64,000 nucleotides of DNA from a virus. The notes beneath the pieces are model-generated. The model saw only the letters and a program-made list of their open reading frames with translations, was not told the DNA's origin and did not search any database. The stretch's first letter is position 1; each line of letters begins with the position of its first letter. A program made the position numbers and the translations under genes. Below, one piece after another: positions 1-64,000 of the stretch. The stretch spans positions 96,001-160,000 of the IMG/VR virus record IMGVR_UViG_3300030329_005813. One strand, given 5' to 3'.

Positions 1-52
1 TTTCAAGCTCTTCCTTGATAATCTGTTTAAGTTGTGTCTTTGTTAATTTCAT
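1..52 (-). CDS. Partial (3'-truncated) small protein of the MKITK..KEEL family
   Basis: Hand translation from ATG at 52: MKLTKTQLKQIIKEELE; ATG overlaps the TGA of 49..318 (ATGA); runs off the window. Confidence 0.85.
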   Translation of the reverse strand, partial: MKLTKTQLKQIIKEELE

Positions 53-318
53 TTTAACTCTCCTCGCTCTTCCATCGAATACGCGATGGCGGCTGCTTGT
101 TCTTTGGATTTTCCCTCATCACCAATTAGCTTTGCAATTTTCTTGGAAACTCTTTCTTGACCGACTTTGCTTACCTTGGTCTTTTTTTCATCTTCGTCTA
201 ACTCATTCAGCAAATCTTCAACTTCTTCGCCAAACAGTTCACCCGCCTCTTCATTGGTAAGAACAACTTCTAACTCTTCTTTGATCAGTTTTTTAAGTTG
301 TGCTTTGGTGATCTTCAT
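49..318 (-). CDS. Small acidic protein, MKITK..KEEL N-terminal family (putative head/internal protein)
   Basis: N-terminus MKITKAQLKKLIKEEL shared with neighbours; GGAG upstream; Glu-rich. Confidence 0.8.
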   Translation of the reverse strand: MKITKAQLKKLIKEELEVVLTNEEAGELFGEEVEDLLNELDEDEKKTKVSKVGQERVSKKIAKLIGDEGKSKEQAAAIAYSMEERGELK

Positions 319-374
319 TTTTAGTATTCTTCTCCATATTGTTCACGCTCACTGGGAGCACTCGTAAGACCCTT

Positions 375-608
375 TTAGCGCCCCAGAGCAAGCACCTCAA
401 GACGATACGCCGCAGCACCGAGATATCTATTCAATTCGCGATCATCAATGATTTCAGCTAATTTGTTCTTAATATCTCTAAGTTGTTTTAACAATTCTAC
501 TTTTGTTGTATCGCGCCCTGCCGATGCATCAGCCGGCTGCGGACCCTCGCTTATTTTTTCTAACTCTTCTTTGATGATCTGTTTAAGTTGTGCTTTTGTA
601 ATTTCCAT
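375..608 (-). CDS. Small protein, MKITK..KEEL family
   Basis: MEITKAQLKQIIKEELE N-terminus; unrelated C-terminus. Confidence 0.8.
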   Translation of the reverse strand: MEITKAQLKQIIKEELEKISEGPQPADASAGRDTTKVELLKQLRDIKNKLAEIIDDRELNRYLGAAAYRLEVLALGR

Positions 609-611
609 TTT

Positions 612-953
612 TTACTGATCCTTTTTGTAGTCGCCCAAAGCAAGAGCCAAGGCGCCGGCCAATGAATTAAGTTCAGCTGACCTCTCTTCACGCGGCATTC
701 CACTAAGTGTATTAAGAAGCATCATCATAATTGCCCCGCCATCAGGTCTTATTTTATTTAGGGTCGCAACAAGATCATCAATCGATATATGCGTAGGATT
801 TTCATCTTTTTGTTCTGGTGCGGCCGTCGAAGAAAATAGATCTGGAGTTCCACTAACCGCTGGGTCTCTACCTTGTGAAAAATCCAAAGGAGATAACGCT
901 TCTTGAACCTCTTGTATAATCATTCGCTTGACGTCTTCCATTGTTATTTTCAT
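612..953 (-). CDS. Small protein, divergent MKIT..IxE family member
   Basis: MKITMEDVKRMIIQEVQEAL; AGGAG RBS; ACTATTTA motif at 989-996. Confidence 0.75.
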   Translation of the reverse strand: MKITMEDVKRMIIQEVQEALSPLDFSQGRDPAVSGTPDLFSSTAAPEQKDENPTHISIDDLVATLNKIRPDGGAIMMMLLNTLSGMPREERSAELNSLAGALALALGDYKKDQ

Positions 954-964
954 TTGGTTATCTC

Positions 965-1894
965 CTAGATTGCCGAAAGCCTTTGCAGTAAATAGTTTTC
1001 TTTTTCAATAGGAGAAGCTTTTTTCTTTCTTAAATCGAACTCACTTTTTGTCATTTCGCCGACGTCTTCAAAATTAGACGTATCAACTTTATAAACCTCA
1101 ACATTATAGGACAAAAAAAGATTTGCTATTTGTCTTTCTTTGTTTTCTGCATCATCGTCAAGAGCAAGATAAACCTTTTGGCCGCTTTTAACAATGGCCT
1201 CAAATAACTTACTGTTTGGCCTAAGAGTTGAACCAAGAAGTGGTATGGCATTTCCTGCCTTAATGGCGTCAAAAACACCCTCTACAATAATAATATCCTT
1301 GTTCCAATCAATATAAAGATCATTAAAAATAATATTACGGCTAGCTGGGGGATTCTTATACCTTGGCCATTCATTTCCATACGAACGCGCAATAAAATAA
1401 TTTACATATCCATTAGAGTTGAAAGAAGGAATAACAACTCGACCAGCGTATTCTCCCTCCATACAATAGCCTATCTTCCACTTGAGAATGTCGGCTCTAT
1501 CAATTCCTCTTTTTTTAAGATAGTTTAAAGCCCTCAAAGAAGCTCGTGACGGCTTCTTATCCGTTAGGCTAGCAAACCCCTGCGGAAGTTCAACGCGTTG
1601 CTCTATGGGCGCTTCAGGCTCCTTAAAAAGGAAGTCAAAGTCAGTGATCTCAACTTGGTCTTCAAACTTGGACCATTCGTCTCGATCTTGGCGTGTGCCA
1701 AACTTTCGGACGATATAGCCTAAATTTCGTCCGGACTTATCGCAAATCCAACATTTAAAGACGCTTTTATCAACATTTACAGAAAGCTTCTTTTTGTGAT
1801 GATCGCAGAATGGACAGTGAAAAAGATACTCACCACCTGACGCGTAGCCAGATCCGAGAACGTTTTTTATGATTTTAAGCTTTTCTGCTCGCAT
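965..1894 (-). CDS. Phage DNA primase (Zn finger + TOPRIM)
   Basis: CPFCDH...CWIC zinc finger, YLKKRGI, TOPRIM motifs IVEGVFDA and LALDDD. Confidence 0.92.
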   Translation of the reverse strand: MRAEKLKIIKNVLGSGYASGGEYLFHCPFCDHHKKKLSVNVDKSVFKCWICDKSGRNLGYIVRKFGTRQDRDEWSKFEDQVEITDFDFLFKEPEAPIEQRVELPQGFASLTDKKPSRASLRALNYLKKRGIDRADILKWKIGYCMEGEYAGRVVIPSFNSNGYVNYFIARSYGNEWPRYKNPPASRNIIFNDLYIDWNKDIIIVEGVFDAIKAGNAIPLLGSTLRPNSKLFEAIVKSGQKVYLALDDDAENKERQIANLFLSYNVEVYKVDTSNFEDVGEMTKSEFDLRKKKASPIEKENYLLQRLSAI

Positions 1895-2397
1895 ATTACC
1901 CCCGCCTTAGCAATCACAAGTGAGTCTGCTCTATCATAAGACTCAGGCTTTGGATTGCCGTGACGAGTATAATCTATCACGAAACTGGGTTCGTTGTCAA
2001 GTAAAAACTTCAAAACAACTGGTTTCGCTTTTTCGCCCCTAGGGATCTTGATGCCGCATAGTTTTCGAGCAGACGTTGCCGCGATATACTCTGGCTTAAT
2101 CTTAAAGTTATCAAAAACAAGCCAAGATATAATACCGTTAAAGCGAGACAGAGTTGAAAGAGTTTTTGCAGATGAAAAACCTGAACGGAACGATTGTAAC
2201 GATTGTTCAATATAGACTGCGACAATTTGCTTCCCATATTGCTTATGGATGTCTTCCAGGCCAGATTTAACATACATTACCTTTTCAAAAAAATCTTTAT
2301 ACTTTCTTGTATCCCAAGCACCGTTGAGGATTATTTTGTCTCCATCAAGGAGTGTATAGCCAGTTATACTGGTCGAAATGTCTAAACCTAAAATCAT
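1867..2397 (-). CDS. ruvC: RuvC-like Holliday junction resolvase
   Basis: ILGLDISTSITG, YIEQ and DRADS acidic catalytic pattern of the RuvC/RNase H fold. Confidence 0.85.
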   Translation of the reverse strand: MILGLDISTSITGYTLLDGDKIILNGAWDTRKYKDFFEKVMYVKSGLEDIHKQYGKQIVAVYIEQSLQSFRSGFSSAKTLSTLSRFNGIISWLVFDNFKIKPEYIAATSARKLCGIKIPRGEKAKPVVLKFLLDNEPSFVIDYTRHGNPKPESYDRADSLVIAKAGVICEQKSLKS

Positions 2398-2402
2398 ATA
2401 TA

Positions 2403-3617
2403 CTATATATCAAGCTTAAGTTTAAATGTCAAGTCTCTATCTTCAGTTTTCTTAACTGGGGTGGCGACAGTGGCAATACCAATCACATTTTTATATTGAT
2501 CATAGATGGCGACTTTACTAATATAAGTAATTTTTTGGAAACTAGCCGTTGGTTCATTATACGAAGCACTCACGGTGTTTTTAATAATTGCGTCGCGCTC
2601 CACGTACTGATACGTACCGGTCATAGGGTTAGCAAACGAAGCGCTACTTTCCTGATCAATAAAAGTTGGATTATTCGAATAGTTTAGTTCACCTCGGGGG
2701 GCGTGAGCCATCATTGTAACATTTGGAACATAGTGAGTTCCGGAGAAAGCCATATAAAAACTAGCTGATGCTCTTGTTTGTGTTGAGGCTGTTTCACCTG
2801 ACGAGCCGGTAACACCATCGTTGGCACCGACACCAAAGTGAATCCATTTGGCAGAATCGACAGTTGTTCCGCCGGTATACTTTAATTGTCGATCATTAAT
2901 CGCCCAAGCTCCTGTTAAACACAAGAACCCTTCATTATAAAGTGCAACACCAGCAACTGAACCAGAATTTGGGGCGCCGTATGGGGCAACTTGTATAAGC
3001 TCTCCGTTTCTATTTACATCTCTTAACTGCCCAACCATTGTACCGGTTACATAAAATCTTAAATCAATGCTTCCTTTTTTAATAGAGGAGCCATAAAAGA
3101 TTGATGGAATCTCAACTAAGCCAAGTGCTTGAGAAGCCTTGTTGCCCATAGATGAAGAAAATTGATAATGCTTGCTGAGGGGTGTATAATGGTTTAATGT
3201 ATTCTTTAACGCGTCGACGTGTTTTCTTGTTGCGCTGGCAGCATAATAGCTTTTCTTGATTGATGCCGTTAGAGGATAGGAGCCGGTTATTTTTGCTCCA
3301 TAAGAAAACTGTGTCCTGTAATCGGAGTCTGATATGGTGCCTTTAGCACCACGAGCTATTACCTCAACTTCTCCACCCTTTGTTATTAAAGGGTATACCA
3401 GACCAGTATCGCCCGAAAGGCGATCAACATTTAGCTCATATAAGTTTATAAACCCAGGGCTTACGTTTGGTACACTTGGAGTAAATGAGCCTGACTTAAG
3501 AGAACGGTTGTTAAAATAGACTACAGAATCATAAATAAAAAATTCGTATTGTGGATGAGTCTTGAGACGATTATAAAACAAATCATCCGAAGCGAATTTG
3601 TATAAATTCGTGGGCAT
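2403..3617 (-). CDS. Virion structural (tail/baseplate) protein
   Basis: C-terminal ..NYSNNPTF..TYISKVAIYDQYKNVIGIA.. domain paralogous to 3633..4715; lies in structural module; GGAGGAG RBS. Confidence 0.7.
   Translation of the reverse strand: MPTNLYKFASDDLFYNRLKTHPQYEFFIYDSVVYFNNRSLKSGSFTPSVPNVSPGFINLYELNVDRLSGDTGLVYPLITKGGEVEVIARGAKGTISDSDYRTQFSYGAKITGSYPLTASIKKSYYAASATRKHVDALKNTLNHYTPLSKHYQFSSSMGNKASQALGLVEIPSIFYGSSIKKGSIDLRFYVTGTMVGQLRDVNRNGELIQVAPYGAPNSGSVAGVALYNEGFLCLTGAWAINDRQLKYTGGTTVDSAKWIHFGVGANDGVTGSSGETASTQTRASASFYMAFSGTHYVPNVTMMAHAPRGELNYSNNPTFIDQESSASFANPMTGTYQYVERDAIIKNTVSASYNEPTASFQKITYISKVAIYDQYKNVIGIATVATPVKKTEDRDLTFKLKLDI
2404..2432 (-). promoter_or_regulatory. Candidate sigma70-type promoter, possibly leaderless, for ruvC-primase
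   Basis: TTGACA (2432-2427), 17 nt, TG-n-TATATA (2409-2404); ATG at 2397 sits at the expected +1; no SD. Confidence 0.5.
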
Positions 3618-3632
3618 GCCCCACTCCTCCCT

Positions 3633-4715
3633 TTAGTAGTCCAGTCTAACGCGCAATGTAAGTTCGTTTGAAGGAGTTTTCTTAAGGGGCTCGGACAATT
3701 TGGCAACGGCTAACAATTCTTTATCAGCGGAATACAGTCCAATCGTTGTTATGTATGCAACCGGCTGATCTCTAGAAACCTCTTTTACTCTGATCTTACT
3801 TCCACTTAAATAAGTCGGATTTGAACTATAGTTAAAATCACCGTGGTTAGCACGGCAGAAGTAGATTGTACTATTAAGTTCTGTTGTATTGTTGAACTCA
3901 ATGTTAATCAGTCGTGTTCGGAAACCATCAGCAGAGGCTGAAATAGCTGTACCTGACATCACCGTATTAATATTTCTTGTGTCGGCTGATGTCGCCGAAG
4001 AGCCAAAGCTTGATCCGAAGTCGTTAGCGGCTGATGAGGTAAAAACTGATGCGGTGAGTACGCAGATTCCCGCTTGGTAATAAAGCAGCCCAACGCCAGA
4101 CTCTTCATTTGGGGTTGCAGAACTTGTATATAAAATTCCATATTCGCCAGCAGGTGAGTTGACCTTGTAAGAGGTATCCGCACCATAATCGCCAACGGTC
4201 ATAGAATTTAAGAAACGAGAGTTCCCTGCCGTACCACCAGTAGCAAATGACATTCTAAAAGTATTTTTTTGAATCTCATCTTTGGTAAGAAGACGCGCAA
4301 AAGATAAGAAAAAAGCTTCTTTAATTTTGTTGCCGCCTGTCAAGTCTCCATCACGATCAAACTGTCGGACAGCACCAGTATGGTCAAATCCGACAAGCAT
4401 CTGAGCCATCTGATTGTAGATGTTAATTTTTTTGGATTGCATCTGTTGAGCCAATGGAGATGAATTGGACATAGCAGAGTCGGCGGGGTACCCAACCGTA
4501 ATATCAAAAATATGGTTGGCTGAGGAACTTAAGTAAGGATAATCATAAACCGATTGAAACATACCATGGCTATAGTTTTTAATATTTGTTTCATTGGTTG
4601 TACCTTCGACGTAAGTACCAGAGACAATTGATCCAGTAATCGGAATCACCTCGTGCAGAAGTGTTCGCGTTGTTGCTAAATCATTATTGCTAAAAGTTTT
4701 ATATGTAGATGCCAT
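3633..4715 (-). CDS. Virion structural (tail/baseplate) protein
   Basis: C-terminal FNYSSNPTY..YITTIGLYSADKELLAVAKLSEP, resembling the C-terminal half of tail-collar fibre domains. Confidence 0.7.
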   Translation of the reverse strand: MASTYKTFSNNDLATTRTLLHEVIPITGSIVSGTYVEGTTNETNIKNYSHGMFQSVYDYPYLSSSANHIFDITVGYPADSAMSNSSPLAQQMQSKKINIYNQMAQMLVGFDHTGAVRQFDRDGDLTGGNKIKEAFFLSFARLLTKDEIQKNTFRMSFATGGTAGNSRFLNSMTVGDYGADTSYKVNSPAGEYGILYTSSATPNEESGVGLLYYQAGICVLTASVFTSSAANDFGSSFGSSATSADTRNINTVMSGTAISASADGFRTRLINIEFNNTTELNSTIYFCRANHGDFNYSSNPTYLSGSKIRVKEVSRDQPVAYITTIGLYSADKELLAVAKLSEPLKKTPSNELTLRVRLDY

Positions 4716-4726
4716 TACTTACCTTC

Positions 4727-5626
4727 CTATACCTTTTTAATAAATCTGACGGGAATATCAACTCTATACCCAGTTCTTTGACCGGTCACTCTTACAAACG
4801 TGTCGATTATATTACATGACACAGTTTCAATTGTTTTTGTAGAACCCAACTTAGTAAACAAATAAGTGCTTGATTCTAAATCAATTGAAGCTTTAATTTT
4901 GAATTGCAACATAGACCCTCTTGCACCAGCAATTACCTGCTGTGCTGTAACAACAGAAGTGTCTGGATTTGTTCGTACAAACCCGGGATTGCTATCAAGA
5001 GTAAGAAAATAACTGGCAATATTATCGTCGTCAATAAAAGAAACAGCAGCAGGCGATGTTCCATCTGCCGAATAAATTGTTCCCAAGCGATTATCAATCT
5101 CAATAATATATTGGGTCTCTAACAAGGAGCCGGCCAATGTTCTGTTGGCCGGTACAGCACTATTATCAATACCTTGATCTAATCTAAATCTTTTAGAATC
5201 AGCTAAATTTTCACCGTTGAAAATTCCAACGACATTATTTAAATTAGAATCATCTCTAGCTGTATTTTTGTCGACGGCGACTACAAATATATTATCTGTA
5301 GCGTAGCGCTTGCTATCGTTAGAAAATGATTCATTGAGCTTAACAACCGGCAAGTATAGAAGGCTTGGATTTGGAATTGTAATCAGCTTAGACTTCATAG
5401 AAGAAGCATTATTTGTAAAAGCCTCTAAGACCGGCGTTTGTAAAATCGATAAATCCTCATATCCACTAGAGGTAACCGCCGTATAGTTTGAGTAATCAAT
5501 CTCGTCGTCACCTAAAGCAAAAGAAACAATTCTAAAACTACCGTCACCCTTTGCTAATCTCATCCTTCCTGTGTCAGTTAATACAGCGTCCAGTATGATG
5601 TCGCCGCTATTATCTAAAAAAGCCAT
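4727..5626 (-). CDS. Virion structural protein (tail-collar-like N-terminus)
   Basis: DAVLTDTGRMRLA..FRIVSFALGDDEIDY N-terminal motif; AGGAG RBS; two ACTATTTA motifs upstream. Confidence 0.7.
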   Translation of the reverse strand: MAFLDNSGDIILDAVLTDTGRMRLAKGDGSFRIVSFALGDDEIDYSNYTAVTSSGYEDLSILQTPVLEAFTNNASSMKSKLITIPNPSLLYLPVVKLNESFSNDSKRYATDNIFVVAVDKNTARDDSNLNNVVGIFNGENLADSKRFRLDQGIDNSAVPANRTLAGSLLETQYIIEIDNRLGTIYSADGTSPAAVSFIDDDNIASYFLTLDSNPGFVRTNPDTSVVTAQQVIAGARGSMLQFKIKASIDLESSTYLFTKLGSTKTIETVSCNIIDTFVRVTGQRTGYRVDIPVRFIKKV

Positions 5627-5642
5627 AGTATTCTCCTGTATA

Positions 5643-5670
5643 TAAATAGTTCTTTCAATATCTAAATAGT
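5643..5670 (-). promoter_or_regulatory. Tandem ACTATTTA motifs, candidate phage late promoter
   Basis: Two copies (5643-5650, 5663-5670) in a 61-nt intergenic gap; same motif recurs upstream of many genes. Confidence 0.6.
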
Positions 5671-5687
5671 CAAGTTAAATAATTTAT

Positions 5688-8600
5688 TTATGAATATCCG
5701 CCGCCGCGGGACGGTGAGCCACTAAGTCTACGCTCTTGAGCAGTTGGCTGTGTGCCCTCAGCTCTTTCAAAACCCTGCTCGGTTAGGTTTGGCCCCGCTT
5801 TAGCTTCTGTGCCCCTTTGATTTTGAAGGCGACGGCTTCGGCCAATCTCTCCTAGGGCACGATTAAATCCTAATTCTTCTAGAACTCCTGTTTTTGGAAT
5901 TACTAAACCTTCATTTTCTTTTGGCTCTTGAAAATTAGTAACTTCTGGTGAGCAAAGCACCTCGGGGTTTTCTAGATGTTCGGTCTTAAAGTTAAGGTTT
6001 ATATCTACCATTCTTTTTGTTTTGCTAGATGTTAAGCGAAGTTTAAATTTCTTGCCCCACAGTTTTTGATCTCTAGCACCCAGTTTAATATCTCCGTCAG
6101 CAGCCGTTGCGCTAAAAGCCTCAGTTAAGTTAGAGCTTTTTGTATCGACAATCGACTGCAAATATTCTGGTCTGACCTGAATTAAACGCTCGGCTGATTT
6201 ATCTAAATCAACTGGCATTGGTTCGTCCGGCTCGTATATATTTACTAATGGGTACACTGCCCCGTCTGAGTCGACCACCTCCACTTCATATATAGGAGTA
6301 GGGTTGGAAACGTGTCCATGGACATCAACAGATCTAAAAATGTAATAATATTTTGTATTCGGAAGCACTTTCTCCACAAATGAAATAGCATCAACTTGTT
6401 GGCCTGGACGATCTTTAACCCGGGCAAGAATAGTTTTTACCGATGCATTTGCAAAATCTGTATACCTCTTCGGTCTTCTAGTGAGTGTTCGGACTTCAAA
6501 TTGTTGGACTGGATCGTCAGAAGAAAATTTAATTGTGCCGTCTTTTGATTTTTGTGCTCGCATTAGCGCGCTAAAAGACCTTGTATCTTGTGGTGTAATA
6601 GGTACTGGACGGTCATAATAATCACCGAGGCCGGCGCCGACCAGAAATAATAATTCGTTATTAACTGCTCTATATGGTGCTATTTCTACATCTGGCCCAA
6701 CAGGATGAGTATCTACTGCTTTGCCGGACCACATCATGTAAGGTATTTGATGAACCTTTAACGATGGAATAGTTGTTGCCAAAAACGTTTCTCTACAAGG
6801 CTCTGGGGGTGGGCACTCACACATTATTTCTGGTGTTTCACGGCCCAAGTAAACTGCCTCTAGAGACGAATTGGCAAACTTAACTTTATCTCCCATAGTG
6901 CGAGTCGTTTGACTATAAGTTTTGCCTTGTTCCCAATGGTCTGGGCAGCTTTGAATGCCGAATCGACCAACTTTAAAATTTGTTTTATTTGTAGACGGCA
7001 ACTGTATATTAGCTTTTTTTAATTTTGCTTTGAAAAGAGCACTAGAGCGACCGGGAACAACTTGTGCCTCCAGATCTTTTCTCAAACGCGCAAAGACAGT
7101 ACAGGCTTTAGTCTTATCGGGTGGTGTTGATGGCGGGGGTACATTTTCAAAAACTTCTTCAACCGTCCAGACAGTAGAAGGAGGAAGGTAATGATCGCAA
7201 TAAGATATAAATACAAATTCATACTCGCGAGTTGTTTGAACTTGTGGATTCAGCATTGCAGGAGAATTTGGATCTGGGCTGGTTCCGGGTGGACACACCT
7301 CAACGGTACCGGTAGTATTAGGTTCTTCTATTATAACTCGCCTAGATCTTTGAGCTATAATTATACCAGTGCCCTGCGTTTTAAAAGAGGGATCAAAGCG
7401 CTTTACATACTGGGCGACGCGTTGATATTTTTCATAATCTGATAGATTTTGATTTTGTATAATGCCGCCAATTGGCCTAACTTCATCTAGCGTATAAGGC
7501 CCAGACATGTCTACATTTCCAGGCTCAACAAGATCACAAGGCACTGGTTCTGGTTTTTTACTAAACTGTGAATAGAAGTACTCTGTTCCAACAGAAAGTT
7601 CATAGGCAGTTACTAAATATGTGTATTCTTTATTATACTTAATCTGAGTGTCAACATATTCCACTATGTCAATTGTATTAGAGTTTGGAATCCAAACATT
7701 TTGTATTGGTTGAATATTTTCTTGCTCAATAATATTAAACATTTCCTCTAAATTAATTGAAACATCAGATACATCAACTGGAGTTTCGCTTAGATTAGAA
7801 CTGCCAGGTGATCGTGTTCTAAGATTATGCCCAGTCGAATTAAAAGTCTCAGTTGCTTGAAGATTGGACCCTATTGACCGAGATGTTGTTGCACCGGTAG
7901 TGGTATCATTTTGCTGGTCTAGTGTGCTTCTAGTATCAATTACAGATCTAATATCACTAGTAGAATACTTAGATATTCTATACGCAATTGTTTCTGAATG
8001 GGGCGTGTCGCCTCTCATCATCTCTTGATAAGAACGTAAGTGTAGCTTAGATATGTTATTTAATTTTCCAGATAATATTAAATAATTGGCCAAAAGAGAC
8101 ATTTTTTGCTGGTATAGATTACCTCGCAAAGCAACATCTATTGAATCATTTGTGTTTCCTAAGAATATATGATCACCAGGAAGTGGAACGACCGAAGGTG
8201 GTATATCTGGCAAGCTCATTAGCCACTGATACAGATCAAATGTAACTAAGTTTCTAGAATATGGTCCAGACGGAACAGACTGCTCTGTATCAATTGTCGA
8301 TTGAAGTCTTTTTGCAAATCTAAAATTTAATGGTGCTTGGCCTTCTTCGCGAGGAATTCTTGTATCTTTAAGTGTTGACTCTGTGTAAGCTCTAGAAGAT
8401 GTATTGCCCTCAGGCGGGGTAACCAAAACTTGACCCTCTGAGAGTCTTCTAAGCATCATAGCTTCCATCTTGGAATCTTCCAAGGAGTCGGCTACAAAAG
8501 TATTTCTATCAGTACCAAAAGAAAGCTTGGCATCCATCGGAAACGAGGTTGCGTATATATTTTGGTTTTGCATAAATGGTAGCTGCCTAGCAGATATTAA

Positions 8601-9602
8601 ATAATCTTTATAGCTTCTTTGCAAAAACAGTTTGGAAAATTCTTTAAATCTACATTTAACATTATTTTGTAAATACACTACGTAGGGCACGGTACCGTCT
8701 TGGGCAGACGTAAAGTATAGATTTGGAATTTTTACTTCTGGCACCTTTGGGCTTAGAAGCCTTTCGTACTCTTCCATAAAAAAGTTATAATTAAATGATA
8801 AATCCGACTGTAAAGCTTTTTCTTTCCCTTCAAGTTGCTGGCTTTCTATTTCTGACAGAGGGGCGGCAACTTGAAACCAGATATCTCTAAAAAGTCTAAT
8901 TCCACCTGGCACAGGAGGACGTTGAATCATATAAATACTGTCTTCGGCGGCAGAATTATTGTCTACCTGACCTATTAAAGATAATAGGCCGCTGGATGCC
9001 ATCATGCTATCTAAGTTTTGTTCTGATACTGCGCCTTGGCCCCCGCAGGAAGATCTTGCAAAAAATGGATCTCTTAATTGCTTTATAGCGCCGCTAAATA
9101 AAGCTTTTTTATAGTTTTTAACGCGACGATCTGAGATTTTTTTCAATACTTCTGTTGGGCTACCTACACTAAAATGGTCGGTAAAATATCTTTCTAGATA
9201 TGAATCCCAATCAACACAATCTCCCTCGGAACTTGCTGATTCGCCAGATGGTGGTGTTGGCATAACAGGAGAGTTAGGGTCCGGATTGGAAGTAGCGCCG
9301 TCAAGAGTTATATATTCACTGCCGGCTGAGGCGGCGGGAACTATCGGAAACGCACCCTTATTGGCAGTAATAGATACTACTTGAGTTTTAACTGGTAGTG
9401 AAATACCATGAAAATAATCTTGCTCCCATTCTATAATAGGACCATAAGCCATATTAAATGGCTTTGGGTTAACTTCGTAACCATACTGTAGGCCCATATT
9501 TCTGCTCTCAACCCAAGCTCGGCCTTGTGTATTTCGAAAATTATCAGCGGTTAATGATTCACTGCATTGATGTACATAGATATATTTTTTTGATAAGCTC
9601 AT
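5688..9602 (-). CDS. Large hypothetical virion protein (1304 aa) with Ig/FN3-like segments
   Basis: YVDTQIKYNKEYTYLVTAY and PNTKYYYIFRSVD..SNPT resemble FN3 C-terminal strands; structural context. Confidence 0.6.
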   Translation of the reverse strand: MSLSKKYIYVHQCSESLTADNFRNTQGRAWVESRNMGLQYGYEVNPKPFNMAYGPIIEWEQDYFHGISLPVKTQVVSITANKGAFPIVPAASAGSEYITLDGATSNPDPNSPVMPTPPSGESASSEGDCVDWDSYLERYFTDHFSVGSPTEVLKKISDRRVKNYKKALFSGAIKQLRDPFFARSSCGGQGAVSEQNLDSMMASSGLLSLIGQVDNNSAAEDSIYMIQRPPVPGGIRLFRDIWFQVAAPLSEIESQQLEGKEKALQSDLSFNYNFFMEEYERLLSPKVPEVKIPNLYFTSAQDGTVPYVVYLQNNVKCRFKEFSKLFLQRSYKDYLISARQLPFMQNQNIYATSFPMDAKLSFGTDRNTFVADSLEDSKMEAMMLRRLSEGQVLVTPPEGNTSSRAYTESTLKDTRIPREEGQAPLNFRFAKRLQSTIDTEQSVPSGPYSRNLVTFDLYQWLMSLPDIPPSVVPLPGDHIFLGNTNDSIDVALRGNLYQQKMSLLANYLILSGKLNNISKLHLRSYQEMMRGDTPHSETIAYRISKYSTSDIRSVIDTRSTLDQQNDTTTGATTSRSIGSNLQATETFNSTGHNLRTRSPGSSNLSETPVDVSDVSINLEEMFNIIEQENIQPIQNVWIPNSNTIDIVEYVDTQIKYNKEYTYLVTAYELSVGTEYFYSQFSKKPEPVPCDLVEPGNVDMSGPYTLDEVRPIGGIIQNQNLSDYEKYQRVAQYVKRFDPSFKTQGTGIIIAQRSRRVIIEEPNTTGTVEVCPPGTSPDPNSPAMLNPQVQTTREYEFVFISYCDHYLPPSTVWTVEEVFENVPPPSTPPDKTKACTVFARLRKDLEAQVVPGRSSALFKAKLKKANIQLPSTNKTNFKVGRFGIQSCPDHWEQGKTYSQTTRTMGDKVKFANSSLEAVYLGRETPEIMCECPPPEPCRETFLATTIPSLKVHQIPYMMWSGKAVDTHPVGPDVEIAPYRAVNNELLFLVGAGLGDYYDRPVPITPQDTRSFSALMRAQKSKDGTIKFSSDDPVQQFEVRTLTRRPKRYTDFANASVKTILARVKDRPGQQVDAISFVEKVLPNTKYYYIFRSVDVHGHVSNPTPIYEVEVVDSDGAVYPLVNIYEPDEPMPVDLDKSAERLIQVRPEYLQSIVDTKSSNLTEAFSATAADGDIKLGARDQKLWGKKFKLRLTSSKTKRMVDINLNFKTEHLENPEVLCSPEVTNFQEPKENEGLVIPKTGVLEELGFNRALGEIGRSRRLQNQRGTEAKAGPNLTEQGFERAEGTQPTAQERRLSGSPSRGGGYS

Positions 9603-9612
9603 CTATTTGGCC

Positions 9613-12600
9613 TTAACAACTTTCATTTACATTTGTAGTAATTTGTGATAGGTCTGTAAATTGTAAACGATTCATTTCGGTATTAATATAATTAGTTAGC
9701 TGCGCCTCTCTATCTACTACTTCTGTAGTAAAAGTTGTTTGCACAGTTGCTGGAGTGGGGCCGGCGGTCGGTGTTGGGGCGATAGACGGCGTTATTAGAA
9801 AGTTTTGATTATAAACTTCTGTCGTATCTCCCAAATCAGTTCCAATAGCAAACGTTGGATTAGTTATCGGCTGAATTCTGGCCAGTAATGGCTCACCTTC
9901 GGGGATTGACTCTAAGACCTCCAAAGTTAACGGTTCATATATCTCCATTCCACTAGAGGCGACGGTGGTTGTAGCGCCGTAGCCGACAAAATACTCTATT
10001 TGTGCTGTTTTTCCTTGATTAAAACGATAAATATTTCTTAAATCTGAGTCTTTCAACAAGTCTCTATCGTGATCCAACCAGTTTCTTGCACCACCATCTC
10101 TACTATCAAACAGAGCACGGACACCGGTTGGAATATTATCTATTTCTCTTTTCGATAAACCTGCTAATATATTGTCTTCTTTTTCTAAATCAAAGTTTTG
10201 TATCGATAAAGTAGAAGATAAATCACTATAGTTGTCTTTTACAGGTATTTCTTGATCACTATTAAAGGCGCTATCTTGAACTATGAGGCCCAAATCTAAT
10301 GCACTATCACTAATTGATGTTGCTATATTTGTGATTGTGCTAGCCACAAAAGGGTCGCTAGTATCAATTCCGCCCTCTTCGGCCAAATCAAAAGAATCTG
10401 ATATATTCCTACGATTAAAATTATTATTTCCAAATACTCCAGTAGTATCGTCAGTATAACTCTGTATTGGTTCGGACTCGTGCTCTTCATAGTAAACACT
10501 CAATCCCATATCGGCCAATAACTCTTCGGACATATCATCGACGCTAACAGCCTCACTGTGGGCTTCGTCTTTTGTCATACTAGCCTGCACAATTTTTAAT
10601 TTTATTTCATTATACTTTTCAATATTGTCTATTTCGGTATCTGCTCCAATAAGTTTCATAGAAGTTGGGCCGGCTTTTATCATAGCCGGCGTCATGAAGC
10701 TGTAGTCTCTGCCTGATGGTCGGGGTCTTCGGCGCTGATTTTGTCGCGTATTAGGCTTAGCCGAGGTGGCATCGCGAGCATAGAATTTTAATTTTTCTTC
10801 TCTAATTCTTTCTTCATACTCGGAAGCGTTAATACTTGGAAAAGATAATGTTTTTTTGGCACCAACATAATCATACCCAACATTATCTTTCTTATTACGA
10901 TTTACAAGAAAATTAAAATTCTTTTTGAACGTCAATACGCCAGAAGACGATCTTGATTTGCTTGAGATTTTTGATTTTGCATCGGCCTTAGCGCCGTGGT
11001 AAGAATCAATATTTAAGTTTCCTTCTAAAACTTTTAATAATTTTTGCTCTATTGATTCCATTATATTTACCAAGGATTCTAGGCCTTCTATGCTGCCACT
11101 TTGAAGACTAGCGATAGACATAAGGTAATAAACTGTTTTTCTTTTTTTCTTACCCTTAACAAGCTCTATAATATCGATTATTTTCATAATTGCATCGCGT
11201 ATTACTTTTAAGTGTTCCATACCCTTTTTGCTTCTATAGGAATCCCTAAATCTTTTGTTAACACGATCATAGCTTTTATTACTAATATTATAGGACACTA
11301 ACTCCTCTAGCTTATCTTTTGCTCGACAAAAACTCATTAGTTTTTGGTTCATATAATCGATAGTGGGATCTTTTACTTCTATTTCAACCGAATAATTAAA
11401 CTTGCCACTAGTAAATTTTGAAATTTCTTCGTCTGTAACGGAAAATACTCTACGATTTTTCAAATTAGCAATAGACACCTCTTCCATCGAGCCAACTGGT
11501 TCCTCGGGTACCCCATCGAAATTTTTATCTATTCTTCTGTTGTTTTTTCTTAGCTTTCCTTTAGAAGTGCGCGGTGATGACATGTTTTTTGTGCCAGAAC
11601 TTCTATCAGTTCCTGTATCTGATGAAAATACCACCAATTCTCTTTCAGCAGGCTGATTTTCTAACGTATCGTTGCTTACCTTGCTTGTTCCAAATCTAGA
11701 TTTACTTTTGGTATCTGTGCCTCTTTGTCTAAAAATTTGTATACTTTTGATTAATCCAGACTCATATATTGACCGGTCGCGAAGACCAGGAAATCTACTC
11801 TGAGATTTTATTAAATTTTCAGTATCGATGTGGAATAAAAATCTTGTTTTACCATCTGCGTCTTTAGATTCAATTGGTTCAGAAATATATGTAGCCGCTA
11901 CATTTTCAGGCGCAGCTGTTGTAAACAGATTATTGACTAAACTTGCTTGCCTGTTGACAGTAATGGGTGCCAAATTTAAATTAAGTATTTCTTTTTTTAT
12001 TGCATGATTTTTTATTTTAAGGTTTGGAACAGATTGCTTGACTAACCTAGCGTGGGAAAAAGGAGTATGCTTTGCGCCAGCCATCCAACCCATTTCCGGG
12101 TGGTAATGTACTGGTCCGTCCCAGGTAGAGCCGTCGACGACCGAACGAAAAATGTTTGATTCAATTACAGGCATACCATTCTCTATTATTTTTTCTGAGC
12201 TGGTTTTCATACTAAATAATTCTGTTCTCATACTGTTGTACAGGCTCGTCGGCATTTCAAAATCAAAATCCGATTTCATTCTTTCTATATCTAAATCCAT
12301 ATATTCTACAACTTCTAAATAATTTAAATTAGAGCCTTTAACTGGAACTGTTATGTTGTAATTAAACTTTCGAACTTGAGAGCCATCATTTTTTGTTACG
12401 ACTCTGGTATTATCTAAAGTTTTTGCAGAATGATTTCTGGGATCTATCGTATGTACTGTGGCATGTTGGTGGCGAACTGCTTCTTCTACAATGTCAGCAA
12501 TATTTGCACAATCTTCTTTTATTCGTCTTGAATACTGAGGGCTTGTAAAAGTTACTACTTTAATTTGCATATAGTTTATAGCACGATCTGTAATCGGATA

Positions 12601-13443
12601 GCAACACTCATCACAGTCATCAGAGTACCAACTAGGAGGCACCCTAGGAGGGGGTGGTTGGGGCGTCGATATCGCCGGTGGTTGGTTATTTAAAATTTCT
12701 TGAAGATTGGTTTCGAGAGTTTCATCCATCGTGTTCAAGGAAGATTGAATTGTATTTCCTATAAGGCCTCCTAAACCGGACGGTCCTGATGTTGCAGGTG
12801 GAACAAGATCTGGATCATTATAGCATACTAATTCTGTAACTTCGCCGCCGGCCGTTTCCTCTGTTGTGCGCTCTGAGGATCCAGGGCCGCCACCGGTACC
12901 GGCGGCAGCGGACATCATTCCGCCAGACATTGCAGCATCTTTTATATCACTAATTAAAACAGCCTGAAGAGTTGTTTCAAGAGTTTCCCCCATAGTTTCA
13001 ACAGATGTTGAAACAGCTGCCTCGATTAATCCACCAGCACCCAAAGGTGTTAAGCCGGTATCGTCTTCTTGTGACAATACAATTTCAAGGGTAGTCTCAA
13101 GAGTTTCGTCCATATTTTCGGCGGCGCCGGTGATTGAACTTCCTATAAGGTTTCCGAACCCAGACAGTCCTTGTTGTTCTTCTGCAACTTCTTGTAAAAT
13201 TTCCGGGTTTTCTTCTTCTGCCTGTTCAATTAATGCACGAGCTTCATCATAAGCGTCTAATGCAGCTTGAGCAGCAGCAACGGCCGCCTCAAAGTTCTCC
13301 AGGCTTTGATCAAAAGTTTCACCGCGAATGGAAAAGTCGCCGGCGATCAACCCTTCCAGGCTTTCCTGTGCGGCTTCAAGTTCTGCCAGCAGTTGATCGC
13401 GTTCGCTATAAGATGTATCATATGAAACTGATTCAACGGGCAT
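9613..13443 (-). CDS. Large hypothetical virion protein (1276 aa)
   Basis: Long ORF in structural module; acidic N-terminus with three internal repeats and a His-rich motif. Confidence 0.6.
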   Translation of the reverse strand: MPVESVSYDTSYSERDQLLAELEAAQESLEGLIAGDFSIRGETFDQSLENFEAAVAAAQAALDAYDEARALIEQAEEENPEILQEVAEEQQGLSGFGNLIGSSITGAAENMDETLETTLEIVLSQEDDTGLTPLGAGGLIEAAVSTSVETMGETLETTLQAVLISDIKDAAMSGGMMSAAAGTGGGPGSSERTTEETAGGEVTELVCYNDPDLVPPATSGPSGLGGLIGNTIQSSLNTMDETLETNLQEILNNQPPAISTPQPPPPRVPPSWYSDDCDECCYPITDRAINYMQIKVVTFTSPQYSRRIKEDCANIADIVEEAVRHQHATVHTIDPRNHSAKTLDNTRVVTKNDGSQVRKFNYNITVPVKGSNLNYLEVVEYMDLDIERMKSDFDFEMPTSLYNSMRTELFSMKTSSEKIIENGMPVIESNIFRSVVDGSTWDGPVHYHPEMGWMAGAKHTPFSHARLVKQSVPNLKIKNHAIKKEILNLNLAPITVNRQASLVNNLFTTAAPENVAATYISEPIESKDADGKTRFLFHIDTENLIKSQSRFPGLRDRSIYESGLIKSIQIFRQRGTDTKSKSRFGTSKVSNDTLENQPAERELVVFSSDTGTDRSSGTKNMSSPRTSKGKLRKNNRRIDKNFDGVPEEPVGSMEEVSIANLKNRRVFSVTDEEISKFTSGKFNYSVEIEVKDPTIDYMNQKLMSFCRAKDKLEELVSYNISNKSYDRVNKRFRDSYRSKKGMEHLKVIRDAIMKIIDIIELVKGKKKRKTVYYLMSIASLQSGSIEGLESLVNIMESIEQKLLKVLEGNLNIDSYHGAKADAKSKISSKSRSSSGVLTFKKNFNFLVNRNKKDNVGYDYVGAKKTLSFPSINASEYEERIREEKLKFYARDATSAKPNTRQNQRRRPRPSGRDYSFMTPAMIKAGPTSMKLIGADTEIDNIEKYNEIKLKIVQASMTKDEAHSEAVSVDDMSEELLADMGLSVYYEEHESEPIQSYTDDTTGVFGNNNFNRRNISDSFDLAEEGGIDTSDPFVASTITNIATSISDSALDLGLIVQDSAFNSDQEIPVKDNYSDLSSTLSIQNFDLEKEDNILAGLSKREIDNIPTGVRALFDSRDGGARNWLDHDRDLLKDSDLRNIYRFNQGKTAQIEYFVGYGATTTVASSGMEIYEPLTLEVLESIPEGEPLLARIQPITNPTFAIGTDLGDTTEVYNQNFLITPSIAPTPTAGPTPATVQTTFTTEVVDREAQLTNYINTEMNRLQFTDLSQITTNVNESC
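12690..13165 (-). repeat. Three ~28-aa intragenic repeats (approximate limits)
   Basis: GFGNLIGSSITGAAENMDETLETTLEIVL / GAGGLIEAAVSTSVETMGETLETTLQAVL / GLGGLIGNTIQSSLNTMDETLETNLQEIL. Confidence 0.8.
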
Positions 13444-13444
13444 T

Positions 13445-14518
13445 TTATTCTTGTTCCTCGCACTTTTCAGTACCGGCTTTATCCTTGTGTGTAATAGTTG
13501 TTACAGGGCCAGTATAAATATCATAACGCGTTGAACGTCTTGTGTCCGGACAGTTAACATCCAATCCAACGCGTAATCTTTTCTTCTCAAACGTTGACTG
13601 TGCCTCGCATAAATCTGCTACATCTATTTCGTCGTCGACCAATACATTAAAATAATAATCTACCATTTTATCGTCCAAGTTAATTAAAGGCTCTGCCGGC
13701 AACTCATCTCTATCAAATAAAATATTGTTCTTTACTAAATTAGTCTTTTTCTTAAAAAATAATGGCTTAAGATTTTCTTTAATACTTCTATTTCCTGCTA
13801 AACCAGAACGAGCAGAAATCATATCTTCTTCTACTATTTCAAATATTTCCACCTCGACATTACTCTTATCGTGTTCAGTGTTTTCCTCTATAACTTCTAA
13901 CAATAAGTGATCCGGGTCAACGACAACATACGTTCCATCAGCGTAAACTTCACTGTTAAGAGCAGGATCTGGTACAATGGCTAGCTCATTTGTTGCCACT
14001 TGAGTATTAAATATGGATGTTTTATGCACTAAATCAACGTCAATTTGTGGAATCCTAAGTGTTTGATAGCTCGCTGTTAAGTGTGTGACTGAACCGCTTA
14101 TTTCGCCGTTTAATACTTTAATTGACCATTTTGGAGCAGCATCTGTTTCTGGTGAGCATGTCCCAAGCGGCTCGGTTGCTAAGAAAAGTTTCTGCTCGTG
14201 AGCCTGTTCAACTGTTGCCAACATTTGAGCTTTATCTGTGTAGGCTCCCAAAGAAATAGCCGGTTGATATATTTTTTTTAAATTATATTCACGACCAACA
14301 CGAGTGGTTACTGTTTTAAGCTGAGGGGTATTGTGTTGAATTCTGTCTTCTATGTCTTTAGAATATTCGGTTACATTAGCATAGTCACCATCGTAAAGAA
14401 TATTACTATCGTGAAAAGAATAATATACTGGACGTAGCTTGCCAATAGATAGCAAATATCTTCCGTGAGGCGTTAGTTGTATATCTAAGACTTCTTCTTT
14501 TTTGTTTGCAAAAAGCAT
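13445..14518 (-). CDS. Virion structural protein, N-terminus paralogous to 4727..5626
   Basis: LDIQLTPHGRYLLS..YYSFHDSNILYD parallels LDAVLTDTGRMRLA..SFALGDDEIDY. Confidence 0.65.
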   Translation of the reverse strand: MLFANKKEEVLDIQLTPHGRYLLSIGKLRPVYYSFHDSNILYDGDYANVTEYSKDIEDRIQHNTPQLKTVTTRVGREYNLKKIYQPAISLGAYTDKAQMLATVEQAHEQKLFLATEPLGTCSPETDAAPKWSIKVLNGEISGSVTHLTASYQTLRIPQIDVDLVHKTSIFNTQVATNELAIVPDPALNSEVYADGTYVVVDPDHLLLEVIEENTEHDKSNVEVEIFEIVEEDMISARSGLAGNRSIKENLKPLFFKKKTNLVKNNILFDRDELPAEPLINLDDKMVDYYFNVLVDDEIDVADLCEAQSTFEKKRLRVGLDVNCPDTRRSTRYDIYTGPVTTITHKDKAGTEKCEEQE

Positions 14519-14521
14519 ATA

Positions 14522-17500
14522 CTATTTCCTTGGCGGCAATTTAGATCTTTTTTTCGAGGGGCTCGCTTTTTTTTGAACTCCTTCCGCAACCTTTTCTTCA
14601 TCCGACTTAATAACTAGTTTAGAATCAATATCTTTATCGATAGGTGAAAATTTAATTTCTGACTCTAGTTTTATAAGCTCTATTAATGAAAAGAAGTCAT
14701 ATGGCCAGTTATAACTAAAACTTGTTTCAGCTGTTGCTTCTTTACTAGAGCGGCCGGCTTGAGACCTAAATCGATATCTTGGATCAGCATCCGTATCAAA
14801 TCCTGCCACTTTAGAATAATAGTTGTTATTTGCTTTCTGCTTAACTTTGAAAACCATCCATTTAAGTTTATCATTTATTGGCTCATTTGTTCTTTCGGCC
14901 ACATTTCCAAATATTTCGTTTAATAATAGTTTGTGACTTATTTTGGTCTCAGCCATTTTTACTATCTTGCCGGTAGGGGGCATTAAGTTTTGCCACATAT
15001 GTACTAAATCATTTTGTGTAAACTCGTATTCAAATTCAAAAATATACATAGAAATTGGATCTACTTTGTCTGGGAACGAAAGGAAGTCCATTGTCGGAGG
15101 AATAACAAATTTTTGCATAGAGTTAACTAAGCTTTTAACGGACTCTCCGACTAAATCAGTGTCCGGATTTTTAACAACTGCGTTAACGAGCCTTTTATCG
15201 ATATTAAAAAACTTTCTAGTACCGGCCTTCTCAATAAATGGAACAGCAACTATTCCCTCTCGTACTACTTTCTTATTGGCTGTTTGTCCGAGTTTAATTG
15301 ATTTTTCTTCAAAAGTAATCACATCAAGTAATGAATTAATTCCGCCGCCGGCACCATAATAGCTATTATAGTTTCTGTGATCGTAAGCAGATGCGTTTTG
15401 ATCAATTGTGTGGTTAGAGTCGCCGGCTGAAGATACATAAAGCGGTACTCGACCCTCAATAAACTCTGATGGAATTTCTGTAACTTCTAAAAAGATTCCC
15501 CTGGATGGATCCGTTGGAATTACGCCAAATTGATGCCACATGCCTCTGGAGACAGATTCAGAGTTGTTTGATGGATATGTTAAAGTTCCTACACTATTTT
15601 TAATCGGATGGACTCCAGTGTCTGAAAAATTATACATTGGTGTCTCAAACTTAGGCTGAATCACCCAGCTTGAATTTTCTGCGCCTCCGGGTCGAACGGC
15701 TTTTGGATTTCCATTTTCATCAAATTCGGCAACTGGTTCAATAACCTTTTGGAAGAGGTTAAAAGATGAACTTAGCTGCATAGCAAATCTATTAATATTC
15801 ATTTCACCATATGGATGTGTATTATTTGCTAATGAAAGGCCACCAGCAGAATGATCAAAGCGCCAATATATTTTTCTAGAAGTTGACAATATATCATCCA
15901 ATGTCACGAAACTTGAACTAGGACTAAACAAAACATCACACCAAGCTTCACCATCATAATATGGAGGGGTAAATCCTGGATTTACTCCCCTTAAGGAGTC
16001 GACTACTTTAACTCTATTATAGTAGTTGGCGGCGCCAATATCTTTTCCTCTTCCAGATACCGGTGGCCCGAAAGCTGATGGGCGACTATACATTGTAAAT
16101 GTTTCGCGCAGATCTCTTATGCTATAATCTAAAAGAGTATCTTGAGGAACAAAATATTTCCCAATTCGACTTCGCTGGCGTGCAATATTGTAAGATTTAC
16201 GAATTTTAATTCTCATACCATAAATTTCACCTTCCTTGAAGGCTTTAAATTGTTTTTCTGGTTTAGATTTAAGAGTGGTAAATTCTCCATTTGGTAAAAA
16301 GAATTCTGGTACCTCGGCTAAAAAGTTACTGGCCATCATCTTGTATAGATTATCGCCGCGACCATCCCAAGAGCTTGTTAATCGCATTGAGGCTGATGGA
16401 TGAGGTTCCATATCAACAAACTGTACATATGGAATATGATCTTCCGGTCTCACCAGTGTCTCGAATGGCACACGATAATCCCAACCAGATAGCTTTCCAC
16501 CAGAGTCTTTCGGTGCATTGGAACTAGTTGCCAACAGGTAGTAATCTGTAGTTTCCCCGTCTACATCTTTAGGTCGGTTAACTCTATAGGAAGAAGTAAA
16601 TACTGGATAATCTACGGCGATACCTGATTTAATTGTGTTAAATAGAATGCCCGGGGCAAACAATGGTGCGATTAAAGGCCTAAGGCGCGCATTTGCAAAC
16701 CCTTCATCGTTTGCACTACCCGGGGATGGGTTTGTTGTAAACGCAGCGTATGATTTGGAAAATTGCGTTGCTATCTCTACAGTTCTTTCTGCTGGATAAA
16801 ATCCATTATAAGGTAGAAATTTCATTGCCGCTTTACAAGTTAGTATCAACTCGGTGGGATTTGCAATTTCCTTATGATCTTTTCGTAGAGAAGCAAAGTG
16901 CTTTAAGAAGTCAGAAGTAGAATATACTGAATAAAAACTATCTTCTGAACTGTTTTGTGGCACACTTGAGCCAGTGGGGGATCCCTCGATTGATAATAAT
17001 TTAGGATTCTTAGCTAAGAAGTTACCTTGCTGCTGCTTCATATAAAAATCAATATGCTCGCTGATTCTAAACTCTGGCACTATTGAATAATCTTTGGCCA
17101 TAACTCGCAAGTCTTCAGCATAGTCATCGTAACTATCGTAAAATGGAGCAGCTGATGCGCTTACAAAAACCCCGTCGGCGTTAATCTTACCTGCTTGTTC
17201 GCCGGCTTCCCACTTAGTAATTCCACCATAAATTTTCATTCTTCCCATAGGATGGCCGCCAATTGGCGACACTGATGAAGTTGCTGCTAAATGAGGCCCT
17301 GTCAAAGAGCGCACAGAAGAAGTAGTTTGAATTAAATGTGGTCTTGCGTATATGCAAGAAGCTGTTACTGTAGTCTTATTGCCATGATGGATAAAGCTTG
17401 ATATATCTTGTAAAATGCCCACCGAACCAGTATCTGCCAAAACAGCTTTAACGCTATCGGAGGAAGCCGTAACGTAAGATCCCTCTCTCATACCATCCAG

Positions 17501-20500
17501 GTTCCAAGAACTTCTCTTAGATCCTGGACCTACTATCGCCGCATCTGTGGCCGGGTCATTGCTATCAGCAGTTATACCGTGCCAACTTAGTTTTGATTGT
17601 CCCAAAGCTCTTCTATCGACTTCTGACGTTCTCCAAAAGTTGTTTGTATACGAGTTTCTTTTCCTTGCTTTGTAAATATAAGTGTTTGACTCTCTCGGAT
17701 AAACACACTCTTTGTAAGAAAAATTAATAAAACTTTCAATAGGAGTGGAAGGGCTCTCTAATCCGCCTCTTAAATAATATTCTGAGACTGTTTTATATCC
17801 AGCGGGAGGAGACTTGGTAAATCCTCTGTCTCTGTCAAGTTTCTTATCGGTAAAGAACACAAGATCATTTCCATACGTTGAATTAATATTAATCGGACGG
17901 GTTGCTGTTACTTCCTTGCCACGCTCTTTAAAAGTAGTTCTAGTGCCTAATCTAAATCTAGTAGGATAATATTTAGACGATACAGGAGGCTCTGTAAAAG
18001 TCCTTAAGGCGCCAAATCTTTCAACTTTTTCTTGCCTTCCTCTTCCCATATCCTCTGTAACAAGATGACGGCCGGGAGTTTCATTATAGGAAATAATATT
18101 ATTTCTTCTTAAGTAACGACCAATACGAGTTTCACCAGTACGAATCTGTTTCCAAGTAGGATATCCGTATGGGCCATTTCTATTAAGGGTAAGAGAGTTT
18201 AAGACCGTAGCATCAATTCCTGGATTTCCACTAATCCCTAATGGCGTTGAAATAACCTCACCGGTTGATGAGCCAGCAAGAGTGTTGCCATACAAGAACA
18301 CAGCCCTGTCTGTTTTGCCAGATTGTGAACTACCAGTTAAAGTCAGAGTATTTGTATCGATGACTTGGCGTATATTTAAATTTAAACCTACAAAGTCAGT
18401 ATTAAGGAATCCCGTACCATAAGTTCCGTCATTAACAGATTTATCAAAAGTATTGGCATTACCCCAAACTCTCAAACCATTACTATCAACCTTTGTAACA
18501 TAATCACTAGCGCTTACAAAGTTATAAGCGGGTATAAATCCGGGACCAATAGAAACACCATCACGATACGTAAAAGAGACTGAACTAGAGTGCATACCAT
18601 CTGGATGGGGGTGTCCCAAAACAACGGTACGCTGACTTGGCTCATTATCAACTAAAGAAGCTGTAATCCAAGCATACTGTGTATCTGATTGCGGAATTTC
18701 GTGTGATATGTAATAGTTATCGCGGACGGCTTCTCTTACAGTTGTTTCAGACACTGTTCTAGAACTTGACAACTTGTATCTTAACGCAGAGTTTCTATTT
18801 GTCTTATGGAAAGCAGCAATTCCAGTATAATCGTCGCTGCTAACAGATGACCCTGAAGCAAATCCAAACTGACCGGCGTGTTCTCTTAAAAGTATTTTTA
18901 AGGGAATCCTAACAGTTAAGTTTCTATAGTTTATACTATTGTAGGGTGAATATTGAGCCGAAGCGTAGTCTAAGGCTGGTCCACCATTTGCATCACCGGC
19001 TGTTTCAGGGCCGCCGGGTGCAGAAAATCTTTCTACAAAAATATAATCTGTTCTTCCAACCGAGCTGGACTGGATAGAAAAGTCTGGCTTGGCCACATCG
19101 GCAAACTCACCTAACTTACCAGCTGGGTTAGCTGAGGAATATCCTCTTGCGCTTTCTGCCCCGTCGCCTCCAGGATTAAATTTGCCCGTACCTTGATGTT
19201 TGATAAACGCTCTCTTGTTAGTATCGCGATCCGTAACTTGCACAATTTCATAGTGTTTTGTAAAGTTACCAATACTGTTTAGCTTGCCGGAACCAGTTAA
19301 TTGTTGAATATTTCTAATATTAACAGGTCTTTTGGCCTTAACATTTCTATAAAAATCTCCTCTAGGCTTATCTGTATCTTGGCTAAGCACTTTGATACTG
19401 GTGCTTGAAACAGAAAGCTTCCAGCCCTCCAATCGGCTAGCTAGGGAGTCTAAATCGGTATTTAAGTCGACGTGACGATGAGGCAACCCACCAACGTATT
19501 TTTCTGTAAATGGCCCCTGCATTGATGCTTCGCCAGTTTCAACGACATCTTGATGCAAGTTATTGATTTCTAAAGTTCCAGCAGTAGAAAGACCTCCAAT
19601 ACTAACACTACTAAGGGTTGAAGCATAGCCTGTAGCTACACTTGATTTATATAGCGTAAAGGGAGCTATGCCCCCCTTAGAGGTTACTGCGGAGGCGTCA
19701 GTAGCCTGAAATATAAGTGGTGTTTTGTTGTTCGGAAGAGTTGGGTATGTTCCGGCTAAGGGCAGATGACGACTTTGAACACAGCTTTGTTCATCTTTAA
19801 TGTTTGAAATTTCTATAAACTTAGATGCATCTCCCGGTGTTGTCGAATTTCTCCAATACGTATACTTAGAATTTGGCCCACCTGCTGGGTTATGACCGGC
19901 GCCAATTTGACCATTCCAGGCGCCAATAATAGAGCGACTGCTCATTCCAATGCCCATAAATAATCGATAAACTCTAGAAAATCTATTATTAGGATAATAA
20001 GAGCCTGTATAAATCGGAATGTTATTTACACCAACTTTTGTTACGCCGGCTGTGCCTTGAAGCGCGGTGTGCTGTGGAACAGAAGCGGATATAAAAGAGT
20101 AGCCTTTTTTCTTATATATTTCTCTTTGCTCATCAATAATCGCCACCTGCGCTGCACTTCTATCTACAGATGCCTTATCAGAAGTAAGCGAAGCTCCTTG
20201 TCTTTCAGCTCTTTGCTTCCACCAAAGACAATTTTTGCCTTGGGGCTGTGGATGCACAACTTTGGTACCAGGATTATTTAATGGTGCGTGACCAATACGC
20301 CAGTTATACGTATGCTCGTAAAGTCCCTTAATTTGACCTTCTATTTCTGTCTTGGGAGTCCGAAGAGTTGGTAATTTATGACGATACTTATTTCTAGTTA
20401 ATACAGTATCCTCTACCATATTTCGTATATCGTCAGAAAATCTAGATGAACCTGGGACCAACTGCTGGAGCATTTGTCCTAAGGCTGTATCGAGCCATTG

Positions 20501-30700: not shown

Positions 30701-33700
30701 TATTGCAGCTTCAATATCTGGATTTCCAGTTGTTTGAGTACTGGGTACCGTTGAACTATAGGGAAAGCCCGCAGTCATGACGCTTTCAATATCTAAGCCT
30801 AATTCATCTTCAATGTATTCTACTATATCTAATGGTATGCCTGGGTCTGTGTCGATTACTACTGTTTCTTTGCCCTTTTCAACTTCTTCGTCTTCTGGTG
30901 GAAGAGCGTCAAAAGAATATTTAAAACTTTCAACTAGTTCCATTCTGTATCTGTTGTTAAGTGTTGTAGCATTATAATCTGAGGCAGTGTACTTAATCTT
31001 GAAAGAATACCAGTCTCTGTTCTTCTTAGGATAGTAGTTGCTATAAGAGAGAATTAAATCCGGGTTACCATTAGCTATAAATTGACGATTCATAAATTTA
31101 TAACCTGCGTCGTGGTGGGCTTCTCCTGGATTTTTTAAGATATATTCTAAATATTTTGCTACTGTTTCTGGTAGCAACATTTCACGGGTATTTTCTCTTG
31201 GACTAAAAATACCAAATATTGCCTGAAATGCTATAAATGCGTGATGGGAGGTTAAACTACGACCATCCCTATCGGATAAAATCATATTTAAAAATCCGGC
31301 TGGTCCCATAAGATCCTGAATATATACTTGCTCAAGTATGGAATACATACCTTCAATGGCTCCAGCGGGACCAGAAGCCACAGCAATTGGGCCTGTAGGA
31401 AGCATTTCGGGCGAAGGATCGCGAGGTAGTATTCCAGGAACTGGACATGACGGATCCGAATAATCATCTAATATTGGAGGCATATCCGCAAAAAGACCAT
31501 TTTGTGCAATATTTGCTAAATCTTCTATGTCAGAGATTGCACGACATTTTAAAGATTTTATTTGAGAGTCTACCAGCGCTGGATCTAAATTTTTATTGGT
31601 TAATAGCATTCTTCTTAAATTATCAACTTCTTCCGCGCCAGAAACATCTGAACAAACTTCTGGAAAAACTGGTAGACCTGGAGAGGTTCTTGTTCTAAAT
31701 GCCGGATCGATCATCGCGCCCAATGACATAAAGAAGGCTTCTATTGCAGCATTATTTGGAAATATGCATAAAAATGATCTATGCCTTAAATTAACCAAAT
31801 GACCAATAGCGTCATACACTTCCTTTGCGGCTATTCCCTCAGTTAAATCAATAAATTCACCCTGTGTTAATACTAATCCGATTTCGTTTAGAAAAGCAGC
31901 CGATTCTTCAGCAGATGGTAAACTTTCGGCATCTGTACACGCTCTGCTAAAAGAACCAAATAAATCTGCTGCTGCCTTATTAATTGTCTCGTCATCAGCT
32001 AATGGTAGTGGAATTCCCAGCGAAGATAAGCCAGTGTCACTAAGAGTGTCTTTGATTGAATTGGCAAAATTATTTGAAGGGATATTCTCGAACAACCCAG
32101 AAGCCAAATCTCCCAAAAGACCTAGCAGGTTGCATATACCATTTAAAAGTATTTTTAAAATCATATCTAATATGACTACAATGACTTTAACTGCTATTTG
32201 TATAATGGCTTCTAAAAGTCCATCCATCATCGATTTCATATTATCTGTTGTGGAAAACTTTGGTATTTCCGGCATTTCAATTGCCGCATTACCTCTATTA
32301 AAATCCAAATCTAAAGTCTTCATAAAAGAATCTAGCGGTGGATTAAATATTGGAGGAGGTGGACATTCACTCTTAATGAGTATTTTAGCTATTAATTCAG
32401 CTCCTGGAAACTTTTCTATTTCGGATAAAAGATAGTCAGTATCAACATTTTCTAATATACAATCAACATATAGGCCCATATCGGCGTTCATCATATTGCT
32501 AGAGGCTGTACCTATTGTGCCAACATTGGCCGTCTGAGCCTCTGGTCTAAACTGTGCTGTTTGGCTAGCTACTGTTGCATTCTCATCGCCAACATTTAAA
32601 TCAGCAACATTGTAGTTGTAGCTACCGGTTCTATAGCCAGATTCCCAAGGAGGTTGGGGGGCGCCACCTTTTTCAGTTACACAATTTTTAATTCTAGTTT
32701 GCATTTCAGGGGACAAGCCAGTAAATATTTTTTCAATATAGGCTGAGTCCATCGCCTTCATTGCGGCACTAACAACTGCGTCTTGAGTATCGGCTAAACT
32801 AACCCCTTTCGTAAGGCACTCAAAAGCAGTATTTATTAAGTCTAGGAGGCCGCCTTGACCTAACTTATTAAGTATATTTTGAGATAATTCGTCTAAATTA
32901 CTTGATTGCTCTAAAAGTTCTGGTAGCTTTAAAAATATGTTGTCGCCAAGCTGTAAACTAGAATTAGCAGAATTCTGAGCACGAGAAAGCATTCCTCCTA
33001 GATCACCAAGCTCGTTAAGATAATCAAGTTGTGAAGAAGAATCCCGACATACCTGAGATGAAAATTTTGCTGTTATTGCATCTGGTAGGCTAACAATCTT
33101 GTCAACAACGGCCTGTGCTGCCATATGCAGTGGATCATCCGATACTCCAGTAGATCCCAACGGGCTGTTAACTTCATTAATAGTTATTTCTGGAAATGTA
33201 TACTTGACGAAAAACTTATCCCATGCCATTGGCTTTCTTGCACCGGCGTCAGCAACTATGTCAGGCAAAGCAGCTATATATGCCATTGTGCGCGGATCAT
33301 TGATTGGTTCTAAATCTTTAAACCCTCCAAGATTATCCCCTTCTTTTTTCCATAACAGCTCAACTGGCTCACAATATGGTTCATTAGCTTGACCATATAT
33401 TACTTGGTATTCTTCATTAAATCTAAACTCTACTCTTTCAGCTGCCCCAGGACCATTTAATTTAAAGCCGTTTCTATTCATTAAAGATACCAGAACAGGA
33501 ACAAATTTCTTTAATTTTCTGATTTCTTCATTAGGATCAAAATTAGGTATTACTTGGCCGGTTTCATATGACCACAGTGCATACTGATGGCCGTAATATC
33601 TAAATGCTTCGCACACTTGACGAATCATAAGGCGAATCTTTGGAGCCTCTAACACAACGCCTACAGGACCAGCGGGTGGTTCCTCTATTGACTCGTCAAC

Positions 33701-34909
33701 AGTAGGACTAAACTGTATTGACTCTATTAGTGCAACCGGAACGCACACTAAAGTTTTAATTGGCATTAAGTTCCTTAAAGGAACATCATATTCTTTTGCG
33801 GCTGCTTCATTTAAAACAGTTTGTCTAGTGGACGCGTCAAGAGGAGTTTTTTCAAAATTTTCTAATATTAATTCAACACCCGAAACTTTTTGTGCCTCAA
33901 GAAACGCTTCTCTGCTAGTGATATCATTCAATATTGATATGTTTGTTTCGTTTGATACTACAGTTACGCAGTACTCACAAGTTTTTCTATTTAAAAATAC
34001 CTCTCCGTGCCCATTGGTTCTCCAATTTGGCACTGGAGCGCTAGCATTTGGGATACATACCGGGCATTCTTCTGGAACAAAAGGCGCCTCGGATGTTGCA
34101 CAAGGCCCAACTGCATTGCCGGCAGCTAAGTTTGCTTGATATTCCTCTTCTGATAAGCCAAATGTGCCGGCTGGTGCCGCACTATCTTCAAATGTATTTA
34201 CTTCAAATTCATATTCTTCACCGGTGCCGCGTGCAATACCCGAACCCGGTGGGGCGACACCTCGCTGTCCCGACACCAGTCCTGGACGATGATCTGCTAT
34301 ATGCTCCGCTACTTGAATTAAATATCCTAGCTCGCCGCGGCGATTCCCAACGTGTTCAAATTGATATTTGTTTCCATATTGATCAACGCCGCCCGGAGCC
34401 CTGCTGTCAGGGTCTCCAAGAAGAGCAAACTTTGGTCCTTGATGATCATTTTGGGACCACTCATGGACAGTATATTTTTCTACATCTTTAAGATAATTTA
34501 TAAGATCTTGGTCGGAAGCATAGGACACATAATTTGGCAATACAGTATCTTTTAAATACCTTACCATTCCCTCCGGATCGCCCCAAATATAAAAATCACA
34601 GTCTGAGCCTCCGGGTTTAGCCCATTCAGTTTCGTCGCAGTTATCATATTGATCCTTAAGAGAGGTTGGACTACCTGTCGATATATTCCAAACTGCGTAA
34701 TGAGTATTATACCCTCGATCAACGGCGTACTGCGCTATAAATAATAATCTTTCAAGACCTTTTTTAAAATATTCTAAGGCCTGTGTCTCATCATCGATTC
34801 TAATAGATTCGCGAAGACCTGGATCTACTGCATTATAGCCATGCACATCTGAGGAATCACCGTATATAGGGTCGATTGGATAATCAACTAAAACAAAAGG
34901 GTAAGGCAT
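27728..34909 (-). CDS. Very large hypothetical virion protein (2393 aa)
   Basis: Long ORF between spike-like and gp25-like genes; largely helical-looking and Cys-rich; no recognisable catalytic motif. Confidence 0.6.
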   Translation of the reverse strand: MPYPFVLVDYPIDPIYGDSSDVHGYNAVDPGLRESIRIDDETQALEYFKKGLERLLFIAQYAVDRGYNTHYAVWNISTGSPTSLKDQYDNCDETEWAKPGGSDCDFYIWGDPEGMVRYLKDTVLPNYVSYASDQDLINYLKDVEKYTVHEWSQNDHQGPKFALLGDPDSRAPGGVDQYGNKYQFEHVGNRRGELGYLIQVAEHIADHRPGLVSGQRGVAPPGSGIARGTGEEYEFEVNTFEDSAAPAGTFGLSEEEYQANLAAGNAVGPCATSEAPFVPEECPVCIPNASAPVPNWRTNGHGEVFLNRKTCEYCVTVVSNETNISILNDITSREAFLEAQKVSGVELILENFEKTPLDASTRQTVLNEAAAKEYDVPLRNLMPIKTLVCVPVALIESIQFSPTVDESIEEPPAGPVGVVLEAPKIRLMIRQVCEAFRYYGHQYALWSYETGQVIPNFDPNEEIRKLKKFVPVLVSLMNRNGFKLNGPGAAERVEFRFNEEYQVIYGQANEPYCEPVELLWKKEGDNLGGFKDLEPINDPRTMAYIAALPDIVADAGARKPMAWDKFFVKYTFPEITINEVNSPLGSTGVSDDPLHMAAQAVVDKIVSLPDAITAKFSSQVCRDSSSQLDYLNELGDLGGMLSRAQNSANSSLQLGDNIFLKLPELLEQSSNLDELSQNILNKLGQGGLLDLINTAFECLTKGVSLADTQDAVVSAAMKAMDSAYIEKIFTGLSPEMQTRIKNCVTEKGGAPQPPWESGYRTGSYNYNVADLNVGDENATVASQTAQFRPEAQTANVGTIGTASSNMMNADMGLYVDCILENVDTDYLLSEIEKFPGAELIAKILIKSECPPPPIFNPPLDSFMKTLDLDFNRGNAAIEMPEIPKFSTTDNMKSMMDGLLEAIIQIAVKVIVVILDMILKILLNGICNLLGLLGDLASGLFENIPSNNFANSIKDTLSDTGLSSLGIPLPLADDETINKAAADLFGSFSRACTDAESLPSAEESAAFLNEIGLVLTQGEFIDLTEGIAAKEVYDAIGHLVNLRHRSFLCIFPNNAAIEAFFMSLGAMIDPAFRTRTSPGLPVFPEVCSDVSGAEEVDNLRRMLLTNKNLDPALVDSQIKSLKCRAISDIEDLANIAQNGLFADMPPILDDYSDPSCPVPGILPRDPSPEMLPTGPIAVASGPAGAIEGMYSILEQVYIQDLMGPAGFLNMILSDRDGRSLTSHHAFIAFQAIFGIFSPRENTREMLLPETVAKYLEYILKNPGEAHHDAGYKFMNRQFIANGNPDLILSYSNYYPKKNRDWYSFKIKYTASDYNATTLNNRYRMELVESFKYSFDALPPEDEEVEKGKETVVIDTDPGIPLDIVEYIEDELGLDIESVMTAGFPYSSTVPSTQTTGNPDIEAAIYNLRVEIREASQIYNSNKVYVDATNLTLDLHSVNISNAPSNEYAHLENGLLPALREIDVEQIITPDTGQFGGQTYDRTELQNVRDELQTSIDEVIKTVKETINQIKNNTIASSAGLSAQGVVFGKYIEKILRDEWPAATPIMEGAAIAQSFSNIAEICATEMYGYINTSLFNSLASMIGHNNTAFLYGEGGSTFSGNDPVRYAPRKINLDKTHRHPVTGLPEPIDPIAFGGNDVFPSFYMQPPQNRNGWCGIADKMIPEVDACDPKRKNIVDFKQIGKQVMEFHKKIADDPRINQSSHCVLEPPCGKVMRRSTASMIEGLIKSTIRIYITEAVLKGMPSFVKFKADFNEVYDSLLARYITQTLKDGFLQYSVKGFGRRKNDEYYFQFLEQAVQNFGRKLDAGLVEATTEEQEAVDIINGLQGIWKKDPTLTSDKPYANTGEKLKRVMPPSIFREHLANISKGFLNPLNNDNALSIEEARKLKERSWDYFMREVEPYAEIILSRYIKEELAYISGEFSKRIPPEYKTLYEAFLGDSTYGCYGNIDFNTFAKPSSLANPFAVVHNAVNPKISGYAGDSNIFFEKYSNPDAEERLNPMSPSALEPSNESKNRYSPFVLESYIYVEDYDEQYFVNLVAGAANTTAVLSSLRSKYGDLESSGIPKVWRQHVQSRDPHLFGVVKASEWQAWLASKASIFEPLNLQKVDLWQSWSYGLRIVFVPPNKSTESILPKSSNLKELLSTVTSYYPAATRQNNKAFSIGTSNVDENPMSIPLVKSELVMPMGTDLADASWYDSYDGIGGMAPLIQGLVCGPEYKMLFRYCFNMPRIMSVIAVYIINAFPPSIGKAGAEGADGTMEGPYEFPGAWVDTHGRPGQGEDNDGWYKPSGPFAPSEYYGGGLNLSPFAVNFKRWEFKNAFSRTKRIVAHNFMDLYNLENPLYISESLTSTEMEEMLRQDTAPPWPKFNVRLWQKKVDRPYDKDGNLCYDPEDDFTED

Positions 34910-34928
34910 TTAATATATTCCGACTCTA

Positions 34929-34936
34929 TAATTAGT
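34929..34936 (-). promoter_or_regulatory. ACTAATTA candidate late promoter
   Basis: ~20 nt upstream of the 34909 start. Confidence 0.5.
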
Positions 34937-35876
34937 TTGTATTATTATATTTACTATTGAATTGCTTCGAACCAATTGCCTCAAGGTTATTGGCTCTAAA
35001 GGTTGTAGTATTTGTTCTATAGAGATACATTTCCATGACTCCCTGAGCGTATAACTTGCCGATTGATTGTATCGCACTAGCCATAAGATCAAAAGATGGC
35101 GTGGTTGGGGTACCAGGGTATGGCCCCATAGAGTTGTGAGTATGGCTTGCTAAAGCTTGATTAATTGTTATTAGTTCATTTTCAAGCGTTGATACTTGAG
35201 CGGCTAAGTCATCTATTAAGTCCATCATAGCTTTTAAAGTGTTTTTAAGATCTGTTCCTCTGGGGATTGGCTGTAATTTTTCATCATCATTACCAGCTAT
35301 TAAATCGACACCTACAGTAGTTTTTATCTCTTCGCCGTGTGAATTCACGGCTCCACGACCTTCGGTAACAATTTTAATTCCATTTCGACCAACTACTCTT
35401 ACTTCATCAGCTTTAACGCCAATGGCCGAACGGGCTTCATTCGCGCCGACGTTTCCCTCTGCTAAATTAAAGTTTTTATCAATATCAGTTAACTGGGAAA
35501 CATAAATTCTTGCGGCGTCGGAAATTAAATTAGGATCGGCAAATACTTCTGGGTCTTTAGGGCCTAGGCCAGCAACAATATCAATAGTGCTGGCACCGGT
35601 TGAACCCTGGCCACCGTAACCACTAACTAGTGAACTTGGCCTATCTCTTCCTTGGCGAATCATAGAAGCACCGTTTGCTATAATTCTTTCGCTTGAGGCG
35701 GCTGTAAAGTTAGCAATTGGTTCTGTAATTACACCATTATTTAAACCAGCGAATGACACCCCAGCATCCTGATCTGAAGATCGTGAGGCGCCATCTTTTA
35801 CAACTTGTGGGTTTTTATCTAAATCTTGATTATTGCCGCCGGATTGTTTTTCTTGATTTTTAAAATAATCTGCCAT
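34932..35876 (-). CDS. Baseplate central spike-like protein (gp5 C-terminal / gpV-like)
   Basis: Beta-repeat-like middle (SDAARIYVSQLTDID..IGVKADEVRVVGRNGIKIVT), coiled coil, then an HTH (His-x-His) tip motif; position in baseplate module. Confidence 0.6.
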   Translation of the reverse strand: MADYFKNQEKQSGGNNQDLDKNPQVVKDGASRSSDQDAGVSFAGLNNGVITEPIANFTAASSERIIANGASMIRQGRDRPSSLVSGYGGQGSTGASTIDIVAGLGPKDPEVFADPNLISDAARIYVSQLTDIDKNFNLAEGNVGANEARSAIGVKADEVRVVGRNGIKIVTEGRGAVNSHGEEIKTTVGVDLIAGNDDEKLQPIPRGTDLKNTLKAMMDLIDDLAAQVSTLENELITINQALASHTHNSMGPYPGTPTTPSFDLMASAIQSIGKLYAQGVMEMYLYRTNTTTFRANNLEAIGSKQFNSKYNNTN

Positions 35877-35888
35877 TTGCTTTATCCC

Positions 35889-36989
35889 TTAGCCTGTAGC
35901 TGACTCACTTGATTCTAAATGCAGGCCTGCTTGCATTTCACTCGTGGACCATTTTGAATACTGAATATGAATTGGGTCATAGGGTTTTTGCCAATTTCCG
36001 CCCCACTCTAATCCAAGCGTTGAAGCAATCTCTGGGATTCCTGATTGAAGCCACATACTTTTTGGTGAAGTAGATAGTATTACTGTACCGTTGGCCAACT
36101 TAGGATTAAAATCTATGGCCATTCCAAAATTATGATAACTTGTACTATTTGATGGACGTGGACCACATGTGCCACGACCATTGTGTGTGCAGTCAGACCA
36201 CTCTGAATACAACTGATCTTGTTCTTCTTCTGAACGAAACCCGCTATTTAGAGTAATTGCAATTCCTTTTTGGTCCCAGCAAGTACAAATAAATTTTTTA
36301 ACCAATTTTTTAAATTCTGGATGCAAATTATTTAAAACTGGGGCATGTGCGTTTTTATTTGGTATTTCCATATTTTCGTCATAACAGGTCACATCTCCAT
36401 CATCTTCAAAAAAACTAGCTGCGTAGCTAATGGCTTCGCTAGCAAAAGCGCCAATGGCAGAAGCTGTAGAACGATTTCTATCTGGTGGACTAAATTTAGA
36501 CCTTTCTTCTACGCTTACAATAATTCCTTCTTTATCTACTAATACAATGTCTCCAGCATTTAATGCTCCTTCTGTCCATACTTTATCTGGACTAGTATAG
36601 TACGTACCGTGCATACTTAATAGCATTTTATCTCTAGGAGTTATGTCTCCGTTAGCCACCCTGTTAATATCTGGCTTTTCTATGCTAGCGTGGATCTCTG
36701 GGATTCTACAGATTGCAAAAAATCTTTGAGTATTCCACCCTATTCTATCTAAAAAAGTTGGGGCGGCGCCGGGGCCGGCTGATGATACTTGTCTGGATAG
36801 TAAAACTTCTGCACGCATCAGCTTATCGTTGAATGTAGAAGTTCTTTCGTATGCCCTATTAAGCGCTTGTTTTAGTAGATCTGCGCCCGATGCTCCATCA
36901 GAAATTAAAAGATCATCAGGCCTAAATCCTAAACTATTAAGCTCACCGATTTTAAAATCTCTATAGTCTGGACCGTCACCGTTAGCCAT
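35889..36989 (-). CDS. Tail-associated peptidoglycan peptidase, M15 family, with N-terminal baseplate-type domain
   Basis: SGFRS..Q..LY, SYHNFGMAIDF (SxHxxGxAxD), LEWGGNW, DPIHIQ zinc-binding motifs. Confidence 0.85.
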   Translation of the reverse strand: MANGDGPDYRDFKIGELNSLGFRPDDLLISDGASGADLLKQALNRAYERTSTFNDKLMRAEVLLSRQVSSAGPGAAPTFLDRIGWNTQRFFAICRIPEIHASIEKPDINRVANGDITPRDKMLLSMHGTYYTSPDKVWTEGALNAGDIVLVDKEGIIVSVEERSKFSPPDRNRSTASAIGAFASEAISYAASFFEDDGDVTCYDENMEIPNKNAHAPVLNNLHPEFKKLVKKFICTCWDQKGIAITLNSGFRSEEEQDQLYSEWSDCTHNGRGTCGPRPSNSTSYHNFGMAIDFNPKLANGTVILSTSPKSMWLQSGIPEIASTLGLEWGGNWQKPYDPIHIQYSKWSTSEMQAGLHLESSESATG

Positions 36990-37293
36990 CTTCGGATACC
37001 TCTTCCGAGTCGCCCGATTCCTGAAGTAGGTTAAAAATATCTGCTTTATCTGCGTCGGTTAGGCCAGTTTCGCCACTCTGTTGTTTGTGAATTAGAGTTG
37101 ATATTTTTACTAATTGCTCATTAGATCTCTGAAGAGTTTCAACATATTTAGCGGCCACTAAACCAACTTGTCGATGATTTTCTTCATTCTTGCCCAAAAA
37201 ACGAATGACATCATCAAGAAGCTCCCGGGTAACCTCTCGATCATCTTCTATGTTTGTTATGGCTTTTTCAAGATAGTGATCTAAATTTTTCAT
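36982..37293 (-). CDS. Hypothetical helical protein
   Basis: Start reassigned to ATG 37293 (ATGA overlap with upstream stop); coiled-coil character. Confidence 0.65.
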   Translation of the reverse strand: MKNLDHYLEKAITNIEDDREVTRELLDDVIRFLGKNEENHRQVGLVAAKYVETLQRSNEQLVKISTLIHKQQSGETGLTDADKADIFNLLQESGDSEEVSEDG

Positions 37294-38030
37294 ATATCCC
37301 CAGAATTCCACTTAATTCGAAAAGTTCTATACTTGACTCTCATTTTATTTAGATTGTTAACCACCTGTTTAGTATTGAGGCCAGTTATTTCTCTCAGGTA
37401 TAAATAAATAGCTTTCTTATTAAAAATTTCTATGTCATCACAGCTTTCCATAAGAATTTTAACAGCTGAAAGAACCTTTCTTTCATTTTCTTTCATCTTG
37501 TCGTGTTCCCAAGAGTTAACCTCTTGTTCAAGAAAATGCCAAAATTCTTTTGATATACGATCTTTAAAATAAGGATTACTGGTTGAGATGTGCTTTAACT
37601 CCAGCTCTTTGGGTAATCCAGATATTTCTATTTCTTGCCTATTTTGTTTAGCTTTTCTTTTAACTTTATGAATAAACCAGTTTTTTGTGATGACACTAAA
37701 ATAAGAAAAAGCCTTTGAGCCTTTGTTGACATCGTATTTATCAAGAATAGTTATTAGCCAAATTTTACACTCGTCTCGCAATGAGTCAATATTTGGTAAT
37801 GTAGTAAACTTATAAGTAAATACGATTTTATCAACCATTTCGTCAAAGGCTGGGCCGATATAATTTCTATACAGTTCCGTTCTTAATCTTATATCATCTG
37901 TCGCCACATACTTTAATATAGCGTCTTCATGAACTTGAGTAAAATATTGTCTAGATTTGGAACCGGATCTGCGCCGGGATCTTTTTTTCTTCGGCGGATC
38001 CTTCTGGGGTGGGTTCGGGTTCTTGTCCAT
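37290..38030 (-). CDS. Phage RNA polymerase sigma factor (T4 gp55-like, late)
   Basis: Region 2 motif LDKYD..KGSKAFSYFSVITKNWF; C-terminal LREITGL HTH-like segment. Confidence 0.75.
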   Translation of the reverse strand: MDKNPNPPQKDPPKKKRSRRRSGSKSRQYFTQVHEDAILKYVATDDIRLRTELYRNYIGPAFDEMVDKIVFTYKFTTLPNIDSLRDECKIWLITILDKYDVNKGSKAFSYFSVITKNWFIHKVKRKAKQNRQEIEISGLPKELELKHISTSNPYFKDRISKEFWHFLEQEVNSWEHDKMKENERKVLSAVKILMESCDDIEIFNKKAIYLYLREITGLNTKQVVNNLNKMRVKYRTFRIKWNSGDI

Positions 38031-38340
38031 TCACGTCATCCTCTTCTATGTCTTCTTCTGTGAGATATATAATGTCTTCAAATTTTTCTAATTGCTGAAC
38101 AACACTTTCACCGTGTTGCATTAAATTATGCAAAGTTACATCGCCATAAAATGTTTCTAGTTCGTATACTGACTTGATATGTGATGTAAAATTTTCAATA
38201 ATATCAAGCAAATCGTTTAAGTTTTCAGAAAAAAACATAAGTTTTTTTGTAAGATTCGACAAATACCAAAGAAAAAAAACATTAATCAATATAGAAAATA
38301 ATAATATTACGCTTAGAATCAATATTAAAACGTTACTCAT
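37951..38340 (-). CDS. Hypothetical membrane protein
   Basis: N-terminal hydrophobic helix followed by acidic coiled coil. Confidence 0.65.
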   Translation of the reverse strand: MSNVLILILSVILLFSILINVFFLWYLSNLTKKLMFFSENLNDLLDIIENFTSHIKSVYELETFYGDVTLHNLMQHGESVVQQLEKFEDIIYLTEEDIEEDDVNGQEPEPTPEGSAEEKKIPAQIRFQI

Positions 38341-38596
38341 TAAAATACTCTTTTGTTAAATTTTCTTTTTCTTGTTTTACTTCTTCTTTCGTCCGCTCTA
38401 TAAAATCATTTGTGATTTGGCCTACGGGAAGATTGTCTTGTTTTTTTACTGTACTAGTATTAAATGGTGTAGAATAATCTCTTTGAAGTGAATTTTTTAC
38501 TCCACACAACTTACAATCCGAAACAACCTCTGAGAAAGAATGAAATATACTCATTGTTTCCGAACAAGAGGCACATTTATATACATAAGTAGGCAT
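38333..38596 (-). CDS. FmdB-family zinc-ribbon protein
   Basis: MPTYVYKCASC...CKLCG signature. Confidence 0.85.
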   Translation of the reverse strand: MPTYVYKCASCSETMSIFHSFSEVVSDCKLCGVKNSLQRDYSTPFNTSTVKKQDNLPVGQITNDFIERTKEEVKQEKENLTKEYFNE

Positions 38597-38599
38597 TAA

Positions 38600-38800
38600 C
38601 TAGTATTCTTCTATATTTTCTTCATTTGGAATTCTCACAACAGGTGGATTTAAAATCTTTAAGCCATCCGTCGAGCTAATAAACTCAAAATCTTTAAGCA
38701 CCGGAACAATATCAGATTGCTCCAAAAGTGACTTCTGTAAAGCCATCATTAAGGCGCCTAGGGCCTGATCTGATAAATTATATGTTTCTGTCTCACTCAT
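38600..38800 (-). CDS. Hypothetical protein
   Basis: Start reassigned to ATG 38800 (AAGGAG RBS); MSETETYNLSDQALGALMMALQKSL. Confidence 0.7.
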   Translation of the reverse strand: MSETETYNLSDQALGALMMALQKSLLEQSDIVPVLKDFEFISSTDGLKILNPPVVRIPNEENIEEY

Positions 38801-39662
38801 TTGTACTCTCCTTAATAATTGCTCTTCCGAGCAGTTTTTCCCAGTCTTTCTCTGGTCTAACATTTAGATTAGTTTTCCAAGCTCCATCTAGCACAGATGG
38901 TTCAACACCAATAGATCGAGCGTGACTCATCATTGCTTGGATATCCTTTGGAAAACAGCTTCCCCCAAAACCAAACTTGCCATCTGGTCCGGGTACAGAT
39001 ACGTGTGAGTGTCCTATGCGGCCATCACGCACAAATCCGTCTACTGCAACATTCCAATCAACATTGCTTTTATCTGCTATCAGTCTCATTTCGTTCATAA
39101 ACGAAACCTTGGTCGCAAAATAACAGTTATTCATATACTTAATAAACTCTGCTGTTTCAAAGTTTGTTTGTATAGTTGGTGTAGAGCCTCCGAATCTAAT
39201 GCGAAAAAGCTCAGCCACCTTACTTGTATTTTTTGATTCTCCACCAAGAATAAATCTGGCTTGATTAATAAAATCAAACTTTGCCGATCTTTCTGTTAAG
39301 AATTCCGGATTGAACACAAGAGTTATATTGCTATATTTTCCCTGAAATGCTCTTGTTGTTCCTGGTATGACTGTTGAACGCACCAGGACGACACTACCAT
39401 CTTTTGTCCCGTGCGCGTCTACTTCGCCAAGAACACTTTCTAAGATCGAAAGGTTGATGGAGCCATCAACATTTGATGGGGTAGGCACAGACAAGAAAAT
39501 AAAATCTGACTCATCCAATACTTCGTCTAGACTGTGCGTTGACTTGGCTGGATTTTTATCAAAGATTCTTAACTTAGCCTGATCAAATCCAGTCTGTGGT
39601 GAAAACCCATAAGCAACTGAGGATCCGACAAAACCAAAACCAATGATCCCAATATTAATCAT
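38793..39662 (-). CDS. ugd: UDP-glucose/GDP-mannose 6-dehydrogenase family, short form
   Basis: GFGFVG Rossmann motif, SVPTP, RSTVIPG, FNPEFL, KYMNN, catalytic GFGGSCFPKD; only 289 aa. Confidence 0.9.
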   Translation of the reverse strand: MINIGIIGFGFVGSSVAYGFSPQTGFDQAKLRIFDKNPAKSTHSLDEVLDESDFIFLSVPTPSNVDGSINLSILESVLGEVDAHGTKDGSVVLVRSTVIPGTTRAFQGKYSNITLVFNPEFLTERSAKFDFINQARFILGGESKNTSKVAELFRIRFGGSTPTIQTNFETAEFIKYMNNCYFATKVSFMNEMRLIADKSNVDWNVAVDGFVRDGRIGHSHVSVPGPDGKFGFGGSCFPKDIQAMMSHARSIGVEPSVLDGAWKTNLNVRPEKDWEKLLGRAIIKESTNE

Positions 39663-40516
39663 TGTAGTTTTTCCTTAAGCTGTTTAAAACAATTCGAAAT
39701 ACCTTCTTTAACATTAATTTTTGGTTCGAACCCTAATTTTTTTAATGGACTCATATTAGCTTTTGTAAATAATACATCACCTTTTCTTTTTTCTACATAA
39801 TCAAACTGCACATCTGGGAAGTATTCGTTAACGATATCTTTCATTTCATTGAGTGAAATATTGCTACCCGTACCAACATCATAGTGACGACCATTAAATG
39901 CTCCTTCGTATTCCATAGCAAAAATATTAGCTGAGACAACATCACTTTTATGAGCCATATCTCTACGTTGCTTGCCGTTACCAGTAATAAAAGGATTTTT
40001 ACCTTCGCGGATATATCGCATCCAGTTAGCTACAGCTGTAGCATATGGACTATCTGCTTTTTGGTCAAAACTATATACATTAAAATAACGTAGCGTTACC
40101 GTATCAAGATCATACAAATCTGAATATAATTTAGTTTCTAGTTCGGACGTTAGTTTTTGTAATGCGTATGGACTTGCGGGGCCGTCGCCATTACCCACAA
40201 CAGATGAGGATCCAGAATAAATAAATCTTTTAACATTTTTTCTTTTGGCAAAGTCTAACATTATACTTGTTGATAAAACATTATTCATCATAGTATGAAT
40301 TGGCTGCTCTACACTATATGCAACGCGTGGAATACATGCTAGATGAAAAACATAATCAAAATCATATTGTTCCAGTTTTTCTAAGCCATTTAAAATATCC
40401 CATTCGCTATTGTCCTTGTAATCAATTCCTACAACATTGTGTCCCATTGACACAAGTCTCCAATACAAGGTGCTTCCTATGTAGCCGCGATGGCCAGTTA
40501 CTAAACAATTAGCCAT
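39659..40516 (-). CDS. NAD-dependent sugar epimerase/dehydratase (extended SDR)
   Basis: TGHRGYIG, YALQK (YxxxK), LRYFNVY, GNGKQRRD. Confidence 0.92.
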   Translation of the reverse strand: MANCLVTGHRGYIGSTLYWRLVSMGHNVVGIDYKDNSEWDILNGLEKLEQYDFDYVFHLACIPRVAYSVEQPIHTMMNNVLSTSIMLDFAKRKNVKRFIYSGSSSVVGNGDGPASPYALQKLTSELETKLYSDLYDLDTVTLRYFNVYSFDQKADSPYATAVANWMRYIREGKNPFITGNGKQRRDMAHKSDVVSANIFAMEYEGAFNGRHYDVGTGSNISLNEMKDIVNEYFPDVQFDYVEKRKGDVLFTKANMSPLKKLGFEPKINVKEGISNCFKQLKEKLQ

Positions 40517-41190
40517 TATTTATCTCCTTTTAATTTCTTATCATAACTTTGAACCTGCTCAGAATCTTTAGTCCTGTTCGATTCGTGAATCCTATACTTA
40601 TAAAGGGGTAGGGGTAAATTGTATACCTTATACTTTTCTTTAAATCTTCGGATCATTTCGTGCCCCTCCCTCATCTTATAATCCTCATCATAAAAACCAA
40701 CGTCACATAAAGACTCATATGTAAACATAATGCCACACGCAACAAACTCTTTTTCTGCGCTATGACGACTCATAAGTTGACCCGTATTGTCAACTTTAAA
40801 ATAATCGCAAGCAACGGCCTGACAGTTCATTTCTGAATTCATAATTCTAGGGCCGGAGTTCATATCAAGAAATGTGGACAGCATATAGAGAAAGTGGCGC
40901 GAGACATAATCATCGGAATCAATCCTAACAAAATACTGTCCTAAACTATTTTGCAGTATTTTGTTTAGAGACGATGGTAGTCCCAAATTCTTTTCGTTAT
41001 TAATCAATCGAATATTAAGGTGGTCTGAAAAAATATTACATACATCTTCCAGTCTTTCTTCCGGATCATCGTTGACTAAAATAATTTCAAACTTATCTTT
41101 TCCTATCGTTTGGTTAACAAGGCTTCGTAAACATCGATGAAGCCATCTTTTTTGTTTATAACAGCTGATCCCTACTGTAATTTTATACAT
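40516..41190 (-). CDS. Glycosyltransferase family 2
   Basis: CLRSLVNQT..EIILVND, NLGL, RIDSDD (DxD), LYKYR. Confidence 0.9.
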   Translation of the reverse strand: MYKITVGISCYKQKRWLHRCLRSLVNQTIGKDKFEIILVNDDPEERLEDVCNIFSDHLNIRLINNEKNLGLPSSLNKILQNSLGQYFVRIDSDDYVSRHFLYMLSTFLDMNSGPRIMNSEMNCQAVACDYFKVDNTGQLMSRHSAEKEFVACGIMFTYESLCDVGFYDEDYKMREGHEMIRRFKEKYKVYNLPLPLYKYRIHESNRTKDSEQVQSYDKKLKGDK

Positions 41191-42089
41191 AACTCTAGTA
41201 TGCCTTTCAAAGCCTTTGTTTGGCTTTCTACCGTTGCCCCCGCAACGTGAGGCGTAATTACTATATTGTCTCTTTTAAGATTAAAAAGTTTAGACTGCCT
41301 AAGGTCTTCAATATTTTGTTCATTACACAAAACATCACAAGAATAAAAAATCTTATCTTCTATAATAAGGTCATAAATGTAGTCTTCGTCTACAGTTTCG
41401 CCCCTCGATGTATTGACGACAATTAAATTTTCTTTAAAATTATCTAATACACCGTTGCTTATTATTCCTTTAGTTTCATCTGTAAGATAACAACTTATAC
41501 ATAATATATCAACTTTTTGTAGGTTTGTCAAGGAAAAAACTCTTTTATATTGATAACTTCCGACATATGGGTCGTAGTACTCAACATTCATCCCAAAAGC
41601 CTTAGCATATTTGGCTATTTTTCTTCCTATCCTTCCGAGTCCAATAATCCCTATATTTTTGCCGGCCAGCTCATTTGACCGCAAAAATCTTTCATTTTCA
41701 TCATCTCTCCATTTATCAACATTGTTTACGGCCGGCACAAACTTTCGAAAGGCATTCATAATGTGCAACCAAGTAAACTCTGCGGAGGCGTGAATATTTT
41801 CAAGAATATCTCGATTATCCAAAAGGCATTTTACAGGAATATTCCTTAGGCCCAAATAATGCATATCTAGGTGGTTCACTCCTGTTGACGGAGTGCCAAC
41901 TACTTTAAGGCTTGGATATTTAGCGAAATGATTCTTATCTAAAAATACATCGGTACCTGGGTTTACAATAATGCATTCTGGATCATGACTATCTAATGTA
42001 TAACCCAGCGAATCAATAATTGAATTAAAATCTTGTATCTGTAAAAAATTAATTGGACATTCAATTTTAACGCGCACTTCTTTCCTCAA
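41172..42089 (-). CDS. D-isomer-specific 2-hydroxyacid dehydrogenase (SerA-like catalytic core)
   Basis: [35 protein letters not shown]. Confidence 0.9.
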
Positions 42090-42771
42090 GTAAAATTTCT
42101 GCTAATCTAAAATCCATAAATGTATCGATATTGACAGAGCAGTCTTCTGGCATTAAATATGGACGGCAATCATTACCATGCCTTGAGAACCAATCTACAA
42201 TACATTCTCTTGTCATTGCAAAAATAGCTCCGTTTCTTATATAACAAGGCTCTAAGTCCTGCCTTCGTGAGCCTTCCCCCTCTGGGAATTCTGTGGTAAA
42301 GTCTCTAATTTGATCTTCTATAATCCTTTTCATCCTGACTGGATGTTTATCCTGGACCGAGGTTAGAGACGTTACGCTGTCGGCTCCGGTAGCAATTAAT
42401 TTATCTACAGCTTCTACAATGTGTTTTGACGTCCTTAGAGGGGCCACACAAGGCAGTTCAACCACATAATCATATGTTACCCCGTAATGTTTCTCCGAAG
42501 CCAGTACGGCGTGCTTAAGAGCGTCCCTAGACCATATATGATCTTGGGCCAACTCGTCTGGCCTCATAAACGGAACATCAGCGCCGAGATCTTTAGCAAT
42601 TGAAGCAATTTCTTTGCAATCTGTACTAACAACAAGGTGTGTAAATCTTTTACTGGCTAGCGCTGCCTCAATAGTCCAAGCAATAAGTGGCTTGCCGTGA
42701 ATCATTTTTATGTTTTTTCTTGGGACTCCTTTGGAGCCACCGCGAGCTAAAATTACTGCTATTGTGTTCAT
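42067..42771 (-). CDS. neuA: CMP-N-acetylneuraminate (nonulosonate) synthetase
   Basis: [50 protein letters not shown]. Confidence 0.93.
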
Positions 42772-43601
42772 TATAGATCCTTCACTAAATTATTAATTTC
42801 ATCTGCTAAGTTATTCATTATTAAAGTATAACGTTCTTTTTTTTCATTTATGCTAAGCCCTAAAACATCTAAAGATGCATATTCTTGAAGAATTTTATTT
42901 AAAACCGAATCTAAAACAACTTTTTTATTAGTATGTTTTATAACATCAATTAGCATCAATATTTCAAGCAAACCATTATGCTTTTCTACGATAGTTTTAT
43001 TGTGACTGACGGGTTTATTTTTTTGCAACATATGGCCGCCGCCGTGATACATTGTAAATCCAGTTATGTATACTTCTTTTGCATCAGAAGCTATCGACTC
43101 CATAATGGCGTTAAAACCAAGCTGGGGCCAAACATTATAAGGAGATTTAGAATTTATATTAGCCACTCTATTTTTACCATAACCATTCTCTGTGGCATAA
43201 TCTTTTAAAATATATGCATACTGCTCGGAAGTATAGGACGTTGCTGAAATACCGTGATACATTTTATTTTCTAGCTTAGTTCCTAGTTTGCATTCAGGGT
43301 GTCTGGTAAATTTAATGCTAGTCTTTGCCAACACATCATAATCTGCCTGATGGTTAACCACCGAACTGTACATAACGTGCGTTTCGTCCCCAACAAAATC
43401 TTTATATGTATTAAACCCTTTCATTGGTAACCACTTAAGTCGAATTACGACGTCATATTCATCGATTTTAGAACCATTTGTTTCCAACAAAATGTGCTTC
43501 GATGGTCCAACAATCGCAACTCGTTTTCCCTTTAAATAATTATTATATTGTTCTTCGGGCTTAATAGCGTTTAAAAAACTTTCTACTCTTTCTGGGGTCA
43601 C
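42771..43601 (-). CDS. GT29-like sialyltransferase
   Basis: Sialylmotif L-like [22 protein letters not shown]-like [15 protein letters not shown]-like HNGLLE; between neuA and neuB. Confidence 0.75.
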
Positions 43602-44284
43602 TTAGCCACCTTAGAAATATTATTAAACTGCTGGCCGTACTCTCTAATCATTTTTAACTCTGACAAATCCATTGAGCCAATATGATCGTTCCCTTCCATT
43701 CCCTTATTTAAAGTAAAGTGTTTTTCTATTACTTGTGCGCCGTGGGCTACATTGTATAGTGCGTATGCTGGCCCGTAGGAGTGATCACTGAACCCTACTA
43801 TTTTATCGTTGTAATAAAACTTTTGAAGATCCAAGAAACTTGTTGGATATTTAGAGATGCAATTAAAATATTTAACGTTATTATACTCAAATGGCAACCA
43901 CTCATTTCTCCACATACCCAATGAAATATATGTTAACTTATTAGTTGAAATAACCTTTTCACATAATGCCGGCTCTTTTACGATTGTTCTGCTGGCAATC
44001 TTATACAGTTTAACGCCCAGAGTTTCACACCAATCAATTTTTTCTTCATCAAATACAGATGCAAAAAATTCTATACCGTGCGCTTCACATATATCTTTAA
44101 TTTGCTTTACCTGACAAAAAGTAAACTCATTGCGTTTTCTTGACTCGTCTCCAAAAACTCTTACTGAATCATACAGCTGAAATTTTGCGTAATCGGCGCC
44201 TCCGACAGCAGACTGTCGAATTAGCTCTTCTATTTTACGAAAGTCTCCGTTATGATTGATTCCGATCTCTGATATAATCTTCAC
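43598..44284 (-). CDS. neuB: N-acetylneuraminate (nonulosonate) synthase, lacking C-terminal SAF domain
   Basis: ISEIGINHNGD, GADYAKFQ, YKIAS, CISKYPT, GFSDHS, IEKHFTL, DH. Confidence 0.93.
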   Translation of the reverse strand: MKIISEIGINHNGDFRKIEELIRQSAVGGADYAKFQLYDSVRVFGDESRKRNEFTFCQVKQIKDICEAHGIEFFASVFDEEKIDWCETLGVKLYKIASRTIVKEPALCEKVISTNKLTYISLGMWRNEWLPFEYNNVKYFNCISKYPTSFLDLQKFYYNDKIVGFSDHSYGPAYALYNVAHGAQVIEKHFTLNKGMEGNDHIGSMDLSELKMIREYGQQFNNISKVAK

Positions 44285-45231
44285 TTGATTCCCCTTAAAT
44301 TTTCAAAAATTTCAATTGTCTCTGTATATTCATATTGCTCTAAATATGGTTTGCACATCTGATAAATAACTTTTAAAATGTTTGCGGCTCCGGAGGCCAA
44401 TTTTTGATCCTCTAGACTTGGCAAGATGGTCGATTTATATTTTAATACCTCTGACTTAGGTGGCGTTGGTATTTTTAATTTACCCGATATCTGTAAAATA
44501 TCTTGCAGTAACTCTATTTCTTCTTTGTTTTGCATTACAATTTTTTCAAATCTTATCGCGTGAACATTTTTAATTTTATGATTTTGTATGTCTAAATTTA
44601 GTCTATCTTGAATCATTGTCCACCGTAAGACATATAACAAATTCCACAAAACAGGCCTTACCCGAGTATTAACTTGCCATCCAGTTTCAGACGTTGGTTG
44701 CATTTTCCATCTTAGATCACCAAGAGCAGTAAACAAATATCCAATAGCGTCGACCAAATCAATACTATTTGCATTATTTTGGTAATTTGCCCTATCCTGC
44801 ATAAGAAGTCTTAAAAAATAATTATCTGATTCATACATTGCGACATCTATAGGATCCCTAACAACGTTAATAATTGATGACTCCGGAAAAGCACTGTTTA
44901 TTAGCGGCGTCATTAAACAAAAAGTAGATAGTTTACAGCAATTATGTTTAGGGCCGTGTGGAGATCTAGATTGAATTATTCTGTCTCGAAAACTATCACT
45001 ATCTTTTTGAGCGACCTCATCAAACGGCCACTTAGTTTCTAGTATATCTTGAAGACTACCGGGACTATAGTTGCCATCCATAGAATAAAAAGGCCCTGTT
45101 TTCCAAGCAAAAACATTATCATTTCTTGAGTTTAATCTTCGACCAAGATCATAGCCGTTAATACTAGCTATATCTGCTATATAATAGGCCCCTGACCACC
45201 ATACTCCTGATATGAAGATTTGCTCATGCAC
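44281..45231 (-). CDS. Sulfotransferase-fold protein (divergent)
   Basis: IFISGVWWSG in place of the 5'-PSB loop, FPESSIINVVRDPIDV (3'-PB), IRFEKI. Confidence 0.6.
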   Translation of the reverse strand: MHEQIFISGVWWSGAYYIADIASINGYDLGRRLNSRNDNVFAWKTGPFYSMDGNYSPGSLQDILETKWPFDEVAQKDSDSFRDRIIQSRSPHGPKHNCCKLSTFCLMTPLINSAFPESSIINVVRDPIDVAMYESDNYFLRLLMQDRANYQNNANSIDLVDAIGYLFTALGDLRWKMQPTSETGWQVNTRVRPVLWNLLYVLRWTMIQDRLNLDIQNHKIKNVHAIRFEKIVMQNKEEIELLQDILQISGKLKIPTPPKSEVLKYKSTILPSLEDQKLASGAANILKVIYQMCKPYLEQYEYTETIEIFENLRGIK

Positions 45232-45898
45232 CGATAATCTCCAAGTTTTTTAACGTTGGCAAATCTGCATTGGTAATCATCTTGAAATTAACATCGGGAT
45301 TGCGCTTCACCACGTCAATAAAGTGCTCAACCATATTTGTTCTATCCATTTTGGCCTTTTGCTGCTTCAATGGGGCCTGCCAAGGACGTCGGAAAAGATA
45401 GTCATTCTGGTAGAAATCAAGTCCAACAACCCACAAATTCTTGGGTTTCAGCATATGAGCAGCGTAAATAATGGCCAAAACACCAGTATTTGGATGTTTT
45501 TTAGCGTAATTGCCCACCCCTTGAAAGAAATCGTTGTATCCAAGCAGCTCTTCTGGTAGCATATGGCATTTAAGATTATAGCTTTCATAAAGACGTTTCA
45601 TACCCAATATCATATGATCTAATTCACATTTGGTAAATTGAATATTTTGAATGTTAAGCTCTTTGTAATGTTCAGGTAGCAATGGGGCCGTATCTAGACG
45701 GTTTACAAAGTGAACTATTTCTTTACCTTTTAGTTCCGGTGCAACAATAGAGTACTCTGAGTCTTCGTTGTTTATGTTTCTATCAAAGTTGTTGACCATA
45801 TAACAGTGATTAAACTTGTCGGATACTTGTGGTAGTCTGGCTACACTTGCACCTTTTAAAATGACACCAAAGTCATTTAAGTTTTTTGGAAAGTACAC
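45224..45898 (-). CDS. Second sialyltransferase-like protein (GT29/GT42/Maf-like fold)
   Basis: VILKGAS..CYMVNNF and PNTGVLAI..LWVVGLDFY resemble the TxG..IYLxGxDFY motif of CMP-sugar transferases. Confidence 0.6.
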   Translation of the reverse strand: MYFPKNLNDFGVILKGASVARLPQVSDKFNHCYMVNNFDRNINNEDSEYSIVAPELKGKEIVHFVNRLDTAPLLPEHYKELNIQNIQFTKCELDHMILGMKRLYESYNLKCHMLPEELLGYNDFFQGVGNYAKKHPNTGVLAIIYAAHMLKPKNLWVVGLDFYQNDYLFRRPWQAPLKQQKAKMDRTNMVEHFIDVVKRNPDVNFKMITNADLPTLKNLEIIGA

Positions 45899-45900
45899 TG

Positions 45901-46743
45901 TTACCTCGTAATCATAAAACTGCGAACGATTTTACGACTGCCTGAATCCATATGTTCGTGACAAGCAAACTTAGCTAAATGATCATTGCTTACATTATTA
46001 TACAACCCTCGATGAAACCCATCTGTGTGTATCGTGCGAACCGGTTCATACCCTGCCATTTTGAACAGCTGTGGTTGTGGAACTGGCGTTGCAATAACCC
46101 ACTTGCTGTTGAACCCAATCTTAAAATACTCTCGAAGAATCTTTTCAAAATCATTGTCATTGTCATAGGTGTTTGGATGGACTTCAAGAAGAATATTAGT
46201 GTGCCCTTCGTTCTTAGAAAAATAGTTTAGGCCACCTTCAAAAATCTTGACTTCGTGTCCTTCAACATCCATTTTTATGAAATTAGGATAACGACGGTCT
46301 TGCAGAAACGTCTCAAGCGAGTAGCAAGGTATATTTTTCTTGTTAACACTATATTTGTTCCTCTTAACACTGCTTAAGTTAGGTTTTGAGGCTTCCCAAA
46401 ACTCTACTACACCATCGTGTCCAGAAATGGCACACTTAGTAACTTCACACCTATCGTTATAATCATTATCTTCTACATTTTTACGCAATATATCAATACT
46501 CTGAGAGTCTGGTTCTACGGCGTATACAAAGCCTTCAGGGCCTACGTTTCGTAGCATAGGCAAAGTAGTGTATCCAATGTTACCACCCAAGTCTAGGCAC
46601 ACCATACCCTCCTTAACGGTCTCATTAAGCAGAGACATAAAAGCCTTTTCGCGGCCGCCTTGATAGTACAAGACACTAGAGATGCCTCCGTCATTAATGT
46701 TTAGATTCATTTTAAAATCGTCAATCTGTTTTTGTACAAGCAT
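45901..46743 (-). CDS. FkbM-family methyltransferase
   Basis: LDLGGNIGY, AVEP, IKMDVEGHE, LLEVH. Confidence 0.92.
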   Translation of the reverse strand: MLVQKQIDDFKMNLNINDGGISSVLYYQGGREKAFMSLLNETVKEGMVCLDLGGNIGYTTLPMLRNVGPEGFVYAVEPDSQSIDILRKNVEDNDYNDRCEVTKCAISGHDGVVEFWEASKPNLSSVKRNKYSVNKKNIPCYSLETFLQDRRYPNFIKMDVEGHEVKIFEGGLNYFSKNEGHTNILLEVHPNTYDNDNDFEKILREYFKIGFNSKWVIATPVPQPQLFKMAGYEPVRTIHTDGFHRGLYNNVSNDHLAKFACHEHMDSGSRKIVRSFMITR

Positions 46744-47647
46744 TTAGTGTCTCCTCTAGAAAAGTTGCATATCTTTCAGATACATCAACCATATCAATAT
46801 TACTATTATAACCGTTTGTTATAACTTTGTCAAACTTCATTTCAGGTAAATTTGTAGTACTAGCTGGGCTATAGTCCCACGGCTCTTCATATATTACAAT
46901 CGCATCGGGTCCAGCTATCTCTTTAGTGCCAGCTATCGATGAACAAATAACTTGACACCCAGCGGCTCTTGCATCCACCACTGTGTTTGGACAAGAATCA
47001 TATCTTGCTAAATGTATAAAATATTTAGATCTCTTGTATAGGGCATATAAGTTTTGGATATCAATATCACCAACAAAAAATATTCTATCGTGTATAATAG
47101 TGTCTTTGACGTCAACGTGACCAGCAACAACTAAACAATCGTTAGGCCCGGAATGTTCTAAGAAATATTTTATATTTTCTTTTAATCTTTTCCATCTGCG
47201 CCAAGTTGCGGCGGAACACCATATGGTCTCAAACTTATCAAGAATTGGGTGACCCAAGGGCGCTATAGAGTTCATATACTCTATGTCAGCACCGTTGTTG
47301 ACTACGGTATAGTTTGGGTGCTCTCCAAAATATTTAAATGAAATATCTCTATTAAACTCTGATTGGAAGATTACGCCGTCAGCTTGGCTATAGGAGCGCA
47401 ATATATTACTATTACGCAATTCATAGTTTTGATCCGGGTCAAAATAAATACCGTCTAGTCTTAATACTAGTGGTTCTGTTTTGACTATTTGTCGAGTTTC
47501 AATAAATGACAGCTTGATATCGGCACCATCCTGCGGAGGGACCAAGCATCGATGACCTAGACGATCTAGATATTTAATAAGCTTTGTCCCAAAATGATTT
47601 GGGCCTGAGCGCGACATTATGTTAACGTTATCAAATAATACGTTCAT
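46721..47647 (-). CDS. Glycosyltransferase family 4 (GT-B)
   Basis: RLDG, IFQSEF, DSCPNTVVDARAAG..GTKE; start reassigned to ATG 47647. Confidence 0.85.
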   Translation of the reverse strand: MNVLFDNVNIMSRSGPNHFGTKLIKYLDRLGHRCLVPPQDGADIKLSFIETRQIVKTEPLVLRLDGIYFDPDQNYELRNSNILRSYSQADGVIFQSEFNRDISFKYFGEHPNYTVVNNGADIEYMNSIAPLGHPILDKFETIWCSAATWRRWKRLKENIKYFLEHSGPNDCLVVAGHVDVKDTIIHDRIFFVGDIDIQNLYALYKRSKYFIHLARYDSCPNTVVDARAAGCQVICSSIAGTKEIAGPDAIVIYEEPWDYSPASTTNLPEMKFDKVITNGYNSNIDMVDVSERYATFLEETLNACTKTD

Positions 47648-47648
47648 T

Positions 47649-48260
47649 TTATTTTGGTGTTGCAATAATAACTTGACACTCTTTTTGCATTGGTGTCATA
47701 AAGTGTTTTTCGATATTAAAATGTTGTGAGATATAATTTCCAAACTCTCTAAATGACCACTCCCTAACATGCATAGTGTTGTGTGGTGGCCCATTAACTT
47801 TTACATCCCAACCAAAACTTTTCTGTAGAGCCTGTATAACATCTCTATCGGGAGTCGAAATAACAAGGTGCTTAAAGTTTATATTTCCAATAAACGCTAG
47901 AAGCTCATCTGGATCTAAAACGTGTTCCACAACATCCGAACATATAATCAAATCAAATGGCTCTTCCGGGGGACTATTGAAGTCTGATTTTCTAAAATCG
48001 TAAAGAGGGTATTTGTCTTTAATAAAGGACAAATTGGGCTCTAGATCTAGACCGACAAACTTTTTATCTCTAAAATACTTTATGAGCTTGTAGGCTGAAC
48101 CGCAACCAATATCTAGTACTGTTTTATATTTGTTTTCAACGCATAACTTGCGAGCAGCTTGATACACTTCATCTTGAAACTGATCTGTATGCGACATTTG
48201 TTCGCAAGTTACGAACTCTGTTCGATGCGTATACCCTTCATAAATGCAGTAATCTTTCAT
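47649..48260 (-). CDS. Class I SAM-dependent methyltransferase
   Basis: VLDIGCGS, FDLIICSDVVEHV, ISTP, HVREW. Confidence 0.9.
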   Translation of the reverse strand: MKDYCIYEGYTHRTEFVTCEQMSHTDQFQDEVYQAARKLCVENKYKTVLDIGCGSAYKLIKYFRDKKFVGLDLEPNLSFIKDKYPLYDFRKSDFNSPPEEPFDLIICSDVVEHVLDPDELLAFIGNINFKHLVISTPDRDVIQALQKSFGWDVKVNGPPHNTMHVREWSFREFGNYISQHFNIEKHFMTPMQKECQVIIATPK

Positions 48261-48990
48261 AGGGCCTCTTAAAACGTATTTGTTGTTCTATTCTAAGCTG
48301 ATCTTTACGATGGATCCTATCAACAGAAATAGGATTTTTTCTATTGTATACATACATAATCTGCTTAATCTCACGAAAATGTTCTGGGCCGGACATTTCG
48401 GCCATCGGGTACATCATTGCTTGATCAAATGTAAACTTATAAAAGTCGCCGTCTTCATCTTTTAAATCATCAAGTTTAATTTTTAAAAACAACTCTCTCC
48501 TAAAAGTTCTAAGATGTGATATGGTCCACGGCTTCATACGAATGTTGCCTTGCCAGTATCTATCAACAATACTCGGACAGCTTATCATACCGGCCATATT
48601 ATCGATATATGAACCAGCAGTCATCCAAACATCGCCAGAGTTATATACATCATTAAGCTTACTTAAAATGCTGTCAGACGGAAACCAATCATCTCCGTCA
48701 AGCGTAACAATAATAGAATTTTCTTTGGCGCCTTGAATATGGTGGTATAGATTGTATAAAGCTTTTTGATTTGTTTTGTTGTTTACAATCTTGACCTTTG
48801 CAGCAGTCTCTGCTTCATCAAGTACTTGTTGTACAACTGTGGCTGTTTCATCTGTTGAACAATCATTAATGTATACTATATCATAGTTATTGTAGTCTTG
48901 CCCCAGCGCTGAGCCTAGGCACTTTTGTACCCAGGACTCATTGTTGTACGATGGTATAATTATAGTAAAATGATTATCCATTAAAAGCAT
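48238..48990 (-). CDS. Glycosyltransferase family 2
   Basis: IIIPSYN, INDCSTD, LDGDD, HLRTF; true start may be ATG 48981. Confidence 0.9.
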   Translation of the reverse strand: MLLMDNHFTIIIPSYNNESWVQKCLGSALGQDYNNYDIVYINDCSTDETATVVQQVLDEAETAAKVKIVNNKTNQKALYNLYHHIQGAKENSIIVTLDGDDWFPSDSILSKLNDVYNSGDVWMTAGSYIDNMAGMISCPSIVDRYWQGNIRMKPWTISHLRTFRRELFLKIKLDDLKDEDGDFYKFTFDQAMMYPMAEMSGPEHFREIKQIMYVYNRKNPISVDRIHRKDQLRIEQQIRFKRPYERLLHL

Positions 48991-51079
48991 TCATCCAAAA
49001 ATAATCTTTTCTAGTTTTTAGATACTTTATAATTTCTTCATTTGGCTGATTAAACCACTCTTCATTACGATGCTGAACATACTCGTTTGTATGTAGCTGG
49101 CATCCTAATAGCTTGGCTTCAATGGCTAACCTGGGGCAAGTATCGTAGCCAGCTGGCAAAGCACAGAGGCCTTTGGCCTGCGCTAACCTTTTAAGAAACT
49201 GGTTGTATTCCATTCCAAAAATAACTTCGTGTTCAACATTGTTTTCTTTACACCAATTTTCTGACTGCGTGGCGCCCTTAACCCAACTATTTGATCCAAG
49301 AACAATCCATTTATTATCGCGAGGCTCATTTTCATACTTTCGATTTAAAAGATCAATTCTTTCAAAGAACTGATCATCAAACAAGGAGGACAATACATAT
49401 GTATTTTTTCCATTAACGCTAGGTAACGTATCTTGGTATATCTTTCGCTGCTCTTCGGACATAAAAAATGTTGACTTAGAGTTGGTAACAAACTCTTCTA
49501 TAATAGCACCACGCTCTGTTGCTTTGTAATCACAACTTTCGCCTTCAATGTAATCATATAAAATTGGATTTCTATGCTTACAAAATTTATAATCAAACTC
49601 TACAAATGAATACTGTATTTTACTATCGATAATATAACGAATAACTTCCGAGCTTAGGCCGGCTATATTTCCAAATACCCATTTACTCTCTTTGCAAAAA
49701 TCCACAAATTCTTCGTCAACCATAGAAGAGTTAACCAGCGTAGTCGAACCAGGACTTGATTCAAATAATGTCTTAAGGCTCAACTCTGCCCCGCCTGCAT
49801 ATTGCTGGTGGAATAGATCTGACACAAATACATACTCTGTGGCCTCTAGCTTTGCATCGCCAACAACGTGGTTAGTAAATTGATCGTACAGCTTGTCTTT
49901 TGTAAAATTTTCTAAAATATGCTCTTGTAATGCTTGCGCCATTTTTAAAGCTTTATCATATCTTTTTCTTATCTTACGAAGCTCCATCTTGTAGCTTCCC
50001 TGGTGTGGAAAGCACCACATTGAGCCCTCTTCTATAACACCTTGCCATAGCGCTTCTTTTTGAACAGGGCGCATATCGTAAGTTACATTATTAAAAAGCG
50101 CTCGGACTTTTTTCTTCTTACCGCCACTGGGGCCAGTGGCCATAGCATACAAGAAATCTGTTTGACCGCTCCAGCCTGGGGCGATAATTGGCAAGCCGTT
50201 GTATGCTGCCTCAAATAAAGGTAAGCCATACCCTTCACCGTGAGTAAGCGAAATCATACACTTAACTTTAGGGTGTTGATACAAAGCTGTCAACTCTTCA
50301 GGAGACATATCTCCGTGCAACAAATAAACCTTACATTTTCTATCTGGGTAGGCCTTCAGCAATGGTTTAAGTCTTTCTTCTAAGGTAAACTCTTTATCAA
50401 TCTTGCAATTAGCTTGTGAGTTGGTCTTAATTATTAGTCCGACCTCTTCATCGATATTCTCTTCAATAAACCATTTAATAGAGTTTTCTATATTTTTTCG
50501 CGTTGACCATTGCGCCATTAAAAGATAGTTAAAATCATACTCTAAGTCTAAATTAAAATTTGCATCTGGCTCAAACTCTCTGACCGGGTAGTTAACTACT
50601 TCGATGGGTGTTTTGACTTGTAAATTAATTTTTTCACCGGTTTGTTTATTGTACGCTTCATAGGCTGAGTTAACGAACACATCTTTGGAGTGATTCGAGA
50701 CAACAATAATCTTGTCCATCATATTGGCTTTCTCAATCCAAACCGGTGCTACTCGGGTAGTTTCGATGCCGGCGGTGTAACCAATATTGACATCGGCCAT
50801 TTTTTCCCACTCATTAGGAATGGTAATTTGGAGGGATAGATCAAAATGAGGATTTTCTTCTGACTGTAGATACATAGCAGTGCGTCGAATGTGGTTATCC
50901 ATCCATTGACGCTCTTCATTATCATCATTAATCCAATTGGTATTTCCCCAAGGTATTGGAACTACATAAATGTCAAATTTATCTTCGTGCTTCCTAAGCG
51001 ATCTTAGGGCAAACCTGCTCTGCTCACCATAGCCAGACATAGATAAGACTGGTCCTCTTACGATAATTTTAAACTTCAT
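48974..51079 (-). CDS. Two-domain glycosyltransferase (GT4-like + second GT-B-like domain)
   Basis: SGYG, RKN, HGEGYGLPLFEA; second unit GGAE..KG..DTCPRLAIEAKLLG. Confidence 0.85.
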   Translation of the reverse strand: MKFKIIVRGPVLSMSGYGEQSRFALRSLRKHEDKFDIYVVPIPWGNTNWINDDNEERQWMDNHIRRTAMYLQSEENPHFDLSLQITIPNEWEKMADVNIGYTAGIETTRVAPVWIEKANMMDKIIVVSNHSKDVFVNSAYEAYNKQTGEKINLQVKTPIEVVNYPVREFEPDANFNLDLEYDFNYLLMAQWSTRKNIENSIKWFIEENIDEEVGLIIKTNSQANCKIDKEFTLEERLKPLLKAYPDRKCKVYLLHGDMSPEELTALYQHPKVKCMISLTHGEGYGLPLFEAAYNGLPIIAPGWSGQTDFLYAMATGPSGGKKKKVRALFNNVTYDMRPVQKEALWQGVIEEGSMWCFPHQGSYKMELRKIRKRYDKALKMAQALQEHILENFTKDKLYDQFTNHVVGDAKLEATEYVFVSDLFHQQYAGGAELSLKTLFESSPGSTTLVNSSMVDEEFVDFCKESKWVFGNIAGLSSEVIRYIIDSKIQYSFVEFDYKFCKHRNPILYDYIEGESCDYKATERGAIIEEFVTNSKSTFFMSEEQRKIYQDTLPSVNGKNTYVLSSLFDDQFFERIDLLNRKYENEPRDNKWIVLGSNSWVKGATQSENWCKENNVEHEVIFGMEYNQFLKRLAQAKGLCALPAGYDTCPRLAIEAKLLGCQLHTNEYVQHRNEEWFNQPNEEIIKYLKTRKDYFWMNAFNG

Positions 51080-52335
51080 GCTACCTCCTCAAAAGTCCAC
51101 GGCCTATACTCTTTACGAGTTGACCAAGAACCATATTTTTCGTGAATGTGATCCATCAAATCAACCCACTTTTGTCCAAAATCAGCAAAATTGTAATTTT
51201 TAAGAACGTGCTCGCGTCCGGCAGCTCCTAATTTTTGTCGCTCTTCTTTTGGCATATTATACATTGTTCGAAGTGCATTTAAAAAATCTTCTTTATTTAA
51301 CCTATCTTCGTAGATATAAGGCACCTCTTGAGAGCCAATAATAGTTTTTGACGCAGGAGTCAATCCAATGCCAAACCAGTTTTCTCCATCGGTAACTTGT
51401 TCTTGAAGGCCGCCTGTCATATTAACTATAATAGGTACTCCACTTGAGAGAGATTCTAAAGTTGCCAACCCAAAACCTTCAGCATCAGAAATATTGATTG
51501 TACAATCTGAAATGTTATACATCTTGGCTAACTGATCTGGAGCAACCTTTTGATCTGAAATCAATATACGATTATCAGTAGCCCCAATATTTTTCATAAT
51601 AGCTACTAAATCTTGACCGTGTTGATCGGTAGGATCTGTATGCATAATTAAACGAACATTTTCTGGACCGACTTCATCGGCAAACTCATTAAACCAGTGA
51701 ATTAGTGTGCCACTTTGTTTACGTCGTGCATTTCTGTTGTTCCAAAAAAACGTAAACCTGTCGTCAAAGTCAGGAAACATATGTTCCATAAAATGTTCTT
51801 TTTCTTCATCAGTCCGAGGCTTAAAGATGTCGGCGTCGACTGCATGAGGCATATAATGATTTTCAACATCTGGGGCAACGTTGTTAACAATATCGTATGT
51901 TACCTTTGAGATACTAGCAATTACATCATTTGAGTCATAAAACTTCTTATTAAACATAGGGAGCGGATAATTGTCCCAAACATGATAATAAATCATAGGG
52001 ACATTTTTACGAATCTCATTTTCGATTTGCCACAGCCAACCATAAAACCTAGGATCCGTCATAAACCATACCATATCTGGCTTTTCATTCCAGATTACAG
52101 AACGAACCATTTCAACTGTTCCGTATCCATCTACAGGCTGAATAATCCAGTCGTCGCCGAAGCCTTCTACCTTTTGTGGTTTATAGTCTGGGTGCTTAAT
52201 CGCACCGCCGAAACATATAAACTTATATCTACCAGTCTTGATTAACGCCTCAATAATGTACTTTGTCTGTGTGCCAACACCAGATGGAGCCATCGGGTGA
52301 TCTGATATCACAAAAACTTTAATTTTTTCGCTCAT
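51076..52335 (-). CDS. Glycosyltransferase family 4
   Basis: SGVG, HAVD, NRNARRK, AEGFGLATLESLSSGVPII..TGGL.E. Confidence 0.92.
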   Translation of the reverse strand: MSEKIKVFVISDHPMAPSGVGTQTKYIIEALIKTGRYKFICFGGAIKHPDYKPQKVEGFGDDWIIQPVDGYGTVEMVRSVIWNEKPDMVWFMTDPRFYGWLWQIENEIRKNVPMIYYHVWDNYPLPMFNKKFYDSNDVIASISKVTYDIVNNVAPDVENHYMPHAVDADIFKPRTDEEKEHFMEHMFPDFDDRFTFFWNNRNARRKQSGTLIHWFNEFADEVGPENVRLIMHTDPTDQHGQDLVAIMKNIGATDNRILISDQKVAPDQLAKMYNISDCTINISDAEGFGLATLESLSSGVPIIVNMTGGLQEQVTDGENWFGIGLTPASKTIIGSQEVPYIYEDRLNKEDFLNALRTMYNMPKEERQKLGAAGREHVLKNYNFADFGQKWVDLMDHIHEKYGSWSTRKEYRPWTFEEVA

Positions 52336-52344
52336 TTAAAACCT

Positions 52345-53106
52345 CTATCTACAGTGCGCTGTTTTATAAAATGCACAGCCTTTGCAGGATAATCTATTTT
52401 TAAAAGAAAGGTTTCTTTTAATGTTTATTACTGCTTTTTCTAAAAATCCTAAAGCATTTTTAATTTTTCTTGGGCCGCTGGTCACTCTAAAAATTTCTGT
52501 ATTATTTTTTTTGGCAGTCCTTTTAAGAAGACCAAAGTGAGTTTCAATATTTTCTAATGGAATATTATGCTTTTTAGCCCAAAAATACTTATACAATGTT
52601 AACTGATAGTTAACAATTTTATCTGATTTTCTTTTAGAGTCCCAACCCCAGCTGGTTGTCTTCCAGTCAAGAATATGATATTTTCCATCTGGGGTCTTTA
52701 CGACTAAATCTATATAACCTTTAAAGTTTAGATCGTGCTCTTCCATAGTTTCGTAAAGCTTTTCTTCGGTTGATACTACTTCACAGTTACCGAAATAGTT
52801 ATCAAGCTCATCTCTGAAAGAAGAAATAATAGGCCGATACTGGATCATCATCTGTTCTTTGAGTGACTTGTCAATCTCGACCTCTTTGTCTTCGAGGGAG
52901 ATAATTTCTTTAGCGAACTCTTCAAGAAAATGCTTTTCTCTATCTAAATTTTCGTCTAATAGCCCCTGCTCACAAACACTATGTATAGCAGTTCCAAATG
53001 CAGTATGCAGATTGCCTTTAAATCCATCAATTTTATCAATATATTGTAGTTTGTGTTTAAATGGGCATTCGTGCCATAATTTTATTTCCGAATAGGAAAC
53101 ATGCAT
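52345..53106 (-). CDS. PD-(D/E)XK exonuclease, Cas4/RecB-like with Fe-S cysteines
   Basis: SYS..CP, FGTAIH, GYIDL..ILDWKT, QLTLY, C-terminal CKGCAFYKTAHC. Confidence 0.88.
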   Translation of the reverse strand: MHVSYSEIKLWHECPFKHKLQYIDKIDGFKGNLHTAFGTAIHSVCEQGLLDENLDREKHFLEEFAKEIISLEDKEVEIDKSLKEQMMIQYRPIISSFRDELDNYFGNCEVVSTEEKLYETMEEHDLNFKGYIDLVVKTPDGKYHILDWKTTSWGWDSKRKSDKIVNYQLTLYKYFWAKKHNIPLENIETHFGLLKRTAKKNNTEIFRVTSGPRKIKNALGFLEKAVINIKRNLSFKNRLSCKGCAFYKTAHCR

Positions 53107-53439
53107 TTATTCCTCAGTTGTACTCTTTTTAGCTGAAGCTCTAGTGCGTCGAGTACGCTTAGGTTTTGGTTGAGCTATTTCTTCTTTATCTAATATAACA
53201 TTTTTTGTAGGTTTGTCAAGCACTTTTTTCTTAAAAGTCCAAGTTCCTTCAGTAATATCATTTGCATTATTTAGATAAGCTGTTTCGACGGCCTCACCCA
53301 ACTCATAACCTAATTTTTTAGCCTCAAGCACTACTTGACTAGTATTAACAATAGTCTTTCTCTTAATGCGTGTATTATAGGGTGATATACTTACGCAGAC
53401 GCAATATAGATCGTCTTTTTCTTCAATTTTAATATCCAT
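53107..53439 (-). CDS. Hypothetical protein
   Basis: ORF fits gene packing; AGGA RBS; basic C-terminal tail. Confidence 0.65.
   Translation of the reverse strand: MDIKIEEKDDLYCVCVSISPYNTRIKRKTIVNTSQVVLEAKKLGYELGEAVETAYLNNANDITEGTWTFKKKVLDKPTKNVILDKEEIAQPKPKRTRRTRASAKKSTTEE
53192..53219 (-). promoter_or_regulatory. Candidate sigma70 promoter upstream of nuclease and glycan cluster
   Basis: TTGACA (53219-53214), 16 nt, TG-n-TATATT (53197-53192), inside the preceding CDS. Confidence 0.5.
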
Positions 53440-54124
53440 TTATTAGTTCCTCTATTTTTTCTACTAGCTTCGGACTTAGTATTTTTAAATATCTTCTATC
53501 TTCACCATCAAGTAAATACTTTTCTAAACCACTGGAAAAATATTCACTGAGAGAGGTTGCGGCGTAGGGATTTAAAAATAAACCGTTAATTAAATAATTT
53601 AGATTTTCATAACCGATTTCACGATATAAAAAATTATCAATATCTTCTTGAAACTCTGTATCTAAATAGTTTAGATTACTAATATTATAATTTTCAGCTT
53701 GAATTTTATAAAATAGCCTTTGACGTTTTCCCAAAAATTCTCTTTCTATTTTTTTATCACCGTATATTTGAAGGCCACTGTTTTGTTCTAGAGAGTGACC
53801 AGCCTCGTGAATTATATTCTCTACATAATCTAAATTATTATTTAAAATATTGGTTATATAAATTGCTCCACTTTCGTACAGTGCTTCTAACTCTCGCTCT
53901 ATTAAATCTAAAAACTGCCCAACATAAATTAAGTCTATTCCATCAAATAAGTGTGATGGAACAAACTCCTCTATTTGTTCTATAATTAATTCAAAATCAA
54001 CCATATCACTAATGATAGGATCTTGTATATAAATAAATACACGACCAAAGAGCAAATATTCTTTTTGTTGTTTTTTGCTTCTGTTGACAGAATTTTCAAT
54101 TATTTTATGAATCTTCTGTTGCAT
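53429..54124 (-). CDS. Putative zinc metallopeptidase (HExxH)
   Basis: IIHEAGHSLE plus downstream YAATSLSEYF third-ligand motif. Confidence 0.65.
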   Translation of the reverse strand: MQQKIHKIIENSVNRSKKQQKEYLLFGRVFIYIQDPIISDMVDFELIIEQIEEFVPSHLFDGIDLIYVGQFLDLIERELEALYESGAIYITNILNNNLDYVENIIHEAGHSLEQNSGLQIYGDKKIEREFLGKRQRLFYKIQAENYNISNLNYLDTEFQEDIDNFLYREIGYENLNYLINGLFLNPYAATSLSEYFSSGLEKYLLDGEDRRYLKILSPKLVEKIEELINGY

Positions 54125-54434
54125 TTTCAGTCGCTTTCTTTTTTAACTCTTCTTCGTAGAGTCTCTTGCCCTCTTCCATATCATAAATGGCCTGATGATA
54201 ACCACGCACCCAATTTTCTTCTGCTAAAGCCAAAAGAAATTCTGGAAACTCTTTTGCCATCACCTCAATAACCATAGCAAGAGTAACTTCATCGTTTTCT
54301 GGATTGTGTTGGTTGCCTACATAGTTAACCAACCACTCTTTAAGGGGGCTGTCTTTTTCTAATCCTTTTGCTAAGTCTGGATTGATCTCTCCATCTTTTA
54401 AATCGACTTTTGATTCAACAATATTTTGTTCCAT
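54105..54434 (-). CDS. Hypothetical protein
   Basis: AAGGAG RBS and consensus promoter upstream. Confidence 0.75.
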   Translation of the reverse strand: MEQNIVESKVDLKDGEINPDLAKGLEKDSPLKEWLVNYVGNQHNPENDEVTLAMVIEVMAKEFPEFLLALAEENWVRGYHQAIYDMEEGKRLYEEELKKKATENATEDS

Positions 54435-54455
54435 TATTGTCTCCTTTTATACTTT

Positions 54456-54484
54456 ATTATAACCAAATATTGAGTACTTGTCAA
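54456..54484 (-). promoter_or_regulatory. Consensus sigma70 promoter
   Basis: TTGACA (54484-54479), 17 nt, TATAAT (54461-54456), intergenic. Confidence 0.85.
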
Positions 54485-54489
54485 GTATT

Positions 54490-55866
54490 TTATAAATATT
54501 TTGCTGCCATTGTTGCTACCTTAGATCTTTCGCCTTTTCGTAGAGTGACGTGACCTGACAGATCAAGCGCTTTAAATTTTTCAACAGCGTGAACCAAGCC
54601 TGATGAAGTCTCATTTATATAGATGTTATCTATTTGCTCTATATCGCCTGTTAGAACGATTTTAGTCCCTTCCCCTACCCTAGTAAGGATTGTCTTGATC
54701 TCGTGTGCTGTGAGGTTCTGAGCCTCATCTATGACGATGTATGCATTGGCTATAGAGCGACCTCGAATATAGGTAAGCGCTTCCATCTCAATAATACCTC
54801 GATCTAAATACTCATCTAAAGTTGTTTGATCGTCGCCAGTCAAAAACTTTAAATTATCTTGAATTGGCGCTAACCAAGGAGCCATTTTATCTTGCATAGA
54901 GCCTGGAAGGTACCCAATATCTTTGCCCATAGGCATTACAGGTCTTGACACGACAAGTTTTTTATACAATGAACTTTCAGTTGTAGAGTGCTTCTTACTT
55001 GAAGAGCCAAGCTTATTAGATAAGCGATCTACCGGATAATTTGGCATAACCTGCTCTAAGCCGGCCGCAATGGCCAATAGTGTCTTGCCTGATCCGGCTT
55101 TTCCGACTAAAGATATTACCTGAATGTCTGGATCCATTAAAAGATCTAGGGCGAACGCTTGTTCTTTATTTTTGGCTTTGACACCCCATAGGCCGGTTTT
55201 AAATTCACAGACTCGTAGAAGACTAGACCTATAATTTAAAAACCTACAGAGTGCTGTTTTCTTGTCGTTTGAACTTGAAACAAGCATAATAAACTGATTT
55301 GGGTGCAGACCAGGGTGTTCCTCTTCATCGATTATTATAATTTCGTCATCATAAAAGTGATCGATGGTTTGATCATCCACTAATATTTCTGTAAAACCAG
55401 TGTATAGATCAGAGTCTTTTTTAATTATTTGATTTTCTGTGTAGTCTTCGCTTACTAGGCCAAGAGAATCACAAATGACACGCATATTAATATCGCGAGA
55501 CACAACAATAGTTTTTCTGTTTCCATTTTCTTGGTTTTCTGCTAATGCGGTGGCAATAATTATGTGGTCAGAAATGTTAGGATCTAAATCTGGTGGGCAC
55601 TGAATATTAGCAGAACGTACCTTAAGTATGCCCTTTCCTTTTCCGATTCTTACGCCTTGTTGTAAGTTGCCTTTGGCTCTTAGTTCATCAAAAGTACGAA
55701 TAATTGTTCGTGCATTAGAGCCAACACCATCTTGTCTTTTTTTGTGTTTATCAATTTCTTCTAAAACTTTTAAGGGTATTATAATATCATTATTTGAATA
55801 ACTGTATATACAATTTGCATCTGATAAGCAAGCACTAGTGTCTAAGACGTAGGTTTTTTTGGCCAT
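54490..55866 (-). CDS. phoH: PIN-domain PhoH-family ATPase
   Basis: PIN: VLDTS..EEID..DHII..SRDINMR; PhoH: GKAGSGKT, GYLPG, YIRGRS, IDEAQN, TGD..QID. Confidence 0.95.
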   Translation of the reverse strand: MAKKTYVLDTSACLSDANCIYSYSNNDIIIPLKVLEEIDKHKKRQDGVGSNARTIIRTFDELRAKGNLQQGVRIGKGKGILKVRSANIQCPPDLDPNISDHIIIATALAENQENGNRKTIVVSRDINMRVICDSLGLVSEDYTENQIIKKDSDLYTGFTEILVDDQTIDHFYDDEIIIIDEEEHPGLHPNQFIMLVSSSNDKKTALCRFLNYRSSLLRVCEFKTGLWGVKAKNKEQAFALDLLMDPDIQVISLVGKAGSGKTLLAIAAGLEQVMPNYPVDRLSNKLGSSSKKHSTTESSLYKKLVVSRPVMPMGKDIGYLPGSMQDKMAPWLAPIQDNLKFLTGDDQTTLDEYLDRGIIEMEALTYIRGRSIANAYIVIDEAQNLTAHEIKTILTRVGEGTKIVLTGDIEQIDNIYINETSSGLVHAVEKFKALDLSGHVTLRKGERSKVATMAAKYL

Positions 55867-55901
55867 TTATATTTCCTTATTTTGCCTAATTTCCCCACTT
55901 A

Positions 55902-55909
55902 TAAGTAGT
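55902..55909 (-). promoter_or_regulatory. ACTACTTA candidate late promoter
   Basis: Intergenic, just after a terminator and ~36 nt upstream of phoH. Confidence 0.5.
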
Positions 55910-55912
55910 TAT

Positions 55913-55944
55913 AAACAAAAGAACCCACCTCAAAAGAAGTGGGT
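55913..55944 (-). terminator. Intrinsic terminator downstream of tRNA-Thr
   Basis: ACCCACTTC-TTTT-GAGGTGGGT stem followed by TCTTTTGTTT. Confidence 0.8.
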
Positions 55945-55954
55945 ACCGGCAAAG

Positions 55955-56029
55955 AGCCAACTATCAGATTCGAACTGATGACCTGCTGATTACAAATCAG
56001 CTGCTCTAAACCAACTGAGCTAAGTTGGC
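55955..56029 (-). tRNA. tRNA-Thr(UGU)
   Basis: GCCAACT/AGTTGGC acceptor stem, anticodon arm GCTGA-TTTGTAA-TCAGC, TTCGAAT T-loop; CCA not encoded. Confidence 0.95.
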
Positions 56030-56034
56030 GAAAT

Positions 56035-56105
56035 GAGGCACCTGTTTAAAAACGCACAATGGTTTTAGTTTGTTTTAACCCCGTGCCTCCCTGCGGGTGG
56101 GGGGA
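56035..56105 (-). ncRNA. Candidate structured RNA element
   Basis: GC-rich intergenic segment with GAGGCAC/GTGCCTC stem (56089-56083 with 56041-56035), an inner AT stem and a 5' CCC-GCA-GGG hairpin. Confidence 0.35.
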
Positions 56106-56107
56106 AT

Positions 56108-56569
56108 CTATTCTAATGCTACTTGTTTAATATATTTTTCGCGATCTAATACTCTTTTAGTAGTAGTGGCTGTATTGACTAAATTTGAACTACTGCGAAC
56201 TTTATTTCCACCAACATTGTATACCATCTCTATTCCTAATTCTTTACAAATTTTAGATTCCGGAGTATTAGTAGAAACTCTATCTCCACCATTTGCAAAA
56301 ATATCTGGTTTTAAAACTTTAAGTGATTCACAAACTGTCTTGTCGTCGTCTAAAGCCTCAACAACATTGTCAACGCATTCGAACGCAGAAATAATTTCTG
56401 CTCGCTCTTCCCAGGTCATAAAAACATAACCTTTTTTTCTCTTAAGCCAATTATCAGAGTTAATAATAACTGTTAAACTACCTAATTTTGCTGCTTCTTG
56501 AAGCATTCTTAAGTGACCTACATGAATCGGGTCAAAGCCGCCTGATACAGCGACTGTCTTTTTACTCAT
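56108..56569 (-). CDS. Cytidylyltransferase-family protein (TagD/RfaE domain II-like)
   Basis: SGGFDPIHVGH (HxGH), INSD..L.RKKG, ERAE, FANGGDR, KVRSSS. Confidence 0.88.
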   Translation of the reverse strand: MSKKTVAVSGGFDPIHVGHLRMLQEAAKLGSLTVIINSDNWLKRKKGYVFMTWEERAEIISAFECVDNVVEALDDDKTVCESLKVLKPDIFANGGDRVSTNTPESKICKELGIEMVYNVGGNKVRSSSNLVNTATTTKRVLDREKYIKQVALE

Positions 56570-56747
56570 CTACAACCTCTAATTTTTGTATTAAACAATC
56601 TTGAATTCCTAATATTTTAGATTGTTCAATATTTCCATACATAATTTGAAATGTTGTGAAACTAACTACTGTTGCAATTGTTGCTCCAAATATTGTTCCT
56701 AAGCAAAACATAACATTTTTTTTAACAAAACTATTAATTATTTTCAT
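56562..56747 (-). CDS. Small membrane protein
   Basis: One hydrophobic helix; ATG 56747 preferred over TTG 56753; ACTATTTA at 56774-56781. Confidence 0.65.
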   Translation of the reverse strand: MKIINSFVKKNVMFCLGTIFGATIATVVSFTTFQIMYGNIEQSKILGIQDCLIQKLEVVDE

Positions 56748-56812
56748 TTGCAAGCCTTCCCTACTCTATACTGTAAATAGTGTAGTAACAAGCATTAATT
56801 AATAATATTTTA

Positions 56813-56889
56813 TGGTACGCCCTGTAGGATTCGAACCTACGACCTACGGCTTAGAAGGCCGTTGCTCTATCCAGCTGAGCTAAGGGCGC
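56813..56889 (-). tRNA. tRNA-Arg(UCU)
   Basis: GCGCCCT/AGGGCGT acceptor stem, ACGGC-CTTCTAA-GCCGT anticodon arm, encoded CCA. Confidence 0.96.
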
Positions 56890-57087
56890 TTAATTTTTAA
56901 TTAACATCCCTATGGGCCTTCGCTCTTCGTCTTCAAAGAAAAATTCAGTTTTGCTTTTTCCATTTGGGGCAATATATTTGTGTCCTATGTATTTTTTTGC
57001 ATATTTTATTGCATTTTCTTTTTTCTTGTATTTTTTAAGAAATTTTCCTCGAATGTGTTGACCGTTCCAGGCCCATACTTCCCACAT
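56890..57087 (-). CDS. Small basic hypothetical protein
   Basis: AAGGA RBS; fills the gap between two tRNAs. Confidence 0.6.
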   Translation of the reverse strand: MWEVWAWNGQHIRGKFLKKYKKKENAIKYAKKYIGHKYIAPNGKSKTEFFFEDEERRPIGMLIKN

Positions 57088-57101
57088 CTTTTATCCTTTA
57101 A

Positions 57102-57174
57102 TAGGCCCGGTGAGAATTGAACTCACGGCCTCCCGCTTATAAGACGGATGCTCTAACCTCTGAGCTACGGGCCT
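57102..57174 (-). tRNA. tRNA-Ile(UAU)
   Basis: AGGCCCG/CGGGCCT acceptor stem, discriminator A, TCCGT-CTTATAA-GCGGG anticodon arm, GTGAG-TTCAATT-CTCAC T arm. Confidence 0.9.
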
Positions 57175-57243
57175 TTAATTTTAGCATATGCTAAAGGCTC
57201 GTATTTGTATAAAAATATACACCAGAGTGTTAATCATACTAAT

Positions 57244-57272
57244 AATATAGCATCAATCTTGTCCTCTGTCAA
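57244..57272 (-). promoter_or_regulatory. Sigma70-type promoter for the tRNA cluster
   Basis: TTGACA (57272-57267), 17 nt, TG-n-TATATT (57249-57244). Confidence 0.7.
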
Positions 57273-57520
57273 GCTTTAAATAAAACTAAGTCTTTTAAAG
57301 CTTCTAAACAAATATATTTTTTTCCATTAATAATCCACTGAACATACACATAGCCTTCAAGCTTTAGTGGGCCGCCTGGAATTTTACAGTTATTTGGATT
57401 TCCAATTTTTGCTGGGTCTCTTGACCATATGAGACCATACGTATTTGTTTTTTGATTTTTATATTTTACTCTTTGGCCTTGTTTAAAAGAGCTTTTCTTT
57501 TTTCTTTTTCTAATTGCCAA
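57269..57520 (-). CDS. Small basic hypothetical protein (SH3-like FKxGxRV start)
   Basis: ORF fits gene packing; TTG start uncertain. Confidence 0.55.
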   Translation of the reverse strand: MAIRKRKKKSSFKQGQRVKYKNQKTNTYGLIWSRDPAKIGNPNNCKIPGGPLKLEGYVYVQWIINGKKYICLEALKDLVLFKA

Positions 57521-58170
57521 TTTTTAAGTCTTATTATGTCGTTTTCAATAGTAACATATGATTGATGTTCGACCCAATCACCCGTATTGACATAGGTTTT
57601 AATATCTTCATCTTTGTCAACCCAGATAAGCACTTCCGGAGTGTGGACATGACCCATTATAAATACATCGGCGTCTTTGTTCCACTCAATAATATCCCAA
57701 ATTCTTTTTGCTTTTCTTAGACGTAAATTATGATACCACGTTGTTAAATCAATATTTTTCCATCTTTCAATAAAATCTTGTACTATAGAAATAATGCTTA
57801 TGATAAAACGATGGTGAATAATACCTTTTTCATATTTATCTCCGTGTTCTATTCTATATTTTCTTTTACCTTCAATAAATTCATATTTATCAACAAAGTG
57901 TACACCAAATACTTCTTTGTTAATTAAATTTTGAAAAGATTTATCGTGATTTCCTATGATGTAAATTACTTTGTTTTTAAAATTTTCTATTATTTTAAAT
58001 AAAGCATAACTGTGATCTGTGAAAGATGGAATTTTTATAAAATCTATGATGTCACCAGCTAAAATTAATTCATCACAATCATCTGAAATTGAAAACAAAA
58101 ATTCAATTAATGCTTCTTCATTAGCATACTTACTACCAATATGAAGATCTGATATAATAACTCTTTTCAT
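57466..58170 (-). CDS. Calcineurin-like metallophosphoesterase (LpxH-like)
   Basis: ISDLHIG, LAGDIID, IGNHD, EHGD, MGHVH, NTGDW; start reassigned to ATG 58170. Confidence 0.9.
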   Translation of the reverse strand: MKRVIISDLHIGSKYANEEALIEFLFSISDDCDELILAGDIIDFIKIPSFTDHSYALFKIIENFKNKVIYIIGNHDKSFQNLINKEVFGVHFVDKYEFIEGKRKYRIEHGDKYEKGIIHHRFIISIISIVQDFIERWKNIDLTTWYHNLRLRKAKRIWDIIEWNKDADVFIMGHVHTPEVLIWVDKDEDIKTYVNTGDWVEHQSYVTIENDIIRLKNWQLEKEKRKALLNKAKE

Positions 58171-58193
58171 ATTGTACTCTTTATGTAAATAGA

Positions 58194-58526
58194 TGGAGGT
58201 GGCGGGATTCGAACCCGCGTCCGCAATAATTTTCAATTCAAGTCATTCACAGGCTTGGATAGTTTTTACTCCACAAACTAACAAATGTAGGCCTTTTTAT
58301 CCAACTATTTTTGGCCAATAATAGCTCGGGTGTTTTATTTTCAGCAGAACCATCTGCTTATCTGGATTTGGGTAATAAGGTAACCAGAGACCCCACGATT
58401 AAGCCGCTAAGCGAACAGATTCGAAATGATTATTGTTATTGGCAATTATCAAGTTGTTTGATTTTTAAGTCTCACGACTGCCTGCACTATCTTTTTCCAT
58501 TACCCCGTCGAAACCAAAGCACCCCC
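58194..58526 (-). ncRNA. ssrA: tmRNA
   Basis: 5' GGGGGTG..GGTTTCGAC, 3' GACGCGGGTTCGAATCCCGCCACCTCCA with G3-U pair; internal tag ORF 58443-58399 encodes ANNNNHFESVRLAA*. Confidence 0.95.
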
Positions 58527-58534
58527 TTAATATA

Positions 58535-58687
58535 TTATATTAAGTTGGTAATAATTGTGCTTACAACATTATTAAAATCAATTGTAAAAGTAACCCAATA
58601 AGTTACTATTAATGTTACCATTAACCCACTAAATATTCCATACTCTACAGCTGTGCTACCAACATCATTTTTAAAAAATCTATTCAT
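58535..58687 (-). CDS. flp: Flp/Fap-type (Tad) pilin homolog, 50 aa
   Basis: Hand translation MNRFFKNDVG|STAVEYGIFSGLMVTLIVTYWVTFTIDFNNVVSTIITNLI; Gly-1, Glu+5, Tyr+6, hydrophobic helix; GGGAG RBS; below the ORF track cut-off. Confidence 0.8.
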   Translation of the reverse strand: MNRFFKNDVGSTAVEYGIFSGLMVTLIVTYWVTFTIDFNNVVSTIITNLI

Positions 58688-58726
58688 TTTTTTCTCCCTA
58701 TACGCCCTTTCTTGAGATGAGCCAAA

Positions 58727-58734
58727 TAAATAGT
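58727..58734 (-). promoter_or_regulatory. ACTATTTA candidate late promoter for pilin/tmRNA
   Basis: Intergenic, ~40 nt upstream of the pilin ATG. Confidence 0.55.
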
Positions 58735-58738
58735 ATTT

Positions 58739-59092
58739 CTAATTTTCAAAGTATGATATTGGTTTGTATTTTTTCTTTAATTTCTGGAAATAATCCGGTC
58801 TCAGTCCCAAAAGTCTCATAGCTTCCACTTGAGTTCTGGTAGCTGAGTAAGCATACTTAAACATAGCATCTTTTACTATGTTTGTCAAGTTATGCCATAT
58901 AGGAAATCCATAAAGTCTATTATTAACTGGCTTACTGGCTAACTCCATTTTAAGACCAATTATTTCTTCAAGAGTTAAATTACTGAGCATTATTTCAAAG
59001 TCAATATTTATTTTTTTCTCTTGACGTAGCTTCTTAGATAGACTATAATAGGTATTACGTCCTTTCCTTAATTTCTTTCTTTTCCAAGACAT
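58739..59092 (-). CDS. Basic DNA-binding protein with Fis-like C-terminal HTH
   Basis: ATRTQVEAMRLLGLRPDYFQKLKKKY parallels the Fis/HTH_8 pattern [23 protein letters not shown]. Confidence 0.65.
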   Translation of the reverse strand: MSWKRKKLRKGRNTYYSLSKKLRQEKKINIDFEIMLSNLTLEEIIGLKMELASKPVNNRLYGFPIWHNLTNIVKDAMFKYAYSATRTQVEAMRLLGLRPDYFQKLKKKYKPISYFEN

Positions 59093-59098
59093 ATATAT

Positions 59099-59127
59099 AT
59101 TATAATATATTATATACTATATGTCAA
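59099..59127 (-). promoter_or_regulatory. Consensus sigma70 promoter giving a leaderless transcript
   Basis: TTGACA (59127-59122), 17 nt, TATAAT (59104-59099); ATG at 59092 is at the expected +1. Confidence 0.8.
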
Positions 59128-59908
59128 GTATTTCAAATAATTCATCCTCACCAGAAGGTTGATCTATTTTTTCTTTTTCATACTCAGGTGTTGTTGGTTC
59201 AGGTAAATTTGTTGTTAACACATCTTCAAATCTATCTCTCCAAAGAAGAACATTTGTTTTTAAATAATCGTGATATAACTCTCTATCTTCATCATTAGCT
59301 AATTCACCAAAATCATCTACAATAGTACCTTGAATTTGCTTAAATGTTCCAAGTGCGACATTACGACCAGTTTCATCGTGTTCTTTGTCACCTATGCCTC
59401 TTGTCAAAAGCTCTTCATCATCATCAATTTCTATTTCTTCTTCCGGCTCTTCTTCTTCGCCACCTAGGCCCAAATCACCAATATCAATAAATTTATCTTC
59501 CGTGCCAATATTAATATCTACTTCCTCTTCCAGTTCTACCTCATCAGCAGCCTCTGGGGCGTCAATATTAGTCTCGATAGGCGCCAATAGATTGTCAATA
59601 CCATTTATTAAATGTGCCATATAAGATTTTCTTTGAGCTGGATCAGTTGTTAGGCTCAAATAATCATCTTTGATTTGAGGGATAACTTTCTTAAGAGTTT
59701 TACGAAGAATGTTAATACCAGTTTTCTCGTGTGGGGCCTCGTCACCAACAGCAGTTTTTTCTAACAATAATGCTTTTTGAATAACTTTTCTTAATGTTTG
59801 TTCTTCCAGATATTGTTGCTTTTTATTATTAGATCTAACTTTTTTTATAATTTGACGAATAACTTTTCTTAATACTTGCTCTTCGATTAATTCTTTTCTA
59901 TCAACCAT
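59117..59908 (-). CDS. Acidic hypothetical protein (putative head/scaffold-associated)
   Basis: Duplicated EEQ.LRKVI motif; very Glu-rich; ACTATTTA at 59931-59938. Confidence 0.7.
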   Translation of the reverse strand: MVDRKELIEEQVLRKVIRQIIKKVRSNNKKQQYLEEQTLRKVIQKALLLEKTAVGDEAPHEKTGINILRKTLKKVIPQIKDDYLSLTTDPAQRKSYMAHLINGIDNLLAPIETNIDAPEAADEVELEEEVDINIGTEDKFIDIGDLGLGGEEEEPEEEIEIDDDEELLTRGIGDKEHDETGRNVALGTFKQIQGTIVDDFGELANDEDRELYHDYLKTNVLLWRDRFEDVLTTNLPEPTTPEYEKEKIDQPSGEDELFEILDI

Positions 59909-62060
59909 AGTGTAGCCCCTTATACTGTAATAAATAGTTTAAAACACGTTCAACGACTACATCTTTTTCATCTTCCTCTTCGGTAGGTTCTTCTTCGCGA
60001 ATAAGGGTTGATTTTTTATTTTTCCCAGCGCCACCTTCAACAGCACCGCCACCTGCTCCTCCCGCAGCCGAAATTTCTTCTACAGTACCATCTTGTAAGC
60101 CATCCATTTCCATATATGGCTTTTCTTTTTTCTTTTCGTTCAAAACTTCATACACCAATTCTGTGATAGCGCTTTCAAGACCACCAGCGGGTTCGGCAGA
60201 TTCAGGCTGAACTCCCAAAATAGATAAAATGTCAGCAGGATCTGTATTATCTGGTATAAATTTTTCTAGTCCCTGGCCCGTATCTAAAGCAGCACGAAAA
60301 GCAGAAGCGCTTAAAGGAGCCTCATCCGGCGCACTATAATACCAATCCATAATATTAGCTGGTATTACTCCATCTAACATTCCTTCTACTCCACGATGAA
60401 ACTTAATAAATCTATTATAGTCTGGCTGCCCTCTGCTGTCAGGCTTGTTGCTAGCTGCTGGTATGACTAAATCTCCTGGCTGGGGTATATAGTCTGGGAC
60501 TGTTCCTTTTAAGACTTCATATGAATTTTGCACAGGACTATTCCACGGCGCTGCCAAAATTAATACTTTATCGGATATACCAGCATCTTGTAAGTAGGTA
60601 TTCCAAATTTGTTCTGAGACTCCACGATCAACAGGTCGCCCAGCTGGCGTTTTCCTGTCGAGTGGAGAAATAAAAATATAAACCATATCTGCGCCTTTCT
60701 CCAATAGAGATAAGACAACATTTAAATGACCTTTATGGGGAGGCTTAAATGCACCAGGAAAAACAGCTATTTTTCTTTTAACGTCTTGAACGTTGGCTTC
60801 TTCTTCATCTAGTTTTTGCAAAGGAGGTACGCTTCCGCGGCCATACTTAAAAAGACCAAGAAGTTGATTCATTGGCGCAAAGTTTCCAGTAAACTTATAG
60901 GTGACTCCATCATAATCAAAAACAAAACCTTCGGCTGCTGTTGAAACGCCTTCAACATCTTTTAGTTTGCTCATCTGTTTGGTTAGGATTTCCATCGCTT
61001 CTTCAGAACCGCTCTCTTCGATGGCTTTAATGGCCCTAGAAGTCTCTTGTCGAAGTCTTTCGACTTCGGATACGTTATCTAGAATGAATGCGCTCTCAAG
61101 CCCTCTAAGCATCTCTACGGAGAAGTCGTGTACAATCTCTTCAACTGGTGCAATAGCATCCTTAAGTAGAGCACTAGAATTTTTAACTAAATCACGTACT
61201 ATAGCAATTGATTCTGCGTCTTCTTTTGGAATTAAACCAAGAACTTTTCTAATATTTCCGCCCTCTTCTTTAAAAATACGTTTTAAAAGTTCCATATTAG
61301 CTTCATCAGATAAAGAAATGCGCTGATCAATAGCTTTTTCAACGCGTGAAATCATATATTCTCCAACAGTTTGGTTGTCAGAGATGCCAGCTTGACTTAA
61401 AACACTTTCTAAACGTGCTATAGCTAAGTTAACAGCAGTATCATCACTTAAAGCTTCAAGACGCCGAATAGCATTCATTTGAACGTAAAATCTTCCTTCT
61501 TCACGTTCTCCTTGAACTCTTTCTAGCGCGGCAGCTAATTTTTTAGCATTTTTTGAAACATCGCGACCGGTTGGTCGACCGGTTTCTCTATCATATTCAT
61601 TATGGCCAACTCTATGAATAGTTAAAGTAGGTAAATCATAATTAATAAGATTTGCTGCACGAGGATCTTGAACTTCGGCATTATAATAAACATTTGTGTC
61701 TGGTCCGAATATTTCTTCACGCTCTTCAATGGACATTTTGCCAACAGCTTCTTCAAAAGCAGCAAATGCTTCATTAAAAGCTGTTTCTAGTGCGCCACGT
61801 CCACCAAACTTTTCTGCCAGTCCAGCAGCGTCTAAACCTCCATCCTTAATATTTCCTTTATTTCTAGCTGCTCTAGCCGAACTAGTTCTAATATTATAGG
61901 ATAATTGAAGATTTTGACCATCTGTTTTTTCAGTACCTTTTAACTCGCCCCCTGAAGCAGCTTGAAAAACTTGTTTCATTTCGCGAAAAGTTAAATTTGG
62001 ATTATCATACAGATGATTCATGTGGCCAGCGACGCCACCCTCTGAAAGAAATCGGCCCAT
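59901..62060 (-). CDS. Fusion: ligase-like nucleotidyltransferase domain + HxGH cytidylyltransferase-like domain
   Basis: TEKTDG (motif I KxDG), NAEV, EGFVF..YK (motifs IV/V); then FPGAFKPPHKGH and SASAFR. Confidence 0.7.
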   Translation of the reverse strand: MGRFLSEGGVAGHMNHLYDNPNLTFREMKQVFQAASGGELKGTEKTDGQNLQLSYNIRTSSARAARNKGNIKDGGLDAAGLAEKFGGRGALETAFNEAFAAFEEAVGKMSIEEREEIFGPDTNVYYNAEVQDPRAANLINYDLPTLTIHRVGHNEYDRETGRPTGRDVSKNAKKLAAALERVQGEREEGRFYVQMNAIRRLEALSDDTAVNLAIARLESVLSQAGISDNQTVGEYMISRVEKAIDQRISLSDEANMELLKRIFKEEGGNIRKVLGLIPKEDAESIAIVRDLVKNSSALLKDAIAPVEEIVHDFSVEMLRGLESAFILDNVSEVERLRQETSRAIKAIEESGSEEAMEILTKQMSKLKDVEGVSTAAEGFVFDYDGVTYKFTGNFAPMNQLLGLFKYGRGSVPPLQKLDEEEANVQDVKRKIAVFPGAFKPPHKGHLNVVLSLLEKGADMVYIFISPLDRKTPAGRPVDRGVSEQIWNTYLQDAGISDKVLILAAPWNSPVQNSYEVLKGTVPDYIPQPGDLVIPAASNKPDSRGQPDYNRFIKFHRGVEGMLDGVIPANIMDWYYSAPDEAPLSASAFRAALDTGQGLEKFIPDNTDPADILSILGVQPESAEPAGGLESAITELVYEVLNEKKKEKPYMEMDGLQDGTVEEISAAGGAGGGAVEGGAGKNKKSTLIREEEPTEEEDEKDVVVERVLNYLLQYKGLHYG

Positions 62061-62068
62061 ATTTATTT

Positions 62069-62371
62069 TTATTCCTTGGTAGATTTAGGTTTTCTACGTC
62101 GATAAGTTCTTTTGGGCTTAGGCTCAGGCACAGGTGTCTCTTCGGCCACAACTTCTTCCACAACCTTTTCCACAACCAATTCTGGTTCAGGCTCGGGCTC
62201 TGGTTCGGGCTCTGGTTCTACAACTACTGCAACAGGCTCGGGCTCAGGTGCCGGCGCAGGACTTTCAAGTCCTAGGGCTAATCTATATTTTTTGGCTTTT
62301 TCACTACTAGGGTCAGCAACCCTTGCAAGTTTTGCCATAAGCTTACGTCTTTGTCCTTTGGAAAGGCTCAT
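62069..62371 (-). CDS. Low-complexity Glu-Pro repeat protein with basic termini
   Basis: (EP)n tract; AAGGAG RBS. Confidence 0.7.
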   Translation of the reverse strand: MSLSKGQRRKLMAKLARVADPSSEKAKKYRLALGLESPAPAPEPEPVAVVVEPEPEPEPEPEPELVVEKVVEEVVAEETPVPEPKPKRTYRRRKPKSTKE

Positions 62372-62385
62372 TTTAAAATTCTCCT

Positions 62386-62634
62386 TTAACTATTTTTGTT
62401 ATCTTTAATAACTTTGCAGGGCTTGTAATCAGTATCCGCTGCATTAAACCTTCTACGCAAACTTAATGGTCCCGGCACACATTTTGAAAATGGAATTTGC
62501 GGTGTAATAGTTTGACTAGAAAATACTTTTTCTTGACCAGAGCCGTAGGCCTGTTGTTGGCCTTGGATTTGATCTGTTTTGTCTTTAAACGAATTGATTG
62601 ATCCGTCGTCTGAAATTAATGGCTGGCGCTCCAT
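62386..62634 (-). CDS. Hypothetical protein
   Basis: ORF fits gene packing. Confidence 0.55.
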   Translation of the reverse strand: MERQPLISDDGSINSFKDKTDQIQGQQQAYGSGQEKVFSSQTITPQIPFSKCVPGPLSLRRRFNAADTDYKPCKVIKDNKNS

Positions 62635-62637
62635 AGA

Positions 62638-63498
62638 TTAGTCTTCCTTGTTGGACCGCGTTTTTAAAGCTTTAGTTATGGCTTCACGAATGGTTTTACG
62701 AATAAGGGTTTCATCAAGTTCTTTTTCTTCGGCGTTTTTAGCCGCGTCCGTCATTGATTCTTCTTTATCGCCATCTTTATCAAGATCTAAAAAGTCAGGT
62801 TTTGCTCCCTCTTCAAGCTCTTCCTCTTCCATAACAGGACAAATACAAGGGCTCATTCCACACTTTGGACACATACCGTAACCCTCTTCCAGATCATCTT
62901 CTCGTCGTCCACAATGCGCTTCGTCTAGTTCTTGCTCTTGAATTTCAATAGATTCTGTTAAAACTTCATTTTTTGGAGTTTTATAACCCCAAGACTCCAT
63001 AAGACGGCCGTTGACCTCTTGATTTCTCCATTTTTTGTAGCTCATTTTAGTATCTCCTGTACTGTAATAAATAGACTCTTGTAGTTGTTTTTTATAAGTT
63101 TCTTCCCACATTCTAAAGCACATATTACCTAATTCATACGCTTCACGTTCCATTTCACGCATATAACTATCATTTTGAAAGTAACCCTCGCCCATTTCAG
63201 GCTTTAAATCAAAATCACCACGACAATTTTGAGCGTGGTGAACCAATTCGTGAGATAAAGACCTCATAATATCTTTTGGATGCCTATGATCTGTATAAAT
63301 TGATACTGAAGAGGTATTTGGATTATAAAAAGCTGTTTTTCCAAGTGGTTTTTCGGCATTTTTAACGTCAGAAATAAATGAAATTGTTGGCGCCGTGTCA
63401 AAACCCATCTTTTTTTGTGCAAAGGGTAAAAAACTTTCTAAAAATGGTTTAATCTCAGATAAATTTAAACTTGAACGATTTCTAATGTTAAATTTCAT
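62638..63498 (-). CDS. HExxH zinc-metallopeptidase-like protein with acidic tail
   Basis: SLSHELVHHAQ..MEREAY; tail with CPKCGMSPCIC, DLDKDGDKEE EF-hand-like loop, LIRKTIREAI; ACTAATTA at 63523-63530. Confidence 0.75.
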   Translation of the reverse strand: MKFNIRNRSSLNLSEIKPFLESFLPFAQKKMGFDTAPTISFISDVKNAEKPLGKTAFYNPNTSSVSIYTDHRHPKDIMRSLSHELVHHAQNCRGDFDLKPEMGEGYFQNDSYMREMEREAYELGNMCFRMWEETYKKQLQESIYYSTGDTKMSYKKWRNQEVNGRLMESWGYKTPKNEVLTESIEIQEQELDEAHCGRREDDLEEGYGMCPKCGMSPCICPVMEEEELEEGAKPDFLDLDKDGDKEESMTDAAKNAEEKELDETLIRKTIREAITKALKTRSNKED

Positions 63499-63525
63499 AC
63501 TTTTTATCTCCGAGGCGTAAAATAA

Positions 63526-63777
63526 TTAGTTTTTTTCTTGTTCAAGTTCATTTTTTGTTAGTATTTTTAAATTTACACATAAAATTTTATATGTTTTTTG
63601 CTCTTCGAAAGAAAAAATGTCTGCATAAGCAATATTTCTTCCGCCAATAGTGGAAAAATAGAGATCAGAAACAATACCAGTTTTTTTGGCGTCGTAATAA
63701 GTCCAAATTACAATATCGCCAACCTTAAAATTGTTTATTTTTCCAAAAGATTCACTTACAGACTTAAAATTATTCAA
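63526..63777 (-). CDS. Small hypothetical protein (SH3-like FKVGDIV motif)
   Basis: ORF fits gene packing; TTG start uncertain. Confidence 0.55.
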   Translation of the reverse strand: MNNFKSVSESFGKINNFKVGDIVIWTYYDAKKTGIVSDLYFSTIGGRNIAYADIFSFEEQKTYKILCVNLKILTKNELEQEKN

Positions 63778-63783
63778 TTTAAT

Positions 63784-63999
63784 TCACATTTCTTTTAATT
63801 TACTGTCGATCATATTCTCAATAAAGCTTAGTTTTTCTTTTATTCTTCCTAAACCATTCTCTTTAATGCTAACTAAATCTTCTCGCTTTATATCTTCGCT
63901 CATTCTTAAGGAATCTTCTAAATCATTTAGGTCATCCCAAGTAACTTGAATTTTTTGATCAAAAACACCTGTTCTTTGTTGGACAATTCTTGCATTTAT
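63784..63999 (-). CDS. Partial (5'-truncated) hypothetical protein
   Basis: Open frame from the window edge, INARIVQQRTGVFDQK..SKLKEM, to TGA at 63786-63784. Confidence 0.65.
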   Translation of the reverse strand: MNARIVQQRTGVFDQKIQVTWDDLNDLEDSLRMSEDIKREDLVSIKENGLGRIKEKLSFIENMIDSKLKEM

Positions 64000-64000
64000 T

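What the first reader, a model, noticed from the sequence alone, without database searches (positions are those of the whole stretch)
58535..58734. Hidden phage-encoded Flp (Tad) pilin homolog
Seen: a 50-codon ORF absent from the supplied track, with RBS and an upstream ACTATTTA motif: MNRFFKNDVG|STAVEYGIFSGLMVTLIV... Known: Flp prepilins are short, are cleaved after Gly by the TadV/CpaA peptidase and carry Glu+5/Tyr+6 (Caulobacter PilA: RFLKDESG|ATAIEYGLI); Tad pili serve as phage receptors. No other tad gene is in the window. Inference: a decoy pilin that is processed by the host and alters or jams pilus assembly (superinfection exclusion, changed adhesion). It also hints that the host has Tad pili.
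Basis: partly seen in the sequence, partly recalled or inferred. Interest (0 to 1): 0.82.

Follow-up and report, generated by a model that had tools for sequence, protein, structure and literature searches.

The report
Phage-borne Flp (Tad) pilin gene
A large uncultured marine T4-like phage carries a real gene for the tiny subunit of a bacterial Tad adhesive pilus, always placed just before the phage's own tmRNA gene; sister phages carry it too, some with a second pilus gene, so these viruses probably feed their own subunits into the host's pilus machine.

Summary
A 50-codon ORF lies at 58535-58687 (-), with a GGGAG ribosome site and the ACTATTTA motif. It matches Pfam Flp_Fap over the whole profile (E 2e-5, 24.7 bits, below the 32.2 cut-off).

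Twelve diverged versions (30-90% identity) occupy the same slot in related marine phage contigs. All match Flp_Fap, several above the cut-off. F4, G10, T12, A13, E15, Y16 and G17 never change, and synonymous change exceeds non-synonymous change in all 66 pairs.

Solved Tad pilins start exactly after the conserved Gly. Each copy ends 4-18 nt before a one-piece phage tmRNA.

The 172-kb genome (95% complete, gp23 capsid, no integrase) has no other tad gene found. Several sister lineages also encode a TadE minor pilin.

The gene identity is well supported. What the pilin does is inferred: the host peptidase probably cuts it and the host Tad machine assembles it. "Decoy or jamming" is one option among several. 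The host was not identified.

I found no paper or PHROG family describing phage Flp. The closest precedents are pilins encoded by the archaeal provirus SNJ2 and FimU encoded by Pseudomonas prophages.

The scan had noted this same stretch once more in an overlapping window, not on other DNA.

The parts
58535..58687 (-). Flp-type prepilin gene, 50 codons plus stop. The leader is residues 1-10 (58658-58687). The predicted mature pilin is residues 11-50 (58538-58657), starting STAVEYG.
   Evidence: ORF list. Pfam Flp_Fap E 2e-5. Twelve syntenic orthologues all match PF04964. pS > pN in 66 of 66 pairs. Mature chains of solved Tad pilins 8u2b and 8u1k begin at profile position 11, right after Gly10.
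58694..58698 (-). Shine-Dalgarno GGGAG, 6 nt before the ATG.
   Evidence: Read from the sequence. AGGAG or GGGAG stands at the same place in 11 other lineages.
58727..58734 (-). ACTATTTA, a phage-specific promoter-like motif 40-47 nt before the Flp start.
   Evidence: Eleven ACTAYTTA hits, all on the coding strand. Eight of 11 lie within 70 nt upstream of a start (5.9% expected), including the baseplate wedge gene at 27281 and PhoH. (A)CTAYTTA is kept, with small variations, at the same offset before Flp in about ten lineages.
58191..58526 (-). One-piece phage tmRNA (tag ANNNNHFESVRLAA). It starts 8 nt after the Flp stop codon and is probably co-transcribed with Flp.
   Evidence: ARAGORN. Rfam RF00023, 114 bits. 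The Flp-to-tmRNA gap is 4-18 nt in 11 lineages.
58739..59092 (-). Conserved 117-aa gene of unknown function, directly upstream. It marks the slot in all related phages.
   Evidence: Synteny in L002-L028 and IMG/VR contigs. No Pfam or PHROG match.
59099..59127 (-). Perfect sigma-70-type promoter match (TTGACA-17-TATAAT) before the 117-aa gene. It is a possible early promoter that reads through Flp and the tmRNA.
   Evidence: Consensus scan, 12 of 12. Matches of 11 of 12 occur within about 200-260 nt upstream of Flp in five other lineages. This is a consensus match only.

Best explanation
The ORF is a genuine, expressed Flp-type (Tad, type IVc) prepilin gene. It belongs to a phage-specific Flp clade that has been kept for a long time in a group of uncultured marine T4-like phages, in a fixed slot between a conserved 117-aa gene and the phage's one-piece tmRNA.

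Shown:
- family membership at the sequence level;
- conservation of the Gly(-1), Glu(+5), Tyr(+6) processing and assembly motif;
- purifying selection;
- a conserved promoter-like motif and ribosome site;
- no prepilin peptidase, ATPase, platform or other pilin detected in this 95%-complete genome by the family searches run;
- a TadE minor pilin in several sister lineages.

Inferred: the gene is transcribed from its own ACTAYTTA promoter (also found before a baseplate gene, so perhaps late) and possibly by read-through from an upstream sigma-70-type promoter. The transcript runs on into the tmRNA. The 50-aa product inserts into the host inner membrane. The host's TadV/CpaA-type peptidase cuts it after Gly10. 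The 40-aa mature pilin is then taken up by the host's Tad assembly machine, where it replaces or mixes with the host's own Flp. The infected cell then carries phage-specified Tad pili.

The most likely payoff is a changed pilus surface that hides a pilus receptor from other phages or from the phage's own progeny. Changed adhesion of the infected cell is the alternative.
For: - Pfam Flp_Fap matches nearly the whole profile. All 12 orthologues match, and those scored singly reach 33.1, 36.1 and 44.8 bits, above the cut-off of 32.2.
- F4, G10, T12, A13, E15, Y16 and G17 are invariant across 12 versions that are only 30-90% identical.
- pS > pN in all 66 pairs, with dN/dS 0.06-0.6 where it can be computed.
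- A profile of the phage Flps hits the solved Tad pilins 8u2b/8ucr (E 6e-4) and Caulobacter PilA 8u1k (E 5e-3). Their mature N-terminus aligns to the residue after Gly10.
- A representative search found 1784 Flp-like proteins. The top dozen or so are the same short clade. Every one whose context I fetched lies in the same phage synteny next to a tmRNA.
- The promoter-like motif, a 5' hairpin and a Shine-Dalgarno are conserved before Flp.
- The own genome gave no hit for TadE, A24 peptidase, T2SSE, T2SSF or TadG. It has a gp23 capsid and no integrase.
- TadE (37.7-51.5 bits) is present in sister lineages L007/L009/L010, L011-L015, L018 and G002/G003.
- Precedents for virus-encoded pilins that use host machinery: SNJ2 PilA1/2, and prophage FimU of P. 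aeruginosa (PMC12426801).
Against: - The window's own protein scores below Pfam's gathering threshold. It is the most diverged, most AT-rich member (25% GC) and has lost the 5' hairpin seen in sister lineages.
- No expression, processing or piliation data exist.
- The host is unknown, so a host Tad system is assumed and not shown.
- Flp is missing from 5 of 12 evaluable IMG/VR relatives that carry the same tmRNA, so it is dispensable.
- If ACTAYTTA is a late promoter, a pilus change late in infection has a less obvious benefit.
Confidence: 0.6

Rival explanations
1. Decoy or poison subunit. The phage Flp is processed by the host but cannot support normal polymerisation, or it titrates the peptidase or platform. 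Tad pili are lost or blocked, which excludes pilus-dependent phages.
For: There is no tad machinery in the phage, so it must act on the host's. Phages are known to switch off type IV pili for exclusion (Tip, PfsE; cited in PMC12426801). The window's version is the most diverged, with a Ser at +1 and an unusual C-terminal half.
Against: Glu5 and Tyr6, the motif residues a working pilin is expected to need (my background knowledge, not tested here), are invariant. The whole 40-aa mature part is under purifying selection. A blocker would need only the leader and N-terminus. Several sister phages add a TadE minor pilin, which is needed to build pili and not to stop them.
Confidence: 0.17
2. Co-opted small membrane protein. 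The Flp fold (one hydrophobic helix) is used for something other than a pilus, such as a lysis-timing or membrane-perturbing protein made with the late genes.
For: It is 50 aa and very hydrophobic. It shares the ACTAYTTA motif with a baseplate gene. In some relatives the same slot holds an unrelated 62-68-aa membrane protein with a weak DUF2061 match.
Against: The invariant positions are exactly the prepilin-peptidase and assembly motif (G, E, Y), not generic hydrophobicity. TadE co-occurs in sister phages. No lysis genes were seen next to it.
Confidence: 0.12
3. Passenger. Flp was captured together with a tmRNA from some bacterium and persists by linkage, with no role in infection.
For: The tight Flp-tmRNA adjacency holds in every lineage. 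The regions on both sides of the tmRNA are cassette hot spots: metallophosphoesterase, FNR-like, transaldolase, TadE, HNH. Flp is absent from 5 of 12 relatives.
Against: Purifying selection acts over deep divergence. A dedicated promoter motif and ribosome site are conserved. No bacterial species genome carries this tmRNA signature or a close Flp or TadE; the best cellular matches were about 50% identity for Flp and below 40% for TadE wherever most of the protein aligned.
Confidence: 0.08
4. Chance ORF in the leader of the tmRNA gene, not a gene.
For: It is short and AT-rich. The Pfam score is below the cut-off.
Against: Orthologues at 30-60% identity keep the frame, the length and the motif. 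pS > pN in 66 of 66 pairs.
Confidence: 0.02

Closest known systems
Flp/Fap major pilins of Tad (type IVc) pili: Caulobacter PilA (PDB 8u1k) and 'Flp family type IVb pilin' (PDB 8u2b/8ucr); Pfam PF04964
   Same: The size is the same (about 50 aa prepilin, 40-45 aa mature). Both have a short basic leader ending in Gly, then xTAxEYG and a hydrophobic helix. The profile match places the solved mature N-terminus exactly after the phage Gly10.
   Different: It is encoded by a T4-like phage with no integrase found, and it has no tad operon, peptidase or ATPase. The window's copy scores below Pfam's cut-off and has Ser instead of Ala at +1.
Type IV pilins PilA1/PilA2 of the haloarchaeal provirus SNJ2 (Xiang et al. 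2025, PMC12426801)
   Same: A virus carries major pilin genes only, and these use the host's secretion and assembly machine. There, the viral pilins become the dominant surface filament and change biofilm formation, motility and susceptibility to another virus.
   Different: That is an archaeal temperate pleolipovirus with archaeal type IV pilins, and the function has been shown by experiment. Here it is a bacterial Tad-type pilin in a T4-like myovirus with no integrase found, and the function is only inferred.
FimU minor pilin encoded by Pseudomonas aeruginosa prophages (as cited in PMC12426801)
   Same: A phage-borne pilus component is incorporated into the host pilus and protects against pilus-dependent phages. 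It is the closest bacterial analogue of the Flp/TadE toolkit seen here.
   Different: That is a type IVa pilus, a minor pilin and a temperate phage. I know it only through the citing paper and did not read the original.
Phage inhibitors of type IV pili: Tip of D3112 and PfsE of Pf phages (as cited in PMC12426801)
   Same: The possible goal is the same: changing the host pilus so that other phages cannot adsorb.
   Different: Those proteins bind PilB or PilC. They are not pilins and share no sequence relationship with Flp.
tmRNA genes of marine myophages such as OM43 phage Melnitz and pelagimyophages (Buchholz et al. 2022, PMC9004378)
   Same: A complete phage-borne ssrA in a marine T4-like phage, placed behind a promoter and within a variable region.
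   Different: Those tmRNAs are two-piece. That paper counts only 2.5% of one-piece phage tmRNAs as marine and does not mention a pilin. Here the tmRNA is one-piece and is preceded by Flp.

Membership tests
Flp/Fap pilin (Pfam PF04964) | Match to the family HMM at or above the curated gathering score (32.2 bits) | tested here: not met
   The window protein scores 24.7 bits, E 2e-5, over profile positions 1-44 of 46. The syntenic orthologues scored singly pass: 33.1, 36.1 and 44.8 bits. All 12 match at E <= 1e-3. Membership therefore rests on orthology plus the sub-threshold match.
Flp/Fap pilin (Pfam PF04964) | Prepilin-peptidase motif: Gly at -1, Glu at +5, Tyr at +6 (G|xxxxEY) | tested here: met
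   The window reads KNDVG|STAVEYG. G10, E15 and Y16 are invariant in 12 diverged versions. Solved mature Tad pilins begin at the aligned position 11.
Flp/Fap pilin (Pfam PF04964) | Very small size (about 45-80 aa), with a hydrophobic helix of about 20 residues directly after the cleavage site | tested here: met
   50 aa. Residues 17-34 are almost entirely hydrophobic.
Flp/Fap pilin (Pfam PF04964) | Cleavage by a TadV/CpaA-type (A24) prepilin peptidase | not testable with these tools
   No A24 peptidase was found in the own genome or in four related viral records. A host enzyme would be needed.
Tad pilus system (tad/cpa locus) | Pilin gene accompanied by a TadA/CpaF ATPase, a TadB/C platform, a secretin and TadE/F/G minor pilins | tested here: not met
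   The own 172-kb genome gave no hit for T2SSE, T2SSF, TadE, Tad/TadG or A24. A secretin was not searched for. Sister phages add TadE only. The phage carries pilin genes, not a system.
Virus-encoded pilins that use host machinery (SNJ2 PilA1/2, prophage FimU) | The viral pilin is assembled into a host-built filament and changes host surface properties | not testable with these tools
   This is an analogy only (PMC12426801). It needs expression and imaging in a Tad-positive host.

The most novel reading that the evidence does not exclude
A whole clade of marine T4-like phages (no integrase found in the one near-complete genome) carries its own Tad-pilin toolkit: the Flp major subunit, and in many members the TadE minor subunit. 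During infection they rebuild the host's adhesive pilus into a phage-specified filament. This would either tether the infected cell to particles or neighbouring cells to aid spread, or hide the pilus receptor from competing phages. The strict Flp-then-tmRNA arrangement would be a functional bicistronic precursor in which RNase P cleavage at the tmRNA 5' end sets the 3' end of the pilin mRNA.
Probability: 0.2. Interest if true: 0.8.

Novelty: new variant of a known kind. Interest (0 to 1): 0.6.

Why it matters
Tad pili drive adhesion, surface sensing and biofilm formation, and they serve as phage receptors. Virus-encoded pilins that take over host assembly machines have only recently been shown, for an archaeal provirus and for a Pseudomonas prophage minor pilin.

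A conserved Flp gene, with TadE in some lineages, in abundant uncultured ocean T4-like phages would extend that idea in three directions: to the Tad class of pili, to phages that look virulent, and to marine virus-host ecology. It gives a small 50-aa gene that can be tested directly.

It also offers a host clue, because the host should own a Tad system with an A24 peptidase. And it flags a gene class that phage annotation resources currently miss: PHROGs has no family for it.

Tried and rejected
- **L007 as a phage-host junction.** The contig switches from the window lineage to other genes, including TadE, inside the tmRNA. I first read it as a prophage-host junction. I rejected that because the right half matches a sister phage lineage with full phage synteny. 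It is a recombinant or an assembly chimera across the near-identical 5' 215 nt of the tmRNA.
- **Host search, all negative or uninformative.**
  - An exact scan of the tmRNA tag region in 185,579 species genomes found nothing.
  - A scan with the tmRNA PK1 signature found nothing.
  - A scan with one TadE protein found nothing.
  - A TadE profile scan gave below 40% identity wherever most of the protein aligned.
- **GenBank phages.** tblastn with a strong Flp orthologue found no match. blastn with the tmRNA matched only a 50-nt T-arm stretch. blastn with the 6-kb region matched only tRNAs.
- **PHROGs.** No family matched Flp, TadE, the 85-aa protein or the DUF2061-like protein.
- **First viral-contig scan** with the single window protein found nothing. 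The alignment-based scan and the tmRNA-pattern scan worked.
- **RNAalifold** on the Flp 5' leaders gave only a 3-bp consensus, because the alignment is poor. Single-sequence folds show the hairpin.
- **Literature searches** for phage-encoded Flp, Tad or pilin found nothing on point.
- **Not run.** I ran no AlphaFold model, because a 40-residue single helix gives no discriminating fold match. I ran no complex prediction, because no host partner is known.

Full report
**1. What is at the coordinates.** The minus strand carries a 50-codon ORF at 58535..58687. It begins MNRFFKNDVG|STAVEYG and continues as an almost purely hydrophobic stretch. A GGGAG Shine-Dalgarno lies 6 nt before the ATG (58694-58698), and ACTATTTA lies at 58727-58734. 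The stop codon is followed 8 nt later by the 5' end of a one-piece tmRNA at 58191-58526 (ARAGORN; Rfam RF00023, 114 bits). Three tRNA genes follow further downstream.

**2. Is it a Flp pilin?**
- Pfam Flp_Fap (PF04964) matches residues 4-47 to profile positions 1-44 of 46, with E 2e-5 and 24.7 bits. This is below the gathering score of 32.2. NCBIfam and PHROGs give nothing. On its own this would be only suggestive.
- The comparative evidence settles it. The 5.8-billion-protein search found one 90%-identical relative. Its contigs, and those reached from them, show the same gene in the same slot in many marine metagenome and IMG/VR contigs.
- I collected 12 distinct versions that are 30-90% identical to each other. 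All 12 match PF04964 at E <= 1e-3, with a best value of 1.2e-12. The three scored singly reach 33.1, 36.1 and 44.8 bits, above the cut-off.
- F4, G10, T12, A13, E15, Y16 and G17 are invariant. This set contains the Gly(-1)/Glu(+5)/Tyr(+6) motif.
- The proportion of synonymous differences exceeds the non-synonymous proportion in all 66 pairs. dN/dS is 0.06-0.6 where dS is not saturated.
- A profile of the phage proteins hits two solved Tad pilins: 8u2b/8ucr ('Flp family type IVb pilin', E 6e-4) and Caulobacter PilA 8u1k (E 5e-3). In both, residue 1 of the mature chain aligns to the position right after the conserved Gly.
- The predicted product is therefore a 10-residue leader and a 40-residue mature pilin. 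A chance ORF is excluded.

**3. The phage.** The window is bases 96001-160000 of a 172,361-bp IMG/VR virus record that is estimated to be 95% complete.
- It encodes a T4 gp23-family capsid protein (203 bits), a baseplate wedge protein, a PIN-PhoH fusion and no tyrosine integrase. It is thus a T4-like myovirus and probably virulent.
- No isolate is close. The capsid protein is 49% identical to that of Flavobacterium phage immuto, 48.5% to Microcystis phage Mel-JY01 and 41% to Rhodothermus phage RM378.
- The genome has no detectable TadE, A24 prepilin peptidase, TadA-type ATPase, TadB/C platform or TadG. Flp is the only tad gene found, and any pilin function must use host machinery.

**4. A conserved Flp-tmRNA module.**
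- In every lineage with Flp, the gene ends 4-18 nt before a homologous one-piece tmRNA. The tags vary: ANNNNHFESVRLAA, ANNNNHFELALAA, ANNNNFELALAA, ANNNNYEMALAA and ANNNNYELAQAA.
- Flp always follows the same conserved 117-119-aa gene.
- Thirteen IMG/VR contigs carry this tmRNA signature, and 12 can be evaluated. Seven have Flp in the slot. Two have the tmRNA directly after the 117-aa gene. Two have a different small membrane protein (a weak DUF2061 match) instead. One has another context altogether.
- Flp is therefore a frequent but dispensable accessory gene.
- The cassette after the tmRNA also varies: a metallophosphoesterase here, an FNR-like reductase, a transaldolase, or a TadE block elsewhere.
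- No bacterial species genome holds this tmRNA signature, and no GenBank phage has a related tmRNA. The published marine phage tmRNAs are mostly two-piece, and that paper does not mention a pilin (PMC9004378).

**5. A second pilin in sister phages.**
- Lineages L007/L009/L010, L011-L015 and L018 encode a 138-145-aa TadE minor pilin just downstream of the tmRNA. The one scanned directly (L011) scores 37.7 bits against a cut-off of 22.9. It is preceded by a conserved 54-58-aa partner.
- The 183-kb record G002 and record G003 carry TadE (51.5 bits) with a homologous 63-aa partner elsewhere in the genome.
- L014 has TadE but no Flp in the slot. The window's phage has Flp but no TadE.
- None of the four related viral records searched has an A24 peptidase.
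- This phage group therefore carries Tad pilin genes in several combinations but never, as far as seen, the machinery.

**6. Expression signals.**
- ACTAYTTA occurs 11 times on the coding strand of the window and never on the other strand. Eight of the 11 lie within 70 nt upstream of a start codon, against 5.9% expected. The genes served include the baseplate wedge gene (start 27281), PhoH and Flp.
- The motif, as (A)CTAYTTA with small variations, stands at the same offset before Flp in about ten lineages. In seven of the eight lineages folded it is followed by a 5-9-bp hairpin whose stem sequence differs between lineages, and then by AGGAG.
- In the window lineage the hairpin has decayed to -3.5 kcal/mol, z = 0.26.
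- A perfect sigma-70 consensus (TTGACA-17-TATAAT) precedes the 117-aa gene at 59127-59099.
- Because only 8 nt separate Flp from the tmRNA, the two are probably on one transcript. This is an inference. Whether ACTAYTTA is a late promoter is also an inference from the company it keeps.

**7. Origin and host.**
- The closest cellular Flps in 185,579 species genomes are at most about 50% identical over most of their length, and almost all are from Alphaproteobacteria (Caulobacterales, Hyphomicrobiales).
- The closest cellular TadEs are below 40% identical wherever most of the protein aligned.
- The phage clade is therefore old and phage-specific, not a recent pick-up.
- The host remains unknown. 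The Flp type points weakly to Alphaproteobacteria. The capsid relatives, the low GC content and the one-piece tmRNA point weakly elsewhere, for example to Bacteroidota.
- Contig L007 first looked like a phage-host junction inside the tmRNA. It is in fact a hybrid of two phage lineages, either a recombinant or an assembly chimera.

**8. How it most likely works.**
- Shown: it is a conserved, selected Flp prepilin gene with an intact processing and assembly motif, in a phage that lacks every other Tad component searched for.
- Inferred: host TadV/CpaA cleavage after Gly10, then uptake of the 40-aa subunit by the host Tad machine, so that infected cells carry phage-specified pili.
- I prefer remodelling to pure jamming for three reasons. 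The whole mature part is under selection. Glu5 and Tyr6 are invariant. Sister phages add a minor pilin that is used to build pili.
- The benefit (receptor masking and exclusion, or changed adhesion) is open.
- Between the window and its 99%-identical relative L002, the 150-nt bin covering most of the Flp ORF holds 8 differences, against about 1% for the surrounding 7 kb. Over the whole ORF there are 9 nucleotide differences (Sd 3, Nd 6) giving 5 amino-acid changes, all in the mature part. This hints at faster change of the pilin body, but the numbers are small and one other bin is equally variable.

**9. Comparison with what is known.**
- By sequence it is an Flp/Fap pilin. It is a member through orthology, although its own Pfam score is sub-threshold. 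It is not a Tad system.
- By logic, the closest case is the haloarchaeal provirus SNJ2. Its two pilins hijack host machinery and become the dominant filament (PMC12426801).
- The next closest are Pseudomonas prophages that express a FimU minor pilin for anti-phage defence (cited in the same paper).
- I found no paper on phage-encoded Flp or TadE and no PHROG family for either.
- I therefore rate it a new variant of a known kind: a Tad-class pilus, a bacterial T4-like phage with no integrase found, and a conserved position next to a phage tmRNA.

**10. Verdict.** The gene identity is supported at roughly 0.95. Use of the host's Tad machinery stands at about 0.6. The specific decoy or jamming mechanism is one minority option. 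Interest is 0.6.

Noticed in passing
window, minus strand: 59931-59938, 58727-58734, 56774-56781, 55902-55909, 27303-27310, 5663-5670, 5643-5650, 989-996: ACTAYTTA is a strand-specific, start-proximal motif. It has 11 hits, none on the other strand, and 8 lie within 70 nt upstream of a start. It precedes a baseplate wedge gene, PhoH, Flp and others. It is probably this phage group's own (late?) promoter element and differs from T4's TATAAATA.
   Followed up: partly
L009:8982-9020, L011:9407-9445, L018:7962-8000, L022:77-115, L023:331-369, L024:384-422, L028:909-947: A 5-9-bp hairpin lies between the promoter-like motif and the ribosome site of Flp. Its stem sequence differs between lineages (ACACCC/GGGUGU, GAACUCA/UGAGUUC, CGCUC/GAGCG). 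It could be a stabiliser at the 5' end of the mRNA. The window lineage has lost it.
   Followed up: partly
L007:1728-2061 (ERR594370 k127_136318): The tmRNA is a hybrid. Its 5' 215 nt are identical to the window lineage and its 3' end matches the TadE-bearing sister lineage. This is either recombination between co-occurring phages inside the tmRNA or an assembly chimera.
   Followed up: partly
L011:10001-10869, L018:8556-9504, L030:2783-3646 (G002): A mobile TadE cassette. The TadE minor pilin is always preceded by a conserved 54-63-aa protein with the motif RNDGWTK(Q/Y)HY. Next to the tmRNA it also follows an 85-aa protein that is identical across many contigs (27 collection blocks). Neither small protein matches any family.
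   Followed up: partly
L020:7730-7936, L114 and L120 (upstream of the tmRNA), L014:1705-1971: A 62-88-aa membrane protein (weak DUF2061 match, E 0.005) can occupy the same slot before the tmRNA, either alone or together with Flp.
   Followed up: no
window 58191-58526 and alignment A5: This one-piece tmRNA lineage has variable Asn-rich tags (ANNNN...). It was found in 13 IMG/VR contigs, in none of 185,579 bacterial species genomes, and in no GenBank phage. Helices differ between lineages in a way that looks compensatory, though this was not counted.
   Followed up: partly
window 57466-58236 (-): The 256-aa ORF in the mechanical list overlaps the 3' end of the tmRNA. The real metallophosphoesterase gene most likely starts at 58170 (234 aa, as called in public contigs), 22 nt after a CTATTTA motif that overlaps the tmRNA end.
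   Followed up: partly
L008:10733-11260: An HNH endonuclease gene (175 aa) is inserted between the cytidylyltransferase and PhoH genes in the contig that carries the window's exact Flp. It is absent from the 99%-identical L002 lineage.
   Followed up: no
L019:1816-1998 (IMGVR_UViG_2821042281_000001, provirus): An unrelated high-GC provirus record also holds an ordinary alphaproteobacterial-type Flp gene (60 aa). I did not check whether it belongs to the provirus or to host flank.
   Followed up: no
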